Positions 1 through 55,008 of a stretch of DNA of 55,008 nucleotides are shown here, piece after piece (the stretch's first letter is position 1; every line of letters starts with the position of its first letter). A program made the translations under genes and the position numbers. The notes below the pieces were generated by a model, which had not been told where the DNA came from, did not search any database, and saw only the letters and a program-made list of their open reading frames with translations. Source of the DNA: an uncultured Bifidobacteriaceae bacterium (GTDB lineage: Bacteria; Verrucomicrobiota; Verrucomicrobiia; Limisphaerales; JADLHS01); NCBI GenBank assembly GCA_964456685.1, contig CAYWCK010000002.1, forward strand, positions 1-55,008. Direction: 5' to 3'.

Positions 1-3000
1 ACGCTGCAGATCGAGATCAACGGCGTGCTGGGCACGGATTTTATCGAGAAGGAGCCGACGATTCCTGATTGGGGCAAGTTGGGCATTCAAGTGCACGGGG
101 GTGGGCAGGCGTTGGTTCAGGTGAAGGATCTTTCGATTGAGGAACTGCCGGTTACGCCAGCGCGGGAGTTGTTCGTCGGCGCACCGGAACCGGCGGCGTT
201 GTCGGACAACACCGGGCAGGATCGCGCAGCGGCGCAAACTGGCAGCACCAGCAAACCGGCGACTGGCGCGGAGGAACAGAAAAGGTTCACCGTCGCACCG
301 GGGTTTGAAATGGAACTGGTCGCGCAGGAATCAGAAGGCATCGGCAAGTTCGTAGCCGTGGACTGGGACTTGCACGGCAATCTCTGGACGATGACCGCTC
401 TGGAGTATCCGGTGGATGCGAATGAAAACGCTGCTTATGCCCGGGAACTTTATGCGAGCAAGGCCAAGGACAAGGTGGTGGTCTTCGATCGCGATGAGAA
501 ATCGCCCACCGGCTACAGCTCAAAGCCACGTGTGTTTGCGGACGGCTTGGCGATCCCGCTTGGCATCCTGCCCTTCAAGAATGGAGTTTATGTCCAACAT
601 GGACCCGAGATCGTTTTCCTGAGTGACACAGACGCGGATGGGCGCGCCGACAAACGGGAGGTGATTCTTAGCGGATTTGGGGTGCAGGATTCGCATTTGT
701 TTCCGCATCAATTCACCCGTGCGCCCGGCAATTGGATCTGGATGGCGCAGGGCGCTTTCAATTACGGCAAGGTCAAAACCAGCACCGGCAAGGAGCAGCA
801 ATTCGATCAAACCCGCATGGCGAAGTTTCGTTATGACGGCTCGGATTTTGACATTACCTCGCAGGGGCCGTGCAACATTTGGGGGCTGGTGCTCGACGGC
901 AACGGGCAGGCCTGGATTCAGGAAGCCAACGATTATGGCTATCCCATGATGCCGTTTCATGAGTATGCAAATTATCCCGGCTGTTCCGATGCCCAATTCA
1001 AAAGCTACGCTCCCGAATTTCCTGGCACGGCGCCGGATTTCAGAATGGGCGGCACGGGTTTGAGTGGTCTTGCTTTCACAGATCAAACTGCATATCCCGC
1101 GCCCTACGCGAACATCTTCTATCTCGCCAACCCGATCACGCGGAAGATCCAAGCCATTCGCGTGACGCCCGATGGCGTCCGTTTTCGCTACGAAAAGCTG
1201 CCTGATTTCGTGCAATCGAGCGATGAGTGGTTTCGGCCAGTGGCGCTCCGGCTTGGTCCTGACGGTTGCCTCTACCTCGTGGACTGGTACAACAAAATCA
1301 TTTCACACAACGAAGTGCCTCGAAACCACCCCGAGCGCGACAAGACGCGCGGCCGCATCTGGCGGATAAAACACAAAGGCACCCAGCCGCCCGCCGTTCC
1401 GGATTTCCTCAAACTCACCGGCGACCAATTGCTGGCGAAACTCGGAGGACCTTCGCTCTCGCAAAGTCACATGGCCTGGCAGGCGATCACGGACCGGCAG
1501 TTGAAGGAGCTTGTGCCCGCGCTGCAAAAAATCATCGCTGCCAAGAAACAGCCGGTCGCCAGGCGCATCGCCTCGCTGTGGGCGCTGGAAGGCTTGCACG
1601 CCGTCGAGGTGGCCACCCTAAAGCCCTTGCTTGCGGACGCGAGCCGCGATCTGCGTCGCGAAGTCGTGCGCGCGCACCGGGACGCCGGGTTGCCGTTCGC
1701 CGACTCTTTGGCCTCGGTCGGCGCCCTCGTGGACGACGGCGATCCTGAGGTTCGCGCGGAGATTATCCGCACCGTGGGCACGATGTTGAACCAGGAAATC
1801 GCCGGCGGAAAAACCGCCGCGGATTCGCCGTTGGCCATGCGCGCGGTGGAAGTGCTGCTGAAGTTGGCGCGGGCGCCGCTCGCCGAGCCGACCATGAAAA
1901 GCACGCAAAACGGCAAAAGCATCAAAACCGGCGCCGCCTACGAGCGGGAGTTTGAGCGTTACCTGGCTCGGCTGGAAATGGAGAAACAGCCCGCCGCCGT
2001 TGCAAAATTTCTGGAAAGCCAGGCAGCGAAAACACAGCCGGTGGAAAATTTGCTCGTGGCAACCCTCGCGCTGGAACCGAAAGCCAGCGCCAGCCAGGTG
2101 GCGCAGTTGATTTCCCGTGCAGACCGGGCGCCGGGACGCGAGGAGTTGTTGCGATTGGCGCAGTTTCCCGAGGAGCCCGGCGTGAGCGCTGCCTTGACCG
2201 CAGCCTTGGAAAATCCCGCCACGCAAAAGGCGGCGTTCGCCAGTCTGCTGGAGGTTCGCCCCCGTATCGACGCCGCCAAACTTGTTCCGGTGCTCAAACC
2301 CGCAGTCCGGCGATTGCTGGCCGGCGACGCCGCGGCCGCCGCGGTGGGCATTCCCGTTGTGAGCGCCTTTCAAATCAGTGAACTCGAAGCTGAGCTCAGG
2401 GGATTTTTCGAGCGCGGATGGAAACAGGCCGTCGAGAAGGCGCGCCTCGGCGATGGGAAAATTGTCCTGTCAACGCAGCTCGAAGCCGCCTTACGTGCGC
2501 TGCGTGAACTGCGCGCGCACGGAGCGGAATTGTTCGCCACGGTTGCCCGCTCCCCGGTGAATGAGTCCGCCCGCAATGAGGCGCTCAACGCGCTCGCTGT
2601 TTCCCGCGACGAAAACGGCGCGGTTTTGCTGCTGGGCCTCTGGCCGGATTTGACTTCCAGCCAACGCCGGACCGCATTGGATCGCCTGACGACCACCAAA
2701 CCCGGCGCCCAATCCGTGGTGGACGCGATCAAGTCTGGAGTCATCGACAAGATGGACGTGCACGGTCCCGCATTCGACAAAATGCAAACCGTCCTGGGGG
2801 AGGCCGCGGGATTGCAGGAGTTGTTCGGCGACATGGCCGCTTTGTATCGCCCCTGCCTGCGGCTCAACGGTGCCGACAATGCCTGGGCGGAAACAGACCT
2901 CACCTTGGAGGGCGCCTTTACTGTCGAGACTTGGGTGAAACTGGACGGGGGCATTGACAACCAGGATGGCATTCTTGGAGCGGCTGGAGTTTTGGATATG

Positions 3001-3891
3001 AATTTTGCCGGGGGCCTCTTGCGGGTTTATGCCGGCGCTGAATTGGGCGACGTCATCATCGCAAAGAAGCAGATGAATGCTGACGTCTGGACACATTTTG
3101 CGGTCACGCGCGACAGCCAGGGACAATTCAAGATCTACCGCAATGGGGAATTGGAAAACAACGAGTCCAAGCCGGTGTCGGCGCGCTTTGAGCATTGCCA
3201 GATTGCCTGGACCACCCCCAATGGCGGCACTGCGGGCTGGCTTGCCGAGTATCGGATTTGGAATCGGGAACGCACGGCCGACGAGATTCGCGCCGACTTC
3301 GATCGCAGTTATGAAAGCGAACAAGCGCCTGGGTTGGTCGCTTACTTCTCGGGATCGCACTGGGGCAAATTGCGCAATGGAGCACGAGTGGAGAAGAGCC
3401 AGGATTTTCCACCGTTGATGACGGCCGCGCAGGCGCAGGAATTGGCGTTGAAGTTCTCCAAGTATCGGACTCTGGCCGGGCAGCCGGGTGATGCGGCGAA
3501 AGGGAAGGCCCTGTTACAGACAGTTTGCCAGGTGTGCCACACCGTCGGGGCGCAGGGCGGCCAAATCGGGCCGGTGCTCACGGGTGCCGGCGCGATGGGC
3601 GTGGAGTCATTGTTGCGAAACATCCTCACGCCGAACGCGCAGATGGAGCCGGGCTACCGCTTGTTTCGGATCGCCCTGAAAGACGGGGAAGTGCTCGACG
3701 GGCGCTTGATGGCGGAGGACGCAAACTCCTTTGTGCTGCGCCGGCAGAACACGGCGGATTTGCGTGTGGAAAAAGCATCGGTGCGGCGAGCCTGGTTCAC
3801 CAAGACGAGCCTGATGCCCGAAGGCTTGCTGGACGGGATGAAGCCAGAAGAAGTGAGCGACCTGTTCGCTTACCTGAAAACGCTGAAGTAA
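1..3891 (+). CDS. Pirellula/Verrucomicrobium-type membrane-bound dehydrogenase-domain / HEAT-repeat / LamG-like / c-type cytochrome (CxxCH) protein, 5'-partial
   Basis: The frame is open from base 1 with no stop before the listed GTG at 25, so the N-terminus lies outside the window. The first residues (..GKLGIQVHGGGQALVQVKDLSIEEL) look like the end of a DUF1080-type domain. FTVAPGFEMELVA..WDLHGNLW resembles the PVC 'membrane-bound dehydrogenase' domain. A long HEAT-like helical region and a LamG-like segment (LRLNGADNAW..FTVETWVKLDG) follow. The C-terminus carries the heme motif CQVCH and ends ..LFAYLKTLK. Confidence 0.8.
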   Translation, partial: TLQIEINGVLGTDFIEKEPTIPDWGKLGIQVHGGGQALVQVKDLSIEELPVTPARELFVGAPEPAALSDNTGQDRAAAQTGSTSKPATGAEEQKRFTVAPGFEMELVAQESEGIGKFVAVDWDLHGNLWTMTALEYPVDANENAAYARELYASKAKDKVVVFDRDEKSPTGYSSKPRVFADGLAIPLGILPFKNGVYVQHGPEIVFLSDTDADGRADKREVILSGFGVQDSHLFPHQFTRAPGNWIWMAQGAFNYGKVKTSTGKEQQFDQTRMAKFRYDGSDFDITSQGPCNIWGLVLDGNGQAWIQEANDYGYPMMPFHEYANYPGCSDAQFKSYAPEFPGTAPDFRMGGTGLSGLAFTDQTAYPAPYANIFYLANPITRKIQAIRVTPDGVRFRYEKLPDFVQSSDEWFRPVALRLGPDGCLYLVDWYNKIISHNEVPRNHPERDKTRGRIWRIKHKGTQPPAVPDFLKLTGDQLLAKLGGPSLSQSHMAWQAITDRQLKELVPALQKIIAAKKQPVARRIASLWALEGLHAVEVATLKPLLADASRDLRREVVRAHRDAGLPFADSLASVGALVDDGDPEVRAEIIRTVGTMLNQEIAGGKTAADSPLAMRAVEVLLKLARAPLAEPTMKSTQNGKSIKTGAAYEREFERYLARLEMEKQPAAVAKFLESQAAKTQPVENLLVATLALEPKASASQVAQLISRADRAPGREELLRLAQFPEEPGVSAALTAALENPATQKAAFASLLEVRPRIDAAKLVPVLKPAVRRLLAGDAAAAAVGIPVVSAFQISELEAELRGFFERGWKQAVEKARLGDGKIVLSTQLEAALRALRELRAHGAELFATVARSPVNESARNEALNALAVSRDENGAVLLLGLWPDLTSSQRRTALDRLTTTKPGAQSVVDAIKSGVIDKMDVHGPAFDKMQTVLGEAAGLQELFGDMAALYRPCLRLNGADNAWAETDLTLEGAFTVETWVKLDGGIDNQDGILGAAGVLDMNFAGGLLRVYAGAELGDVIIAKKQMNADVWTHFAVTRDSQGQFKIYRNGELENNESKPVSARFEHCQIAWTTPNGGTAGWLAEYRIWNRERTADEIRADFDRSYESEQAPGLVAYFSGSHWGKLRNGARVEKSQDFPPLMTAAQAQELALKFSKYRTLAGQPGDAAKGKALLQTVCQVCHTVGAQGGQIGPVLTGAGAMGVESLLRNILTPNAQMEPGYRLFRIALKDGEVLDGRLMAEDANSFVLRRQNTADLRVEKASVRRAWFTKTSLMPEGLLDGMKPEEVSDLFAYLKTLK

Positions 3892-4249
3892 GGCAGCGAT
3901 CAACACCGTTGCCGCACTGGGTTCTGCGCGACTACGGATCGCCTGCCAATTCATTCAAATCGGCAACAAGCGATGCGGCGTCATGTAACAGCCAAGTCGG
4001 AGTCCGCCTTTGAAAGTGGGCTGAGGAGAAATGGAGACCATGATCGGGATGGTTCAGAAGTCACACCCGCCATCGCTTTTCGCCTTGATAATAAAGGGTC
4101 TTTTCGCGCTCGCAATAAATCTCGTCACGCCTCGTTGAACCCACAACCACAGCCCTCCCTCTCACTCTTGCTGACAGTTGCGGTGTCAGCAGAAATGGTC
4201 GTAAATCAACCATTGACTCCAATACCGAAGCGGGCGGAAGCGCGAATCG

Positions 4250-4279
4250 GTCAAGTGTAAGTCAAGTTATTGGTCAAGT
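4250..4279. promoter_or_regulatory. three direct repeats GTCAAGT at 11-12 bp spacing (candidate transcription-factor site)
   Basis: GTCAAGT occurs at 4250-4256, 4261-4267 and 4273-4279, inside the roughly 680-bp non-coding stretch upstream of the ECF sigma gene. No binding protein is known. Confidence 0.3.
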
Positions 4280-4569
4280 TGCGCACGCCAGAAATCCAAG
4301 GGCTCGCGACAAGGGAGGCGGCGGCGCTACGGGTTGCGGCGCCGGTGTCCAACGGCATGCTCAAAGGCGATCCCGGAGCGGTCGCGCGATGTTTGACCAA
4401 TGGTCCTGGAACTCAGCGGGTGGGTTGCCGAGATCCGCAGCCTTCCCGCATCGGAAGTCTGCAAAATTCACCAGGGTTAAAAATGCATGCGAGCGAGTGG
4501 CGATATGCGCCGTCTGCCGAGGCTTGCTTATATCCATGCTTTTTGTATAAAACACTGCAAACTCCTCAG

Positions 4570-5307
4570 ATGTCCGACCTATTCTGTGATCCCGTGCAAT
4601 CGCCTCGTTTTGAAACCACGCACTGGAGCGTGGTGTTGCAGGCGGGTGGAGGGATATCGCCAGAATCACAGGCGGCGTTGGAAAAGCTTTGCGGCGCCTA
4701 TTGGTATCCGCTTTACGTTCACGTTCGGCGGTTGGGCTGGCTCGAAGAGGATGCCAAAGATTTGACCCAGCAGTTTTTCGCGCGCTTTCTCGAACGCAAA
4801 TACCTCCAACTGGCTGATCCCGATCGAGGACGCTTCCGGTCTTTTCTGCTGACGGCTCTGAAAAACTTTCTGGCCAATGAATGGGAGAAAATCCGGACAC
4901 AGAAGCGCGGCGGCCAGCAGATCATCAGTTGGGATGGCATTGACCCCGAATCGCGGTATCGGCTTGAACCCACGGATTCGCTTTCGCCTGACTTGCTTTA
5001 TGAAAAGCGCTGGGCGGCGGTCTTGTTGGATCAAGTGTTGGCCCTGATCCGAGAGGAATACGTTCAGGCCGGGCGTGAAAAGGAATTCGACAAACTGAAA
5101 GGTCATGTCTGGGGGACAGCGGGGACAGCAGACTACGCGACGATTGCAGCCGAACTTGGCGTTGAGCAGGGATCGGTCGCAGTGGCCATCCACAGACTGC
5201 GCAAACGATTCCGCGAATGTTTGCGGCATTCAGTCGCGCGGACAGTGGCATCACCTGACGAGGTGGAAGTGGAGTTGCGGCATCTGCTGACGGTTCTGAG
5301 CCGGTGA
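4570..5307 (+). CDS. ECF-family RNA polymerase sigma factor (Ser/Thr-kinase-associated type)
   Basis: The sigma-2-like region reads THWSVVLQAG..YWYPLYVHVRRLG..EDAKDLTQQFFARFLE. The sigma-4 HTH reads YATIAAELGVEQGSVAVAIHRLRKRFRE. I chose the ATG at 4570 because the 100 codons upstream of it in ORF 4270 look non-coding. A kinase gene follows immediately, and there is no anti-sigma ORF. Confidence 0.85.
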   Translation: MSDLFCDPVQSPRFETTHWSVVLQAGGGISPESQAALEKLCGAYWYPLYVHVRRLGWLEEDAKDLTQQFFARFLERKYLQLADPDRGRFRSFLLTALKNFLANEWEKIRTQKRGGQQIISWDGIDPESRYRLEPTDSLSPDLLYEKRWAAVLLDQVLALIREEYVQAGREKEFDKLKGHVWGTAGTADYATIAAELGVEQGSVAVAIHRLRKRFRECLRHSVARTVASPDEVEVELRHLLTVLSR

Positions 5308-5363
5308 GTTTGTTTTCAACGGCCAGCGGAAATAGTTCGGTCGTTTTCCGGTAGAAGATTTTG

Positions 5364-8300
5364 ATGAGCGAACGCACGACAACGTCAACGGTTGCAAGTC
5401 CGGCCAACCGCATTTGTCCGCGATGCGGTGTGGTGGTGGGAGGATTTGGCCCGGAGGGGTTGTGCCCGGCCTGCCTGATCCGCGAAGGATTGGAGGAATT
5501 GACCGCTGTCATCCAGCCGGCGGCAAGTCCGGCGGGTTTGTCCCGACAGTTTGGCGACTACGAATTGCAGGAGGAAATCGCCCGGGGCGGCATGGGCGTC
5601 ATCTATCGTGCGCAACAAGTAAAACTCAATCGCACGTTAGCGGTGAAGATGATCCTGGCCGGGCAACACGCCGGGGTTTCTGAACTGGCTCGTTTCCGGG
5701 CCGAGGCACAAACCGCCGCGCAACTTCAGCATCCGAACATTGTCGCCATCCACGAAGTCGGGGAGTGCGACGGGCTGCCTTTCTTCTCGATGGATTATGT
5801 TGCCGGGCAAAACCTGGCACAACTTGTCGGCAATACGCCGCTGCCAGCCAAACGCGCGGCGGCCTACCTTCAGAAGATTGCGGCGGCTGTTCAATATGCC
5901 CACCAACGAGGCGTGCTGCATCGCGATCTCAAGCCATCCAATGTGCTGATTGATTCGGCCACGGACGAGCCGCGAGTGACGGACTTTGGCCTGGCGAAGC
6001 GGATGGAAGGCGACGCAAGCCTGACGATGACCGGTCAGGTGCTCGGCTCGCCGGGTTTCATGCCGCCGGAGCAGGCCACGGGCAAGCAAGGCGAGATTGG
6101 GCCGGCGAGCGACGTGTACTCGCTGGGGGCGATCTTGTATCACCTGTTGACGGCGCGCCCACCGTTTGTGGCTGAAACAGTACCGGCAATATTGCGAATG
6201 GTCGCGGAGACTGAACCAATTTCTCCGCGCCTGTTGAACGCGAGTATGCCGCGTGATCTGGAAACGGTTTGCCTCAAATGTCTGCACAAAGAACCAACGC
6301 GCCGTTACGCGACTGCGCAGGAGTTGGCCGAAGAACTCAGCCGGTTCTTACGGGACGAACCAATCCATGCGCGTCCCGCAGGGACAGTGGAAAAAGCATG
6401 GCGCTGGTGTCAACGCAATCGGGCGTTGGCTGTTGCGGGTGCGGCAGTAGTGTTGTTGTTGCTGACTGTGGCGATTGGCTCTTTGGTGGCTGCCATGAGG
6501 ATTGACCGGGAGCGCCAGCGAGCGGAGGAGAATGCCCGCGCGGAACAACAGGAGCGTCAGCGGGCCGAACGACTTGCGGAGGCAAATCGGGTGAATCTTT
6601 ATGCCGCGCGGATCAAGGTCGCGGAACAAACTTTCAGAGAGGGAGACATCATTCACACACTCGAAACATTGGAATCGCTCCGTCCGCAGCCCGGTCAGAA
6701 GGATTTGCGCAGTTTCGACTGGCATTATCTGATGCAGCTTTGCCGGAGCGAACGCCTGACCTTGAAGCACGACAAGCGCGTCAACACGGTTGCCTATTCG
6801 TCGGATGGCAAGATTTTGGCCACAGCCGGCGAGGACTCAATTGTGCGGATATGGAACTCGACCAACGGAATTGAGATCGCTCGCTTGACCGGACACACCG
6901 GCGTTATCGGGTCGGTGGTGTTTGCTCCGGATGGCAACACCATGGTCAGTGCCGGTGCGGATGCCACCGTGCGCATATGGGATTTGAACGGGGCGCGGTT
7001 GGTGAAGGAGTTGCAGGCCGATACGAACTCACTGACGAGTCTGGCTTTTTCGCCGGACGGCAGCTTGCTTGCCGCAGGTGAAGGCGTGGTGGCAAACAAT
7101 TCCGGCAATCCGGTAACCCGATATGTACCGCAGGGAACACCCGGCCGAATTTTCTTATGGGAAACAAAAGCGTTTGCCTTAATGCGAACTGTCCCTGGCC
7201 ATACGGGGGGTGTAAAGTCGCTCGCCTTTGCTCCGACCGGCACGTCATTGGCATCGGGTGGAGTTGACCGGCGGGTGCAACTGATCAATGTGGCTGACGG
7301 CAGCATTCTGGCGAGTCAGACAAATTTTTCCGGACCAGTTTTTGGCGTGACCTACTTGGCACGTGGTGATGCGTTGGTGGCGACCGGCTGGTTTCCGTAT
7401 CACGAATCTGGGGAAATCAAGGTGCTGGACGCGCACAGTTTGGAGGAGAAGCTGATGCTCCCGACCAATGCCGGCCGAGTCGCTTGTCTGGCGGCGTCGC
7501 CGAATGGAAAATGGATTGCGACGGCCGGGGTGGATAATACCGCGCGGCTTTGGGATATCGCCACCGGGGAGGAATTGATGACGTTCCATGGTCACACGGC
7601 GGGGATCTTCGGTCTGGCCTTTGACCCGAATGGTGAGTCCCTCGTCACGGCAGGATGGGACGCAACTGTGAAATTGTGGGGCTTGCGCAGCACTTCGGTG
7701 CGCCAACGCATTCCGACACCTAACTCCTATTCAGTCGCGTTTTCTCCCGATGGCAGCCTGCTGGCTTGCGCAGGAACGGAGGTGGAACTGCGCGAAGCCA
7801 GTTCTGGAAGGCTGCTGGTGAGTTGGCCGGAATTTAAGTCGTCTGACCTCATGCTGGCCTTCACGGCGGATGGTCGCACTTTGGTGGCTGCTGGGAACGA
7901 CGGCATAGCCGCTGTCTTCGATGTGCCAACTCGGACATTTCGCCGCACATTCCAGATTCATCAGAGCCGGGTTTGGGGTCTGACACTTTCGCCCGACGGA
8001 AAGACCTTTGCCAGTGCCAGCGGGATGGGCGATCCGACCGTGAAGCTGTGGGATGCGGATTCCGTTCCCCCTTTGAGAACATTCAGCGGACACAGTAACT
8101 CAGTGCAAGGAGCGGTCTTCGCCATGGATGGCCACACCTTGGTTTCCGGTAACTGGACTGAAATTAGATTTTGGGATCTGGCCTCCGGAAGGAATGTGAA
8201 GACATTACCAGGAGCTGCGATACGACTCGCAATCTCGCCCGATGGAAAAAATCTAGCATCTGGTTCGTCCAATCGCCGCATCCGGCTACAGGACGTTGTA

Positions 8301-8597
8301 ACAATGAAAGAACTAGCTTTGCTCACCGGACACAAAGACGAGGTATACGATTTGGCCTTTTCGCAAGACAACCTCCTGCTCGCGTCGGCTAGCTGGGACG
8401 GCTCGGTAAAGCTCTGGCAGGTGGCCAGCGGTCAGGAACTGCTGACCATTCCATCAAAGTCCGGCGTAGTGTGGTGCGTAGCGTTTTCGCCTGATGACCG
8501 TGTGCTGGCCTTCGGCTCCGGCTCGAACATTAAAGGCAGCGGTGAAGTGACCATCCTCCGCACCGGGCAAGACTCGACCAAACCAATTGCCCGATAG
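5364..8597 (+). CDS. Ser/Thr protein kinase with N-terminal Cys4 motif, one transmembrane helix, coiled coil and C-terminal WD40 repeats
   Basis: Hanks kinase motifs are present: GRGGMGVIY..AVK, HRDLKPSNVL, DFGLA, SPGFMPPE. The predicted TM helix is ALAVAGAAVVLLLLTVAIGSLVAAM. A charged ERQRAEENARAEQQERQRAE segment follows. There are many WD40 units (e.g. GHTGVIGSVVFAPDG..SAGADATVRIWD). Confidence 0.9.
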   Translation: MSERTTTSTVASPANRICPRCGVVVGGFGPEGLCPACLIREGLEELTAVIQPAASPAGLSRQFGDYELQEEIARGGMGVIYRAQQVKLNRTLAVKMILAGQHAGVSELARFRAEAQTAAQLQHPNIVAIHEVGECDGLPFFSMDYVAGQNLAQLVGNTPLPAKRAAAYLQKIAAAVQYAHQRGVLHRDLKPSNVLIDSATDEPRVTDFGLAKRMEGDASLTMTGQVLGSPGFMPPEQATGKQGEIGPASDVYSLGAILYHLLTARPPFVAETVPAILRMVAETEPISPRLLNASMPRDLETVCLKCLHKEPTRRYATAQELAEELSRFLRDEPIHARPAGTVEKAWRWCQRNRALAVAGAAVVLLLLTVAIGSLVAAMRIDRERQRAEENARAEQQERQRAERLAEANRVNLYAARIKVAEQTFREGDIIHTLETLESLRPQPGQKDLRSFDWHYLMQLCRSERLTLKHDKRVNTVAYSSDGKILATAGEDSIVRIWNSTNGIEIARLTGHTGVIGSVVFAPDGNTMVSAGADATVRIWDLNGARLVKELQADTNSLTSLAFSPDGSLLAAGEGVVANNSGNPVTRYVPQGTPGRIFLWETKAFALMRTVPGHTGGVKSLAFAPTGTSLASGGVDRRVQLINVADGSILASQTNFSGPVFGVTYLARGDALVATGWFPYHESGEIKVLDAHSLEEKLMLPTNAGRVACLAASPNGKWIATAGVDNTARLWDIATGEELMTFHGHTAGIFGLAFDPNGESLVTAGWDATVKLWGLRSTSVRQRIPTPNSYSVAFSPDGSLLACAGTEVELREASSGRLLVSWPEFKSSDLMLAFTADGRTLVAAGNDGIAAVFDVPTRTFRRTFQIHQSRVWGLTLSPDGKTFASASGMGDPTVKLWDADSVPPLRTFSGHSNSVQGAVFAMDGHTLVSGNWTEIRFWDLASGRNVKTLPGAAIRLAISPDGKNLASGSSNRRIRLQDVVTMKELALLTGHKDEVYDLAFSQDNLLLASASWDGSVKLWQVASGQELLTIPSKSGVVWCVAFSPDDRVLAFGSGSNIKGSGEVTILRTGQDSTKPIAR

Positions 8598-8689
8598 GCT
8601 CGGTCCGAAAGTCGCAGTCGCCGGGCAAATTCTTTGATTCATTTCCTGTAATCTTCCATCCCCATTCCGGTAGCAAGCGGTGTAATCCT

Positions 8690-11600
8690 ATGCTGCGTCC
8701 AATCTATAACTATCGAAGTCAACTGGCCTATGGTGTCTCAAGCCCGGTCAAACACAGGACCGGAAGGCATCGGTCGCGTGTCTGGACCTTTGGCCTTGTC
8801 GCTGTCTTGGGGCTCTTCGGAGTGACACCGAATCGACTATTCGGCCAAATCCTTTTCTTCGAAGACTTCGACGCCGATCACACGGCGAACTGGGCGGTGA
8901 ACGCCTCGCCTGGCACGCATCCGGTCAACGTCTTTTTTGATTACAGCAGCGTCGGCATTCCGTCGGCCCCGAACTCCGGAGGCACGACGCGCGGGCTGAA
9001 ACTCCAGGCCAACACGGCGGGTAATGTGCTCGGGGGTGTCAGCGTATCACCGCTGGGCCAAAACTTCACCGGCAACTATCGCCTGCATTTCGATCTCTGG
9101 ATGAATTTCAATGGACCGCTCAACGGCGGGGGCAACGGCACGACGCAATTCGGTGGCGCGGGCGTGGGTGTCACCGGTGCGACGCCGCAATGGTCCGGTT
9201 CGAGTGGTTTGGAGGGGGTTTGGTTTGCCTGGACTGGTGAGGGCGGCACTACGGCGGATTATCGGGCCTACTCAGCCAACTCGAACAACTACGTTCCAGC
9301 CAGCAGCGTATATTTCGCCGGGACATCCACCTCACCCGACGCGCGCAACGGATCGCACCCTTACTACTCTGGATTCGGCAGCAAAACCGCTCCTGCGGCG
9401 CAACTCTCTGCCTACGCTCAGCAAACCGGCAGCACGCCCGTTGGCACTCTTGGATTCACGTGGCTGGACGTCACGGTCACCAAGTCGGGCAACCAGATTA
9501 CCTGGGCCATCAACGGTCTGCCGTTTGCCAAAGTGGACGCCAGTTCGTTCGCACTCTCGACGAATATTTTGTTCAACTATTTTGATCTCAATTCGACCAC
9601 ATCAACTGATCCCAACGCTCCGGCCCTCTTGTTTGCACTCATTGACAACGTCCGGGTCGAGGTCGTGCCAGCGCTCTTCACCGTCACGGGCGGTGGCGCG
9701 GATTGCGCTGGCGTGCCCGTAGGGTTGAGCGGATCGGAAACGGCCGTGGAGTATCGCCTCAGCCGGGGCGGATTGTTTACAGGCCAGATCGTCACCGGCA
9801 CAGGCGGGGCTCTGAGTTTCGGCAATCAAACCAGTTCCGGAGTTTACACGGTGATCGCCAGCAACGTGATTTCGGCGGCAACTATCACAATGAGCGGTTC
9901 CGCCAGCGTGACGATCAATCAATCGCCCGCGATCACTTCTGGGCCGACTCCAGCGAGCACGGTGAAATCCGCCGGTGAATCAGTTGCTTTTACCATTACC
10001 GCTTCCGGCGCCGGGCTGAGTTACCAATGGCAACGTGACGGCACGAACTTGCCCAATGGAGGCAGTATTTCTGGCGCCACTAGCTCCACTTTGACCATCA
10101 ATCCGGTGCAACCCACCGACGCCACCGACGCCGGGCATGGCTACACTTGTGTGGTGAACGGAACCTGCGCTCCCGCGGCGGTTTCGTCCGAGGCGTTGCT
10201 CAGCGTCCTTCCCTTAAACCGATGGCGAGGTGACGGCGCAGCCAATCAATGGAACTTCAGCGACGCAAATTGGTTCTACGGCCCCTACGCAGATGGCGTC
10301 ACGACGATTTTCGACGACGCAGGATCGAACAACGTTCCGGTCAATATCACCACAGCCGTCGCACCCGGTTTGATGCTGGTCGCATCCACGGGCAGTTACA
10401 CGTTCAGCGGCAGCGGCTCGATTAGTGGTTCGGCCTCGTTGACCAAAACCAACATCGGCGTGCTGCGCCTCGCCACGAGCAATTCCTTCACGGGCAACGC
10501 GTTCGTGCTCGATGGCGTCCTCGCAGTCCAGCACAACCAAGCTTTGGGCTCCACCGCTGGGGTTACCACGGTTTCCAATCGAGGCTCAGTGCGAATTGAA
10601 GGAAACGGTTTACTTATCGCCGAGCCGCTGACCTGCCTCGAACCGCTTTATACGGACCTGACAGGTTTTCCCACCAACAGCTTGCTCGACAATCTTGCCA
10701 ACACCAATACCTGGTCAGGCGCCATAACCATGGGACTCACGGGAGAGAACGCGCCCATCAAATCTTCCAGCGGTCAGTTGGTTTTGGATTCACCAACGCC
10801 GATTGCCGGCCCCGGAACATTGATGCTGACCGGCGATGGCACAACGCTCGTACGCAGCAGCGTCGCTTCGTCCGTGCCTTTCATCGAAGCTTACCCGGGA
10901 GGCGAACGATATTTGTACGGCGATACTTATTCCACCGCGTCACTTCTGATTTTGGGTTCTTCAACCGTGGTGGTCACGAACGGTCAGATTTTCAATGGAA
11001 GCGCGTTTGGGATTTTTTGCTCCAGCGGACGATTTGAGACCCGCGGCAGCACCAGCCTGACGGCACCGTTGACACTGCGGGCCGGCAGTCTGCGCGCCAA
11101 TGGCGGCACGCTCACCTACTCGCGCACCGGAAATCCCAAGTTCAGCAGCGACTACAATTGTTCGCTCGAAACGGCAGGGCCTTCTGACCAAATCGTTTTC
11201 AACACTGCCGTGCAGGATGATTTCGGACACGCCTTCGGGGCTACGCTGATCAACGGTCCCGGAACCGTCGTGCTGAATGCGGGTGACACCGGCCCGAATC
11301 GATACCTGGGATCCTGGCTGCTGCTGGATGGAACGCTGAAACTGAACCATCCCTCCGCACTCGGCGGGAATTGGATCCGCTTGTCCGCGGGAACGGTGAT
11401 GACGGGGGTGGATGGCGGCGGAGCATTTGCGAGCTCTTGTCTAGTGGATGGCAATGCCACGATTGTAATCGGTCGCCAGACACCTGGTAGCACGGTCAGC
11501 AATTATTTCGGCACGCTCCTCGTCGGCACACTCGGAGTCCCCTCGACCTTGACTGCCCGCCCGGGCGCAGGAGTTTCTCCCGGCGGAATCGCCCAACTGA

Positions 11601-14600
11601 GTTTCGGCAATGTGGATTTGGGTTACGCCAATCAGTCCTTCAGAATTCAGAACCAAGCCGGCGCAAATTGTCAGATGGTCTTCAACGGCGTCGTCGGGGA
11701 TTCCTACGGCCCGCAAGCACTCGTAAAGGATGGAGACGGAGGCATGTTGCTGCTGGCCGCGAATACGTATCGCGGCGGTACAGTTCTTAGCAACGGCGTG
11801 CTGCTCGTTTCCAACAACACCGGCAGCGGCACCGGCACGGGCGACGTCACCGTGTGGGGCGGCGTCCTCGGTGGAAACGGACGTATTGCGCGTTCGGTCG
11901 TGGTGAAATCCAATGGCGTTCTGGCCGTTGGCAGTTCGATCGGGTCGCTCGCGATCTCAAACACCCTGACTTTCGAAGCCGGCGCCACGAATCTGGTGGA
12001 GGTTGATCTCGGCACCGGAACTAATGACAGCGTCGTTGGCCTGACCAACGTGAGCTATGGAGGCACACTCGTGGTGTCCAATGTCGGTTCCCAGCCGTTC
12101 ACCAACGGTGCGGCCTTGAAAATTTTTGACGCGTTGACTTATTCGGGTGCGTTTGCGGCCATCGTACCGAACTACCCCGGTCCCGGTCTGGCATGGGATA
12201 CCAGCACGCTGCCATCCGATGGCACTTTGCGGGTGCAGGAGTTGGGCAACTCATCTCCCACGGTGCAATTGCTGATTGCCAATCAGACCAATACTTACGG
12301 TGGCAACTTCAACTTCATTTTCCCGACGAACACGTTCACCGATCCGGATGCCGGCCAGACTTTGACCTACAGCGCGAGCAATTTACCGCCCGGCATTCTG
12401 TTTACGCCCGCCACGCGCACCTTCGCCGGCACACCCACGGCGGTGGGCTCAAACTGGGTCACAGTCACGGCGACGGATAATGGCACGCCGGCGCTGAGCA
12501 CGAACACCAGCTTTGCCATCGTCAGTGGTAAAGCCCCCTTGGCGATTTCGGTGAACAATGCGTCGCGCGCCTACGGAAATTTCAATCCTGCATTTGAAAT
12601 CATCATTTCCGGACTCGTGCTGGGTGATCAATGGTGGCAGCTCGCCTTCTACCCTTACGCCGACTCATCTGCCACCGACGGCAGTCCGATCGGGACGTAC
12701 CCGATCACAGTTCACGGGGGGCTGGATCCCAATTACGAAGTCACGACCGCGGACGCGCTGTTGACCGTCACCAACGCGCCTTTGGTTGCCGTTGTGGCCA
12801 GTGCCTGCCGGCCTGTGGGACAAACCAACGGGACGTTCACCGGCACTATGATCGGCGGCTGGTCGGGCGATAATCTCGCCCTCGAATTCAGCACCGCGGC
12901 GACGCCGGCCAGTCCGCCGGGCGCGTATGCGATCGTTCCGGTCATCAACGACCCAGCGGGCAGGCTCACCAACTACGCGGTCACGCTGATCAATGGCACT
13001 CTTACCGTGGAACTGGTTGACAGCGATCCGCAATTCACCGTGCTCCACGATTTTGGTTTCACCAATCTCATCGGTCACGCGGTGAGTGGCGAGTTGCTCG
13101 CCGCGTCGGACGGGTGGTTGTACGGCGCAGATGGACGGGCAGTGTTTCGGATTCAACCAGGCGGATCCAATTACACTTTGGTCCGGGTGTTAACAGCGGC
13201 AGACGGAATCACGAGTCCAGCGGGAACTTTGATTGAAGATACGAACGGTGTGCTCTATGGCATCGGAAATTCAACGAATTCATCTGCAGGGGCTGTTTGG
13301 AAAATGAATCGCGACGGCACCGGATTGGCGCTGCTTCACAGTTTTGCCGGACCGCCGAGTGATGGGGCATCGCCGTTCAGTGTGATTGAAGGCAGTGATG
13401 GTTTTCTCTACGGCACTACCGCGTCTGGTGGCGCGAATTCCGCCGGCACGGTGTTTCGGCTGGCGAAGGATGGGAGCAGTTACGCGCTGCTTTACGAGTT
13501 TCCCAACTATCTCAACGGCTATCTGCCGAACGCGCCGTTGATCGAGAGCACCAACGGTGCACTCTACGGCGTCACCGGTTGGGGCGGAGCTGGCGGCTTG
13601 AATGGTGGGGGCGTGGTGTTCCGGATCGAGAAAGACGGCACCGGCTTCCAACGGCTCCATAGTTTCATGGATGGCCCGACCGACGGAAGCTATCCTCGGG
13701 CGCACTTGCTGCGCGCCAGCGACGGGATGCTTTACGGCACGACTGCTTCCGGCGGACCGGATTTTCTCGGCACCATCTTCCGGCTGAATCATGACGGCAG
13801 CGGCTATTCGGTGTTGAAGAGCTTTGCGGGCGTCTGGCCGTACGAAGGCGTGGACGGAGTCTATCCCGCCGCACCATTGGTCGAGGGCACCAACGGCGTG
13901 CTCTACAGCACCACATTCTACGGCGGCACGAACCTGTCCGGCGTCGTCTTCAAGTTGGATAAAGACGGTTCAAATTTCGCAGTGTTACATGACTTGGGTG
14001 AGGGAGGCGATGGTGGAAAGGACGCGAAATCCTCGCAGACGGGTTTGATCCAAGCGCCCAATGGCAGGCTTTATGGGTCGGCAAGGATAAAATCTGTCGG
14101 ACCGAGTGGCAGCGCGTTCTACACCTTGGAGGGCGACGGCTCTAACTACGCCGTGATCTATCGCTCTTCGATAAGCGGTGGCGACGGTACTGCCCCCCGG
14201 GCGAACCTGCGTGAAGGCAGTGACGGCATTCTCTACGGTTCCACCTCAACAGGCGGAGCGAATGACCTCGGCACGGTTTTCAGGATTGGGAAAGACGGCG
14301 CCGACTATGCACAGCTCCATAGTTTTGGCGGATTTCCGACGGACGGCAGTGAGCCGGCGGGCCGGGTACTTGAAGGCGCGGATGGTTGGCTGTACGGCAC
14401 GACCCAGACTGGGGGCAGTATTGATGCGGGCCAAATGCCTGGCAGTGGAGGCGGTACTGTCTATCGCATTTACAAAGACGGCACTGGCTTCACCTTGTTG
14501 CACAGTTTTGGGTCCGTAACCAACGATGGAATTCTCCCGCGCAGTGGGTTGTGGCAGGACGTGGATGGAATGCTCTACGGCTGTACTGTGATCGGCGGTG

Positions 14601-17224
14601 TTGTAGGACGGGGAGTAATTTACAAGCTGAACACGAATGGCCTTGGCTACACCATTCTGCACGACTTCGTTGATTCGAACTCAGGCTATGCACCGCTAGG
14701 CGAACTGGTCGGCGACACGAACGGTTTTCTATATGGCGCTACGGATTCCGGCGGCGCTGGCTCCGTCGGGGTGATCTTCCGCCTCAAATCCGATGGCACA
14801 AGTTTTACCGTCTTGCATGATTTCGACTATCCTACCGCCGGGTTCGGCGGGTCTGGCCTTTTGCTCGCCAGCGACAATTCGCTCTATGGCGTAACCTCTG
14901 CCGGGGGAATCACGGGTGGGGGCGCGGTTTACAAAATCAACCGCGATGGCTCCGGTTTTCAAATTCTCTACCATTTTGTCGGCGGCAGCCGCGATGGCAG
15001 CCAGCCCGGCGGCACTTTGACTGAAGGTTCGGATGGCCGGATTTATGGAACCACCGCAGCCGGCGGCAATGACGGGTTTGGCATCATCTTCAGTTTGGAG
15101 AAAGACGGCACTGGATACTGTACGCTGCACCATTTTGTTCCCACGACAATCAACATCCTCAGCGATCAAGGTGTGATCAGCGGGAGTGACGGAAATTTGT
15201 ACGGCTTTGGCGCCAACACAGGCCCGCTCGGCTTCGGCAACCTCTTTCGCTTGTCGCTCGCCGCGAATGGGCGTCCAGTGGTTGGAACTCCCATCGCCAA
15301 CCAGACCAACTCTTATGGCGGCGTTCTCAATTTCACTTTTGCCGCCAACACTTTCACTGATCCGGACGCGGGGCAGACCTTGAGTTATTCCGCAAGCGGG
15401 TTGCCGCCGGAAATTTCCTTTGACGGTCCTACGCGCACTTTTAGTGGCACGAACATCAGCGTGGGAAATTATTCGATCACCGTTACAGCCACCGACGATG
15501 GCGCACCAGTTCTGAGCACCAATGACGTTTTCGACTTGGTGGTGGAAAAGGTGCCACTGCTTGCCTCGGCGGAAAATAAGATTCGCGGATACGGAGCGGC
15601 CAACCCTCCGTTAACCATTTCGTACAGCGGGTTTGTTCTGGGTGAGTCGGAGGCGGTCTTGGGTAACCCGCCGCTTGTGGGGACGGGTGCCGCTCCGGGG
15701 AGCCCGGTCGGCACCTACCCGATCACACTGACAGGTGGATCGGACGCGCATTACTCGCTGACCTTGAGCAACGGCCTCCTGTCCGTGACGAATGTCTCGC
15801 TCGTGGTCACTGCAAATGACACGAACCGACCGTATGGCCAGACGAATCCTGCACTCACCGGTGTGGTCAGTGGAGTCGTCAACGGGGACAACATCACCGC
15901 TGACTTCGTCACCACGGCAACTCAAGCCAGCCCACCAGGGGCGTATCCGATTTCGCCGGTGTTTAACGATCCAAACAATCGCCTCCCCAACTACGTCGTG
16001 ACCACGAATCTCGGTGTGCTGACGATTGATTGCGCGCCCACGCTGACGGTGACGACGACTGCCGATTCAGGTTACGGCTCGCTTCGTGATTGCATTGCCA
16101 ATATCTGCCCTAGTGGGGCGGTTAATTTTGCAGTGACTGGCGTGATTGCCCTGACGAGCGACCATCTCCCGGTGGATCGGAGTGTCAACATCGTCGGCCC
16201 GGGTGCCACCCATCTCACTCTCAACGGCGGTGGAAGTTGGCAACTCTTCAACGTCACCACCGGTGTGGTTGCGATCAGCGGTCTGACGCTCGCCAACGGC
16301 AGCGACAGCGCCTCCTTCTCCGTCGGTGCCGCTGTGCGCAACAACGCGAATCTCACGGTTCGCGAATGTGTCTTCACCAACAACCTCTCGGAGGCTTCCG
16401 GCGGCGCGATATTCAACCGTCCCGATGGTGTGCTCGTGGTGGATCGTTGTCTGTTCGTCGGCAACCGCGCCGTGGGTGCGTTCCAAGGCGGCGGCAACGC
16501 CGGAGCGATCGCCAATCAGGGTGTGATGTTCATCACCAACTCCACGTTCTCCGGTAACAGCGCCGGCTTCACTGCCGGGGCGATCCGCAACACCGGCGAC
16601 ATGACCATCGAAAGCTCCACCTTCACCGCCAATACCGCGTCTGAATGCACCGATTGCGTTGGACTCCCCGCAGTCATCGGCCATTCCGGCAGCAGCGCTG
16701 TCCTGCACAACACCATCGTCGGCGGCAATACCAACGTTCTCGGCACCTTCCGCGATGTGAGCGGGGCCATGGACGGCGGGGACTACAACCTCGTTGAATT
16801 CGCCAGCGGCTATGTGACTACTGGGACCAATGATCTGCTGGGTGTCTCGCCTGTGCTGGGACCGTTGGCCGACAACGGCGGGCCGACGTGGACGCACCTG
16901 CCGTTGCCCGGAAGTCCGGTGATCGATGCGGGCGATCCGTCAACTCTTCATGCGGTGGACCAACGCGGAATCGTGCGTCCCGTGAACGGTCGTGCAGACA
17001 TCGGCGCGGTGGAAGCCCCCCCGCCGGTGACACCGCCGACGCTCAGCATCGTACCGGGCGTTGGTAACGTAACGATCTCCTGGACTCCGTCCACGTCCGG
17101 CTTCGTGCTGCAAACCAACCTCACCCTCAACCCGTTCACGTGGGGTGACGCTGCTTCTGGAAGCACAAACCCGATCGGCGTTTCTCTGGGTAGCGGTCAA
17201 CTATTCTTCCGCCTACGGAACTGA
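8690..17224 (+). CDS. giant (2,844 aa) secreted/cell-surface mosaic protein: lectin-like domain, Ig-like domains, autotransporter-associated beta-strand repeats, cadherin-like + MBG modules, GloVer repeat array, right-handed beta-helix, C-terminal beta-sandwich
   Basis: This is a single uninterrupted ORF. Its N-terminal hydrophobic segment is VWTFGLVAVLGLFGV. Ig-like units carry ..LSYQWQRDG... The PATR-like region (about 10.2-12.2 kb) has GxGxLxL / NTYxGGTxxxxGxL motifs. Two copies of FTDPDAGQTL(T/S)YSAS.LPPGI..TRTF.GT (dystroglycan/cadherin-like) are each followed by YG..NP.. / SP.G.YPI MBG-like units. There are 14 GloVer repeats. The CSLRDCI.. beta-helix region carries repeated N..G.GGAI motifs. 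Confidence 0.85.
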   Translation: MLRPIYNYRSQLAYGVSSPVKHRTGRHRSRVWTFGLVAVLGLFGVTPNRLFGQILFFEDFDADHTANWAVNASPGTHPVNVFFDYSSVGIPSAPNSGGTTRGLKLQANTAGNVLGGVSVSPLGQNFTGNYRLHFDLWMNFNGPLNGGGNGTTQFGGAGVGVTGATPQWSGSSGLEGVWFAWTGEGGTTADYRAYSANSNNYVPASSVYFAGTSTSPDARNGSHPYYSGFGSKTAPAAQLSAYAQQTGSTPVGTLGFTWLDVTVTKSGNQITWAINGLPFAKVDASSFALSTNILFNYFDLNSTTSTDPNAPALLFALIDNVRVEVVPALFTVTGGGADCAGVPVGLSGSETAVEYRLSRGGLFTGQIVTGTGGALSFGNQTSSGVYTVIASNVISAATITMSGSASVTINQSPAITSGPTPASTVKSAGESVAFTITASGAGLSYQWQRDGTNLPNGGSISGATSSTLTINPVQPTDATDAGHGYTCVVNGTCAPAAVSSEALLSVLPLNRWRGDGAANQWNFSDANWFYGPYADGVTTIFDDAGSNNVPVNITTAVAPGLMLVASTGSYTFSGSGSISGSASLTKTNIGVLRLATSNSFTGNAFVLDGVLAVQHNQALGSTAGVTTVSNRGSVRIEGNGLLIAEPLTCLEPLYTDLTGFPTNSLLDNLANTNTWSGAITMGLTGENAPIKSSSGQLVLDSPTPIAGPGTLMLTGDGTTLVRSSVASSVPFIEAYPGGERYLYGDTYSTASLLILGSSTVVVTNGQIFNGSAFGIFCSSGRFETRGSTSLTAPLTLRAGSLRANGGTLTYSRTGNPKFSSDYNCSLETAGPSDQIVFNTAVQDDFGHAFGATLINGPGTVVLNAGDTGPNRYLGSWLLLDGTLKLNHPSALGGNWIRLSAGTVMTGVDGGGAFASSCLVDGNATIVIGRQTPGSTVSNYFGTLLVGTLGVPSTLTARPGAGVSPGGIAQLSFGNVDLGYANQSFRIQNQAGANCQMVFNGVVGDSYGPQALVKDGDGGMLLLAANTYRGGTVLSNGVLLVSNNTGSGTGTGDVTVWGGVLGGNGRIARSVVVKSNGVLAVGSSIGSLAISNTLTFEAGATNLVEVDLGTGTNDSVVGLTNVSYGGTLVVSNVGSQPFTNGAALKIFDALTYSGAFAAIVPNYPGPGLAWDTSTLPSDGTLRVQELGNSSPTVQLLIANQTNTYGGNFNFIFPTNTFTDPDAGQTLTYSASNLPPGILFTPATRTFAGTPTAVGSNWVTVTATDNGTPALSTNTSFAIVSGKAPLAISVNNASRAYGNFNPAFEIIISGLVLGDQWWQLAFYPYADSSATDGSPIGTYPITVHGGLDPNYEVTTADALLTVTNAPLVAVVASACRPVGQTNGTFTGTMIGGWSGDNLALEFSTAATPASPPGAYAIVPVINDPAGRLTNYAVTLINGTLTVELVDSDPQFTVLHDFGFTNLIGHAVSGELLAASDGWLYGADGRAVFRIQPGGSNYTLVRVLTAADGITSPAGTLIEDTNGVLYGIGNSTNSSAGAVWKMNRDGTGLALLHSFAGPPSDGASPFSVIEGSDGFLYGTTASGGANSAGTVFRLAKDGSSYALLYEFPNYLNGYLPNAPLIESTNGALYGVTGWGGAGGLNGGGVVFRIEKDGTGFQRLHSFMDGPTDGSYPRAHLLRASDGMLYGTTASGGPDFLGTIFRLNHDGSGYSVLKSFAGVWPYEGVDGVYPAAPLVEGTNGVLYSTTFYGGTNLSGVVFKLDKDGSNFAVLHDLGEGGDGGKDAKSSQTGLIQAPNGRLYGSARIKSVGPSGSAFYTLEGDGSNYAVIYRSSISGGDGTAPRANLREGSDGILYGSTSTGGANDLGTVFRIGKDGADYAQLHSFGGFPTDGSEPAGRVLEGADGWLYGTTQTGGSIDAGQMPGSGGGTVYRIYKDGTGFTLLHSFGSVTNDGILPRSGLWQDVDGMLYGCTVIGGVVGRGVIYKLNTNGLGYTILHDFVDSNSGYAPLGELVGDTNGFLYGATDSGGAGSVGVIFRLKSDGTSFTVLHDFDYPTAGFGGSGLLLASDNSLYGVTSAGGITGGGAVYKINRDGSGFQILYHFVGGSRDGSQPGGTLTEGSDGRIYGTTAAGGNDGFGIIFSLEKDGTGYCTLHHFVPTTINILSDQGVISGSDGNLYGFGANTGPLGFGNLFRLSLAANGRPVVGTPIANQTNSYGGVLNFTFAANTFTDPDAGQTLSYSASGLPPEISFDGPTRTFSGTNISVGNYSITVTATDDGAPVLSTNDVFDLVVEKVPLLASAENKIRGYGAANPPLTISYSGFVLGESEAVLGNPPLVGTGAAPGSPVGTYPITLTGGSDAHYSLTLSNGLLSVTNVSLVVTANDTNRPYGQTNPALTGVVSGVVNGDNITADFVTTATQASPPGAYPISPVFNDPNNRLPNYVVTTNLGVLTIDCAPTLTVTTTADSGYGSLRDCIANICPSGAVNFAVTGVIALTSDHLPVDRSVNIVGPGATHLTLNGGGSWQLFNVTTGVVAISGLTLANGSDSASFSVGAAVRNNANLTVRECVFTNNLSEASGGAIFNRPDGVLVVDRCLFVGNRAVGAFQGGGNAGAIANQGVMFITNSTFSGNSAGFTAGAIRNTGDMTIESSTFTANTASECTDCVGLPAVIGHSGSSAVLHNTIVGGNTNVLGTFRDVSGAMDGGDYNLVEFASGYVTTGTNDLLGVSPVLGPLADNGGPTWTHLPLPGSPVIDAGDPSTLHAVDQRGIVRPVNGRADIGAVEAPPPVTPPTLSIVPGVGNVTISWTPSTSGFVLQTNLTLNPFTWGDAASGSTNPIGVSLGSGQLFFRLRN
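13020..15260 (+). repeat. coding tandem array of 14 Gloeo_Verruco (GloVer) repeats inside the giant gene
   Basis: I counted 14 units by eye, each of about 50-55 aa, with the pattern ..DG..P...L.(E/A).(S/T)DG.LYG(T/V)T..GG....G(T/V)(V/I)F(R/K)(L/I)..DG(S/T).(F/Y)..LH.F. Confidence 0.75.
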
Positions 17225-17274
17225 TTTCAGCTCCGGCATCTTTCGTCATAAAAACAATTTGTAACAAAGCCGCG

Positions 17275-18325
17275 ATGCTCGCGTTCACCTTCTTGCTCAC
17301 ACCGCGTCTTGCTCGCGCGAGTGAATGCGGTGCCGGTGGAAATACCTACTGGCGGGTCACGACGCCCGAGTTGAGCGCCCGCTTTACATTGGACCGCACC
17401 AACGTCTATTGCACGTCCGGCGCCGTTCTCCGCGGGACGCGTCGAGCCGGGGAAGATTCCACGGCCCACACAAATCTCTTTTCGCGCGATTTCCTCAACG
17501 TTGAGCTGGGCCGGCCACTGGCCTTGGAACACCCGGAGGGCACAGCCAACCTGTTTGTGTGTGGCAGCGATGGCTACGTTTACTGTGTGGACGCCAACCA
17601 CGGAGCCACGCAATGGGGCCGGAGCACCAAGCGCGCGACTTGTAGTTCGGACACGATTATCGCCACGCCGGTGGCGCAATTGCGGCACCTGTCGAACAGC
17701 AATTTCCAGAACGCGGTCGCAACGGATCTCGTTTTTGTCGGCACTGCCAACGCCTGTAGCACGACGAATGTTAACCGCATCATCGCCTACCGCGCCGACA
17801 CTGGAGCGATCGTTTGGTCGCACAACGCCACCGGGACTTACCGCTACGGCACCATTTACGGCATGGCCGTGGATTACGAGCGAAACGTCCTTTACGTCAC
17901 TGCGGGGGGATGATGATAGCCAAAGTCTGCCCACCGTGTTCGCTTTGAACTCTGTTACGGGGGCGCGGCTTTACACGCGCAGCCTGGGTGAAATCAGGAT
18001 GCCTCCCGTTCTGGCGAACAATGGAGTCTTCGTAGCGACGCACCACGCGACCCTCTTTAAGCTCGACCCCAATACTGGTGCAACGAGCTGGCAAGCGAAT
18101 TTTACCGCGACCTCCTATACTCGAAATGGTCCGGTGGTAGATGCGCCGATTAACATGGTTTACGTCGTGGATACATCAGGAAGATTAGTTGGCTTTCGAG
18201 ATGTCTGCACCATCACGGTTCAGCTTTGGGCAACGGCACTTGGCGGGGCGAAAGTTTCGTCGGCACCGACGATTCATTCACCGACCCATAAGGTTTATGT
18301 TGGATCTTCCGCTGACAGAGCGTAA
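17275..18325 (+). pseudogene. PQQ-like/BamB-like beta-propeller repeat protein, reading frame broken at a G6 run
   Basis: ORF 17275-17913 ends ..NVLYVTAGG*. ORF 17501-18325 in the +1 frame continues ..GDDDSQSLPTVFALNSVTGARLY.. with the same propeller-like pattern (VYCVDANHGATQW, IIAYRADTGAIVW, LFKLDPNTGATSW). The switch coincides with GGGGGG at 17904-17909. This is either a sequencing/assembly homopolymer error or a genuine frameshift. Confidence 0.6.
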
Positions 18326-19345
18326 CAAATCAACCGCCTCACTGGAGCAACCGAAAGTTACGCAACCATTTCCACAGCGGACTGGAACGTTGGCGATGTC
18401 GCTGCTACCCAAAACCCCGGCGAAGTTCTGGACAGCTTTCGGCTGGTCGCGGCGGGTGGAAGCCAGCTCGCTTAGCCACACGCGCGCGCGTTCGGCCCAC
18501 GCGTAGCGATAGCTGTGCAAGGAGACCCCGCTCACTCCGACTAATTGGCAACGGCGGCTGAACAAACTGCCCCGATCGGATTCCTTCATGCGCGCCAGAT
18601 TGGGAAAGAGCAAACCGTCGCCCGGCAAATCGCTGAGCAGATTTTCCAGATCGGCACCGAAGTGTAGTTGCACCAACGAACCGGTTTTGCGGCGATTGAA
18701 GCTGATGAGCTTGGTGCTCCAATCCACATTGTCGGCCGACAGCGTGGCGATGTCGGTCTGGGCGCCCCCCGTGTGCCAGAGCATTTGGTAGTACGCGATC
18801 CACTCCGGGTTGCGTTCGCCAGCGAGCACCTTGCGGTGTTCTTCCAACGTGATCGCGCGTTTCAATTTGTACTCCACCTTGGGCCAGCGTTTGCGGGGCA
18901 GGATGGGCCAGGCGAGCCAGTTCATATCGAGCGCGAAGTTGTGGAGGCGACGCAAATAGACATTGCTGGAAATGGTCCCAGTGGTGAGGACCGTCAACAG
19001 CTGCTCGGCGCGGGTTTCCAGGACCGGCAACTGGCGCAGGGAATCGAAGGCGGCCTCGCGCATCGCGCTCTGCCAGCGCTTCAGGGTTTCACCGCGCTTG
19101 GTGCTGCCCGCCGAATCCATGACGTTCTGCCAGGTGCGTTTGAGGAACTCGGGATCACCGGCGACGAGGTACGCGCGCGCGATCTGCATGTTCACCTGCG
19201 GCTGGCGATAGGCCTCGTTGCGCGCGTGGAACAGGCGCTGGGCTTCATCGCGAACACGGGTTCGGAGGCTCTCTTGTTTTCCAGTGTGGTTGTTCTGGAC
19301 GTAGTAAACACCCGCTCGGCGGAAGAGTCGGTATTGCGGCTTCAT
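18278..19345 (-). mobile_element. tyrosine recombinase (phage-type integrase), apparently 3'-truncated near 18476-18488
   Basis: The integrase-like core is ..LWHTGGAQTDIATLSADNVDW..FNRRKTG..LHSYRYAWAERA (HxxR box). After ..AWAERA no Tyr residue occurs in the remaining 70+ codons. That tail is antisense to the end of the neighbouring propeller gene. The gene lies 168 bp from the 3' end of tRNA-Thr. Confidence 0.7.
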
Positions 19346-19488
19346 ACGCTTGGTGAAGCGTAGCGGGCCAAAGCCACTGTGATTAAGGTGCAGTGGGTGA
19401 TGAGTCCCGAATCACTGAGCGCGGCGTGGGAGCGAAACGCGGTTTGCTGACACGTGTGCTGACAGTGAAGTCGCCATGGCTCTATAAG

Positions 19489-19513
19489 AGCTTGATGCAC
19501 ACGCATCAAGAAA
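19489..19513 (-). terminator. hairpin immediately downstream of tRNA-Thr (CTTGATGC-N4-GCATCAAG)
   Basis: A perfect 8-bp inverted repeat at 19491-19498 / 19503-19510 sits 3 nt after the tRNA CCA end on the minus strand. There is no long U-tract, so its role as a terminator or processing site is uncertain. Confidence 0.35.
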
Positions 19514-19588
<75 letters not shown>

Positions 19589-19662
19589 TTCCAACTTGTC
19601 TTAAAGCTAGCCGGCTCGCGGAAATCGAAGCAAGCAAAAACCCTTTTCGCATTGGGTTCGGT

Positions 19663-20808
19663 TCAACGTTCCAGCGTCGTGGCCGCGCGGGCAGAGAGGA
19701 CTTTCCGGGAGGGGACGTAACCCGCAATGAAGCTGCGATAGAATTCCGCGAACGTTCCTGCGGCCAACGCCGCGCGCACATCCGCCATAAGCTGGAGATA
19801 CATGTGCGAGTTGTGGACGCTGACCATCCGCAGGCCGAGAATTTCGTTCACGTTCAGCAGGTGTCGGAGGTAGGCGCGCGTGAAATTGCGGCATGCATAG
19901 CATGCGCAGCCTTCTTCGATCGGCCGGAAATCCGCCTTATAGGCGCCGCCTTTCAAACTGTACTGGCCCTTGCGCGTAAACGCCGTTCCGTTGCGGGCGA
20001 CGCGCGTTGGCAGTACGCAGTCAAACATGTCCACCCCCCGCGCCACCAGTTCCACCATCTGCGCGGGCGTGCCCAGCCCCATGGCGTAGCGGGCCTTGTG
20101 CGCGGGCAGAAACGGCTCGGTGAGTTCAACCGCTTTCATCATCTCGGGCTCCGGTTCGCCGACGCTCACGCCCCCAATGGCGTAGCCGTCGAAATTCGTG
20201 GCGACAATGGCTTTGGCACATTCCTCCCGGAGGCTGGCGTCACTGCCGCCCTGCACGATGCCGAAGACAAGCTGGCCTTCAGCGCGGGGTTGTTCGCGAC
20301 ATTCGCCGGCCCAGCGGATCGTGCGTTCGACGGCATTACGTTGCTCGCGGGCGGGGGCGTCGTGCGGCGGGCATTCATCGAAAACCATGGCGATGTCCGA
20401 ACCCAGGGTGCGCTGGATTTCCATGGCCTCCTTCGGTCCGAGGAACAGGGGCGAGCCGTCAAGATGCGACCGAAATTCGACGCCATGCGCTTTGATCTTC
20501 CGGATCTTTGCCAGACTGAACACCTGGAAGCCGCCGCTATCAGTCAGAATGGGTTTTGGCCAATTGATAAACCGATGCAATCCGCCGGCTGCGCGGATGA
20601 TGTCCATGCCGGGACGGATGTTGAGATGGTAGGTGTTGCCGAGGATGATTTGCGTGCCCATCTCATCCAGCTCGCGCGGGTCGATCGCCTTTACGCTGCC
20701 CTGCGTGCCCACCGGCATGTAAACCGGCGTATCAATAATGCCATGGGCCGTGTGCAGCCGGCCGAGGCGCGCCTTGGTGGGCGCGGCCGTTTTCAACAGT
20801 TCAAACAT
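19663..20808 (-). CDS. tgt: tRNA-guanine transglycosylase (queuine tRNA-ribosyltransferase)
   Basis: The N-terminus FELLKT..ARLGRLHTAHGIIDTPVYMPVGTQGSVKA, plus TDSGGFQV and the Zn-site region CxCxxC..H (CACYACRNFTRAYLRHL), are typical of Tgt. Confidence 0.95.
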   Translation of the reverse strand: MFELLKTAAPTKARLGRLHTAHGIIDTPVYMPVGTQGSVKAIDPRELDEMGTQIILGNTYHLNIRPGMDIIRAAGGLHRFINWPKPILTDSGGFQVFSLAKIRKIKAHGVEFRSHLDGSPLFLGPKEAMEIQRTLGSDIAMVFDECPPHDAPAREQRNAVERTIRWAGECREQPRAEGQLVFGIVQGGSDASLREECAKAIVATNFDGYAIGGVSVGEPEPEMMKAVELTEPFLPAHKARYAMGLGTPAQMVELVARGVDMFDCVLPTRVARNGTAFTRKGQYSLKGGAYKADFRPIEEGCACYACRNFTRAYLRHLLNVNEILGLRMVSVHNSHMYLQLMADVRAALAAGTFAEFYRSFIAGYVPSRKVLSARAATTLER

Positions 20809-20864
20809 CGTCCGACAAGGTAAGCAAATCGGGCGGGTTGAACACGCATTTCTGCGACGACGGC

Positions 20865-21836
20865 TTACGCAGCCAGAGCGAGGGCGAGTTTTGTTTCGTG
20901 GGCCGGCCGGTCGCGCTCTTCCATTTCCTCGCGCAAACGCCGCAGAGCCTGCTCCTGCAATTGGCGGATGCGCTCACGAGTAAGTTTGAACTCCGCACCA
21001 ATCTCTTCGAGCGTGCGTTCCGTGCCGTCGGCCAGACCGAAGCGCAGGGCGAGAATCGCCCGCTCGCGTTCGGGCAACACCGCCAGCACTTCCCGCACGA
21101 GATGAGTGTCGGTTTGCAATGCCATCTTGTCTGCGGGCGAAGCGGCGTTGGGATCGGCGACGGTTTCGGACACACGCTGCGAATCATCATCGCCGATGGG
21201 TGCGTCGAGCGAGATGGGCGCTTTGGAAGCGCGCAAGTAACGCTGCACCCGGCGGACATCAAGGTCCAGTTCGTGGGCGAGCTCTTCGGCGGTCGGCTCG
21301 CGGTCCAAAGCTTCGCGCAGCTTCATTTCGGCGCGGCGCAAATGCGCGACCTTGTCCACCACGTGCACGGGCAGGCGGATGGTTTTGCCCTGGTTGGCCA
21401 GGGCGCGGCGGATCTGTTGCTTGATCCACAGCGACGCGTAGGTGGAGAGTTTGGCACCCTTTTTCGGATCAAAGCGTTCGACACCTTTCATCAAGCCGAT
21501 GTTGCCCTCACTGATCAAATCGAGCAGCGGTACGCCGAGCCCTTCGTAATCGCGCGCGATTTTCACGACGAGCCGGAGATTGGCTTTGATCATTTGCTCA
21601 CGGGCCTGCTTGTCGCCGCGCTTGATCCGCTTGGCCAGGGCAATTTCCTCTTCGGGCGTCAGCAATTTCACCTGTCCGATTTCGCGCAGGTAAAGCTGGA
21701 GGCTGTCGCCGTTGACTGGTTCCGTGCGGGTGGACGTCGCGTCTTCGGGGGGCTGGGTTCGGGCAGCCAACGGCGCTGGCGCCGCCGCACGGGTTGCTGG
21801 ACGGCTACGCTCACCTCTTCGATTTGTGAGTTTCAT
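20865..21836 (-). CDS. RNA polymerase sigma-70 family factor (RpoD/SigA-like, short N-terminus)
   Basis: Region 1.2 reads LQLYLREIG. Region 2 reads ANLRLVVKIARDY..GVPLLDLISEGNIGLMKGVERFDPKKGAKLSTYASLWIKQQI. Regions 3 and 4 (LEEIGAEFKLTRERIRQLQEQALRRLR) are also present. I chose the ATG at 21836 because the longer ORF would overlap trxA. Confidence 0.85.
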   Translation of the reverse strand: MKLTNRRGERSRPATRAAAPAPLAARTQPPEDATSTRTEPVNGDSLQLYLREIGQVKLLTPEEEIALAKRIKRGDKQAREQMIKANLRLVVKIARDYEGLGVPLLDLISEGNIGLMKGVERFDPKKGAKLSTYASLWIKQQIRRALANQGKTIRLPVHVVDKVAHLRRAEMKLREALDREPTAEELAHELDLDVRRVQRYLRASKAPISLDAPIGDDDSQRVSETVADPNAASPADKMALQTDTHLVREVLAVLPERERAILALRFGLADGTERTLEEIGAEFKLTRERIRQLQEQALRRLREEMEERDRPAHETKLALALAA

Positions 21837-21883
21837 AAATGACTTCTTTCGCGATGTGACCGAAAACGGTCTTCGTTGTTCAA

Positions 21884-22216
21884 TCAAGCCGGCACGCCCA
21901 CGGCCTCCAGTTTGGCCAGCAGGGCGCGCTTGCCGAGCACGCCGACCGTTTGTTGCCGCAACACGCCGCCTTCGAAATACAACAGCGTGGGAATGGATTG
22001 AATCGCGTAACGCGCGGCGAGGGCGGGATTGCGGTCCACATCCACCTTCACAACCTTGACCCGCTCCGCGTGTTCGGTAGCGATTTCCTCCAGCACCGGC
22101 GCCAGCATCTTGCAGGGGCCGCACCATTCCGCCCAGAAATCGACGATCACCGGCGTGGTGGCATTCAGGACCTCGGTGTCGAAATTGGCTTCCGTGATGT
22201 CGTTGATGGCTTTCAT
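21884..22216 (-). CDS. trxA: thioredoxin
   Basis: 110 aa, with the active site WAEWCGPCK and a typical thioredoxin-length fold. Confidence 0.95.
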   Translation of the reverse strand: MKAINDITEANFDTEVLNATTPVIVDFWAEWCGPCKMLAPVLEEIATEHAERVKVVKVDVDRNPALAARYAIQSIPTLLYFEGGVLRQQTVGVLGKRALLAKLEAVGVPA

Positions 22217-22233
22217 AAAGTTTTTCGCGTTAG

Positions 22234-22252
22234 TGTAATTGTTTGGATTACA
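22234..22252. promoter_or_regulatory. inverted repeat TGTAAT-N7-ATTACA upstream of trxA (candidate operator)
   Basis: An AT-rich palindrome lies 18-36 nt upstream of the trxA ATG, in a 58-bp gap directly downstream of the Rrf2-family regulator gene. Assignment to that regulator is inference only. Confidence 0.25.
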
Positions 22253-22274
22253 TATAATCTCAAAAAAAGAGATG

Positions 22275-22721
22275 TCAACCCGTGCACTTTTGATGGCTCT
22301 TGGCGCAGGCTTTTACTGTTTCGATCAAGTTCGCCAGCGTGGTTTTCTCCAGATCCGCTTCGAGCGCACGTTGAGCTGAGGCAAAAATCCTCTCCAAAGT
22401 TTCGCGCATACAATTTCCGACCGGGCAGGCGGCGTTTGGTTTCTTGGAGGGTTTGGCAAACGGTTCGGGAACTTCGACGGCCCGGTAAACATCGGCTAAA
22501 TGAATGCGCCCCGGCGCACGGCTGAGGCGCGAACCCGAGCCAGCGCCCTTGCCGGTTTCCACCAAACGGGCGCGTTGCAAGGCGAGCAACAAGCGCCGGA
22601 TCACGACGGGATTGGTGTTAACGCTGCCGGCCAGAAAGGCGGAAGAGACCCGGTCGCCTTCCTTGTAGGCCAGGACGGCCAGGACATGAACCGCCATGGC
22701 AAAACGACAGCTTGTTCTCAT
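22275..22721 (-). CDS. Rrf2-family transcriptional regulator
   Basis: MRTSCRFAMAVHVLAVLAY..VSSAFLAGSVNTNPVVIRRLLLALQRARLVET is a typical Rrf2 winged-helix N-terminus. I used the ATG at 22721. Confidence 0.85.
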   Translation of the reverse strand: MRTSCRFAMAVHVLAVLAYKEGDRVSSAFLAGSVNTNPVVIRRLLLALQRARLVETGKGAGSGSRLSRAPGRIHLADVYRAVEVPEPFAKPSKKPNAACPVGNCMRETLERIFASAQRALEADLEKTTLANLIETVKACAKSHQKCTG

Positions 22722-22807
22722 TTGTCGGCGGAATGGTAATCGCAACAGTTACAGAAGTCAAGCTGTGGCGCGGCAGGCGGAAAGGGTTGTCCGGAGCCAA
22801 AGCCACC

Positions 22808-25183
22808 TTATTCCACGCTCATGAGGTGGAGCAGGCAGGTGCGCACGGTGAGGGAGAGCAGGTCGTTGATCACGTCGAGCACGATAAATTTGCGGACCTG
22901 ACCCCACTTCTCGGTTTCGTAGGCCGAGCCGATGTGCATCAACAGGGAGTCGAGCATCTCGCGGGTGTCATCGCGGGCGAGAATGCGTTCGCAGCCGCTG
23001 CGAACAGCCGGGGCCGCTACGTGATAGAGGTTGGTGTGGTCCATGGCGGCTTCCGCGGCCAACTGCAAGAGGGCGCGGATCTCCTCGGACGTCAGCGTGG
23101 ATTCACTGGGACCGGGGCGTTGGGTCGCGTGCTTTGAAAGCAACAGGTGCAGAGCGCGGAAGCGGATTTTTTGGGACGGCACCTCCAGCCAGGGTTCCGG
23201 GCGCAGCTGCATCAGCGCCTCGCGCGCGGGATTCGTCGGGTCCTCCATGCACGCCAGCAACGGCGTGCCGATGATGCGCTCGTCATCCCACCAGCCGGGG
23301 ATGTCATCAAGTTTGCGGTGACTTTCCTGCGCCATGCGCAGATCGAAATCGCGCACCAAACGCAGCTCCTTGTGCAGATAACTGTAAGGGAGCGGGGTGA
23401 GCAAAGCCTTGCGCAATCGCAAGGGCAGCGGCACCAGGTCCGGTAAAACCAGGCGCACTTCCAGTTTGCCGCCATGCCGCTCCAAGGCGGTGCGCATGCA
23501 GACCTCCCAGCAGCCTTCGATGCGCGGCAGGGTTTCGTGCAGGTTCATGCCCGCCAGCAAGGAGACTGCGGCCGTGTGGGTGATTTCGCGGCTCAGCAGC
23601 GGCGTCAGGCCGTGGCGGCTGGCCAGGTTGTAGAGGAAATCATAAGCCGATACGCCCGACTCAGCCTTGCGCGCCGCCCAATCGAAAAAATTCGGGAGCG
23701 TGCAGTGCCAGACAACCTGGCCTGCCTGGTCGTCAATGCGGCCGAGCCCGGTTTCGTAGAGCGCGAACGCGTAGGCACTGCGCAGGAGGGCGCGGCCGCG
23801 AGCGCCCTTCCATTTGCCGTACTCCTGTTCAAGTTCCCACGGTTTCAAATGCGTGGGGCCCCAGCCGAAATATTCCGGGGCCACGCGATGCAGGGCGGTG
23901 AAGGCAGAGACACCAAAACGCGACAAGATCTGCGGCGAGACTTCATCGAACAAACGCGCCCAGCGACGGAAAGCGCGGGCGGTTTCGTAATTCAGATGGC
24001 CATCCGCGTGGAACAGTTGTGCTTCGGAAGCGCGCACCTGTTGGACCACGGTGCAGGCCACGCGATCGAGCACTTCCCAGATGGCCTGGCCGTCGTCATG
24101 GCAAACCCGTTGAGGGGCGGCGGAGATTTTGCCGAGCAATTCCGGCGGCAGGTTGCCCGTGCCGAAATGTTGGAGACAACGCGTCAACATCGCGCGCCAG
24201 TCGAGCAATCCGCTCTCGCGCGTCAAGGAGGGCGGCACCCGCACGCCGAGCGAAAGGAATGCATCCTCCCAGTCCGTGCGCTCGAACGCGCCAATGTTCC
24301 AGCGCGGTTGACCTTGCTGGACCGTCACCAGCCGCAGGCCGTATTGGATCTGCCAGAGCGCGGCGTTGACGAGCATTTCCGCCGCGCGTTCGTCGCTGAG
24401 TTCCTGGCGCAAGGTCAAACGCCACGGCCGCACCGGGGGATCTTCACCGCGCGTGATGCCCGCGAAGGCCACCTCCGGCACGGCGCTGGCCCGGATCAGC
24501 CGAAAACCGGCGCTGCGCAGCAATTGCCGCAAATCAGCGCGCTCGATGTCCGCGCAGGTTCGCAGTCCGAATTTCTCCCCGATCAGGTAACGCAAATAAA
24601 TCGGGGCGCGGCGGTCGAACACAATGCGTTTCGCCCGCGAGAGGGATTCCAACGCGACCGGCGGGGCCGCGTGCGAAAGGGGGCACAGCAACGCCTTGGG
24701 ATACGAGCCGAGGTATCCTGCGGTTCGCGGCCGCACACAGTGCCAGCCGGTAAGAATCAGGAGCTCGTCGTAGTCACGCGCGGCTTCAACGTCGCGCAGG
24801 CCCGCAAGCCGGGCGGCGATGCGGAAGACTTTTTCGAAATGGGGTATGTCATCTTCATCCGGGCGACGTTCCTTGCCACGCAAATTGCGGAACTCGGCTT
24901 CGGCCAACGGATATCGGCTGGAAATGGCGCGCGCCTTCTCAATCGCCTCCGCACGGAAGGTCGGCAGGTGGATGCACGCGCGGGCTTCCTCCGGGCAAGT
25001 GGTGATGCTGAAGGGAACCGGCCAGCCATGCTTGAACTGCGGTTTTGCGCGGGCGACGGCGGGGGCGGCAGCCGGGTGCTGCACGGTCGCCGCAGGTGAC
25101 GGCGACGGGTCCATCCCGGGCGCAGGCGCCGCCGAAGCTTCACGAGCAGGCGACGAATCGGTTTCTTCAGCAGCAGTCCACAC
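22808..25183 (-). CDS. hypothetical protein, 791 aa, no recognisable domain
   Basis: This long uninterrupted ORF has GC-rich third positions like its neighbours. It has a Pro/Ala-rich N-terminus, is Trp-rich, and shows no TM segment or catalytic motif I can identify. The start is uncertain: GTG at 25183, or ATG at 25114. Confidence 0.6.
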   Translation of the reverse strand: MWTAAEETDSSPAREASAAPAPGMDPSPSPAATVQHPAAAPAVARAKPQFKHGWPVPFSITTCPEEARACIHLPTFRAEAIEKARAISSRYPLAEAEFRNLRGKERRPDEDDIPHFEKVFRIAARLAGLRDVEAARDYDELLILTGWHCVRPRTAGYLGSYPKALLCPLSHAAPPVALESLSRAKRIVFDRRAPIYLRYLIGEKFGLRTCADIERADLRQLLRSAGFRLIRASAVPEVAFAGITRGEDPPVRPWRLTLRQELSDERAAEMLVNAALWQIQYGLRLVTVQQGQPRWNIGAFERTDWEDAFLSLGVRVPPSLTRESGLLDWRAMLTRCLQHFGTGNLPPELLGKISAAPQRVCHDDGQAIWEVLDRVACTVVQQVRASEAQLFHADGHLNYETARAFRRWARLFDEVSPQILSRFGVSAFTALHRVAPEYFGWGPTHLKPWELEQEYGKWKGARGRALLRSAYAFALYETGLGRIDDQAGQVVWHCTLPNFFDWAARKAESGVSAYDFLYNLASRHGLTPLLSREITHTAAVSLLAGMNLHETLPRIEGCWEVCMRTALERHGGKLEVRLVLPDLVPLPLRLRKALLTPLPYSYLHKELRLVRDFDLRMAQESHRKLDDIPGWWDDERIIGTPLLACMEDPTNPAREALMQLRPEPWLEVPSQKIRFRALHLLLSKHATQRPGPSESTLTSEEIRALLQLAAEAAMDHTNLYHVAAPAVRSGCERILARDDTREMLDSLLMHIGSAYETEKWGQVRKFIVLDVINDLLSLTVRTCLLHLMSVE

Positions 25184-25329
25184 GGCTATGAGCAGTTTTT
25201 ACCACTCCCCCGCGTGGCTGTCACCTGTTTCGTGTGCGGAGGTTGAGCCCCGGGGCACGAAGCGATCCGCGCGGGATTGGCGGAAAAGCGTTTGCAGCCG
25301 TCGCGCCGTGGGCTAAAGAGAGGGCGTCC

Positions 25330-25947
25330 ATGAGCGTGAAAGTCAAAATCTGCGGGCTGACCAATCTGCCGGATGCGCAAGCAGCGGTGGCCGCGGGAGC
25401 GGATTTGCTGGGTTTCATCTTTGCCGAGAAGAGTCCGCGGCGAGTCACCGTGGAAGCCGCTGCCGCCATCGCCCGCGAGGTGCCTGCGCACATCTTGAAA
25501 GTGGGCGTGTTTGTGAATCCAACCGAAGACCTGGTCCAGCACGCGCTGCGCGAATGCGGTCTGGGGCTGCTGCAATTTCATGGCGAGGAACCCCCGGAGT
25601 TCTGCACCGGCTTTGGCGTGATGAACATGAAGGCGTTCCGCATCCGCGACGAGCGGTCTTTGTTGGCGCTCCCGCATTATACCACCGACGCATGGCTGCT
25701 AGACACCTACTCGGAAAAGCAGGCCGGCGGCACCGGCCAGACTTTCAACTGGGAGCTGGCCGTGGCGGCGAAAAAGCACGGCCGGCCGATCTTTCTGGCC
25801 GGCGGTCTCACGCCGGAAAATGTGACGGAGGCCGTGCGGCGGGTGCAGCCCTTTGCCGTGGATGTTTCCAGCGGCGTCGAATCCGCTCCCGGGAGAAAAG
25901 ATCACGACAAGGTCGGGGCGTTCATTCGCGCCGCCAAAGCGGCTTGA
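25330..25947 (+). CDS. trpF: phosphoribosylanthranilate isomerase
   Basis: MSVKVKICGLTN..DAQAAVAAGADLLGFIF..KSPR is the typical TrpF N-terminus. The protein is about 205 aa, with ..GGTGQTFNW.. and ..LAGGLTPENV... Confidence 0.9.
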   Translation: MSVKVKICGLTNLPDAQAAVAAGADLLGFIFAEKSPRRVTVEAAAAIAREVPAHILKVGVFVNPTEDLVQHALRECGLGLLQFHGEEPPEFCTGFGVMNMKAFRIRDERSLLALPHYTTDAWLLDTYSEKQAGGTGQTFNWELAVAAKKHGRPIFLAGGLTPENVTEAVRRVQPFAVDVSSGVESAPGRKDHDKVGAFIRAAKAA

Positions 25948-26008
25948 CCGAATTCAAGCTGGCACTGCCGTTGGCTGCGCCTAGAATGACTCTGCTTCGG
26001 CACCCGCC

Positions 26009-26557
26009 ATGCGCAAACGCAAAAACATCGTTCTGGGTGTGACCGGTTCGATCGCGGCATACAAGGCCGCCGACCTCACGAGTCTCCTTGCCAAACAGGG
26101 CCATCGCGTTCACGTCATCATGACTGCCGACGCGCAACGATTCATCACGCCGCTGCCGTTCAAGACCCTGTCGCGCCAGCCCGTCGTGACGGATTTGTAC
26201 GATGAGGCGGAAGGCTGGCAGCCGTTGCACATCCGGCTGGCGGACGAGGCGGATTTGTTGCTCATCGCGCCGGCTACTGCCAATTGCCTGGCGAAGCTGG
26301 CACACGGACTGGCGGACGATTCGCTCAGTTGTGTGGCGCTGGCCCTAAATCCGGAGGCGAAAATCCTCATCGCCCCAGCCATGAACGGCAAGATGTGGCA
26401 GCACCCGGCGACCCAGCAAAACGTCGCCACGCTGAAAAAGCGCGGCGTGGAATTCATCGGCCCCGAGGCGGGCATGTTGAGCTGCGGCTACGAAGGCATC
26501 GGCCGGTTGTGGCCGGTGGAGGGAATTGCGCAACGCGCGGCCAAGCTTCTGGACTGA
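26009..26557 (+). CDS. coaC: flavoprotein, phosphopantothenoylcysteine decarboxylase-like (stand-alone CoaC domain)
   Basis: Motifs are IVLGVTGSIAAYKAADLTSLL.., ..IAPATANCLAKLAHGLADD.. and PAMNGKMW. At 182 aa it has the decarboxylase half only. Confidence 0.8.
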   Translation: MRKRKNIVLGVTGSIAAYKAADLTSLLAKQGHRVHVIMTADAQRFITPLPFKTLSRQPVVTDLYDEAEGWQPLHIRLADEADLLLIAPATANCLAKLAHGLADDSLSCVALALNPEAKILIAPAMNGKMWQHPATQQNVATLKKRGVEFIGPEAGMLSCGYEGIGRLWPVEGIAQRAAKLLD

Positions 26558-26583
26558 CGCAATTCCAACGCGAGAGCCAGCCT

Positions 26584-28212
26584 ATGATATCCGGCGCATG
26601 GCGATGGTTGAAAAAGCTGCCCGGCACTCTCTCCGGGCCGCGGCTCGAACCAGCCCAACAGGCGCAGCGCATTCTCGTCATTCAACGCAATATCATCAGT
26701 CCGGCGCGGCTGCTGGTCATCGCCGCGGTGCTGTTTCAACTCCATACCTCCCGCTGGCTCAATGAAGCGGTGGACACGTACGGCGTCGTGTTCGAGGCCG
26801 CGCAGAACACGATGCTGGCCTACGCCTGCGTGGCGTTGATGGTCACGGTTGTTATTTATGTCGTGCGCCGGTTCCCGCCCGGGGCGGTGCAATGGCTGGT
26901 GTTCATCATCGGACTGGGCGACGGAGTTTTTCTCGGCGCGCTGACGCTGCTGACTGAGGGCTTCATGAGTCCGCTCTATTGGGTTTATCCCGGGATTATC
27001 ATTCTCAACGCGCTCTCGATTCCGCTGGCGACGCCGCAGATTGTGCTGAACTTGATGCTCAGCGTGTTTTTTCTGGCCGCGGGCCTTGTGGAGACGAACT
27101 CGCGAGTGGATATCAGCCTGCCGGGCTTTCCCCGAGTGGTGCGGGGGGTGAAATTCGGCGCGGTGGATTTCAACGAACATCTCAGCGAGGCTTGTGCTTG
27201 GTTGGAACGAATTCCGCCGGTGGTCGCGCGCAAATGGTTTTCGCCCGCCGAGAGCACGTTGCAGAAAATCGCGCAGTATCGGGCCACCGGCATTGCCAAC
27301 GAGGAATTAAAGAAGGCCTTGGCGGAAGAATTCAACCGCATCTCCGCGCGCGCGCCCCGGCTGGTGCCGGATTCCCCCACGATTGATTTGTCCGACACGT
27401 CGCCTGCCTCCCACGTGTTGCGCGTGGCGGTGCTGGTTTTGTTAACCTTTTGTTGCTACGGCTTGCAGGTGCTCGTCGCCGCGCAGCAGCGCGCGGAATC
27501 GGATCAAACGGAATTTCTGGTGCGCACCGAACAACTTCGCGGCGCGGGCCGGCTGGCGGCGGAGTTTGCCCACCAGATCAAGAACCCGCTGGCGATCATC
27601 AACAACGCCGTCTTCTCCCTGCGCCGGGCGTTGCGCGGCGGGCCGCCGGAAGCGGCGCAACATCTCGAGATCATTCAAGAAGAAGTGGCGCGCGCCGACC
27701 AGACCATCACCCAGATCATGGGTTATGCCCAATTGAGCGAAGGCCGCGTGGAGAAACTGGATGTGCAGCAGGAACTCGAGCGCGCCTGCGAGCAGGTGCT
27801 CCCGCGCAGCATCCAGACCGGCGTGCAATTGCATACCGAAATCGCGCGCGAATTCCCGCCGCTCTTGATGCAACGCCGGCATTTCACCGAATGCGTGGTG
27901 AACCTTCTGCAAAATGCCCGCGAGGCCGTGGGTGAACAGGGGCATGTTTACCTAGCCGCGGCGGTGCGCCGGGATTACGCGGTGGAGGTCACGGTGCGCG
28001 ATGACGGGCCGGGTATCCCGCCTGATAAGCTGGAAAGGATCTTTGAGGCCTACTATACGACCAAGGACCGCGGCACCGGGCTCGGGCTGGCCATTGTGAA
28101 GCACAACGTCGAACTCTACAACGGCAGCGTTCGGGTCGAATCCGCACTTGGCCAGGGCGCCCGCTTCACACTAGTATTCCCCGCGAAAACTTTGATCAAA
28201 CTTGGCTCATGA
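26584..28212 (+). CDS. sensor histidine kinase with multi-pass membrane N-terminal domain
   Basis: There are several hydrophobic helices in the N-terminal half. The H-box is EFAHQIKNPLAIINN. The ATPase motifs are NLLQNAREA, VRDDGPGIP and GTGLGLAIVKHNVELYNGS. I used the ATG at 26584; the longer ORF overlaps coaC. Confidence 0.85.
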   Translation: MISGAWRWLKKLPGTLSGPRLEPAQQAQRILVIQRNIISPARLLVIAAVLFQLHTSRWLNEAVDTYGVVFEAAQNTMLAYACVALMVTVVIYVVRRFPPGAVQWLVFIIGLGDGVFLGALTLLTEGFMSPLYWVYPGIIILNALSIPLATPQIVLNLMLSVFFLAAGLVETNSRVDISLPGFPRVVRGVKFGAVDFNEHLSEACAWLERIPPVVARKWFSPAESTLQKIAQYRATGIANEELKKALAEEFNRISARAPRLVPDSPTIDLSDTSPASHVLRVAVLVLLTFCCYGLQVLVAAQQRAESDQTEFLVRTEQLRGAGRLAAEFAHQIKNPLAIINNAVFSLRRALRGGPPEAAQHLEIIQEEVARADQTITQIMGYAQLSEGRVEKLDVQQELERACEQVLPRSIQTGVQLHTEIAREFPPLLMQRRHFTECVVNLLQNAREAVGEQGHVYLAAAVRRDYAVEVTVRDDGPGIPPDKLERIFEAYYTTKDRGTGLGLAIVKHNVELYNGSVRVESALGQGARFTLVFPAKTLIKLGS

Positions 28213-29642
28213 GTGCCCCGCTGCCTCCGGTCCTCGTCGTGGACGACGAGAAGAACATGCGCCTGTCCCTGCACGCGATGCTGGGCGACGAGGGGTACCA
28301 TGCACGCACCGTCGAGTCCGCGGAGCAGGGGTTGAAGCTGCTCGGGCAGGAGGAGTTCTTCATGGTGATCACGGATGCCCGGCTCGGGGGCATCAGCGGT
28401 TACGATTTTCTGGCCAAGGTGCGTGCCCAATGGCCGGATGTGCCGGTGTTGATGATCACTGCTTACGCGACGCCAAAGCTCGCCGTGGAAGTCATCAAGG
28501 CCGGCGCGGTGGATTATCTCTCCAAACCGTTTGCCCCGGAGGAATTGCTTCACGCCGTCAGCCGTTGCGCCGAACGGTATCGCTTGTTACGGGAGAACGC
28601 CTCGCTGCGTGCGCGGGCGGGTGAACTTTTCCAACTCGACCAGATCGTCGGCGACGCGCCGAAAGTACAGGAGCTGCGGCAATTGATCCAAACCGTCGCG
28701 CCCACCGACGCCCGGGTGCTCATCCTGGGCGAAAGCGGCACCGGCAAGGAACTCGTCGCCGGTGCGCTCCACGGTTTGAGCCAGCGCAAACCGGCCAGCT
28801 ACGTGCGCATCAATTGCGCCGCCATTCCCGAGACGCTGTTGGAGAGTGAATTGTTCGGCCACGAACGCGGCGCGTTTACCGGCGCGCTCAAGCAGAAGCC
28901 CGGCCGGGTTGAGGAAGCCGATGGCGGCACCATCTTCCTGGATGAAATCGCGGACATGAGCCGCCCATTGCAGGCCAAATTGCTGCGGTTTCTCGAAGAC
29001 GGCACCTTCACCCGCGTGGGCGGCACGCAGGAATTGCGCGTCAACGTCCGCCTCCTCGCCGCCACCAATCGCGATATCATCAAGGCGATTGCCGCGGGCG
29101 AGTTCCGCGAGGATTTGTTTCACCGGCTCAACGTGGTGCAGTTCCGGTTGCCGCCGTTGCGCGAACGCGGAGAGGATGTGCTTTTGCTGGCCGAGCATTT
29201 CATCAAACAATTCACCGCCAGCATGAACAAGAAGATCACCGGCCTGACCCGCGCGGCGAAACAGAAGCTGCTGTCGCATCACTGGCCCGGCAATGTGCGC
29301 GAGCTGCGCAACGTGATCGAGCGCGCCTTGATTCTCGAAACACAGCGGGAAATCCAGCCGGCCAGTCTGCCGGACTTCCAATTGGAATCGCGCCTGCATA
29401 AAACCGAACTCCCGCGCGCCACCGGAGCGGAAGCGCTGGATCAAATCGTCGCCAACTTTGAACGCGATCTGATCGCGCAGACGCTGGAGCAGAATCATTT
29501 CAGCCTGACGAAGAGCGCGGAACATTTGAAACTCAGCCGACACGCCCTGCGATATCGAATGCAACGTTTGAACATAACGACCGCCACCGATGCGGACGAC
29601 GAAACCACCGCCATGCTGGAAAAGGAAGGTGGTGCCAAATGA
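28209..29642 (+). CDS. sigma-54-dependent response regulator (NtrC family)
   Basis: The receiver domain reads VLVVDDEKNMR..DARLGG. The AAA+ domain has GESGTGKELVA, GAFTGA and the ESELFGHERGAFTGA loop. The C-terminal HTH is ..LTKSAEHLKLSRHALRYRMQRL. An ATGA overlap with the kinase stop indicates coupling. Confidence 0.9.
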   Translation: MSAPLPPVLVVDDEKNMRLSLHAMLGDEGYHARTVESAEQGLKLLGQEEFFMVITDARLGGISGYDFLAKVRAQWPDVPVLMITAYATPKLAVEVIKAGAVDYLSKPFAPEELLHAVSRCAERYRLLRENASLRARAGELFQLDQIVGDAPKVQELRQLIQTVAPTDARVLILGESGTGKELVAGALHGLSQRKPASYVRINCAAIPETLLESELFGHERGAFTGALKQKPGRVEEADGGTIFLDEIADMSRPLQAKLLRFLEDGTFTRVGGTQELRVNVRLLAATNRDIIKAIAAGEFREDLFHRLNVVQFRLPPLRERGEDVLLLAEHFIKQFTASMNKKITGLTRAAKQKLLSHHWPGNVRELRNVIERALILETQREIQPASLPDFQLESRLHKTELPRATGAEALDQIVANFERDLIAQTLEQNHFSLTKSAEHLKLSRHALRYRMQRLNITTATDADDETTAMLEKEGGAK

Positions 29643-30013
29643 GCATCGGATTCCTGGCCGCGACGTGGGCCGATGACCCGATCCCGGGTTTTGGGCCATT
29701 GACCCCGGCGATGAAAGAGCGCCTGATCATTTTTGGCGCAATGGCGCTGGTTTTGGTGGTGATCATCACCTGGGCGCTGGCTTTCCGCCGGCAACGCCAG
29801 CGTTCGGCCCGACGCGAGGATCGGCGGCGGCGCCGACATTCATTTCGCCGGCAGGCCACCAAAGGCGTGGCGGAGATTCGGGAATACGTCAAAGAGCACC
29901 GCCGGCGGCGGCGGCGCGAGCATCGGCCACGCAATCCCACCCTGGCTGAGACCGGCGGTTTGCCTCCGGTCCGTGGCGACCAGGACTCTCCGGCTCCCAA
30001 CTCACCCCACTAA
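29639..30013 (+). CDS. small single-pass membrane protein with extremely Arg-rich tail
   Basis: It shares an ATGA overlap with the NtrC stop. The TM helix is LIIFGAMALVLVVIITWALAF, followed by RRQRQRSARREDRRRRRHSFRRQ..HRRRRRREHRPRN. I recognise no family for it. Confidence 0.5.
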   Translation: MSIGFLAATWADDPIPGFGPLTPAMKERLIIFGAMALVLVVIITWALAFRRQRQRSARREDRRRRRHSFRRQATKGVAEIREYVKEHRRRRRREHRPRNPTLAETGGLPPVRGDQDSPAPNSPH

Positions 30014-30017
30014 GATC

Positions 30018-30887
30018 ATGGAGCAAAGCCGGGCCATCACGCGCAAGAGCGCTTCGAACCTCGCGCTGGCCTTTGTCATGCTCCCCAAGGCCAAGCGCGA
30101 CGGCATGTCGGCCCTGTACGCTTTTTGTCGCGAGGTGGATGACGTGGCGGACGAAGATGCGGCTTCAGTGGCGGATCGCCGCGCGCAACTGGCGGCCTGG
30201 CGCGCGGACATTCGTCGGGCCTGTGAAAACGGGAAGCCCGAGTTTGCCGTGAACCAGGAATTGCAACCCTTCATCCAGAAGCACCACCTGCGTTTCGAGC
30301 TGTTCGATGAACTGCTCAAGGGCTGCGAGATGGACCTCGACACCACGCGGTACGAGACCTGGGAACAGCTGGAACTTTACTGCTATCGCGTCGCATCCGT
30401 GGTCGGACTGCTGAGCATTGAGATTTTCGGTTATACGAACCCGCAATGCCGCGAGTATGCGGTGGCGCTGGGGCAGGCGCTGCAACTCACGAACATCCTG
30501 CGCGACATTCGTGCGGATGCCGAGCGGGGACGAATTTACCTTCCACTCGCCGAGCTGCGCCGCTGCAATGTCAGCGAGGCGGAAATCCTGCGTCACGAAT
30601 ACACGGACCGTTTCCAAAACCTCGCCGCGAGCGTGGCCGATCGCGCCCGTGGTTTTTATGGGCGCGCCCGCGCCACTCTGCCGCCGGAGGACCGGCGCGC
30701 GATGGTGGCGGCGGAACTGATGGGGTCGGTTTACTGGCGACTGCTGCGCAAACTCGAGGCCAAGCGTTTCGATGTGCTCGGCCCGGAGCCGACCCGGCTC
30801 AGCAAGCCGCAAAAGCTCGCCCTGATTCTCCGCAGTTGGTTTCGCTTTGCCGCCGGCACCATGACGCCCAGCTACGGCACGCCCTGA
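30018..30887 (+). CDS. squalene/phytoene synthase family protein (HpnD-like presqualene diphosphate synthase)
   Basis: Motifs are SALYAFCREVDDVADE and ..YCYRVASVVGLL.. plus LQLTNILRDIRADAERGRIYLP, which are the two Asp-rich regions of the family. Confidence 0.8.
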   Translation: MEQSRAITRKSASNLALAFVMLPKAKRDGMSALYAFCREVDDVADEDAASVADRRAQLAAWRADIRRACENGKPEFAVNQELQPFIQKHHLRFELFDELLKGCEMDLDTTRYETWEQLELYCYRVASVVGLLSIEIFGYTNPQCREYAVALGQALQLTNILRDIRADAERGRIYLPLAELRRCNVSEAEILRHEYTDRFQNLAASVADRARGFYGRARATLPPEDRRAMVAAELMGSVYWRLLRKLEAKRFDVLGPEPTRLSKPQKLALILRSWFRFAAGTMTPSYGTP

Positions 30888-30891
30888 ATCC

Positions 30892-31707
30892 GTGCGCCGG
30901 CTCATCATCAACGCCGACGATTTCGGCCGCTCCCGCTCCATCAACGAAGCGGTCATCCGCGCCCACCGCGAGGGCGTGCTCACCACCGCGAGCTTGATGG
31001 TGAACGAGCCGGACTGCGCCGAGGCCGTGGCTTTGGCGAAGGCGAATCCGCAACTCGGCGTGGGCCTGCACGTGGCCCTGCTCTGCGGCCGATCCGGGCT
31101 CCCGCGCGAAAAAATTCCCGGCCTCGTGAACCAGCGGGGTGAATTCAGCGACAACCCCGTTGGCGTCGGGATAAAATATTTTTTCCAGCGCGGGCTGCGG
31201 GAACAATTGCGCGCCGAAATCCGCGAGCAATTCGCCCGCTTTCGCGCCACCGGATTGCCGCTCGATCATGTGAACGGGCATCTGCACCTGCATTTGCACC
31301 CGGCCGTGTTTACCCTCCTCATGGAAGAGGCGGAGGCCTTCGGCCTCCGGCACGTGCGGCTGACGCGCGAGCCTTTCTGGCTGGACTGGCCGCTCGCTTC
31401 CGGCCGCCGGCTCTACCGCGCGCTGCACGGCTTCATTTACTGGTTGCTCGCGGCGCGTTCGCGCGCGCGGTTGCAAGCCCGCCGGATCCGGCACACGGAA
31501 CGCGTCTTCGGCCTACTGCAAAACGATCGCGTGGATGAAACCTACGTGCTGAAGTTGCTGGAGGTTTTGCCGCCGGGCGATTCGGAGCTTTACTCGCATC
31601 CGTCGCTCGACAAGTTTAAGCATGAATTCGATGCCCTCGTGAGTCCGCGCGTGAAAGCGCTGATTGAGCAGCGCGGCATCCAGTTGATTCGATACCAGGA
31701 TTTGTGA
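30892..31707 (+). CDS. YdjC/ChbG-family deacetylase (HpnK-like)
   Basis: LIINADDFGRSRSINEAVIRAHREGVLTTASLMVN is a YdjC-family N-terminus. The gene has a GTG start 5 nt after the preceding stop. Confidence 0.75.
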   Translation: MRRLIINADDFGRSRSINEAVIRAHREGVLTTASLMVNEPDCAEAVALAKANPQLGVGLHVALLCGRSGLPREKIPGLVNQRGEFSDNPVGVGIKYFFQRGLREQLRAEIREQFARFRATGLPLDHVNGHLHLHLHPAVFTLLMEEAEAFGLRHVRLTREPFWLDWPLASGRRLYRALHGFIYWLLAARSRARLQARRIRHTERVFGLLQNDRVDETYVLKLLEVLPPGDSELYSHPSLDKFKHEFDALVSPRVKALIEQRGIQLIRYQDL

Positions 31708-32144
31708 CCAAGATTCTCATCATCCTCATTTTTGCGCTCTGCGTGGAAGCCGTCGGGGTCGTGTTCCTCAGCAAAGGACTGAAACAGATTGGCGAAGTGC
31801 AGCGCATATCGGCTGGCGAAATCGGCCGCATCATCAAGCGTGGGGCGACCAACGGCAGCATCCTGCTGGGCGTGGCGTTGGAGGCGGCGTTTTTTGGTGC
31901 GCTGCTGTATCTGCTTTCCCAACGCGACGTGAGCTTGATCTGGCCGCTGACCTCGTTGGGTTTCGTGATCACGGCCATCTCCGCCAAGTTTATTTTGAAG
32001 GAGGAGATTACCGGCTGGCGCTGGGCGGGCGTGGCGTTGATTGTCCTCGGCGCGGCCCTGGTGAGTTATGGCGAGAAAGCGAAGCCAAAATCTTCCGGGA
32101 CACCACCAGCCGGAGCTGTGGGCGCCTCGGAATTGTCGCCCTGA
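31704..32144 (+). CDS. small EamA/DMT-like membrane protein (4 predicted helices)
   Basis: The protein is hydrophobic throughout. Its start overlaps the preceding stop by 4 nt. It resembles half-size EamA-domain proteins. Confidence 0.55.
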   Translation: MTKILIILIFALCVEAVGVVFLSKGLKQIGEVQRISAGEIGRIIKRGATNGSILLGVALEAAFFGALLYLLSQRDVSLIWPLTSLGFVITAISAKFILKEEITGWRWAGVALIVLGAALVSYGEKAKPKSSGTPPAGAVGASELSP

Positions 32145-32155
32145 TCCGGGTTTCG

Positions 32156-32812
32156 CTAGACGAACTTCCCCAGAAAGTCTGCCAAATTGCGCGCGGCGAA
32201 TTGCGTGCTTTTTTGCAGCCGCCGCAGGGCCGGAATTTTTCCCGGCGCTTTGGCAATGGCCCAGGCCAGTTTACCGTAATGCAGGCTGAGATCCGGATGG
32301 GCGAGTTCGTTGAAATTCAAAGGCAGGTCCTCGGTGGCGGTATCAGAAATCACCCGCACGGTGGCGCAGGAAATTCCCCGTTCGTGGCACAGTCGCGCCA
32401 CGGCGGCCGACTCCATTTCGACGGCGTCGGCCCTGGTGGCTTTTCGCAGCTCAGCCTTTTCCGCAACGGTGGTCGCGATGCGATCAGCGCAGAAAAATCG
32501 GATCGGCTTCGCCCCCAGCGCTGTGAACTGGTTTTTCCAGGAGGCGTCGGTCGTCTCGAAAACTACATCGCCCATCTTTAGTTCGGGATTCAATCCGCCC
32601 GCGAAGCCACAAGTCAGAACGGCCAGGGGAGAATGCTGCGCCAGATATTCCTTCACCACTCGTTCGGCGTTGCGTTTGCCGATGCCGGTGAGCAGAACGG
32701 AAACATGTGGTCGTCCCGCCGTGAGCGAGCGAAACGCGCGCGCTTCGTCTTCCAACGCAAAGCAGACCAGCGTGGCCGCCGGCGGCTGACCTCTGACCTC
32801 GGACCGCTCCAT
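32156..32812 (-). CDS. PNP/UDP-family nucleosidase/phosphorylase (HpnG-like or MTA/SAH nucleosidase-like)
   Basis: Motifs are ..LLTGIGKRNAE.., ..CGFAGGLNP.. and AVEMESAAVA. The ATG at 32812 overlaps the upstream stop (TGATG). Confidence 0.7.
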   Translation of the reverse strand: MERSEVRGQPPAATLVCFALEDEARAFRSLTAGRPHVSVLLTGIGKRNAERVVKEYLAQHSPLAVLTCGFAGGLNPELKMGDVVFETTDASWKNQFTALGAKPIRFFCADRIATTVAEKAELRKATRADAVEMESAAVARLCHERGISCATVRVISDTATEDLPLNFNELAHPDLSLHYGKLAWAIAKAPGKIPALRRLQKSTQFAARNLADFLGKFV

Positions 32813-33531
32813 CACTTGATCCCCGCCAGCCGTTCCTTCCACACCCGGTAAAGCTCCACGGTCGCCCGCACGTCGCGCAGGCAATACTCGGCGATGTCGC
32901 GGAACTTTCCTTCCTTCATCAAGTTCGTCACGTCCATACCGGTCACGCCATGGGCTTTGGGCGATTCAATGCCGAACGCCTTGCAATAAAAATCCAGATT
33001 GAACTTCCGCGCCGCGCCCTCGCGCCCGCTGACGCCATAGAAGGTGAATTGCTCCGCCAGATCGCAATGCGGTTCGGTGGCGTAGCGGTAGCCGAGCCAG
33101 TTCTTGCGCGAGATGGGCACATTGAGCGCCGCCGAGCGCAGGTAAAGAAACGGCACATCGAATCCGCGGCCGTTGAACGTCACAATCTCGTCGTAATGCT
33201 TCGCCACATCCCAGAAGGCTGTGAGCAGTTCGACTTCATCCGCGCACGGCACGAATTCCACCGGCCCACCTTCGGCGGCATCCTCCTCGAAGTCATCGGC
33301 TGTGAAAAGCACCTGGCCCCGCTGGGATTCGGCGTTGAGCATCGCGATGCAGACGACGTGACCCGTGAAGGGCCAGAGTGCGAACATGCGCAAGGTTTCC
33401 TCGCGTTTGGCGGCGCGGGCGGTTTCGTCAGGGATTTTTTCCACTTCGCGGAGCAGATATTCCTGCTGGACCTCGTCGAAGTTTTCGAGCGGCTGCGCGG
33501 TGGTTTCGATGTCGAAGACGAGTTTGGCCAC
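32812..33531 (-). CDS. RNase H-fold 3'-5' exonuclease (PolB-exonuclease-like)
   Basis: LVFDIETT is an ExoI motif. ..IVTFNGRGFDVPFL.. is ExoII-like. ..YCLRDVRAT.. is ExoIII-like. Confidence 0.7.
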   Translation of the reverse strand: MAKLVFDIETTAQPLENFDEVQQEYLLREVEKIPDETARAAKREETLRMFALWPFTGHVVCIAMLNAESQRGQVLFTADDFEEDAAEGGPVEFVPCADEVELLTAFWDVAKHYDEIVTFNGRGFDVPFLYLRSAALNVPISRKNWLGYRYATEPHCDLAEQFTFYGVSGREGAARKFNLDFYCKAFGIESPKAHGVTGMDVTNLMKEGKFRDIAEYCLRDVRATVELYRVWKERLAGIK

Positions 33532-33607
33532 GGCGGGACTTTAGCCGCTTACGTCGGGCAATCCACGCTAAACTTCGCGGAGCTTCTTTCCCGTCGCGTC
33601 GCAGTAC

Positions 33608-33658
33608 AAAAAAAATCAGGATGGGAAACCGACTTTCGTTCCGGCTTTCCATCCTGAT
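33608..33658 (-). terminator. intrinsic terminator (about 18-bp stem followed by T8 on the minus strand)
   Basis: The minus strand reads ATCAGGATGGAAAGCCGG-AACGAAAG-TCGGTTTCCCATCCTGAT-TTTTTTTT. It has one mismatch and two G-U pairs. Confidence 0.7.
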
Positions 33659-33670
33659 ATTTGATTGCAG

Positions 33671-33715
33671 TTACTTTTTCTTCTTCGCTGCTTTTTTCTT
33701 TTTTTTGGCTGCCAT
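33671..33715 (-). CDS. candidate 14-codon Lys-rich micro-ORF (MAAKKKKKAAKKKK)
   Basis: The minus strand reads GGAGGTGACAAAC-ATG GCA GCC AAA AAA AAG AAA AAA GCA GCG AAG AAG AAA AAG TAA. There is a strong SD 8 nt upstream. The ORF's own terminator starts 12 nt after the stop, and another terminator lies upstream. Translation is unproven. Confidence 0.4.
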   Translation of the reverse strand: MAAKKKKKAAKKKK

Positions 33716-33795
33716 GTTTGTCACCTCCGATCAGTTTTTGGTTTTGATTGCAGTGACCGTTTCGACAAATGGACGTCTGAGCTGACCGTTTGTAG

Positions 33796-33839
33796 AAGAA
33801 AAATCCGCCGGCTGGCAACAACTATTTTCCAGCCGGCGG
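33796..33839 (-). terminator. intrinsic terminator downstream of apgM
   Basis: The minus strand reads CCGCCGGCTGG-13 nt loop-CCAGCCGGCGG followed by ATTTTTCTTCT. It lies 26 nt after the apgM stop. Confidence 0.7.
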
Positions 33840-33864
33840 AGAAACTTTTCGCGCGAAATAATTT

Positions 33865-35088
33865 TTAGGCGCCGAATTTGTCGAACATTTTCGCGTTCGC
33901 CTGCATCAAGCGGATCAAAAATTTCGCCTCCATCACGCCGAGCGATCCGCTGTTCGCGCCGGTCTCGGTGAAGCGCTCGAGTTTGTCCGAGCCGCTCACC
34001 GCCGAGTGCAACAGCACGGGCTGCGGATGCCACGAGTGGCCCTTCAGGGCGCACGGCGTTGAGTGATCGCCGGTGATGGCCAGCACGTCCGGCCGCTTTT
34101 GGAGCAAGATGGGCAGCGCGGCGTCGAAGTCTTCGATCGCCTTTTTCTTCGCGGCAAAGTTGCCATCTTCACCCGCCTTGTCGGTGTATTTGTAGTGGAT
34201 GAAAAAGAAATCGTAGTTGTCGTATTCGGCGAGATAACGCTCGAACTGCTCGGCGATGGATTGCGGGCCTTCGATCTTTTTCATGCCCACCAGTTGAGCA
34301 AGACCCTTGTACATCGGATACACGGCGAGGCACGCAGGCTTGAGCTGGTAGCGCTCCGCGAAGAGCGGAATTTCCGGCTGATGAGCGATGCCGCGCATGA
34401 GGAAACCGTTCGCCGGCTTCTCCTTGGCGATGATCGGCAGCGCCGCCTTGTAGAAGTCCGCGATCAACTTCGCCATTTTCTTCTGCTTGGCATTCTTCGG
34501 GTCGCGCGGCCTGACGGTCGGGATGGCGAAACCTTCGCGGTTGGGATCGGCATCCGTCAACGGGCCTTCCAAACCCTTGCCGCGGAAGACCACCACGAAC
34601 CGGTGTTCCTTGCCAGCTTTGATGATGACCTGCGTATCGCCGAGCTTTTTGATTTTCGCGGCGAGCAAGGCGCAGAGTTTTTCGCAGGTCTCGGTGGGAA
34701 TGCGGCCGGCGCGGCGATCGGTGACAATTCCCTTCGCATCGAGCGTCGCAAAATTCGCGCGGGCACAAACGTCGCCCGGTTTAAGTTCCACGCCGAGACC
34801 GAGCGCCTCGATGACGCCGCGGCCGACTTGAAACTCCAACGGGTCGTAACCAAACAGTCCCAGATGTCCCGGTCCGCTGCCAGGCGTGATGCCGGGCGCG
34901 GCGGGAATCATGCGGCCCTGCGCGGAATCCTTGGAGAGTGCGTCGAGATTGGGCGTGTGCGCGGCTTCGAGCGGGGTGAGATAATTTTGTTCCTTCGTGG
35001 CGATGTCGCCGAGGCCGTCGAGTACGACCAGCGCGAGTTTCGCCTTTGTTTTCAAAGTCAGTTCCGAATAAAGAGCGTCCAGTTTCAT
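33865..35088 (-). CDS. apgM: cofactor-independent phosphoglycerate mutase, archaeal-type (ApgM family)
   Basis: Motifs are [11 protein letters not shown], ..[15 protein letters not shown].., ..ITGDHSTPC.. and H.W.PVP-like [10 protein letters not shown]. Confidence 0.9.
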
Positions 35089-35210
35089 TTTCGTTTGGTT
35101 GTTGAAAAGCCCCCGCGCGGCGCAGATGCGACCGCGTGGCAATATGCATCATGTAAGGAAAGCATTGTTGGTGCAATCCGATTCGGTGGTCGGTTCGCGC
35201 TCGACTTCCC

Positions 35211-35941
35211 ATGGTCGCAGCGGAAACTTCCCGTGTGTCGCGCGTCGCGCTCGCCAATCTCACCAAGCATTTCGCCGCGAAAGGCCAGATCATCCCGGCC
35301 GTGGAGCAGCTCCACCTCGATGTGGCCGCGGGGGAATTGCTGGCGCTCGTCGGCCCGTCGGGTTGCGGCAAGACCACCACGCTCAGACTGATTGCCGGAC
35401 TGGAATCACCGGACAGCGGCAGCGTCGCGCTTGCGGGAGTGGTTGTGAACGACGTCGCACCCAAGGATCGCGCGGTGGCCATGGTTTTCCAACGCGATGC
35501 ACTGTTCCCGCACCTGACCGCGCGCGAGAATCTCGGGTTGGGGCTCAAGCTGCGCGGCGTGGCGCGGGAAGAAATCCAGCAGCGGGTTGCTTCGGTTGCC
35601 TGCACCGCAAGCCCGGCGAACTTTCCGGCGGGCAGCGGCAGCGCGTGGCGCTGGGCCGCGCGCTGGTGCGTCAACCGAAAGTGCTGCTGCTGGACGAACC
35701 GTTCGCCCATCTCGATGCGCCCTTGCGCCGCGAATTGCGCCGGGAATTGCTGCGGCTGCACCGTGAGCAAAACCTGACAACCATCCTGGTGACCCACGAT
35801 CAGGCGGAGGCGCTGGCGCTGGGGCAACGCGTGGCGGTGATGAACCGCGGCCGGCTCGAACAGGTCGCGACGCCCGACGAATTGCGGGTGAAACCCGCGA
35901 CGAAGTTCGTTGCCGAGTTCCTCGACCCCAGCCCGATCTAA
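35211..35941 (+). pseudogene. ABC transporter ATP-binding protein (MalK/UgpC-like), frameshifted and lacking a C-terminal regulatory domain
   Basis: Walker A (GPSGCGKTT) and the Q-loop lie in frame 35211 up to ..[11 protein letters not shown]. The signature [14 protein letters not shown], Walker B LLLDEP and H-loop ILVTHD lie in the frame of ORF 35099-35941. The linker that normally precedes ..L.RKP..LSGGQ is shorter than usual. The protein ends at ..[11 protein letters not shown], where homologs continue into a TOBE-type domain. There is no permease or binding-protein gene nearby. Confidence 0.7.
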
Positions 35942-36606
35942 TCGGGATTGGACTTCAGCCATTCCTCCATCTTGTTCCGCCAGGCGTCCCAATCGGTGCC
36001 GTAATCGTGTTCGAAATAGAGTTCGAGCATTTCCCGGGCATCGGTCGCTTTCGGATGGTCGGGGGTGCGGGCGGCGTCGAGCAGCACCGGCAGCTTGACG
36101 GAGTTGGGCCGGCCGAGCAGATCCGCCAGGATGACTTCCTGGACTTCAATGCTCGTCGTGATGTTGGTGAAGTAACTCGCGAGCGCGGCATAATCCTCAT
36201 CCGCCAGCAGGTTCGCGATGTGTTGCGCGGTTTCGGCCTGGCCTGCGGCGGGAATGCGCGGCAACAATTCGAGCAACTGCGTTCCCTTGGCGTTCGGCTC
36301 CCGGGTTTCGTCGCTCAACATTTCCTCGAGGAGCGTTTCCCAATTGCTGATGGCGTTGGTGCCCGCCGCCGTCACCCACGCTGCGGGCGCGTTGCTGGCG
36401 CTCGCGGCCGCCGGCGCTGGCGCCCGAGTCGTCACCGGCTGACGCGGCACGGTTGGCCGCGCGGCCGGCGGGTTCGCTGGGGCAACAGCCGGAGTGACTG
36501 CCGCCGGTGTGGAGGGTGGCGAGGCTGGCCGATTGAACCAGAGGCCGAGCACCACCGCGGCCGCAACCACGGCGAGGGTGGCAAGAATTTTGGGCGTCCA
36601 GTTCAC
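35938..36606 (-). CDS. hypothetical membrane-anchored protein with Pro/Ala-rich linker and helical C-terminal domain
   Basis: The N-terminal TM helix is [18 protein letters not shown], followed by a PA-rich linker and then an acidic helical domain. The gene lies 4 nt downstream of the MsbA-like gene. Confidence 0.55.
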
Positions 36607-36609
36607 GGA

Positions 36610-38463
36610 CTAGGCTGATGCAGGCGGTGTGCCGTCCGCTTCGAATGACAACGCATGCAGTTTGAAATAATGTCCGCGCCGCTGCAGCAGTTCTGCGTGT
36701 GTCCCGATTTCGACCACGCGGCCGGCCTCCAACACCACAATTTGATCGGCCCGCTGAATGGTGGAAAGCCGGTGGGCGATGCAAATGGTGGTCCGGTCTT
36801 TCATCAACTCTTCGAGCGCGGCTTGGACAGCGCGTTCTGATTCCGTGTCGAGCGCGCTGGTGGCCTCGTCGAGGATCAAAATCGGTGCATTGCGCAGGAC
36901 GGCGCGCGCGATGGCGAGGCGTTGCCGCTGGCCACCGGAGAGGGTTACGCCCTTTTCGCCGACGAGGGTGTTGAAGCCTTCCGGGCGTTGGGCGATGAAC
37001 TCCGCGGCGTGCGCGTGTTCCGCGGCGGCGATGATTTCCGCCTCCGTTGCCCCCAGCCGCCCCAGCTCGATGTTGCGGCGGATGGTGTCGTTGAACAGCA
37101 CGACCTCCTGGGAGACGACGGCGATTTGTTTGCGCAATTCGGCGGTGGAAACGGACCGCAAATCCACGCCACCGACGCGGACCGCACCGCCGGTGGGATC
37201 GTAGAAGCGCAGGAGCAGGTTGGCCAAAGTGCTTTTGCCCGAGCCGGTCTTGCCCACGAGCGCCACGAGCTGGCCGGGCTGAATGCGCAGGTTCACGCCG
37301 CGCAGCACGGGCGTATCGCCATAGGCAAAGTCCACGTGATCAAAGTGAATCTCCGCGCCGGCGGCCCGGAGCGGCTGGGGTTGGGCGGGTTCGGGCACGG
37401 AGTTGGGCGTGGCCAGGAGTTCGAAGACGCGTTCGCTGGCGGCGCGGGCCTGATTCAGATTGGTTTGCAGCTTGGTGAGGTTTTTCAGCGGCTTGTAGAG
37501 GAAAAAGAAGGAGGCGATGACGACCGAAAGCTTTTCGGGATCACGCTGAGCCGGCCCGCCGAGATAGAGGTAGAGGAAAATGATCGCCACCGCGATGGTG
37601 CCGAGGAACTCCATCAACGGCCCGGGAATTTCCGACGAGCGGACGATGCGCATGAAATGGCTGATGACCTTCTGGGTGGTCGCGCGGAACTGTTCCGTCA
37701 CGACGGACTCCAGATTGTACGCCTTGACGACGCGGTTGCCGGTGAAGGCTTCGTTCATGACCTGGGTGAGTTCAGCGCCTTGGGATTGCATGGCGCGCGC
37801 CGACCGGCGGATCTTGCGACTGTAGATGGCAATGGGTACGACACAGGTGGGGATGACGAGCAGGAAGATGAGCGTGAGCTGGGGTGCCCGCCACAGCAGG
37901 AGCGCAATCATGCCCAACACGATCACCGGATCTTTCACCAGGCTTTGCGTGGTGCTGCTCAAGGCGTTTTGCAGCGTGCCGGTGTCGCTCATGACCCGCG
38001 CGATGAGTTCGCCGGTGCGGTTGGTATTGAAGAAGCCGGCGGACAGGTTGATCAGGTGCGCGAAGAGTTTTACGCGCAGATCCATCACCGCGCGCACCGC
38101 CGTCCATTGCAGCAGGTAGGTGTTGAGGTAATCAAACACGCCGCGCAGGAGCGAAACAATCGGGATCAGCGCGAACAGCATCGCCACCGCGAGGAGATGC
38201 GGATGGGCCTCCGGCGCGGTCACGGAGGAAAGCCCGGCTTGAGCCTGCTCCAGCCAGTGGCGGGCGAAGTCGGGCAGCCAGCCGGGCAAAGGTTTGGCGG
38301 CGGCCTGGTTGGCCCAGGGGAAAACTGATTTGAAAACAAACAGCGCGATTACGAGGGTGAGCGGTTCGAGCAAGCCGCAGATGACGCCGGCGAGAATCCC
38401 CAGCGCGAGGCGGCCACGATAAGGCCGGGCCAAGTCATACAACCGCTGGAGAAAAACGCGCAT
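36610..38463 (-). CDS. ABC exporter, fused permease/ATPase (MsbA-like lipid/multidrug exporter)
   Basis: It has a six-helix N-terminal TMD. The NBD carries [35 protein letters not shown] and IAHRLST. Confidence 0.85.
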   Translation of the reverse strand: MRVFLQRLYDLARPYRGRLALGILAGVICGLLEPLTLVIALFVFKSVFPWANQAAAKPLPGWLPDFARHWLEQAQAGLSSVTAPEAHPHLLAVAMLFALIPIVSLLRGVFDYLNTYLLQWTAVRAVMDLRVKLFAHLINLSAGFFNTNRTGELIARVMSDTGTLQNALSSTTQSLVKDPVIVLGMIALLLWRAPQLTLIFLLVIPTCVVPIAIYSRKIRRSARAMQSQGAELTQVMNEAFTGNRVVKAYNLESVVTEQFRATTQKVISHFMRIVRSSEIPGPLMEFLGTIAVAIIFLYLYLGGPAQRDPEKLSVVIASFFFLYKPLKNLTKLQTNLNQARAASERVFELLATPNSVPEPAQPQPLRAAGAEIHFDHVDFAYGDTPVLRGVNLRIQPGQLVALVGKTGSGKSTLANLLLRFYDPTGGAVRVGGVDLRSVSTAELRKQIAVVSQEVVLFNDTIRRNIELGRLGATEAEIIAAAEHAHAAEFIAQRPEGFNTLVGEKGVTLSGGQRQRLAIARAVLRNAPILILDEATSALDTESERAVQAALEELMKDRTTICIAHRLSTIQRADQIVVLEAGRVVEIGTHAELLQRRGHYFKLHALSFEADGTPPASA

Positions 38464-38555
38464 AAAGCGCTTTCAATATGCGAGGACCAAAAATTCAACG
38501 CGAGTCATTTCCCCCGTGGGCAGGGCTGGCCGATGCGCACGGGCCGCAGCCGAAT

Positions 38556-39284
38556 TCAGGCGGTCAGCTTCATCACGCGACCTTTTTCCGCCCGTTCGTT
38601 GCGCGTGGCCACGAAAACGTAGCGCGCATGCGTGAAGCCATTCACCATCTTGTCGAAATAATACTTCAAGCCGCTGGCGAGGCTGACCCGTTGGAGGGAG
38701 AGCGCGAAGCCGGCGCGTTCGAAGACGTCCTCGTAATCCGCGCGCGAATAAAGCGGTTGTTTCAAGCGGTGGGCGCCGGAGCGCCGGCCCATGAGGGATT
38801 TCACCGGTTCGCGTACGGCAACGAGTTGTCCGCCAGGCTTGAGCACCCGCCGGATTTCCCGGAGCAGGAGCAGGAGGTTCATGGCGTCATGCAGCACTCC
38901 GGCGCAGACGACGAAATCAAAGTGGCCGTCCGGAAAACCCAGCCGTTGCGGAGTGACCTGGCGGTGTGAGATCTTGGCCTCGTGGGCGCGCAAGGTTTTG
39001 AAAACTTCCGCGGCATGCTTCTGCCCCGGGTTGCGGTCGAAATCGGAAGCGATCACTTCGACGACCTTGGGCAGCTTGGACAATTCGGCCGTGAACCACG
39101 CCGCGCCCGCGCCGAGTTCCAGAATGCGCCCGCGAAAACCCACGCCGGCCTTGTCGCGGAGAAAGGCCACGTATTTCGGATAATGGCCCGTGGCAAGTTG
39201 CAGCGACACCGAAGGCGCCGCGTCGGGCGCCGCAGTTTTGCGGACCGCGACCTCGTTGCCGGGTTTGTCACTCGACGGGCTCAT
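38556..39284 (-). CDS. class I SAM-dependent methyltransferase
   Basis: Motif I is ILELGAGAAWFT. The post-I acidic residue lies in ..VIASDF.. and ..FDFVVCAGVLH.. is also present. I preferred the ATG at 39284 over the TTG at 39320. Confidence 0.75.
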   Translation of the reverse strand: MSPSSDKPGNEVAVRKTAAPDAAPSVSLQLATGHYPKYVAFLRDKAGVGFRGRILELGAGAAWFTAELSKLPKVVEVIASDFDRNPGQKHAAEVFKTLRAHEAKISHRQVTPQRLGFPDGHFDFVVCAGVLHDAMNLLLLLREIRRVLKPGGQLVAVREPVKSLMGRRSGAHRLKQPLYSRADYEDVFERAGFALSLQRVSLASGLKYYFDKMVNGFTHARYVFVATRNERAEKGRVMKLTA

Positions 39285-39351
39285 CGCTCGCAGAATAAAT
39301 TTGCCCCGCACGCGAGGCAACTTTTTGGTGGAATTTCGCGCTGAAAATTTT

Positions 39352-40020
39352 TCAACGCTGTTCGAGAAAATGCAGTTGGGAATACTTCGCCGCCACCAGT
39401 GCGTTCACCCGTGCGCTCAAGTCCGCGGCCGGTGACAAGACCTGCCACGGGCCGGATTCCACCGCCACCATGGCCGCTTCCCAATCCCCGCGCTGCAAGC
39501 CCAGTGGCGGCGGCTGAACGGAGCCCTGGATCAGCAGCCCCAGTTTGTTTCGGCGCTGGGCGGCGCCGGCAATTTTGCGGCCGTGCCAGAGCAGGTCGAA
39601 TTTTTCGTGGCCGACGAAGCACTGGCCGGGGGCGGATTTCATGCAGCACGGCGCGAGTTCCGTCGCCACGCCGAGCCGGGCAAAGGCGTCGCGAATCCAT
39701 TCGTGGGCGCGGCGGTAGCTGTCCTCGGCGCGCAGCGCGTGCCACTCGTGGCCGGGCGGGAACGTGAGGCTGTAGGTCCAGTCGGCATCGTGCGGCACGA
39801 TGCCGCCGCCGGTCGGCCGGCGGATCAGCGGACGCAGCAGCGTGGCGCGCGCGACGTCGGCGTATTTTTGGAAATAGCCAAAACTCGCAGCGGGCTGGCT
39901 CCAGGCGTAGAACCGGAGCACGGGCTGACCGAGGCGGGCGACGGTTTCGAGCAATGCCTCGTCCATCGCCATGTTGAAGGCGGCTTCAGCCGGGCCGGAA
40001 TTGAGGCGAGCAAAGCTCAT
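39352..40020 (-). CDS. biotin/lipoate A/B protein ligase family protein (lipoate-protein ligase/octanoyltransferase-like)
   Basis: Motifs are ..FNMAMDEALL.., ..RRPTGGGIVPHD.. and ..GRKIAGAAQRR.., the last being the lysine-containing motif of the LplA/LipB family. Confidence 0.75.
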   Translation of the reverse strand: MSFARLNSGPAEAAFNMAMDEALLETVARLGQPVLRFYAWSQPAASFGYFQKYADVARATLLRPLIRRPTGGGIVPHDADWTYSLTFPPGHEWHALRAEDSYRRAHEWIRDAFARLGVATELAPCCMKSAPGQCFVGHEKFDLLWHGRKIAGAAQRRNKLGLLIQGSVQPPPLGLQRGDWEAAMVAVESGPWQVLSPAADLSARVNALVAAKYSQLHFLEQR

Positions 40021-40112
40021 TCAGCCAGGCGCGAAACACGGACGCGCGAGGCGCCCGGAAAATCTTCCGACTGGCTCTGTGAATGTATGGGCGATCCGGT
40101 GTGCATCCGCGG

Positions 40113-40772
40113 TTACGGGTTGGGGACGCCGACTCGCGGGCAGAGTTTTGCGAGTTCGCAGGCGCCGCACTCTGGTTTCCGCGCCGCACAGCGCCGGCGG
40201 CCGTGCCAGATGAGCCAATGACTGAACAGGGTCCATTGCGCGCGCGGCACGAGAGGCATCAGCTCCTGCTCGATCTTTTCAGCGTCGGTTTGTTTGGTGA
40301 GGCCCAAGCGGTTGGCGAGCCGGGTCACGTGAGTGTCCACCACCACCCCGAGGTTGATGGCAAAGGCATTGCCGAGCACAACATTGGCCGTCTTGCGACC
40401 CACCCCGCCGAGCGCGGTGAGTTCTTCCATGGTGTGGGGAACTTCGCCGCCGTGTTTCTCGACCAGTGCGGCGCAACAGGCCTTGATGTTCCTGGCTTTG
40501 TTGCGGAAGAAGCCGGTGGTTTTGATGTCCAGTTCGAGTTCGGCGAGTTCGGCGCGGGCGAAATCGGCCGCGCTACGGTACTTCTTGAACAGGTCGGCGG
40601 TGACCAGATTGACCCGCTTGTCCGTGCATTGCGCGGAAAGAATGGTGGCGATGAGCAGTTGGAGTGGATTGGCGAAATTCAGTTCACAATGCGCGTCCGG
40701 ATAGGCGCGCTGCAACGCCGCGATGATTTGCTGCGTGCGGGCAGCTTTGGCGGTGGCGGTTTCGCGCGGCAT
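40113..40772 (-). CDS. nth: endonuclease III
   Basis: LIATILSAQCTD is present. The HhH-GPD element is L..LGGVGRKTANVVL with the catalytic ..VDTHV... The C-terminal [4Fe-4S] cluster motif is C..RKPEC..C.L...C. Confidence 0.9.
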   Translation of the reverse strand: MPRETATAKAARTQQIIAALQRAYPDAHCELNFANPLQLLIATILSAQCTDKRVNLVTADLFKKYRSAADFARAELAELELDIKTTGFFRNKARNIKACCAALVEKHGGEVPHTMEELTALGGVGRKTANVVLGNAFAINLGVVVDTHVTRLANRLGLTKQTDAEKIEQELMPLVPRAQWTLFSHWLIWHGRRRCAARKPECGACELAKLCPRVGVPNP

Positions 40773-40925
40773 GACGGCGACCAGCTTAGCAATGCGCAAT
40801 GAGGCAGCAAGCGATGAGGCACAAACCGACGGCTGAATTCGACGCGAAGCCCGAGGGCGCTCCCGCGCAGAAAGCAGAACGGCGACCCGTTGCCGGATCG
40901 CCGTTCGTGAATGCTGTTGCCTCGC

Positions 40926-41981
<1,056 letters not shown>

Positions 41982-42115
41982 CTATTCCTTTCCTTCAGAC
42001 TGGGTGAAAAACTTCCAGGTCAGCACATGCTACCGGGGTGGTTGAGTGGGTCAATGAAGAATTGGGCTGGCCAGCCCTTGTTCCCCCTGTCCGGACAACC
42101 TCCGCACCCGCGTCG

Positions 42116-42149
42116 AAACAAAAACCGCCGGCAGTCTGGCTGCCGGCGG
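42116..42149 (-). terminator. intrinsic terminator downstream of the T2SS-F/PilC-like gene
   Basis: The minus strand reads CCGCCGGCAG-CCAGA-CTGCCGGCGG followed by TTTTTGTTT. Confidence 0.7.
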
Positions 42150-42183
42150 TGGAGGCGTCACGCCTTGCTTTGCGAAACAGTGG

Positions 42184-43395
42184 TCACTTCTTGGCGTTGA
42201 TGATGTCCGCCATCTTGAAAATCGGCAGAAACATACAAATCACCATGCCGCCGACCACCACGCCGAGGAACACGATCAGGATGGGCTCGATCAACGAGGT
42301 AAGGCCCGAGAGCGTGGTTTCAATTTCTTCGTCCAAGAAGTCTGAGATGCGCTCGAGCATGTTATCAATTTTGCCGGTTTGTTCACCGGCGGTGATCATG
42401 CGGATAATCATCGTCGGAAACACCGGATGCTTGGCGAGGGCGGCGGAAATGCTCTCCCCGCGCTCGATATCGCCGGCAGCGACCTTGATGGCCTTTTCCA
42501 TGATGACGTTGCCGACCGTTTGGGAAACGATTTGCAAAACTTCCAGAATGGGAACACCGCTGCGTACCAATGAGGCAAGGGTGCGCGTGAAGCGGGCGAG
42601 ACAGATCTTGTGGGCGATGACACCGAAAATGGGCAACTTGATCCGGCGAGAATCCCAGAATTCGCGGCCGGACTTGGTCTTGATGAAATACAGCCAGCCG
42701 TACACCGCGCCGCCACCACCGAGAATAATGAGCAGGATGTAACTTTTGACGATGTTGCTGAGGGTGATCAGGAATTGTGTCGGACCGGGCAATTGGGCGC
42801 CGAAGCCGGCGTAAATTTCCCCGAAGACCGGCACCACTTTCACCAGCAAGAAGATGGTAATCAGGATGGCGACAATGGTGACCACGGTCGGATACATCAA
42901 GGCGGACTTCACTTTTTTGCGCAGCCGGGCCGTGTTTTCCAAGTAGGTTGCCAGGCGGGCCAGAATTTCTGCCAGCAAGCCACCTTTTTCACCGGCACTA
43001 ACCATGGATACGTACAGGCGGCTGAAGGCTTTTGGATGTTTTTGCAGCGCTTCGCTGAAGCTATCGCCTCCTTCAACCCGGGTGCAAACGTCCTTGATGA
43101 CGTCGCGCATCACCTTGTTGGTGGTCTGTTCCGCCAAGGCTTGAAGGGATTGAACCATCGCGAGACCGGCATCGATCATGGTTGCCAGCTGGCGTGTGAA
43201 AATGACCAAATCTGCCAAAGCGACGCTGCCGCCACCGGTTCGGCCTTTCTTGCCAATCTTTTCCTGGATGGAAACCACCAGCAGGTTGCGATTGAGCAAG
43301 GCGGCAATAGCGGCCTGCTCCGTCGCGGCCTCCACCGTGCTGCGAATTTCGCGTCCGCTACCAGTCTCGCGAGCTACGTAAACAAACGATGCCAT
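42184..43395 (-). CDS. type II secretion system F-family / type IV pilus platform protein (PilC/GspF-like)
   Basis: It has two repeats of the GspF domain (FTRQLATMIDAGL..; FTRTLASLVRSGVPILE..). There are three hydrophobic helices. The protein ends ..VICMFLPIFKM. Confidence 0.85.
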   Translation of the reverse strand: MASFVYVARETGSGREIRSTVEAATEQAAIAALLNRNLLVVSIQEKIGKKGRTGGGSVALADLVIFTRQLATMIDAGLAMVQSLQALAEQTTNKVMRDVIKDVCTRVEGGDSFSEALQKHPKAFSRLYVSMVSAGEKGGLLAEILARLATYLENTARLRKKVKSALMYPTVVTIVAILITIFLLVKVVPVFGEIYAGFGAQLPGPTQFLITLSNIVKSYILLIILGGGGAVYGWLYFIKTKSGREFWDSRRIKLPIFGVIAHKICLARFTRTLASLVRSGVPILEVLQIVSQTVGNVIMEKAIKVAAGDIERGESISAALAKHPVFPTMIIRMITAGEQTGKIDNMLERISDFLDEEIETTLSGLTSLIEPILIVFLGVVVGGMVICMFLPIFKMADIINAKK

Positions 43396-43829
43396 AACGA
43401 TTTCAAGTTCTTGTAGCTGTCGTCCGTCGGAATTTCAAGACTTGGCTGACTGCCAGCCGGCCAACGAACAGGAGCTACCTTCGGTTTCCTAGCAACAGCT
43501 GTTCCATGCGGGAAGCGGTCAGGGATTATCAAATAACATTCGTACTGCCCGGGCGAAAGAACCGCGGCAAAATCGCCTGAGACGGCGGCGGTAAGACAGC
43601 GTGTTCCATTTGTGACCACCGCTTGCCCTCGGGTTGGCCTGTTGGAGCAGGTTGTAGCCGAAAGGGTTGCAAGCGGGAAAATTTTACAGGTGGAAAAAAA
43701 CTGTTGTCAAATGTCCCGATTTCTCCTAATTGTTGCCGCAATCGCACCAAGCTGGTGCCGGGGCAAACCGGTTTTGCCCCCGTAATGCATACGTTAGTAC
43801 CAAACAAAAAACTAAATCGGAGGAACCAA

Positions 43830-45059
43830 ATGAAGTTTAATAAATGGACGTTGGGTCTGGCCGCGTTGGGGGTTGTCAGTCTGACTTCTGCCGCCAAAGC
43901 GGAGGAGAAGATGTCGGCGATCCAATCGGCGCTCTCAGCGACGACCATCAGCGGTTATGTTGACGTCTCGGCCCAATGGAATATCGGCAATCAGTTTCAT
44001 GGCGGCAGTGATGGCGCACTCCCGAACTACAGCTTCGGCGGCGCCGGCAAGGCGGACGGCTTCAATCTGAATGTCGTTCAGCTGAGCATTGCCAAGGCGC
44101 TTGATGAAAGCGAATGGGCTTCGGGCTATCGCGTTGACCTGTGGTTGGGACCGGATGCGAACACACTGGCCTCGGCCAGCACGTTTCATTCGGCCAATAG
44201 CGAACTCGACCTCAGCGAAGGCGCTTCGGCCGACCTCGGCATCCGTCAGGCCTATGTTGCCCTGCGGGCGCCCGTGGGCAATGGTTTGGACGTCAAGCTC
44301 GGTGTGTTTGACAGCATTCTGGGATACGAATCCCTCGAATCTGGCAACAACCCGAACTACTCCCGTTCCTATGGCTTCAGCATTGAGCCCACGACGCTGA
44401 CCGGCGTGCTGGCCAGCTATCGGTTCAATGACATGATCTCCGCCTCCGCTGGTATCGCGAATACCAAGGGCCCGCACATCAATGCGCGCGCTCACGGCGA
44501 AGACTTCATGTCGGAAGCCAGCAAGACCTACTTGGCCTCTGTGTCCTTCACCGCCCCGTCAGATTGGGGTTGGGCCGCCGGCTCGACTCTGTATGCCGGC
44601 GTGGTTCATGGCATGGATGACAATGAAGCGGGCTATGACTATGACTGGAAGAGCACCAGCTGGTACTTGGGTGGCACGCTGGCAACGCCGGTGACCGGCC
44701 TGAAGGTCGGCGCTGCGTTTGACCTGTTGGACCTCTACGACTGGGGTTCCAACGGTGGCACTGTCTGGACCATCGGTCTGTATGCCTCCTACCAGGCGAC
44801 TGAGAAACTCAGCGTTCACCTGCGTGGCGAATACTTGGACGACAGCACGGATGGTTATCTCTTCACGAACCTGTCGAGCGGCATCCATGCGAAGCTGATT
44901 GGCATCACTGGCACGGTCCAGTATGACCTCTGGCAGAACGTGATCAGCCGTCTGGAAATCCGCTGGGATCATAGCTGCAACGGCGATGTCTTCGGCCAGT
45001 TTGTTGGCGACGAAGCCGACGCGGTCATGATCGCTGGAAACGTGATCTACAAGTTCTAA
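43830..45059 (+). CDS. outer-membrane beta-barrel porin-like protein
   Basis: A GGAGGA SD lies 6 nt upstream. The signal peptide is MKFNKWTLGLAALGVVSLTSAAKA. The sequence has alternating beta-strand character and a C-terminal ..NVIYKF aromatic terminus typical of OMPs. Confidence 0.65.
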   Translation: MKFNKWTLGLAALGVVSLTSAAKAEEKMSAIQSALSATTISGYVDVSAQWNIGNQFHGGSDGALPNYSFGGAGKADGFNLNVVQLSIAKALDESEWASGYRVDLWLGPDANTLASASTFHSANSELDLSEGASADLGIRQAYVALRAPVGNGLDVKLGVFDSILGYESLESGNNPNYSRSYGFSIEPTTLTGVLASYRFNDMISASAGIANTKGPHINARAHGEDFMSEASKTYLASVSFTAPSDWGWAAGSTLYAGVVHGMDDNEAGYDYDWKSTSWYLGGTLATPVTGLKVGAAFDLLDLYDWGSNGGTVWTIGLYASYQATEKLSVHLRGEYLDDSTDGYLFTNLSSGIHAKLIGITGTVQYDLWQNVISRLEIRWDHSCNGDVFGQFVGDEADAVMIAGNVIYKF

Positions 45060-45077
45060 GCCGTTTGTCGATTACAA

Positions 45078-45106
45078 CCCCCTTCGCTTCGGCGGAGGGG
45101 GTTTTT
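45078..45106 (+). terminator. intrinsic terminator downstream of the porin gene
   Basis: CCCCCTTCGC-TTCG-GCGGAGGGGG followed by TTTTTGCTTTT. Confidence 0.75.
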
Positions 45107-45157
45107 GCTTTTGGAAGCCAAACGTGATTCCGCCACATCTGCGCGAACCGCAGCGGG

Positions 45158-45454
45158 TCAATCTCCCAGCAGCTTCTTAAGTTGATCCCGGGCCTTGGCC
45201 TCGCGACTCTTTTCCTCGGCCGGAGGTGTGAAGGTCCGTCGCGCGATTTCGAAATACTCGCAATAGTTCGCCTGGTGCTTTTCAGCCACCGGCTCGGCCC
45301 GGCGATCGCGGCATTGGTAGGCAACCGTGCGGTCATAGCTGGCGCAATTGAAGCAGACCTTCAAATCCGACCCGCAATTTTCGCACGATTCAGATCGGCC
45401 GGGTCCGCCCGGCAGTTTGTATTCCGTGCCGCATTTCCAGCAATGCTTGGTCAT
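45158..45454 (-). CDS. small Cys-rich zinc-ribbon protein
   Basis: 98 aa with CWKCG..CENCG..CFNC..C..CEYF cysteine pairs. It has a basic and acidic C-terminal tail. Confidence 0.55.
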   Translation of the reverse strand: MTKHCWKCGTEYKLPGGPGRSESCENCGSDLKVCFNCASYDRTVAYQCRDRRAEPVAEKHQANYCEYFEIARRTFTPPAEEKSREAKARDQLKKLLGD

Positions 45455-45551
45455 GGCGCAAGCCTACCAAAACCTCAACCCGCGCCAAGCTTGGCTTGCC
45501 CGTCCGCCAAGCCGTTCCTAAATTCCTAAAAATGTCTCCGCATAATCTGCT

Positions 45552-46502
45552 ATGAAGATCGTGGTATTGGACGGTTTCACTTTGAATCCAGGCGATCTTG
45601 ACTGGGCGCCGTTGCACCAGCTGGGCGATTGCGAAATCTTTGATCGAACCGCACCCGCTGAAATCGGCACGCGCGCGGCAAGCGCAGATTTGGTTCTCAC
45701 CAACAAAGCCGTGCTTTCCGCCGCGACAATTCAACAGCTCCCCCAATTGAAATACATTGGCGTGCTCGCCACCGGCACGAATGTCGTGGATCTGGCCGCC
45801 GCCCGGCAGCGGGGCATACCCGTTACCAATGTTCCAGCCTACGGCACGCGCGCGGTTGCCCAAGCCACCTTCGCGCTGCTGCTCGAGCTTACCAATCGCG
45901 TGGGGCATCATGCACAGGCCGTTCGTGCCGGACAATGGACCAGGAATCCGGATTGGTGCTTTTGGGATGCGCCGCTCATTGAGCTCGATGGTCTCACGCT
46001 GGGCATCGTGGGTATGGGCCGGATTGGAAAAGCGGTGGCCGAGCTGGGCCATGCCTTCGGCATGAACGTCATCGCTTCCAGCTCCAGCGGCAGAAATATG
46101 CTGCCTTTCGTGCGGTTGGTTGGACTCGATGAACTTTTCAGTCTCAGCGATGTGGTCAGTTTGCACTGTCCGTTGGCGCCGCAAACTCAACAACTGGTCA
46201 ACGCGGAGCGTCTCCGGTTGATGAAACCGTCCGCCTTCCTCCTGAACACCAGCCGTGGTCCGCTGGTGGATGAGGCGGCGTTGGCGGACGCATTGAATTC
46301 CGGCCGCCTCGCGGGCGCTGGCCTCGATGTCTTGTCCACCGAGCCGCCGCCCGCGAGCAATCCCTTGTTGCAGGCGAAGAATTGTTTCATCACCCCGCAC
46401 AACGCCTGGGGCACTCAAGCCGCCCGCGCCCGCCTGCTGCGGATTGCCGTGGAAAACATGCGCGCCTTCCTCGCTGGCCAGCCAGTCAATGTGGTGAACT
46501 GA
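45552..46502 (+). CDS. D-isomer-specific 2-hydroxyacid dehydrogenase (glycerate dehydrogenase-like)
   Basis: The NAD motif is GIVGMGRIGKAVA. The catalytic residues lie in ..NTSRGPLVDE.. and ..TPHNAW... Confidence 0.85.
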   Translation: MKIVVLDGFTLNPGDLDWAPLHQLGDCEIFDRTAPAEIGTRAASADLVLTNKAVLSAATIQQLPQLKYIGVLATGTNVVDLAAARQRGIPVTNVPAYGTRAVAQATFALLLELTNRVGHHAQAVRAGQWTRNPDWCFWDAPLIELDGLTLGIVGMGRIGKAVAELGHAFGMNVIASSSSGRNMLPFVRLVGLDELFSLSDVVSLHCPLAPQTQQLVNAERLRLMKPSAFLLNTSRGPLVDEAALADALNSGRLAGAGLDVLSTEPPPASNPLLQAKNCFITPHNAWGTQAARARLLRIAVENMRAFLAGQPVNVVN

Positions 46503-46748
46503 GCCGGTCCAACCGCATGCAAGTTGCGCGCTCGGGTTGATTACTTAGGGCTTTGTCAGAGCTTGACCGCCGTTTGTCCGACCGCAAAATCTGTCCCATT
46601 CCAGAACGGCAAACGTCCTTTTGGACAATTTTTTTCCGTGGCCCGGCACATGGCTGCGGTAAAGCCCGTGGCATGTCGGTAGCTAAATGTGTCTCGGACT
46701 GGGCTGTATTCCGTGGGCAAAACGAAAAATTCAATTCCAAGGTGGACC

Positions 46749-48419
46749 ATGCCAGGCAAGCTGCTTGGCCAGGTTCTCGGACTCAGCGTCGGTTTGCTGT
46801 CCATTTCCGGGTTTGCCGCAGAGTCAGGCCGATATGTTCCCGGACAGATCCTGCTCAAGACGCGGGCGGCCGCGCCGGAAGCCGCCCTGCAAAGCACCTT
46901 GCGCCGCCACGGCGGTTTTCAAAAGCGCTTGCTTCACAAAGGAAACGTAAAGGTCATTCAGGTTGGCGAAGCCGACGCCGACGCGCTGCTCGAGACATTG
47001 CGTCAGGATCCAACGATTGAATTTGCCGAGCGCGATTACCTCGCGGAAGCCGCTCTCCAGCCCAACGACCCAATCTTGCTGAACAACGGCGCCTGGCATA
47101 TCGCCAAAATCCAAACCCCCACAGCTTGGAACTCAACCACCGGCAACAACGTGATCATGGCCGTCTTGGATTCCGGGGTGAATTTTCAACATCCCGATCT
47201 CGCGGCGAACCTGCTGCCGGGATTCGACTTCGTAAATTACGACAGCGATGCCGCCGATGATTTTGGCCATGGCACGTCCGTGGCGGGCGCCGCCGCCGCC
47301 GTCGGCAACAATGGCGTAGGCGTTGTGGGCGTGGCGTACGGCGCGAAGATTCTTCCGGTGAAGGTCATGGACGCATTTGGCTTCGCCGCCTATTCGGCCA
47401 TTGCCGAGGGCATCCGCTACGCCGTGGATCATGGCGCGCGCGTCATCAACCTCAGCATCGCCGGCAGTTCGGCTTCGAGCACTTTGCAAAGCGCGATTGA
47501 CTATGCCTGGAGCAACAACGTGGTCGTCGTCGCCGCGGCGGGGAACAATGCCAACACCACGCCACAATATCCGGCTGCCTGCGCGCATGTGCTGGCCATC
47601 TCCGCCACCACCTCCAACGACACCCGCGCAACTTTCTCCAGCTACGGCTCGCACCTCGCACTGGCGGCGCCGGGCGAGGCCATCGCCACCACCTCCCGCA
47701 ACTTGACCAACCCATACTTCTTCGCCAACGGCACCTCCCTGGCCAGCCCCCAGGTTGCTGCGAGCGCGGCCTTGATGATCGCAGCGAACTCCCGGCTGAC
47801 CGCGGATCAAGTCGGCGTGTTGCTCGAGCAAACGGCCGATGACCTGGGCGCCAGCGGCTTTGATACTTCCTTCGGCTACGGCCGGCTTAACGCTGCCCGC
47901 GCGGTCGCCGCGGCCTTGAGTTTCACCTCGTCGCCGCCCGCCATTGTCACGCAGCCCACCAATCAAATCATCCTGCTGGGCGGCACGGCCACGTTTGCCG
48001 TCAGCACCACGAACGCTTCCGCGGCGGTGTATCAATGGCGCTTCAACAATACGCCCATCACCGGCGCCACCAATCTGGTTCTGTGCTGCACCAACGCACA
48101 AGCCCGTCAGGCGGGCGGCTATTCCGTCATAGTGGCCAACGCCTCCGGCAGCGTGACCAGTCAGGTCGCGGCACTTTCTGTTACACTCCCGGCTCCGCCC
48201 CAAATGCTCCCGTTGACGGCGGCGGGCAATGACGAACTGACGGTTTCCTGGACGGCCCGGCCGGGTTGTTCGTATCGCGTGCAAGTCGCGACCAACCTCG
48301 CGCAGCCGAATTGGATTTCGTTGGCGCCGGATGTGTTGGCGGCTAGTTCGGTCGCCTCGGTCAGGGATCAACCGCATGGCGCGCCGGCGCGCTTCTATCG
48401 CGTGCTGCTCCTGCCTTAA
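46749..48419 (+). CDS. secreted S8-family (subtilisin-like) serine peptidase with C-terminal Ig-like and beta-sandwich domains
   Basis: The signal peptide is MPGKLLGQVLGLSVGLLSISGFAAE. The catalytic triad motifs are VLDSGV (Asp), HGTSVAG (His) and GTSLASP (Ser). An Ig-like unit (..VYQWRFNN..) follows, then the ..SWT..Y.VQ...L..W..FYRV tail. Confidence 0.9.
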   Translation: MPGKLLGQVLGLSVGLLSISGFAAESGRYVPGQILLKTRAAAPEAALQSTLRRHGGFQKRLLHKGNVKVIQVGEADADALLETLRQDPTIEFAERDYLAEAALQPNDPILLNNGAWHIAKIQTPTAWNSTTGNNVIMAVLDSGVNFQHPDLAANLLPGFDFVNYDSDAADDFGHGTSVAGAAAAVGNNGVGVVGVAYGAKILPVKVMDAFGFAAYSAIAEGIRYAVDHGARVINLSIAGSSASSTLQSAIDYAWSNNVVVVAAAGNNANTTPQYPAACAHVLAISATTSNDTRATFSSYGSHLALAAPGEAIATTSRNLTNPYFFANGTSLASPQVAASAALMIAANSRLTADQVGVLLEQTADDLGASGFDTSFGYGRLNAARAVAAALSFTSSPPAIVTQPTNQIILLGGTATFAVSTTNASAAVYQWRFNNTPITGATNLVLCCTNAQARQAGGYSVIVANASGSVTSQVAALSVTLPAPPQMLPLTAAGNDELTVSWTARPGCSYRVQVATNLAQPNWISLAPDVLAASSVASVRDQPHGAPARFYRVLLLP

Positions 48420-48431
48420 AGCCGGCTGCGA

Positions 48432-50099
48432 TCAGGCCCAATAGCTGGGATTGATCTCGGGAAATAGATTGTCCCGCTGCTCCACGTCGCGCAGCCATTT
48501 CTCATCCACGCGTTGCTGCTTCATCTGCCGGTAAAGCGTGTCGAACCGGACCAAATGATCCTGCACACGCTGACGGGCGTAATCCGGGCTGGTGCCGGTG
48601 CGCAGAATAAACGGCCAGTCGCTCGACTGCGCCAGCAACAGCTCGCGCCCAGCTTGTTTCAGCGCGCGGGCCAGCACAGCGAGTGATTCCTCCTGCTCGG
48701 CCTTCTTAATCTTAATCTTTTTCTTAATCTCCTTCTGATCACCCGGCAGAGTAAGATTAAGATTAGGATTAAGATTAGGACCGGAAAAAGACCGCGCCAG
48801 TTCCGTCATTCGTTCCTGTGCGATTTGCAGATGCGGCAGAATCCACTCGTTCTTCTCGTTCAGCCAGACGCGGTAAAAACCTTCCTCGCCCCAGCTGGAC
48901 GCCGCCGGTTGCACGATTTGATTCGTTGGATGCCGCTGCAGGTAATCCTCCGGCGTGATCAGCTTGAACGTCTGCTGGTCGAAATACGCCTTGCGCACGA
49001 AGTAGTCCAGGAACTCCGGCCCTTCATACCACCAGTGCCCGAACAGCTCCGCGTCATACGGCGCGAGCACCAGCGGCGGCCGATCCAGTATGCCCGCGAG
49101 CTTCTGGACTTGCGCCACGCGCGCATTGAGAAAATGTCCGGCGTGTTCGCCCGCCGCGTGCAACGCCGTCGCACGGTGATAAATTTCCTTCGTCTTCGCG
49201 CCGCCGGTGATGCGGTAATACTTCAACCCGGTGAACCCGCGATGGTCCGGCGACGGCAGATGCTTCTTCACGTAATCGAAATCCAGGTCGAAACCGATGT
49301 CGCGGTAGAAATCGCGATAGCGCGCGTCGCCGGGATAACCCTCGTGCTTGCTCCAGACCTGGCGCGAGGATTCGAGATCGCGCCCGAACGCCGCGATGCC
49401 GTTCGGCGTGAACACCGGCGCGATTACGCCGTAGCGCGGCCGCGGCTGCGCGTGCAGCAGCCCGTGCGTGTCCATGCTGAACCACCGGATGTTCGCCTCC
49501 TGCAAAAATGTTTCAACGCCCTCGAAGTAGGCGCACTCCGGCAGCCAGATGCCGCGCGGGTCGCAACCGAAACAACTCCGGTAATGATCCCGCGCCGTGA
49601 GGATTTGCGCCCGGATGGCAGGCGGATGATTCGCCAGCAACGGCAGCAGCGCGTGCGTGGCCGCCGTGGTGATGATTTCCAGCCGGCCGAGGTCCTGGAA
49701 CTTCCGGAACGCGCCGACGAGATTCCGCCCGTAGCCGCGATACGCTTCGCGCATGCCCGTGAGCCGGTGATGATACATCCACGCCAGCTCGTGAAACGCG
49801 CGATCCCAGTGCGTGCGATGGATTTCCTTCTCCGCGAGTTCAATCAACCCGTCGAGATGCCGCGCGTAGCGGTCCTGCAACAGCGGATCGAGCAGCATCG
49901 CGCAGAGCGTGGGCGAAAGCGTGAGCGTGAGCCGCGTTTCCATCCGGTCGTGCTGCCAGCCTTCCATGATCTGGAGCAGCGGCAGGTAGGTTTCCGTGAT
50001 GGCCTCGAACAGCCAGCTTTCTTCGAGAAATTTTTCATGCTCCGGATGCCGCACAAACGGCAGGTGCGCGTGGAGGACGAGGGAGAGGTAGCCGTGCAT
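48432..50099 (-). CDS. GH57-family 1,4-alpha-glucan branching enzyme
   Basis: Motifs are MHGYLSLVLHAHLPFVRHPE.., ..WLPECAY.. and ..DAELFGHWW.., which are typical of GH57. Confidence 0.9.
   Translation of the reverse strand: MHGYLSLVLHAHLPFVRHPEHEKFLEESWLFEAITETYLPLLQIMEGWQHDRMETRLTLTLSPTLCAMLLDPLLQDRYARHLDGLIELAEKEIHRTHWDRAFHELAWMYHHRLTGMREAYRGYGRNLVGAFRKFQDLGRLEIITTAATHALLPLLANHPPAIRAQILTARDHYRSCFGCDPRGIWLPECAYFEGVETFLQEANIRWFSMDTHGLLHAQPRPRYGVIAPVFTPNGIAAFGRDLESSRQVWSKHEGYPGDARYRDFYRDIGFDLDFDYVKKHLPSPDHRGFTGLKYYRITGGAKTKEIYHRATALHAAGEHAGHFLNARVAQVQKLAGILDRPPLVLAPYDAELFGHWWYEGPEFLDYFVRKAYFDQQTFKLITPEDYLQRHPTNQIVQPAASSWGEEGFYRVWLNEKNEWILPHLQIAQERMTELARSFSGPNLNPNLNLTLPGDQKEIKKKIKIKKAEQEESLAVLARALKQAGRELLLAQSSDWPFILRTGTSPDYARQRVQDHLVRFDTLYRQMKQQRVDEKWLRDVEQRDNLFPEINPSYWA
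48702..48780. repeat. AT-rich imperfect inverted repeat built from CTTAAT / ATTAAG units, in frame inside the GH57 gene
   Basis: The left arm is CTTCTTAATCTTAATCTTTTTCTTAATCTCC (48702-48732). The right arm is GTAAGATTAAGATTAGGATTAAGATTAGGA (48751-48780, containing GATTAAGATTAG twice). On the coding strand it is translated as ..PNLNPNLNLTLPGDQKEIKKKIKIKK... Confidence 0.7.
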
Positions 50100-50239
50100 T
50101 GTGGGTGTAGCGGTGTCAGAAGAGATAATCTAACGTGCTTACCAAACGCCGGGCAAGATACTCGATGCGCGATGCGTGATGCGCAATGCAATTGGCAGAA
50201 CAATCCCCCGGCTGAAATGAAGGTTCTCCTTTGAGGTTT

Positions 50240-50542
50240 TCATCGCTCAACCTTGGTGGCTTTTCCGTAAATGCAATTGTGGCCGACCCAGCCGTTGATG
50301 TGGCCCCGATTGTTGCCAATTTGAAATCTACCTCCACCAACGGCTTTGATGAGGTGTAAGTAATCACGTCCTCGTACTCGGACCAGGACAATGTCATCTG
50401 GCTTGAGTGTTTCGGGGTCGCACGGCTCGAGAGTCACTAGATCACCATCATTTACTTTGCCCTTCATCGAATGACCGCGAGGTCGTATCTGAACAGTTTC
50501 CCTGCGTCGCAATGCCTCAATAGCGTATTTTGCCCAGCTCAT
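50240..50542 (-). CDS. stand-alone S24/S26-like (LexA/signal-peptidase fold) peptidase domain protein
   Basis: 100 aa. RGHSMKGKVNDGDLV matches the G-x-S-M serine motif plus the DGD turn. DIVLVRV..YLHLIKAV matches the Lys-bearing strand. There is no DNA-binding or TM segment. The sequence is visibly more A/T-rich than its neighbours. Confidence 0.55.
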   Translation of the reverse strand: MSWAKYAIEALRRRETVQIRPRGHSMKGKVNDGDLVTLEPCDPETLKPDDIVLVRVRGRDYLHLIKAVGGGRFQIGNNRGHINGWVGHNCIYGKATKVER

Positions 50543-50582
50543 CACGGTAGTTCACTGTCCAGGTGTCTTCACATATCACGTC

Positions 50583-51881
50583 TCACACATTCTCCGGCGT
50601 CGGCGGTTTCAGCGCCGGGTCTTGCGGATGCGCGCCCACATCGCCGCGGATTTCCGTCGTGCGCGTGAACTTCAACTCCGCCGCGCGACCGTCCGTGCCG
50701 TCGGCGGACACCGCCACCACTGGCAGATCGTATTTCCCGTCCGGCAACGCGAAGCGGTAGCTAAACGATCCATCGTGACGCAATTTGATCGTGCGTCCGC
50801 CGATCGTCACGGTCGCGTCGCGTTCCGTCGCGCCGTAGATGATGAGTTCAGCGTTCACGTTGAACCAGAAACCTTTCCCGCGTTCCTGTTCGCCGCCGAA
50901 CGGACTCGACACACTCGTCACCGCCCCGCCGGGCGAAGTCGGCCGACCGAGCTGCGCCGCGCTCTGCGAGGAAAGTTCCGTCAGCATCTGCCGGCGCAGC
51001 ACTTCGGTGATTTCCAGCGAGCCAATCCACACGCGACGCACTTGATCCAGATTCACCACGTCCGCGAGGGCCTGGGCTTGCGCCGGCGTCCACGCGGCGC
51101 TCTGCGGCGGCACGACCACCGGCAAGTCCGGATGCCCTTCGCGCCGCAAATCTTCGAGGGCTTGCGCCAGCGGTTTGTGCACCGGCGCCGCGTCCTGCAC
51201 GAGCACGATCAATTCATCGAAGGAAAGCGCCGCCGGGATCGTCGCGAACTCCACCGCGGCTTCCTCGGCCATCGTCTCCGGTGGCGTCAGCGTCGCGCCG
51301 GCGCGGGTGATGTTCACCCACTTGCGCTTCTTGTCGTAGTAGCCGAGTTCGCCGGTGTATTTCGTGGCCGCGCGCGGCACGTGCACGAACCAGTGGCGCG
51401 ATTCCGGATGCACATGCACCTCGACCGCGAGTGCGCCCTGGGGCGGCGCAAAAAAGACGCGCACCACCAGGTGGCCATCCACGGATTTCCGATTGTAGCC
51501 AACCTGCTGCTCGCGGGTGAGATCCCAATTCGCATAGATCCAATGCGGATCGCGGGCGGTGAGGAAAAGCTTCCTCGTGCCGTAAGCCTCGGGCAGCTCA
51601 CCGGGAGTGGGGGTGAAATCCTGGGCGGGCGGCGTCGGCCCGAGGGCGAACTTCTCGCCCGGCCCGCTGACGTGTGGGGCGGGCGGAAAATCACCTTCCA
51701 AGAGGATCGCGGGCAGCGTGGGCGGCGCTTTGCGCCGCACGATTTTGCGCCGGGCGACCTTGCGTTTGGCGGCGGGCTTGGCCGGGACTTTTTTCTTCGT
51801 CGCCGCGACCTTCTTTGCCTTGGTGACGGGGCGACGCGGCGCGGCCGGCTTGACTTTGGCCGTCTTGGTTTTTGCTTTCAT
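50583..51881 (-). CDS. DUF4912-like protein with Lys/Ala/Pro-rich basic N-terminus
   Basis: The basic N-terminus reads MKAKTKTAKVKPAAPRR..KKKVPAKP... The segment ..LPEAYGTRKLFLTARDPHWIYANWDL.. is typical of DUF4912 proteins, which commonly accompany GH57 genes. Confidence 0.65.
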   Translation of the reverse strand: MKAKTKTAKVKPAAPRRPVTKAKKVAATKKKVPAKPAAKRKVARRKIVRRKAPPTLPAILLEGDFPPAPHVSGPGEKFALGPTPPAQDFTPTPGELPEAYGTRKLFLTARDPHWIYANWDLTREQQVGYNRKSVDGHLVVRVFFAPPQGALAVEVHVHPESRHWFVHVPRAATKYTGELGYYDKKRKWVNITRAGATLTPPETMAEEAAVEFATIPAALSFDELIVLVQDAAPVHKPLAQALEDLRREGHPDLPVVVPPQSAAWTPAQAQALADVVNLDQVRRVWIGSLEITEVLRRQMLTELSSQSAAQLGRPTSPGGAVTSVSSPFGGEQERGKGFWFNVNAELIIYGATERDATVTIGGRTIKLRHDGSFSYRFALPDGKYDLPVVAVSADGTDGRAAELKFTRTTEIRGDVGAHPQDPALKPPTPENV

Positions 51882-52031
51882 AGGCGCTCCTTTTTGCGCG
51901 GAATTCCGGGTCTTTTCTCACGGCGAGACTAAAGCCGGTCCACCGCGCGTGCAATGGGATTCTCAGCCGTGGTGCCGGCAAAGACCGCTTGCCACATCCG
52001 GGCGGCGCGTGTTTACTCGGGTCCGCCAAAC

Positions 52032-52439
52032 ATGAACTCGTCCACCGGCCCGGCCCAATCTCCCGCGGATGATTTGCGCCCCGTCGTCTTCGTGGTGGAC
52101 GATGAACCGATGTTGCTCGAATTGAACGCGGTGATTCTCGAGCCGCTGGGCTTGCGCGTGCGGACCTTCCGCGATCCCGACACCGCGGTGCGGGCGTTTC
52201 AACTGGCTGATCCGCGCCCCGCCCTCATCGTCACTGATTACGCCATGCACACCATGAACGGCATGGACCTGATCAGCGCCTGCCGCCGGCTTCAGCCGCA
52301 GCAGAAGGTCATCATGGTCAGCGGCACGGTGGACGAATCGATCTTCCGTCACTCGCCGCAAAAGCCGGATTTCTTTCTCGCCAAGCCCTATCAAGCCAAG
52401 CAACTCACCGAGCTGGTGCGGGCACTGCTGGAGCTGTGA
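52032..52439 (+). CDS. single-domain response regulator (CheY-like receiver)
   Basis: Motifs are VVFVVDDEP.., ..LIVTDYAMHTMNG.. (the phospho-acceptor Asp) and ..KPY... I used the ATG at 52032. Confidence 0.8.
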   Translation: MNSSTGPAQSPADDLRPVVFVVDDEPMLLELNAVILEPLGLRVRTFRDPDTAVRAFQLADPRPALIVTDYAMHTMNGMDLISACRRLQPQQKVIMVSGTVDESIFRHSPQKPDFFLAKPYQAKQLTELVRALLEL

Positions 52440-52485
52440 TTTTGCGGGTTGGCTTTTCGGCCGGTCGTGCTAGAAATTCTCTGTT

Positions 52486-53247
52486 ATGAAAAAGATCATC
52501 CTTTCCGTCGTTATCGGAATCGTCGTTTTGGTCGTGGTGGCCGTGGTGGTTATCGGGCTCAACCTGGATAGCGCCATCAAGAAGGGCGTGGAAACTTACG
52601 GCCCGGAATTCACCAAGGTGTCCGTCAAACTCGACGGCGTGAGCCTTTCGATTCTCTCTGGCGGCGGCTCGATCAAGGGCCTGATCGTCGGCAATCCGGA
52701 AGGTTTCGCCACGCCGCACGCCATCAAGGTGGACAAAGCCAGCCTGTCCGTCTCGCCCGGCTCGGTGTTCTCCGACAAAATCGTGATCAAATCCATTCGC
52801 GTCGAAGGGCCGGAAATCAATTTTGAAACCGGCCTGACCGGCGGCGACAATCTCCACAAGATTCTCGACAACGTCACCGCCGCCACCGGCGGCCCGAGCA
52901 CCAACAAGGCGAGCGGCCCGGGCAAGAAGCTGCAGGTGGATGACTTCGTCCTCACCGGCGCGCGCGTGAACGTCAGCGTCAAAGGCACCGGCGGCGCCGC
53001 CGCGCCGATCATCCTGCCCGACATCCATCTCTCCAACCTTGGTCAAGGACCGGAAGGCATCACGCCCGGCGAGCTGACCAAGAAAATCATTTCCGAAGTC
53101 ACCACCGAAGTCGCCAAAGCCTCGGTCAAGGTGGTCGCGGACATCAGCAAGGGTGCCGTGAAAGCCGCGGGTGACGTGGGCAAGGGCGCCACCGACGCCG
53201 CCGGCAAAGCGGTCAAAGGAGTGACCGATTTGTTCAAGAAGAAATAG
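52486..53247 (+). CDS. hypothetical N-terminally anchored protein (AsmA/DUF748-like beta-rich region, Lys/Ala/Gly-rich tail)
   Basis: The TM helix is IILSVVIGIVVLVVVAVVVIGL. A repeated beta-strand pattern follows (..SIKGLIVGNPEGF.., ..IVIKSIRVEGPEINFE..). Confidence 0.5.
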   Translation: MKKIILSVVIGIVVLVVVAVVVIGLNLDSAIKKGVETYGPEFTKVSVKLDGVSLSILSGGGSIKGLIVGNPEGFATPHAIKVDKASLSVSPGSVFSDKIVIKSIRVEGPEINFETGLTGGDNLHKILDNVTAATGGPSTNKASGPGKKLQVDDFVLTGARVNVSVKGTGGAAAPIILPDIHLSNLGQGPEGITPGELTKKIISEVTTEVAKASVKVVADISKGAVKAAGDVGKGATDAAGKAVKGVTDLFKKK

Positions 53248-53272
53248 AAGTCTCCGCCGCTCGAATCTTCCC

Positions 53273-53304
53273 GGCGCCGGTCGCAAGACCGGCGCTTGGC
53301 TTTT
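53273..53304 (+). terminator. hairpin GGCGCCGGTC-GCAA-GACCGGCGCT followed by TGGCTTTT
   Basis: A 9-10-bp GC stem lies in the 56-bp convergent gap. It has a short U-tract. Confidence 0.5.
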
Positions 53305-53911
53305 CAAGCCGCGCCGTAAAGTTCGGATTTAAAATTCAGCCCGAACTTCTCCAGCCGCTTCACGAGCTTGCGATTCACGCCGTCGCTGAACCAGTGAACG
53401 ACGCTGCGCGCCACGGCTTCGCTTACGCCCGCCTCTTTCATCAAACGCGGCCCACCGGCGGCGAACATGGCATCCACCGTGGGAAAACCTTTCATCAATG
53501 CCTGCGCTTCCGCTGCGCCGACCAGCGGAATCCCCAAACCGAACAGCAATCGCCACGCGTCGCGTTTCATGCTGGCGGTGATGGCATCGAAAAATTGCTG
53601 CGCGCTTTCCGGCGTCAGGCCAGGCAACGCGGCCAGCTCCTTCACCTTCAGCCGGTAGAGCTCGGCTACATCGCGAACCAATCCGTGTTGCACGAGCAGC
53701 GCCACCATGGCTTCGTCACCGCCGGGAATGTCCATCGCCTCGGGCGCACACCAGTGCACCAAACCGCGCCGCACCTGCGCCGGGCAATCGGGGTTGGGGC
53801 AGGCCGGCTTCCCCTCGCGAACCGCCAGCAATTGCGAGCCGCACTCGGGGCAGGTGGGAACGACGGTTTTCTCGCCGCCTTGCTTGCTCCGCCCAAAAAA
53901 CCAGGCGCACA

Positions 53912-53912
<1 letters not shown>
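53304..53912 (-). CDS. stand-alone LigA-like Zn-finger + helix-hairpin-helix module (no adenylation, OB or BRCT domain)
   Basis: CPECGSQLLAVREGKPACPNPDCPAQ is a Cys4 finger. The collinear HhH region (..LFGLGIPLVGAAEAQAL.., ..EAGVSEAVARSVVHWF..) aligns by eye with E. coli LigA residues about 405-590. The ATG overlaps the ligA stop (TGATG). Confidence 0.75.

Positions 53913-55008
<1,096 letters not shown>

Follow-up and report, generated by a model that had tools for sequence, protein, structure and literature searches.

Lysine-rich, H1-like sequences are known in bacteria as tails of larger proteins such as AlgP and PhaF, and the PAKKA tail of HupB and the Chlamydia proteins Hc1 and Hc2 are further Lys/Ala/Pro-rich examples. 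The tails of AlgP, PhaF, HupB and Hc1 have several properties in common: Lys and Ala dominate, Arg is nearly absent, the sequence is of low complexity and the number of repeats is variable. Very small basic proteins also occur in ribosomes (bTHX, bL37, bS22 and eL41); these are Arg- and Lys-rich, and fixed in both length and sequence. Short ORFs containing a run of one codon are found in attenuators (trpL, hisL, pheL; coupling at pyrBI), where they are followed by a terminator and promoterless genes, and secM-secA of E. coli is regulated by translation arrest. The Lys residues of the PhaF KPAA repeats are required for RNA binding (PMC12818456), KPAA peptides bind DNA, and AlgP is located on polyphosphate granules (PMC9239181).

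In the window analyzed here (the whole stretch of 55,008 nt, contig CAYWCK010000002.1), the spacer between apgM and an exonuclease gene can be re-annotated as a candidate promoter, a gene and a terminator. The 14-codon Lys-rich frame located there is, judging from its sequence conservation, very likely a real, conserved and unannotated gene for a tiny, highly positive peptide. It shares with the H1-like tails a Lys/Ala(/Pro)-rich, Arg-poor, low-complexity composition, but in contrast to the tail proteins (about 100-350 aa, with a folded domain) the product is wholly tail (9-30 aa) and has no folded or anchoring domain, and the mini-gene has its own predicted promoter, a perfect SD and its own terminator. 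In addition, Pro is rare in the verrucomicrobial mini-ORF set, and binding of the peptide to nucleic acids or polyphosphate is putative. The features of the locus are as follows:

33805..33839, minus strand: intrinsic terminator hairpin of apgM, CCGCCGGCTGG ... CCAGCCGGCGG, with a T-rich tail at 33804-33795 (from reading of the sequence and a partial terminator-scan match)
33813..33818, minus strand: -35-like hexamer TTGCCA, a motif conserved in relatives
33789..33794, minus strand: -10-like hexamer TACAAA, with an 18-nt spacer to the -35
33743..33754, minus strand: 12-mer ACTGCAATCAAA, copy 1 (exact match), in the poorly conserved 5' UTR
33728-33721, minus strand: SD GGAGGTGA, matching the anti-SD perfectly over 8 nt and separated from the ATG by 5 nt
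33671..33715, minus strand: mini-ORF encoding MAAKKKKKAAKKKK, with the ATG at 33715 and the TAA ending at 33671
33660..33671, minus strand: 12-mer, copy 2, overlapping the last base of the stop codon; its A-rich bases pair with the U-tract
33608..33658, minus strand: intrinsic terminator, a 17-bp hairpin (33658-33615) with outer stem CAGGAUGG/CCAUCCUG, and U8 at 33615-33608
32812..33531, minus strand: PolB-exo-like 3'-5' exonuclease gene (Pfam matches PF10108/PF13482), without an SD
32156-32884: PNP_UDP_1 gene, following the exonuclease gene

A preliminary description of this DNA had pointed out the strong SD, the Lys-rich frame with its TAA, the T8-tailed terminator behind it, the preceding apgM terminator and the A/T-rich character of the patch. 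All of these were confirmed, the SD being a perfect one: the ORF and SD lie at the positions given there, the terminator consists of a 17-bp stem and U8, the apgM terminator is a real hairpin with a T-rich tail, and the GC content falls to 0.36-0.44 at the mini-gene compared with about 0.6 in the surroundings. The encoded peptide contains nine Lys and four Ala among its 14 residues (Lys occupies 9 of the 13 codons after the start), and, if the initial Met is removed, its mature form is probably AAKKKKKAAKKKK, of about 1455.0 Da. The sequence GGAGGTGA occurs twice in the window, the second copy being placed inside a coding region, and 30 of the 36 long ORFs of the window have no SD match of at least 4 nt; the SD of the mini-ORF is by far the strongest among the window ORFs and is exceptional for the genome. 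Since this SD is rare, most window ORFs are SD-less and the unit recurs in 32 other species, the combination of SD, ORF and hairpin is clearly beyond chance. The window, like every other locus, contains a single copy of the mini-gene and of its hairpin, and we found no second such ORF within 3 kb on either side or elsewhere in the 55-kb window.

The terminator hairpin has an energy of -28.7 kcal/mol (z = -5.2), and an equal folding was obtained in none of 200 shuffles; as expected of an intrinsic terminator, a stable stem-loop runs directly into a U-tract. All 33 species have a hairpin of -23 to -34 kcal/mol, and in alignment A1 (27 sequences) 17 pairs were predicted, 10 of which show compensatory changes. 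At least four U residues directly follow the stem in about 24 of the 33 species, the U-tract being weak or absent in about nine. Because the outer stem is conserved in sequence and the hairpin is kept in these nine or so species with a poor U-tract, it may do more than terminate transcription. The distance between the stop codon and the stem is restricted to about 9-16 nt across relatives; the sequence of this spacer, like that of the 5' UTR, is not conserved. A scan of the region against Rfam 15 produced chance-level matches to microRNA models alone (15-19 bits, compared with thresholds of at least 70).

The 3' arm of the apgM hairpin overlaps the -35 of the mini-gene promoter, and an equivalent overlap, with a TTGCCAGC -35, occurs in relatives. 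At least 18 of the 33 species contain the motif TTGC(C/A)N - N17/18 - TACAA(A/C) at 73-84 nt 5' of the start codon, and in alignment A2 the -35, the -10 (TACAA is invariant) and the RBS were the sole conserved parts; from these elements, we infer a transcription start near 33782. The consensus promoter scan gave no match for this promoter because the local -10 (TACAAA) differs from TATAAT, and the terminator scan missed the main hairpin owing to an internal stem mismatch; both elements were identified by folding and comparison, not by consensus scans. A structured 5' UTR or riboswitch, also considered as a candidate, was ruled out by the restriction of conservation in alignment A2 to the promoter and RBS.

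Among 80 related species of Verrucomicrobiota (subdivision 3), 32 have the module directly 5' of the same exonuclease gene; it comprises the promoter TTGCCA-N17/18-TACAA, the SD GG(A/G)GGTGA, a start codon (ATG or GTG), a Lys/Ala frame of 11-27 aa and the hairpin. In 47 of the 80 species the unit was not found upstream of the exonuclease gene, and may sit elsewhere in those genomes. It had been suggested that conservation in relatives should be compared for the ORF and the hairpin; both turned out to be conserved, the ORF in a synonymous manner. The coding properties were assessed in 33 synteny-defined orthologues, all of which contain the GG(A/G)GGTGA SD. Their 310 Lys codons (180 AAG and 130 AAA) are accompanied by not a single Arg or AAY (Asn) codon, all four Ala codons (GCA, GCT, GCC and GCG) are used, the starts are ATG (14) or GTG (19) and the stops TAA (19) or TAG (14), and no change in length (11-27 aa) disrupts the frame. 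Where the N- and C-terminal codons are unambiguous, the third position varies in roughly 10-35% of species, compared with about 1-3% for the first and second. The N-terminal MAAKKK and the C-terminal KKKK are kept as peptide, and the interior is of low complexity and freely variable. The start, the stop, the frame, the synonymous substitutions and the in-frame indels are those of a small coding ORF. The very same peptide as in the window is encoded at loci L019, L020, L127 and L186 with other wobble bases.

Two further comparisons do not bear on conservation. An exact-protein look-up of the exonuclease returned contigs of the same species alone, with an identical spacer, and is uninformative; metagenome matches grouped by identical peptide differed in third positions alone, a circular result, as the grouping forces synonymy, which was not counted. 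A slippery poly-A device (A8-G-A6), another candidate, was ruled out, the A-runs being interrupted by AAG in relatives.

Comparison shows that the promoter, SD, frame, composition and hairpin are conserved, and that the class recurs in other phyla. A pattern scan of metagenomes, in which the SD and MA(A/T)KKK alone were fixed, yielded 122 complete ORFs, of which 111 were not longer than 60 aa and 91 not longer than 30 aa. More than 100 units composed of an SD, a Lys/Ala mini-ORF and a hairpin were recognized, on contigs with a GC content of 0.30-0.71. Beyond residue 6 the scan ORFs consist of 51% K, 23% A and 1.7% R (P makes up 3% across the class), and the 75 nt located 3' of them fold at -27.6 kcal/mol, compared with -20.4 when segments of these contigs are taken at random (p = 1e-15). 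The same pattern had six matches in viral contigs, none of them a Lys-rich mini-ORF. The class spans 9-60 aa, and longer scan ORFs (80-190 aa, e.g. L101, L137, L159 and L204) share the MAAKKK start, followed by AKKK/PAKK repeats, which suggests a continuum of lengths. Tandem duplicates of similar units were also found. For units not associated with the exonuclease gene, the neighbor that follows is convergent in 20 cases and co-directional in 18; units that face a convergent gene therefore cannot be leaders.

Two sets of loci stand out by their surroundings. In four contigs whose PPK1 proteins are 71-78% identical, a 19-aa frame (MATKKKAAK..KKKAAKK) lies about 100 nt after ppk1, and this placement hints at polyphosphate. 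In Candidatus Levybacteria, all five serS-secA spacers (retrieved via SerRS homologues alone) contain a TTGACA/TATAAT-like promoter, AAGGAGGTGA, an ORF encoding MAKKKKKKK or MAKKKAKKKKKKKK, and a terminator, within a translation/secretion cluster that includes lysyl- and seryl-tRNA synthetase genes and secA. The ORF is nucleotide-identical in three lineages, which hints at constraint at the RNA level, and in our own reading of the sequence the 3' UTR, right after the stop codon and before secA, contains segments with two alternative pairings.

As homology across phyla is not demonstrable for low-complexity peptides, the wider class may be convergent or mixed. The exact look-up of 17 family members (21-48 aa) in a collection of 15 billion proteins found none of them, Pfam and NCBIfam scans of members of 21-41 aa revealed nothing meaningful (the 14-aa window peptide is too short to scan), and a 41-aa member used as the query of a homology search had no match at E <= 0.001. 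No such genes are described in the literature searched for small ORFs rich in lysine and for strings like MAAKKK.

Our best reading, held with moderate confidence, is that the mini-gene encodes a free-standing polycationic microprotein and forms the first cistron of the exonuclease operon, with a terminator that limits read-through. This agrees with the suggestion of a highly expressed, extremely basic micropeptide in the preliminary description, which is the best fit of the three made there: the reading frame, its start, the SD and the Lys/Ala composition have been kept through wobble changes in 33 species and in other phyla. A sigma-70-type promoter (TTGCCA-N18-TACAAA), placed on the back of the apgM terminator, would start an RNA of about 175 nt, of which the sole conserved parts are the perfect SD, the 14-codon Lys/Ala frame and the strong intrinsic terminator; the transcript ends, the high expression and the read-through are predictions from the sequence. 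The product would be an oligo-lysine peptide without defined structure, carrying a net charge of about +9 and comparable to a Lys/Ala-rich tail of histone H1, AlgP, PhaF or HupB that stands on its own. It would act in trans as an encoded polycation on polyanions (RNA or ribosomes, DNA, polyphosphate), as its composition and the analogy with H1-like tails suggest. What matters for its function would be the density of charge and the use of lysine in particular, rather than a fold. Polymerases passing the terminator would supply the transcripts of the SD-less exonuclease and nucleosidase genes, and the hairpin would keep peptide mRNA in large excess over exonuclease mRNA. A peptide of 13 aa may, on the other hand, undergo quick degradation.

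If translated, such ORFs would add gene products of a kind that is both widespread and abundant yet invisible to present annotation. Standard proteomics would be blind to it, as trypsin would cut the peptide below a detectable size; the AlgP study (PMC9239181) raises this point for lysine-dense tails as well. Tentatively, and with less confidence than we place in the reading of the single locus, we propose that oligo-lysine polycations of 9-30 residues are encoded across several phyla by dedicated, strongly translated mini-genes, in Verrucomicrobiota, in Candidatus Levybacteria (Patescibacteria) and in two or more high-GC lineages. They would tune the condensation of RNA, DNA or polyphosphate and would have been missed by annotation and tryptic proteomics. 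If so, free oligo-lysine would be the simplest ribosome-made counter-ion of nucleic acids and polyphosphate, comparable to a polyamine in peptide form or to an H1 tail on its own. This would bear on charge neutralization, condensates and polyphosphate granules in bacteria without classical histones or with reduced genomes (candidate phyla radiation), and the strict preference for lysine over arginine provides a testable biophysical clue.

An unlikely but better-supported alternative than those that follow is that the mini-ORF is a cis-acting leader or attenuator, in which translation of the poly-Lys codons would control the passage of polymerases into the exonuclease and nucleosidase genes and the peptide would be a by-product. 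Either a ribosome at the stop codon, 9-16 nt before the stem, would hinder stem closure, or stalling at Lys codons would report the status of Lys-tRNA or of translation. As in attenuators, a short ORF rich in a single codon (and predicted to be well translated) precedes a terminator and promoterless genes. The order promoter - SD mini-ORF - hairpin - SD-less exonuclease gene is held in 32 species irrespective of the upstream gene (apgM is not upstream in 19), with the mini-ORF always leader-proximal in the exonuclease operon of this lineage, as a cis-regulatory leader would be. In most relatives the hairpin is separated from the exonuclease ATG by about 25-45 nt with no promoter motif or SD, whereas in 19 of the 47 mini-ORF-less species the same promoter motif is found 6-21 nt before this ATG. 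Since neither a promoter nor an SD of its own lies behind the hairpin in relatives, the exonuclease operon is probably expressed through terminator read-through from the mini-gene promoter. The restricted stop-to-stem spacing, the exclusive use of Lys (310 codons, no Arg), which is what a codon-specific sensor would be expected to show, and the alternative pairings in the Levybacteria 3' UTR also argue for a leader.

Several observations speak against it. The fold of the window reveals no pairing that competes with the terminator, so that, in contrast to trpL, hisL and pheL, there is no antiterminator alternative; nor are the downstream genes (PolB-exo-like exonuclease and PNP_UDP_1) linked to lysine or its metabolism. 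Neither the 5' UTR nor the stop-to-hairpin spacer is conserved in sequence, and in relatives AAG codons break up the long A-runs. Of the similar units found elsewhere, about half lack a co-directional gene behind them, a convergent one being about as frequent, and some are duplicated in tandem. Finally, the N-terminal MAAKKK and C-terminal KKKK are kept as peptide, which would be needless for a pure codon sensor. The earlier proposal of a poly-Lys leader for the downstream genes is therefore retained in one part, the probable read-through into the exonuclease gene, and abandoned for the A8-G-A6 tract, which is not conserved. The Levybacteria loci alone resemble secM-secA, in that a small ORF (translation is predicted) and a structured RNA directly precede secA; however, the ORF contains no SecM-like arrest motif or signal peptide, and a terminator is placed between it and secA.

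It is improbable that the product is a lineage-specific, tiny ribosomal or ribosome-associated protein filling an rRNA pocket, in the manner of bTHX, bL37, bS22 and eL41. With these the mini-ORF family shares a size of about 14-33 aa, extreme basicity and a frequent lack of annotation; high expression is a property of the ribosomal proteins and is predicted for the mini-gene from its perfect SD and own terminator, as in highly expressed translation components, and the Levybacteria unit sits among translation and secretion genes. In contrast to these proteins, the family uses Lys alone and has no fixed length: its members span 11-27 aa in a single family-level clade and 9-60 aa in the class as a whole, with a low-complexity, freely variable interior. 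The longer members match no model of NCBIfam or Pfam, and the unit is missing upstream of the exonuclease gene in 47 of 80 species (possibly being elsewhere in the genome).

More doubtful still is a non-coding sRNA in which a purine-rich (ARN)n tract and the terminator are functional (e.g. in binding Hfq or S1) and the ORF is incidental, the last of the three readings offered earlier. AAG/AAA repeats do fit A-R-N, the RNA would end in a hairpin and U-tract, the hairpin sequence is conserved, and three Levybacteria lineages share the ORF without a single nucleotide difference. The codon pattern contradicts it: an A-R-N motif would accept any third base, whereas 310 AAR and no AAY codons were counted, four third bases are used for Ala, and all indels are in frame. 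All 33 species retain the SD and its spacing, a start codon (ATG/GTG) and a stop in frame, and no match of the RNA to any Rfam family was found.

The idea that the unit is a mobile cassette of recent insertion or duplication, with 12-bp direct repeats of target-site type at its borders, is effectively refuted: the exact 12-mer pair noticed in the preliminary description does exist (33754-33743 and 33671-33660), it occurs exactly twice in 55 kb and it flanks the SD and ORF, but it is found in no relative that carries the unit, including the closest (93% exonuclease identity), the unit is ancient and single-copy rather than one of many repeats (a single locus in the window), and the terminator lies outside the pair. 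Neither multiple copies nor flanking repeats in other carriers, as expected of a mobile element, were seen, and the 12-mer repeat, specific to this species, is weak evidence. Nearby 12-mer repeats of this kind are expected by chance about once per window; about four distinct ones were observed, one of which, besides ACTGCAATCAAA, is located in the same intergenic region.

The mini-gene lies on the minus strand between apgM and a gene for a PolB-exo-like 3'-5' exonuclease, and its surroundings comprise the following features:

33865-35142, minus strand: apgM (Pfam PhosphMutase/Metalloenzyme)
33839-33805, minus strand: terminal hairpin of apgM, with a T-rich tail
33818-33813, minus strand: −35 hexamer TTGCCA
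33794-33789, minus strand: −10 hexamer TACAAA
33754-33743 and 33671-33660: 12-mer ACTGCAATCAAA, two exactly matching copies
33728-33721, minus strand: Shine-Dalgarno site (SD) GGAGGTGA, 5 bases before the ATG
33715 (ATG) to 33671 (end of TAA), minus strand: mini-ORF MAAKKKKKAAKKKK
33658-33615, minus strand: 17-bp hairpin, then eight U to 33608
32812-33531, downstream of the mini-ORF: PolB-exo-like 3'-5' exonuclease (PF10108, PF13482)
downstream of the mini-ORF: gene for a PNP_UDP_1 protein

Re-reading of the locus upheld every detail of the preliminary description, which had placed the SD, ORF, hairpin and 12-mer at these positions, as well as its claim of an A/T-rich patch (GC of 0.36-0.44 at the mini-gene versus approx. 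0.6 in the surroundings).

Homologues of the exonuclease carry the names Verrucomicrobiota, Pedosphaera or Limisphaerales. Comparison of the exonuclease loci of 80 species-level genomes revealed, in 32 species, an SD and a Lys/Ala-rich mini-ORF immediately 5' of the exonuclease and co-directional with it; a 33rd locus (L016) is truncated, with its hairpin visible. It had been asked whether relatives conserve the ORF or only the hairpin, and both proved to be kept at the same site. No further Lys/Ala mini-ORF with an SD was found within 3 kb on either side at any locus, and the window contains only one. Such ORFs therefore have a very low background rate, and their recurrence at one syntenic site is not due to chance. 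Several MAG records with clear verrucomicrobial genes bear titles such as "uncultured Bifidobacterium sp.", "Bifidobacteriaceae" or "Klebsiella sp.", and others Chitinophaga, Dongiaceae, Binatia or Sulfotelmatobacter (loci L011, L013, L015, L017, L023, L024, L027, L040, L061, L068, L074 and L089); the taxonomy of these source records looks mislabelled.

The coding test was based on 33 synteny-defined frames, which are 11-27 residues long and always in frame. They contain 310 Lys codons (180 AAG, 130 AAA), all four GCN codons for Ala, and not a single Arg, AAC or AAT codon. Start codons (ATG 14, GTG 19) and stop codons (TAA 19, TAG 14) vary; the peptide ends (N-terminal MAAKKK, C-terminal KKK(K)) are conserved, and GG(A/G)GGTGA precedes the start at a spacing of 5-6 nt in all 33. 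Variation is free at third codon positions and almost lacking at the first and second; L019 and L020 encode the exact peptide of the window with other wobble bases. A purine RNA motif of the A-R-N type would tolerate AAY, and the complete absence of AAY thus argues for selection on lysine; since Arg is also absent in a genome of 60% GC, it is lysine itself, and not positive charge alone, that is selected. We consider it highly probable that the mini-ORF is a real, translated mini-gene.

The hairpin of the window (−28.7 kcal/mol, z = −5.2) was not matched by any of 200 shuffled sequences, and all 33 species have one (−23 to −34 kcal/mol) beginning approx. 9-16 nt past the stop codon, a motif that occurs once per locus and always behind the mini-ORF. 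RNAalifold analysis of a 27-sequence alignment predicted 17 pairs, 10 of them with compensatory changes, and a nearly invariant outer stem GGAUGG/CCAUCC. A clear U-tract is present in approx. 24 of the 33, and is weak or missing in approx. 9; this, together with the near-invariance of the outer stem, suggests that the hairpin may also serve as a stabiliser or binding site.

Upstream of the mini-ORF only three islands are conserved: TTGC(C/A)N, an invariant TACAA 17-18 nt past it, and GATCGGAGGTGA beside the start codon. Between promoter and SD, approx. 65-75 nt of 5' UTR show no conservation, which makes a riboswitch-like leader unlikely. The apgM terminator overlaps the promoter (33789-33839, minus strand), its 3' arm holding the −35 hexamer TTGCCA and its T-rich tail forming the promoter spacer; the order hairpin arm, TTGCCAGC, T-run and TACAA also occurs in relatives (e.g. 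L026, L047, L074). The 8-nt SD is exceptional in this genome: 30 of 36 long ORFs of the window lack an SD match of at least 4 nt (start assignment is approximate, as longest-ORF starts were used), and the sole other GGAGGTGA in the window lies within a coding region.

The gap between hairpin and exonuclease ATG is approx. 25-45 nt in most relatives, pyrimidine-rich, and without promoter motif or SD. The mini-ORF accompanies the exonuclease both with apgM upstream (13 species) and without it (19 species), which makes the mini-gene the first cistron of the operon in this clade; in six species apgM lies directly 5' of the exonuclease and the mini-ORF is absent. Judging from this anatomy, expression of the exonuclease most likely requires read-through of the terminator. 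In 19 of the 47 species without the mini-ORF, a promoter of the same type is situated 6-21 nt before the exonuclease ATG; the motif TTGCC(A/G/C)-N17-TA(C/A)AAC, with no SD, stands 5' of the exonuclease (~3001) in L029, L031, L034, L038, L040, L042, L043, L049, L051, L053, L055, L058, L059, L078, L080, L082, L083, L085 and L087. This proximity and the missing SD suggest that the exonuclease mRNA is leaderless or nearly so there, and the motif is a candidate housekeeping promoter consensus for the verrucomicrobial group. In L012, L019, L020, L022 and L037 the C/U-rich spacer between hairpin and exonuclease often repeats the 3'-arm motif (UUCCAUCC, CCAUCUCC), which could pair with the 5' arm as an alternative structure; the repeat is absent from the window itself.

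Scanning of metagenomes for GGAGGTGA, 5-6 nt and codons for M-A-(A/T)-K-K-K matched at least 120 stretches. Among the matches listed, 122 frames are complete, 111 of them of up to 60 aa and 91 of up to 30 aa; beyond residue 6 their composition is 51% K, 23% A and 1.7% R. A Lys content of at least 40% is seen in 103 of the 111 short frames, and contig GC spans 0.30-0.71. The 75 nt downstream of these listed frames fold at a mean of −27.6 kcal/mol; segments drawn at random from those contigs give −20.4 (p = 1e-15). The same pattern gave six matches in viral contigs, all ordinary proteins, so the pattern alone does not generate Lys-rich mini-ORFs. The verrucomicrobial exonuclease (identity down to 63%) follows in about a quarter of the listed matches, with differing hairpins; outside this group, crude ORF calling assigned a convergent orientation to the next gene (150 aa or more, no further than 300 nt away) in 20 of those listed and a co-directional one in 18. 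Some frames that open with this start reach 80-190 aa and run on as AKKK/PAKK repeats, forming a continuum toward H1-like proteins. Tandem duplicates also occur, each copy with its own SD and hairpin; in metagenome loci L109, L191, L194, L196 and L197 the paired Lys/Ala mini-ORFs, each with its own GGAGGTGA, are approx. 70-120 nt apart, and in three of these loci an aldehyde-dehydrogenase-like ORF lies approx. 450-500 nt downstream. Many soil contigs of 63-68% GC (L095, L100, L106, L115, L144, L147, L149, L172, L175, L188, L189, L202) share a 21-aa frame, MAAKKKAGGKKKAAKKSSKKK. Behind it comes a G+C-rich hairpin lacking a clear U-tract, and several of the contigs (e.g. L172, L115, L147) then have a PNPOx-like gene approx. 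60 nt downstream. In L154, L190 and L104 the Lys-rich N-terminal part ends in Cys motifs (…SSCRTC, …SSCKSC), with several CxxC pairs in the 54-aa form of L104; these variants may be a metal-binding subtype.

On the low-GC contig L102 a mini-ORF lies between serS and secA, the SerRS being closest to Candidatus Levybacteria. Five more SerRS homologues (73-84% identity) were chosen blind to the mini-ORF, and all five serS-secA spacers contain a TTGACA/TATAAT-like promoter, AAGGAGGTGA, then MAKKKKKKK, MAKKKKGKKKKKK or MAKKKAKKKKKKKK, and two hairpins, the second with a U-tract. The ORF is nucleotide-identical in three lineages. Directly past the stop, L211-L219, L102 and L091 carry the segments TTGGTAA..., ...TTACCAA and TTGGTAA, the middle one able to pair with either neighbour, followed by a terminator and, within approx. 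30 nt, secA; this arrangement resembles a switch between alternative structures that would respond to a terminating ribosome. In a high-GC lineage (L140, L150, L162, L200; PPK1 71-78% identical) a 19-aa MATKKKAAK..KKKAAKK frame is located approx. 100 nt past ppk1, a placement that makes a functional link between oligo-lysine peptide and polyphosphate possible.

Seventeen family members of 21-48 aa were all absent from a collection of 15 billion proteins; Pfam and NCBIfam scans returned nothing, nor did a homology search started from a 41-aa member, and no description of such mini-genes was found in the literature, peptide strings included. The product belongs with very small, lysine-rich basic proteins, and the same design recurs, unannotated, in distant bacteria. 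The closest described sequences are the Lys/Ala/Pro-rich tails (KPAA type) of AlgP and PhaF, for which disorder is predicted. Peptides of the KPAA type bind DNA, and AlgP is found on polyphosphate granules (PMC9239181); in the PhaF tail, lysines are required both to bind RNA and to activate translation (PMC12818456). The AlgP study also reported that trypsin undercounts lysine-dense sequences (PMC9239181), so a free oligo-lysine peptide would escape standard proteomics.

The evidence from the wider class (convergent neighbours, copies in tandem, differing contexts, the continuum of lengths) and the analogy to H1-like tails incline us, with modest confidence, to a reading in which (i) the mini-gene would be expressed from its own promoter, (ii) the free polycationic peptide would act in trans on polyanions, and (iii) the terminator would also throttle the exonuclease operon. 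Among the roles proposed in the preliminary description, a basic micropeptide is the one best supported by the codon pattern and the wider class. The main rival is a cis-acting poly-Lys leader of the downstream genes, which would fit the operon anatomy in the clade, the narrow range of distances from stop codon to stem, and the strict preference for lysine; the transcriptional linkage to the exonuclease stands, but no antiterminator was found, the downstream cargo is not lysine-related and the slippery run is not conserved, and we regard such a leader as unlikely. A dedicated ribosomal protein is disfavoured by the variable length and is distinctly improbable. An ORF incidental to a non-coding RNA is largely excluded by the 310 Lys codons without AAY and the third-position wobble; an Rfam scan of the mini-gene region gave no match.

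The idea of a mobile cassette bracketed by direct repeats is the least credible and largely excluded, as the 12-mer ACTGCAATCAAA, with exactly two occurrences in 55 kb, is missing from every relative, the closest included, and chance alone would give approx. one nearby 12-mer repeat per window (approx. four distinct ones were observed). The 12-mer is outside the conserved device; its downstream copy contributes A-rich sequence to the pairing with the U-tract. Another exact direct repeat of 12 nt, GCTCCGCGAAGT (minus strand), has one copy at 33572-33583 in the spacer between terminator and exonuclease and one at 33443-33454 inside the exonuclease gene. This spacer exceeds that of relatives by approx. 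55 nt, which, with the second repeat, suggests small local duplications in the species of the window. The spacer also contains TTGCCC...TAAAGT, a possible remnant of an ancestral exonuclease promoter, with a spacing too short for the standard.
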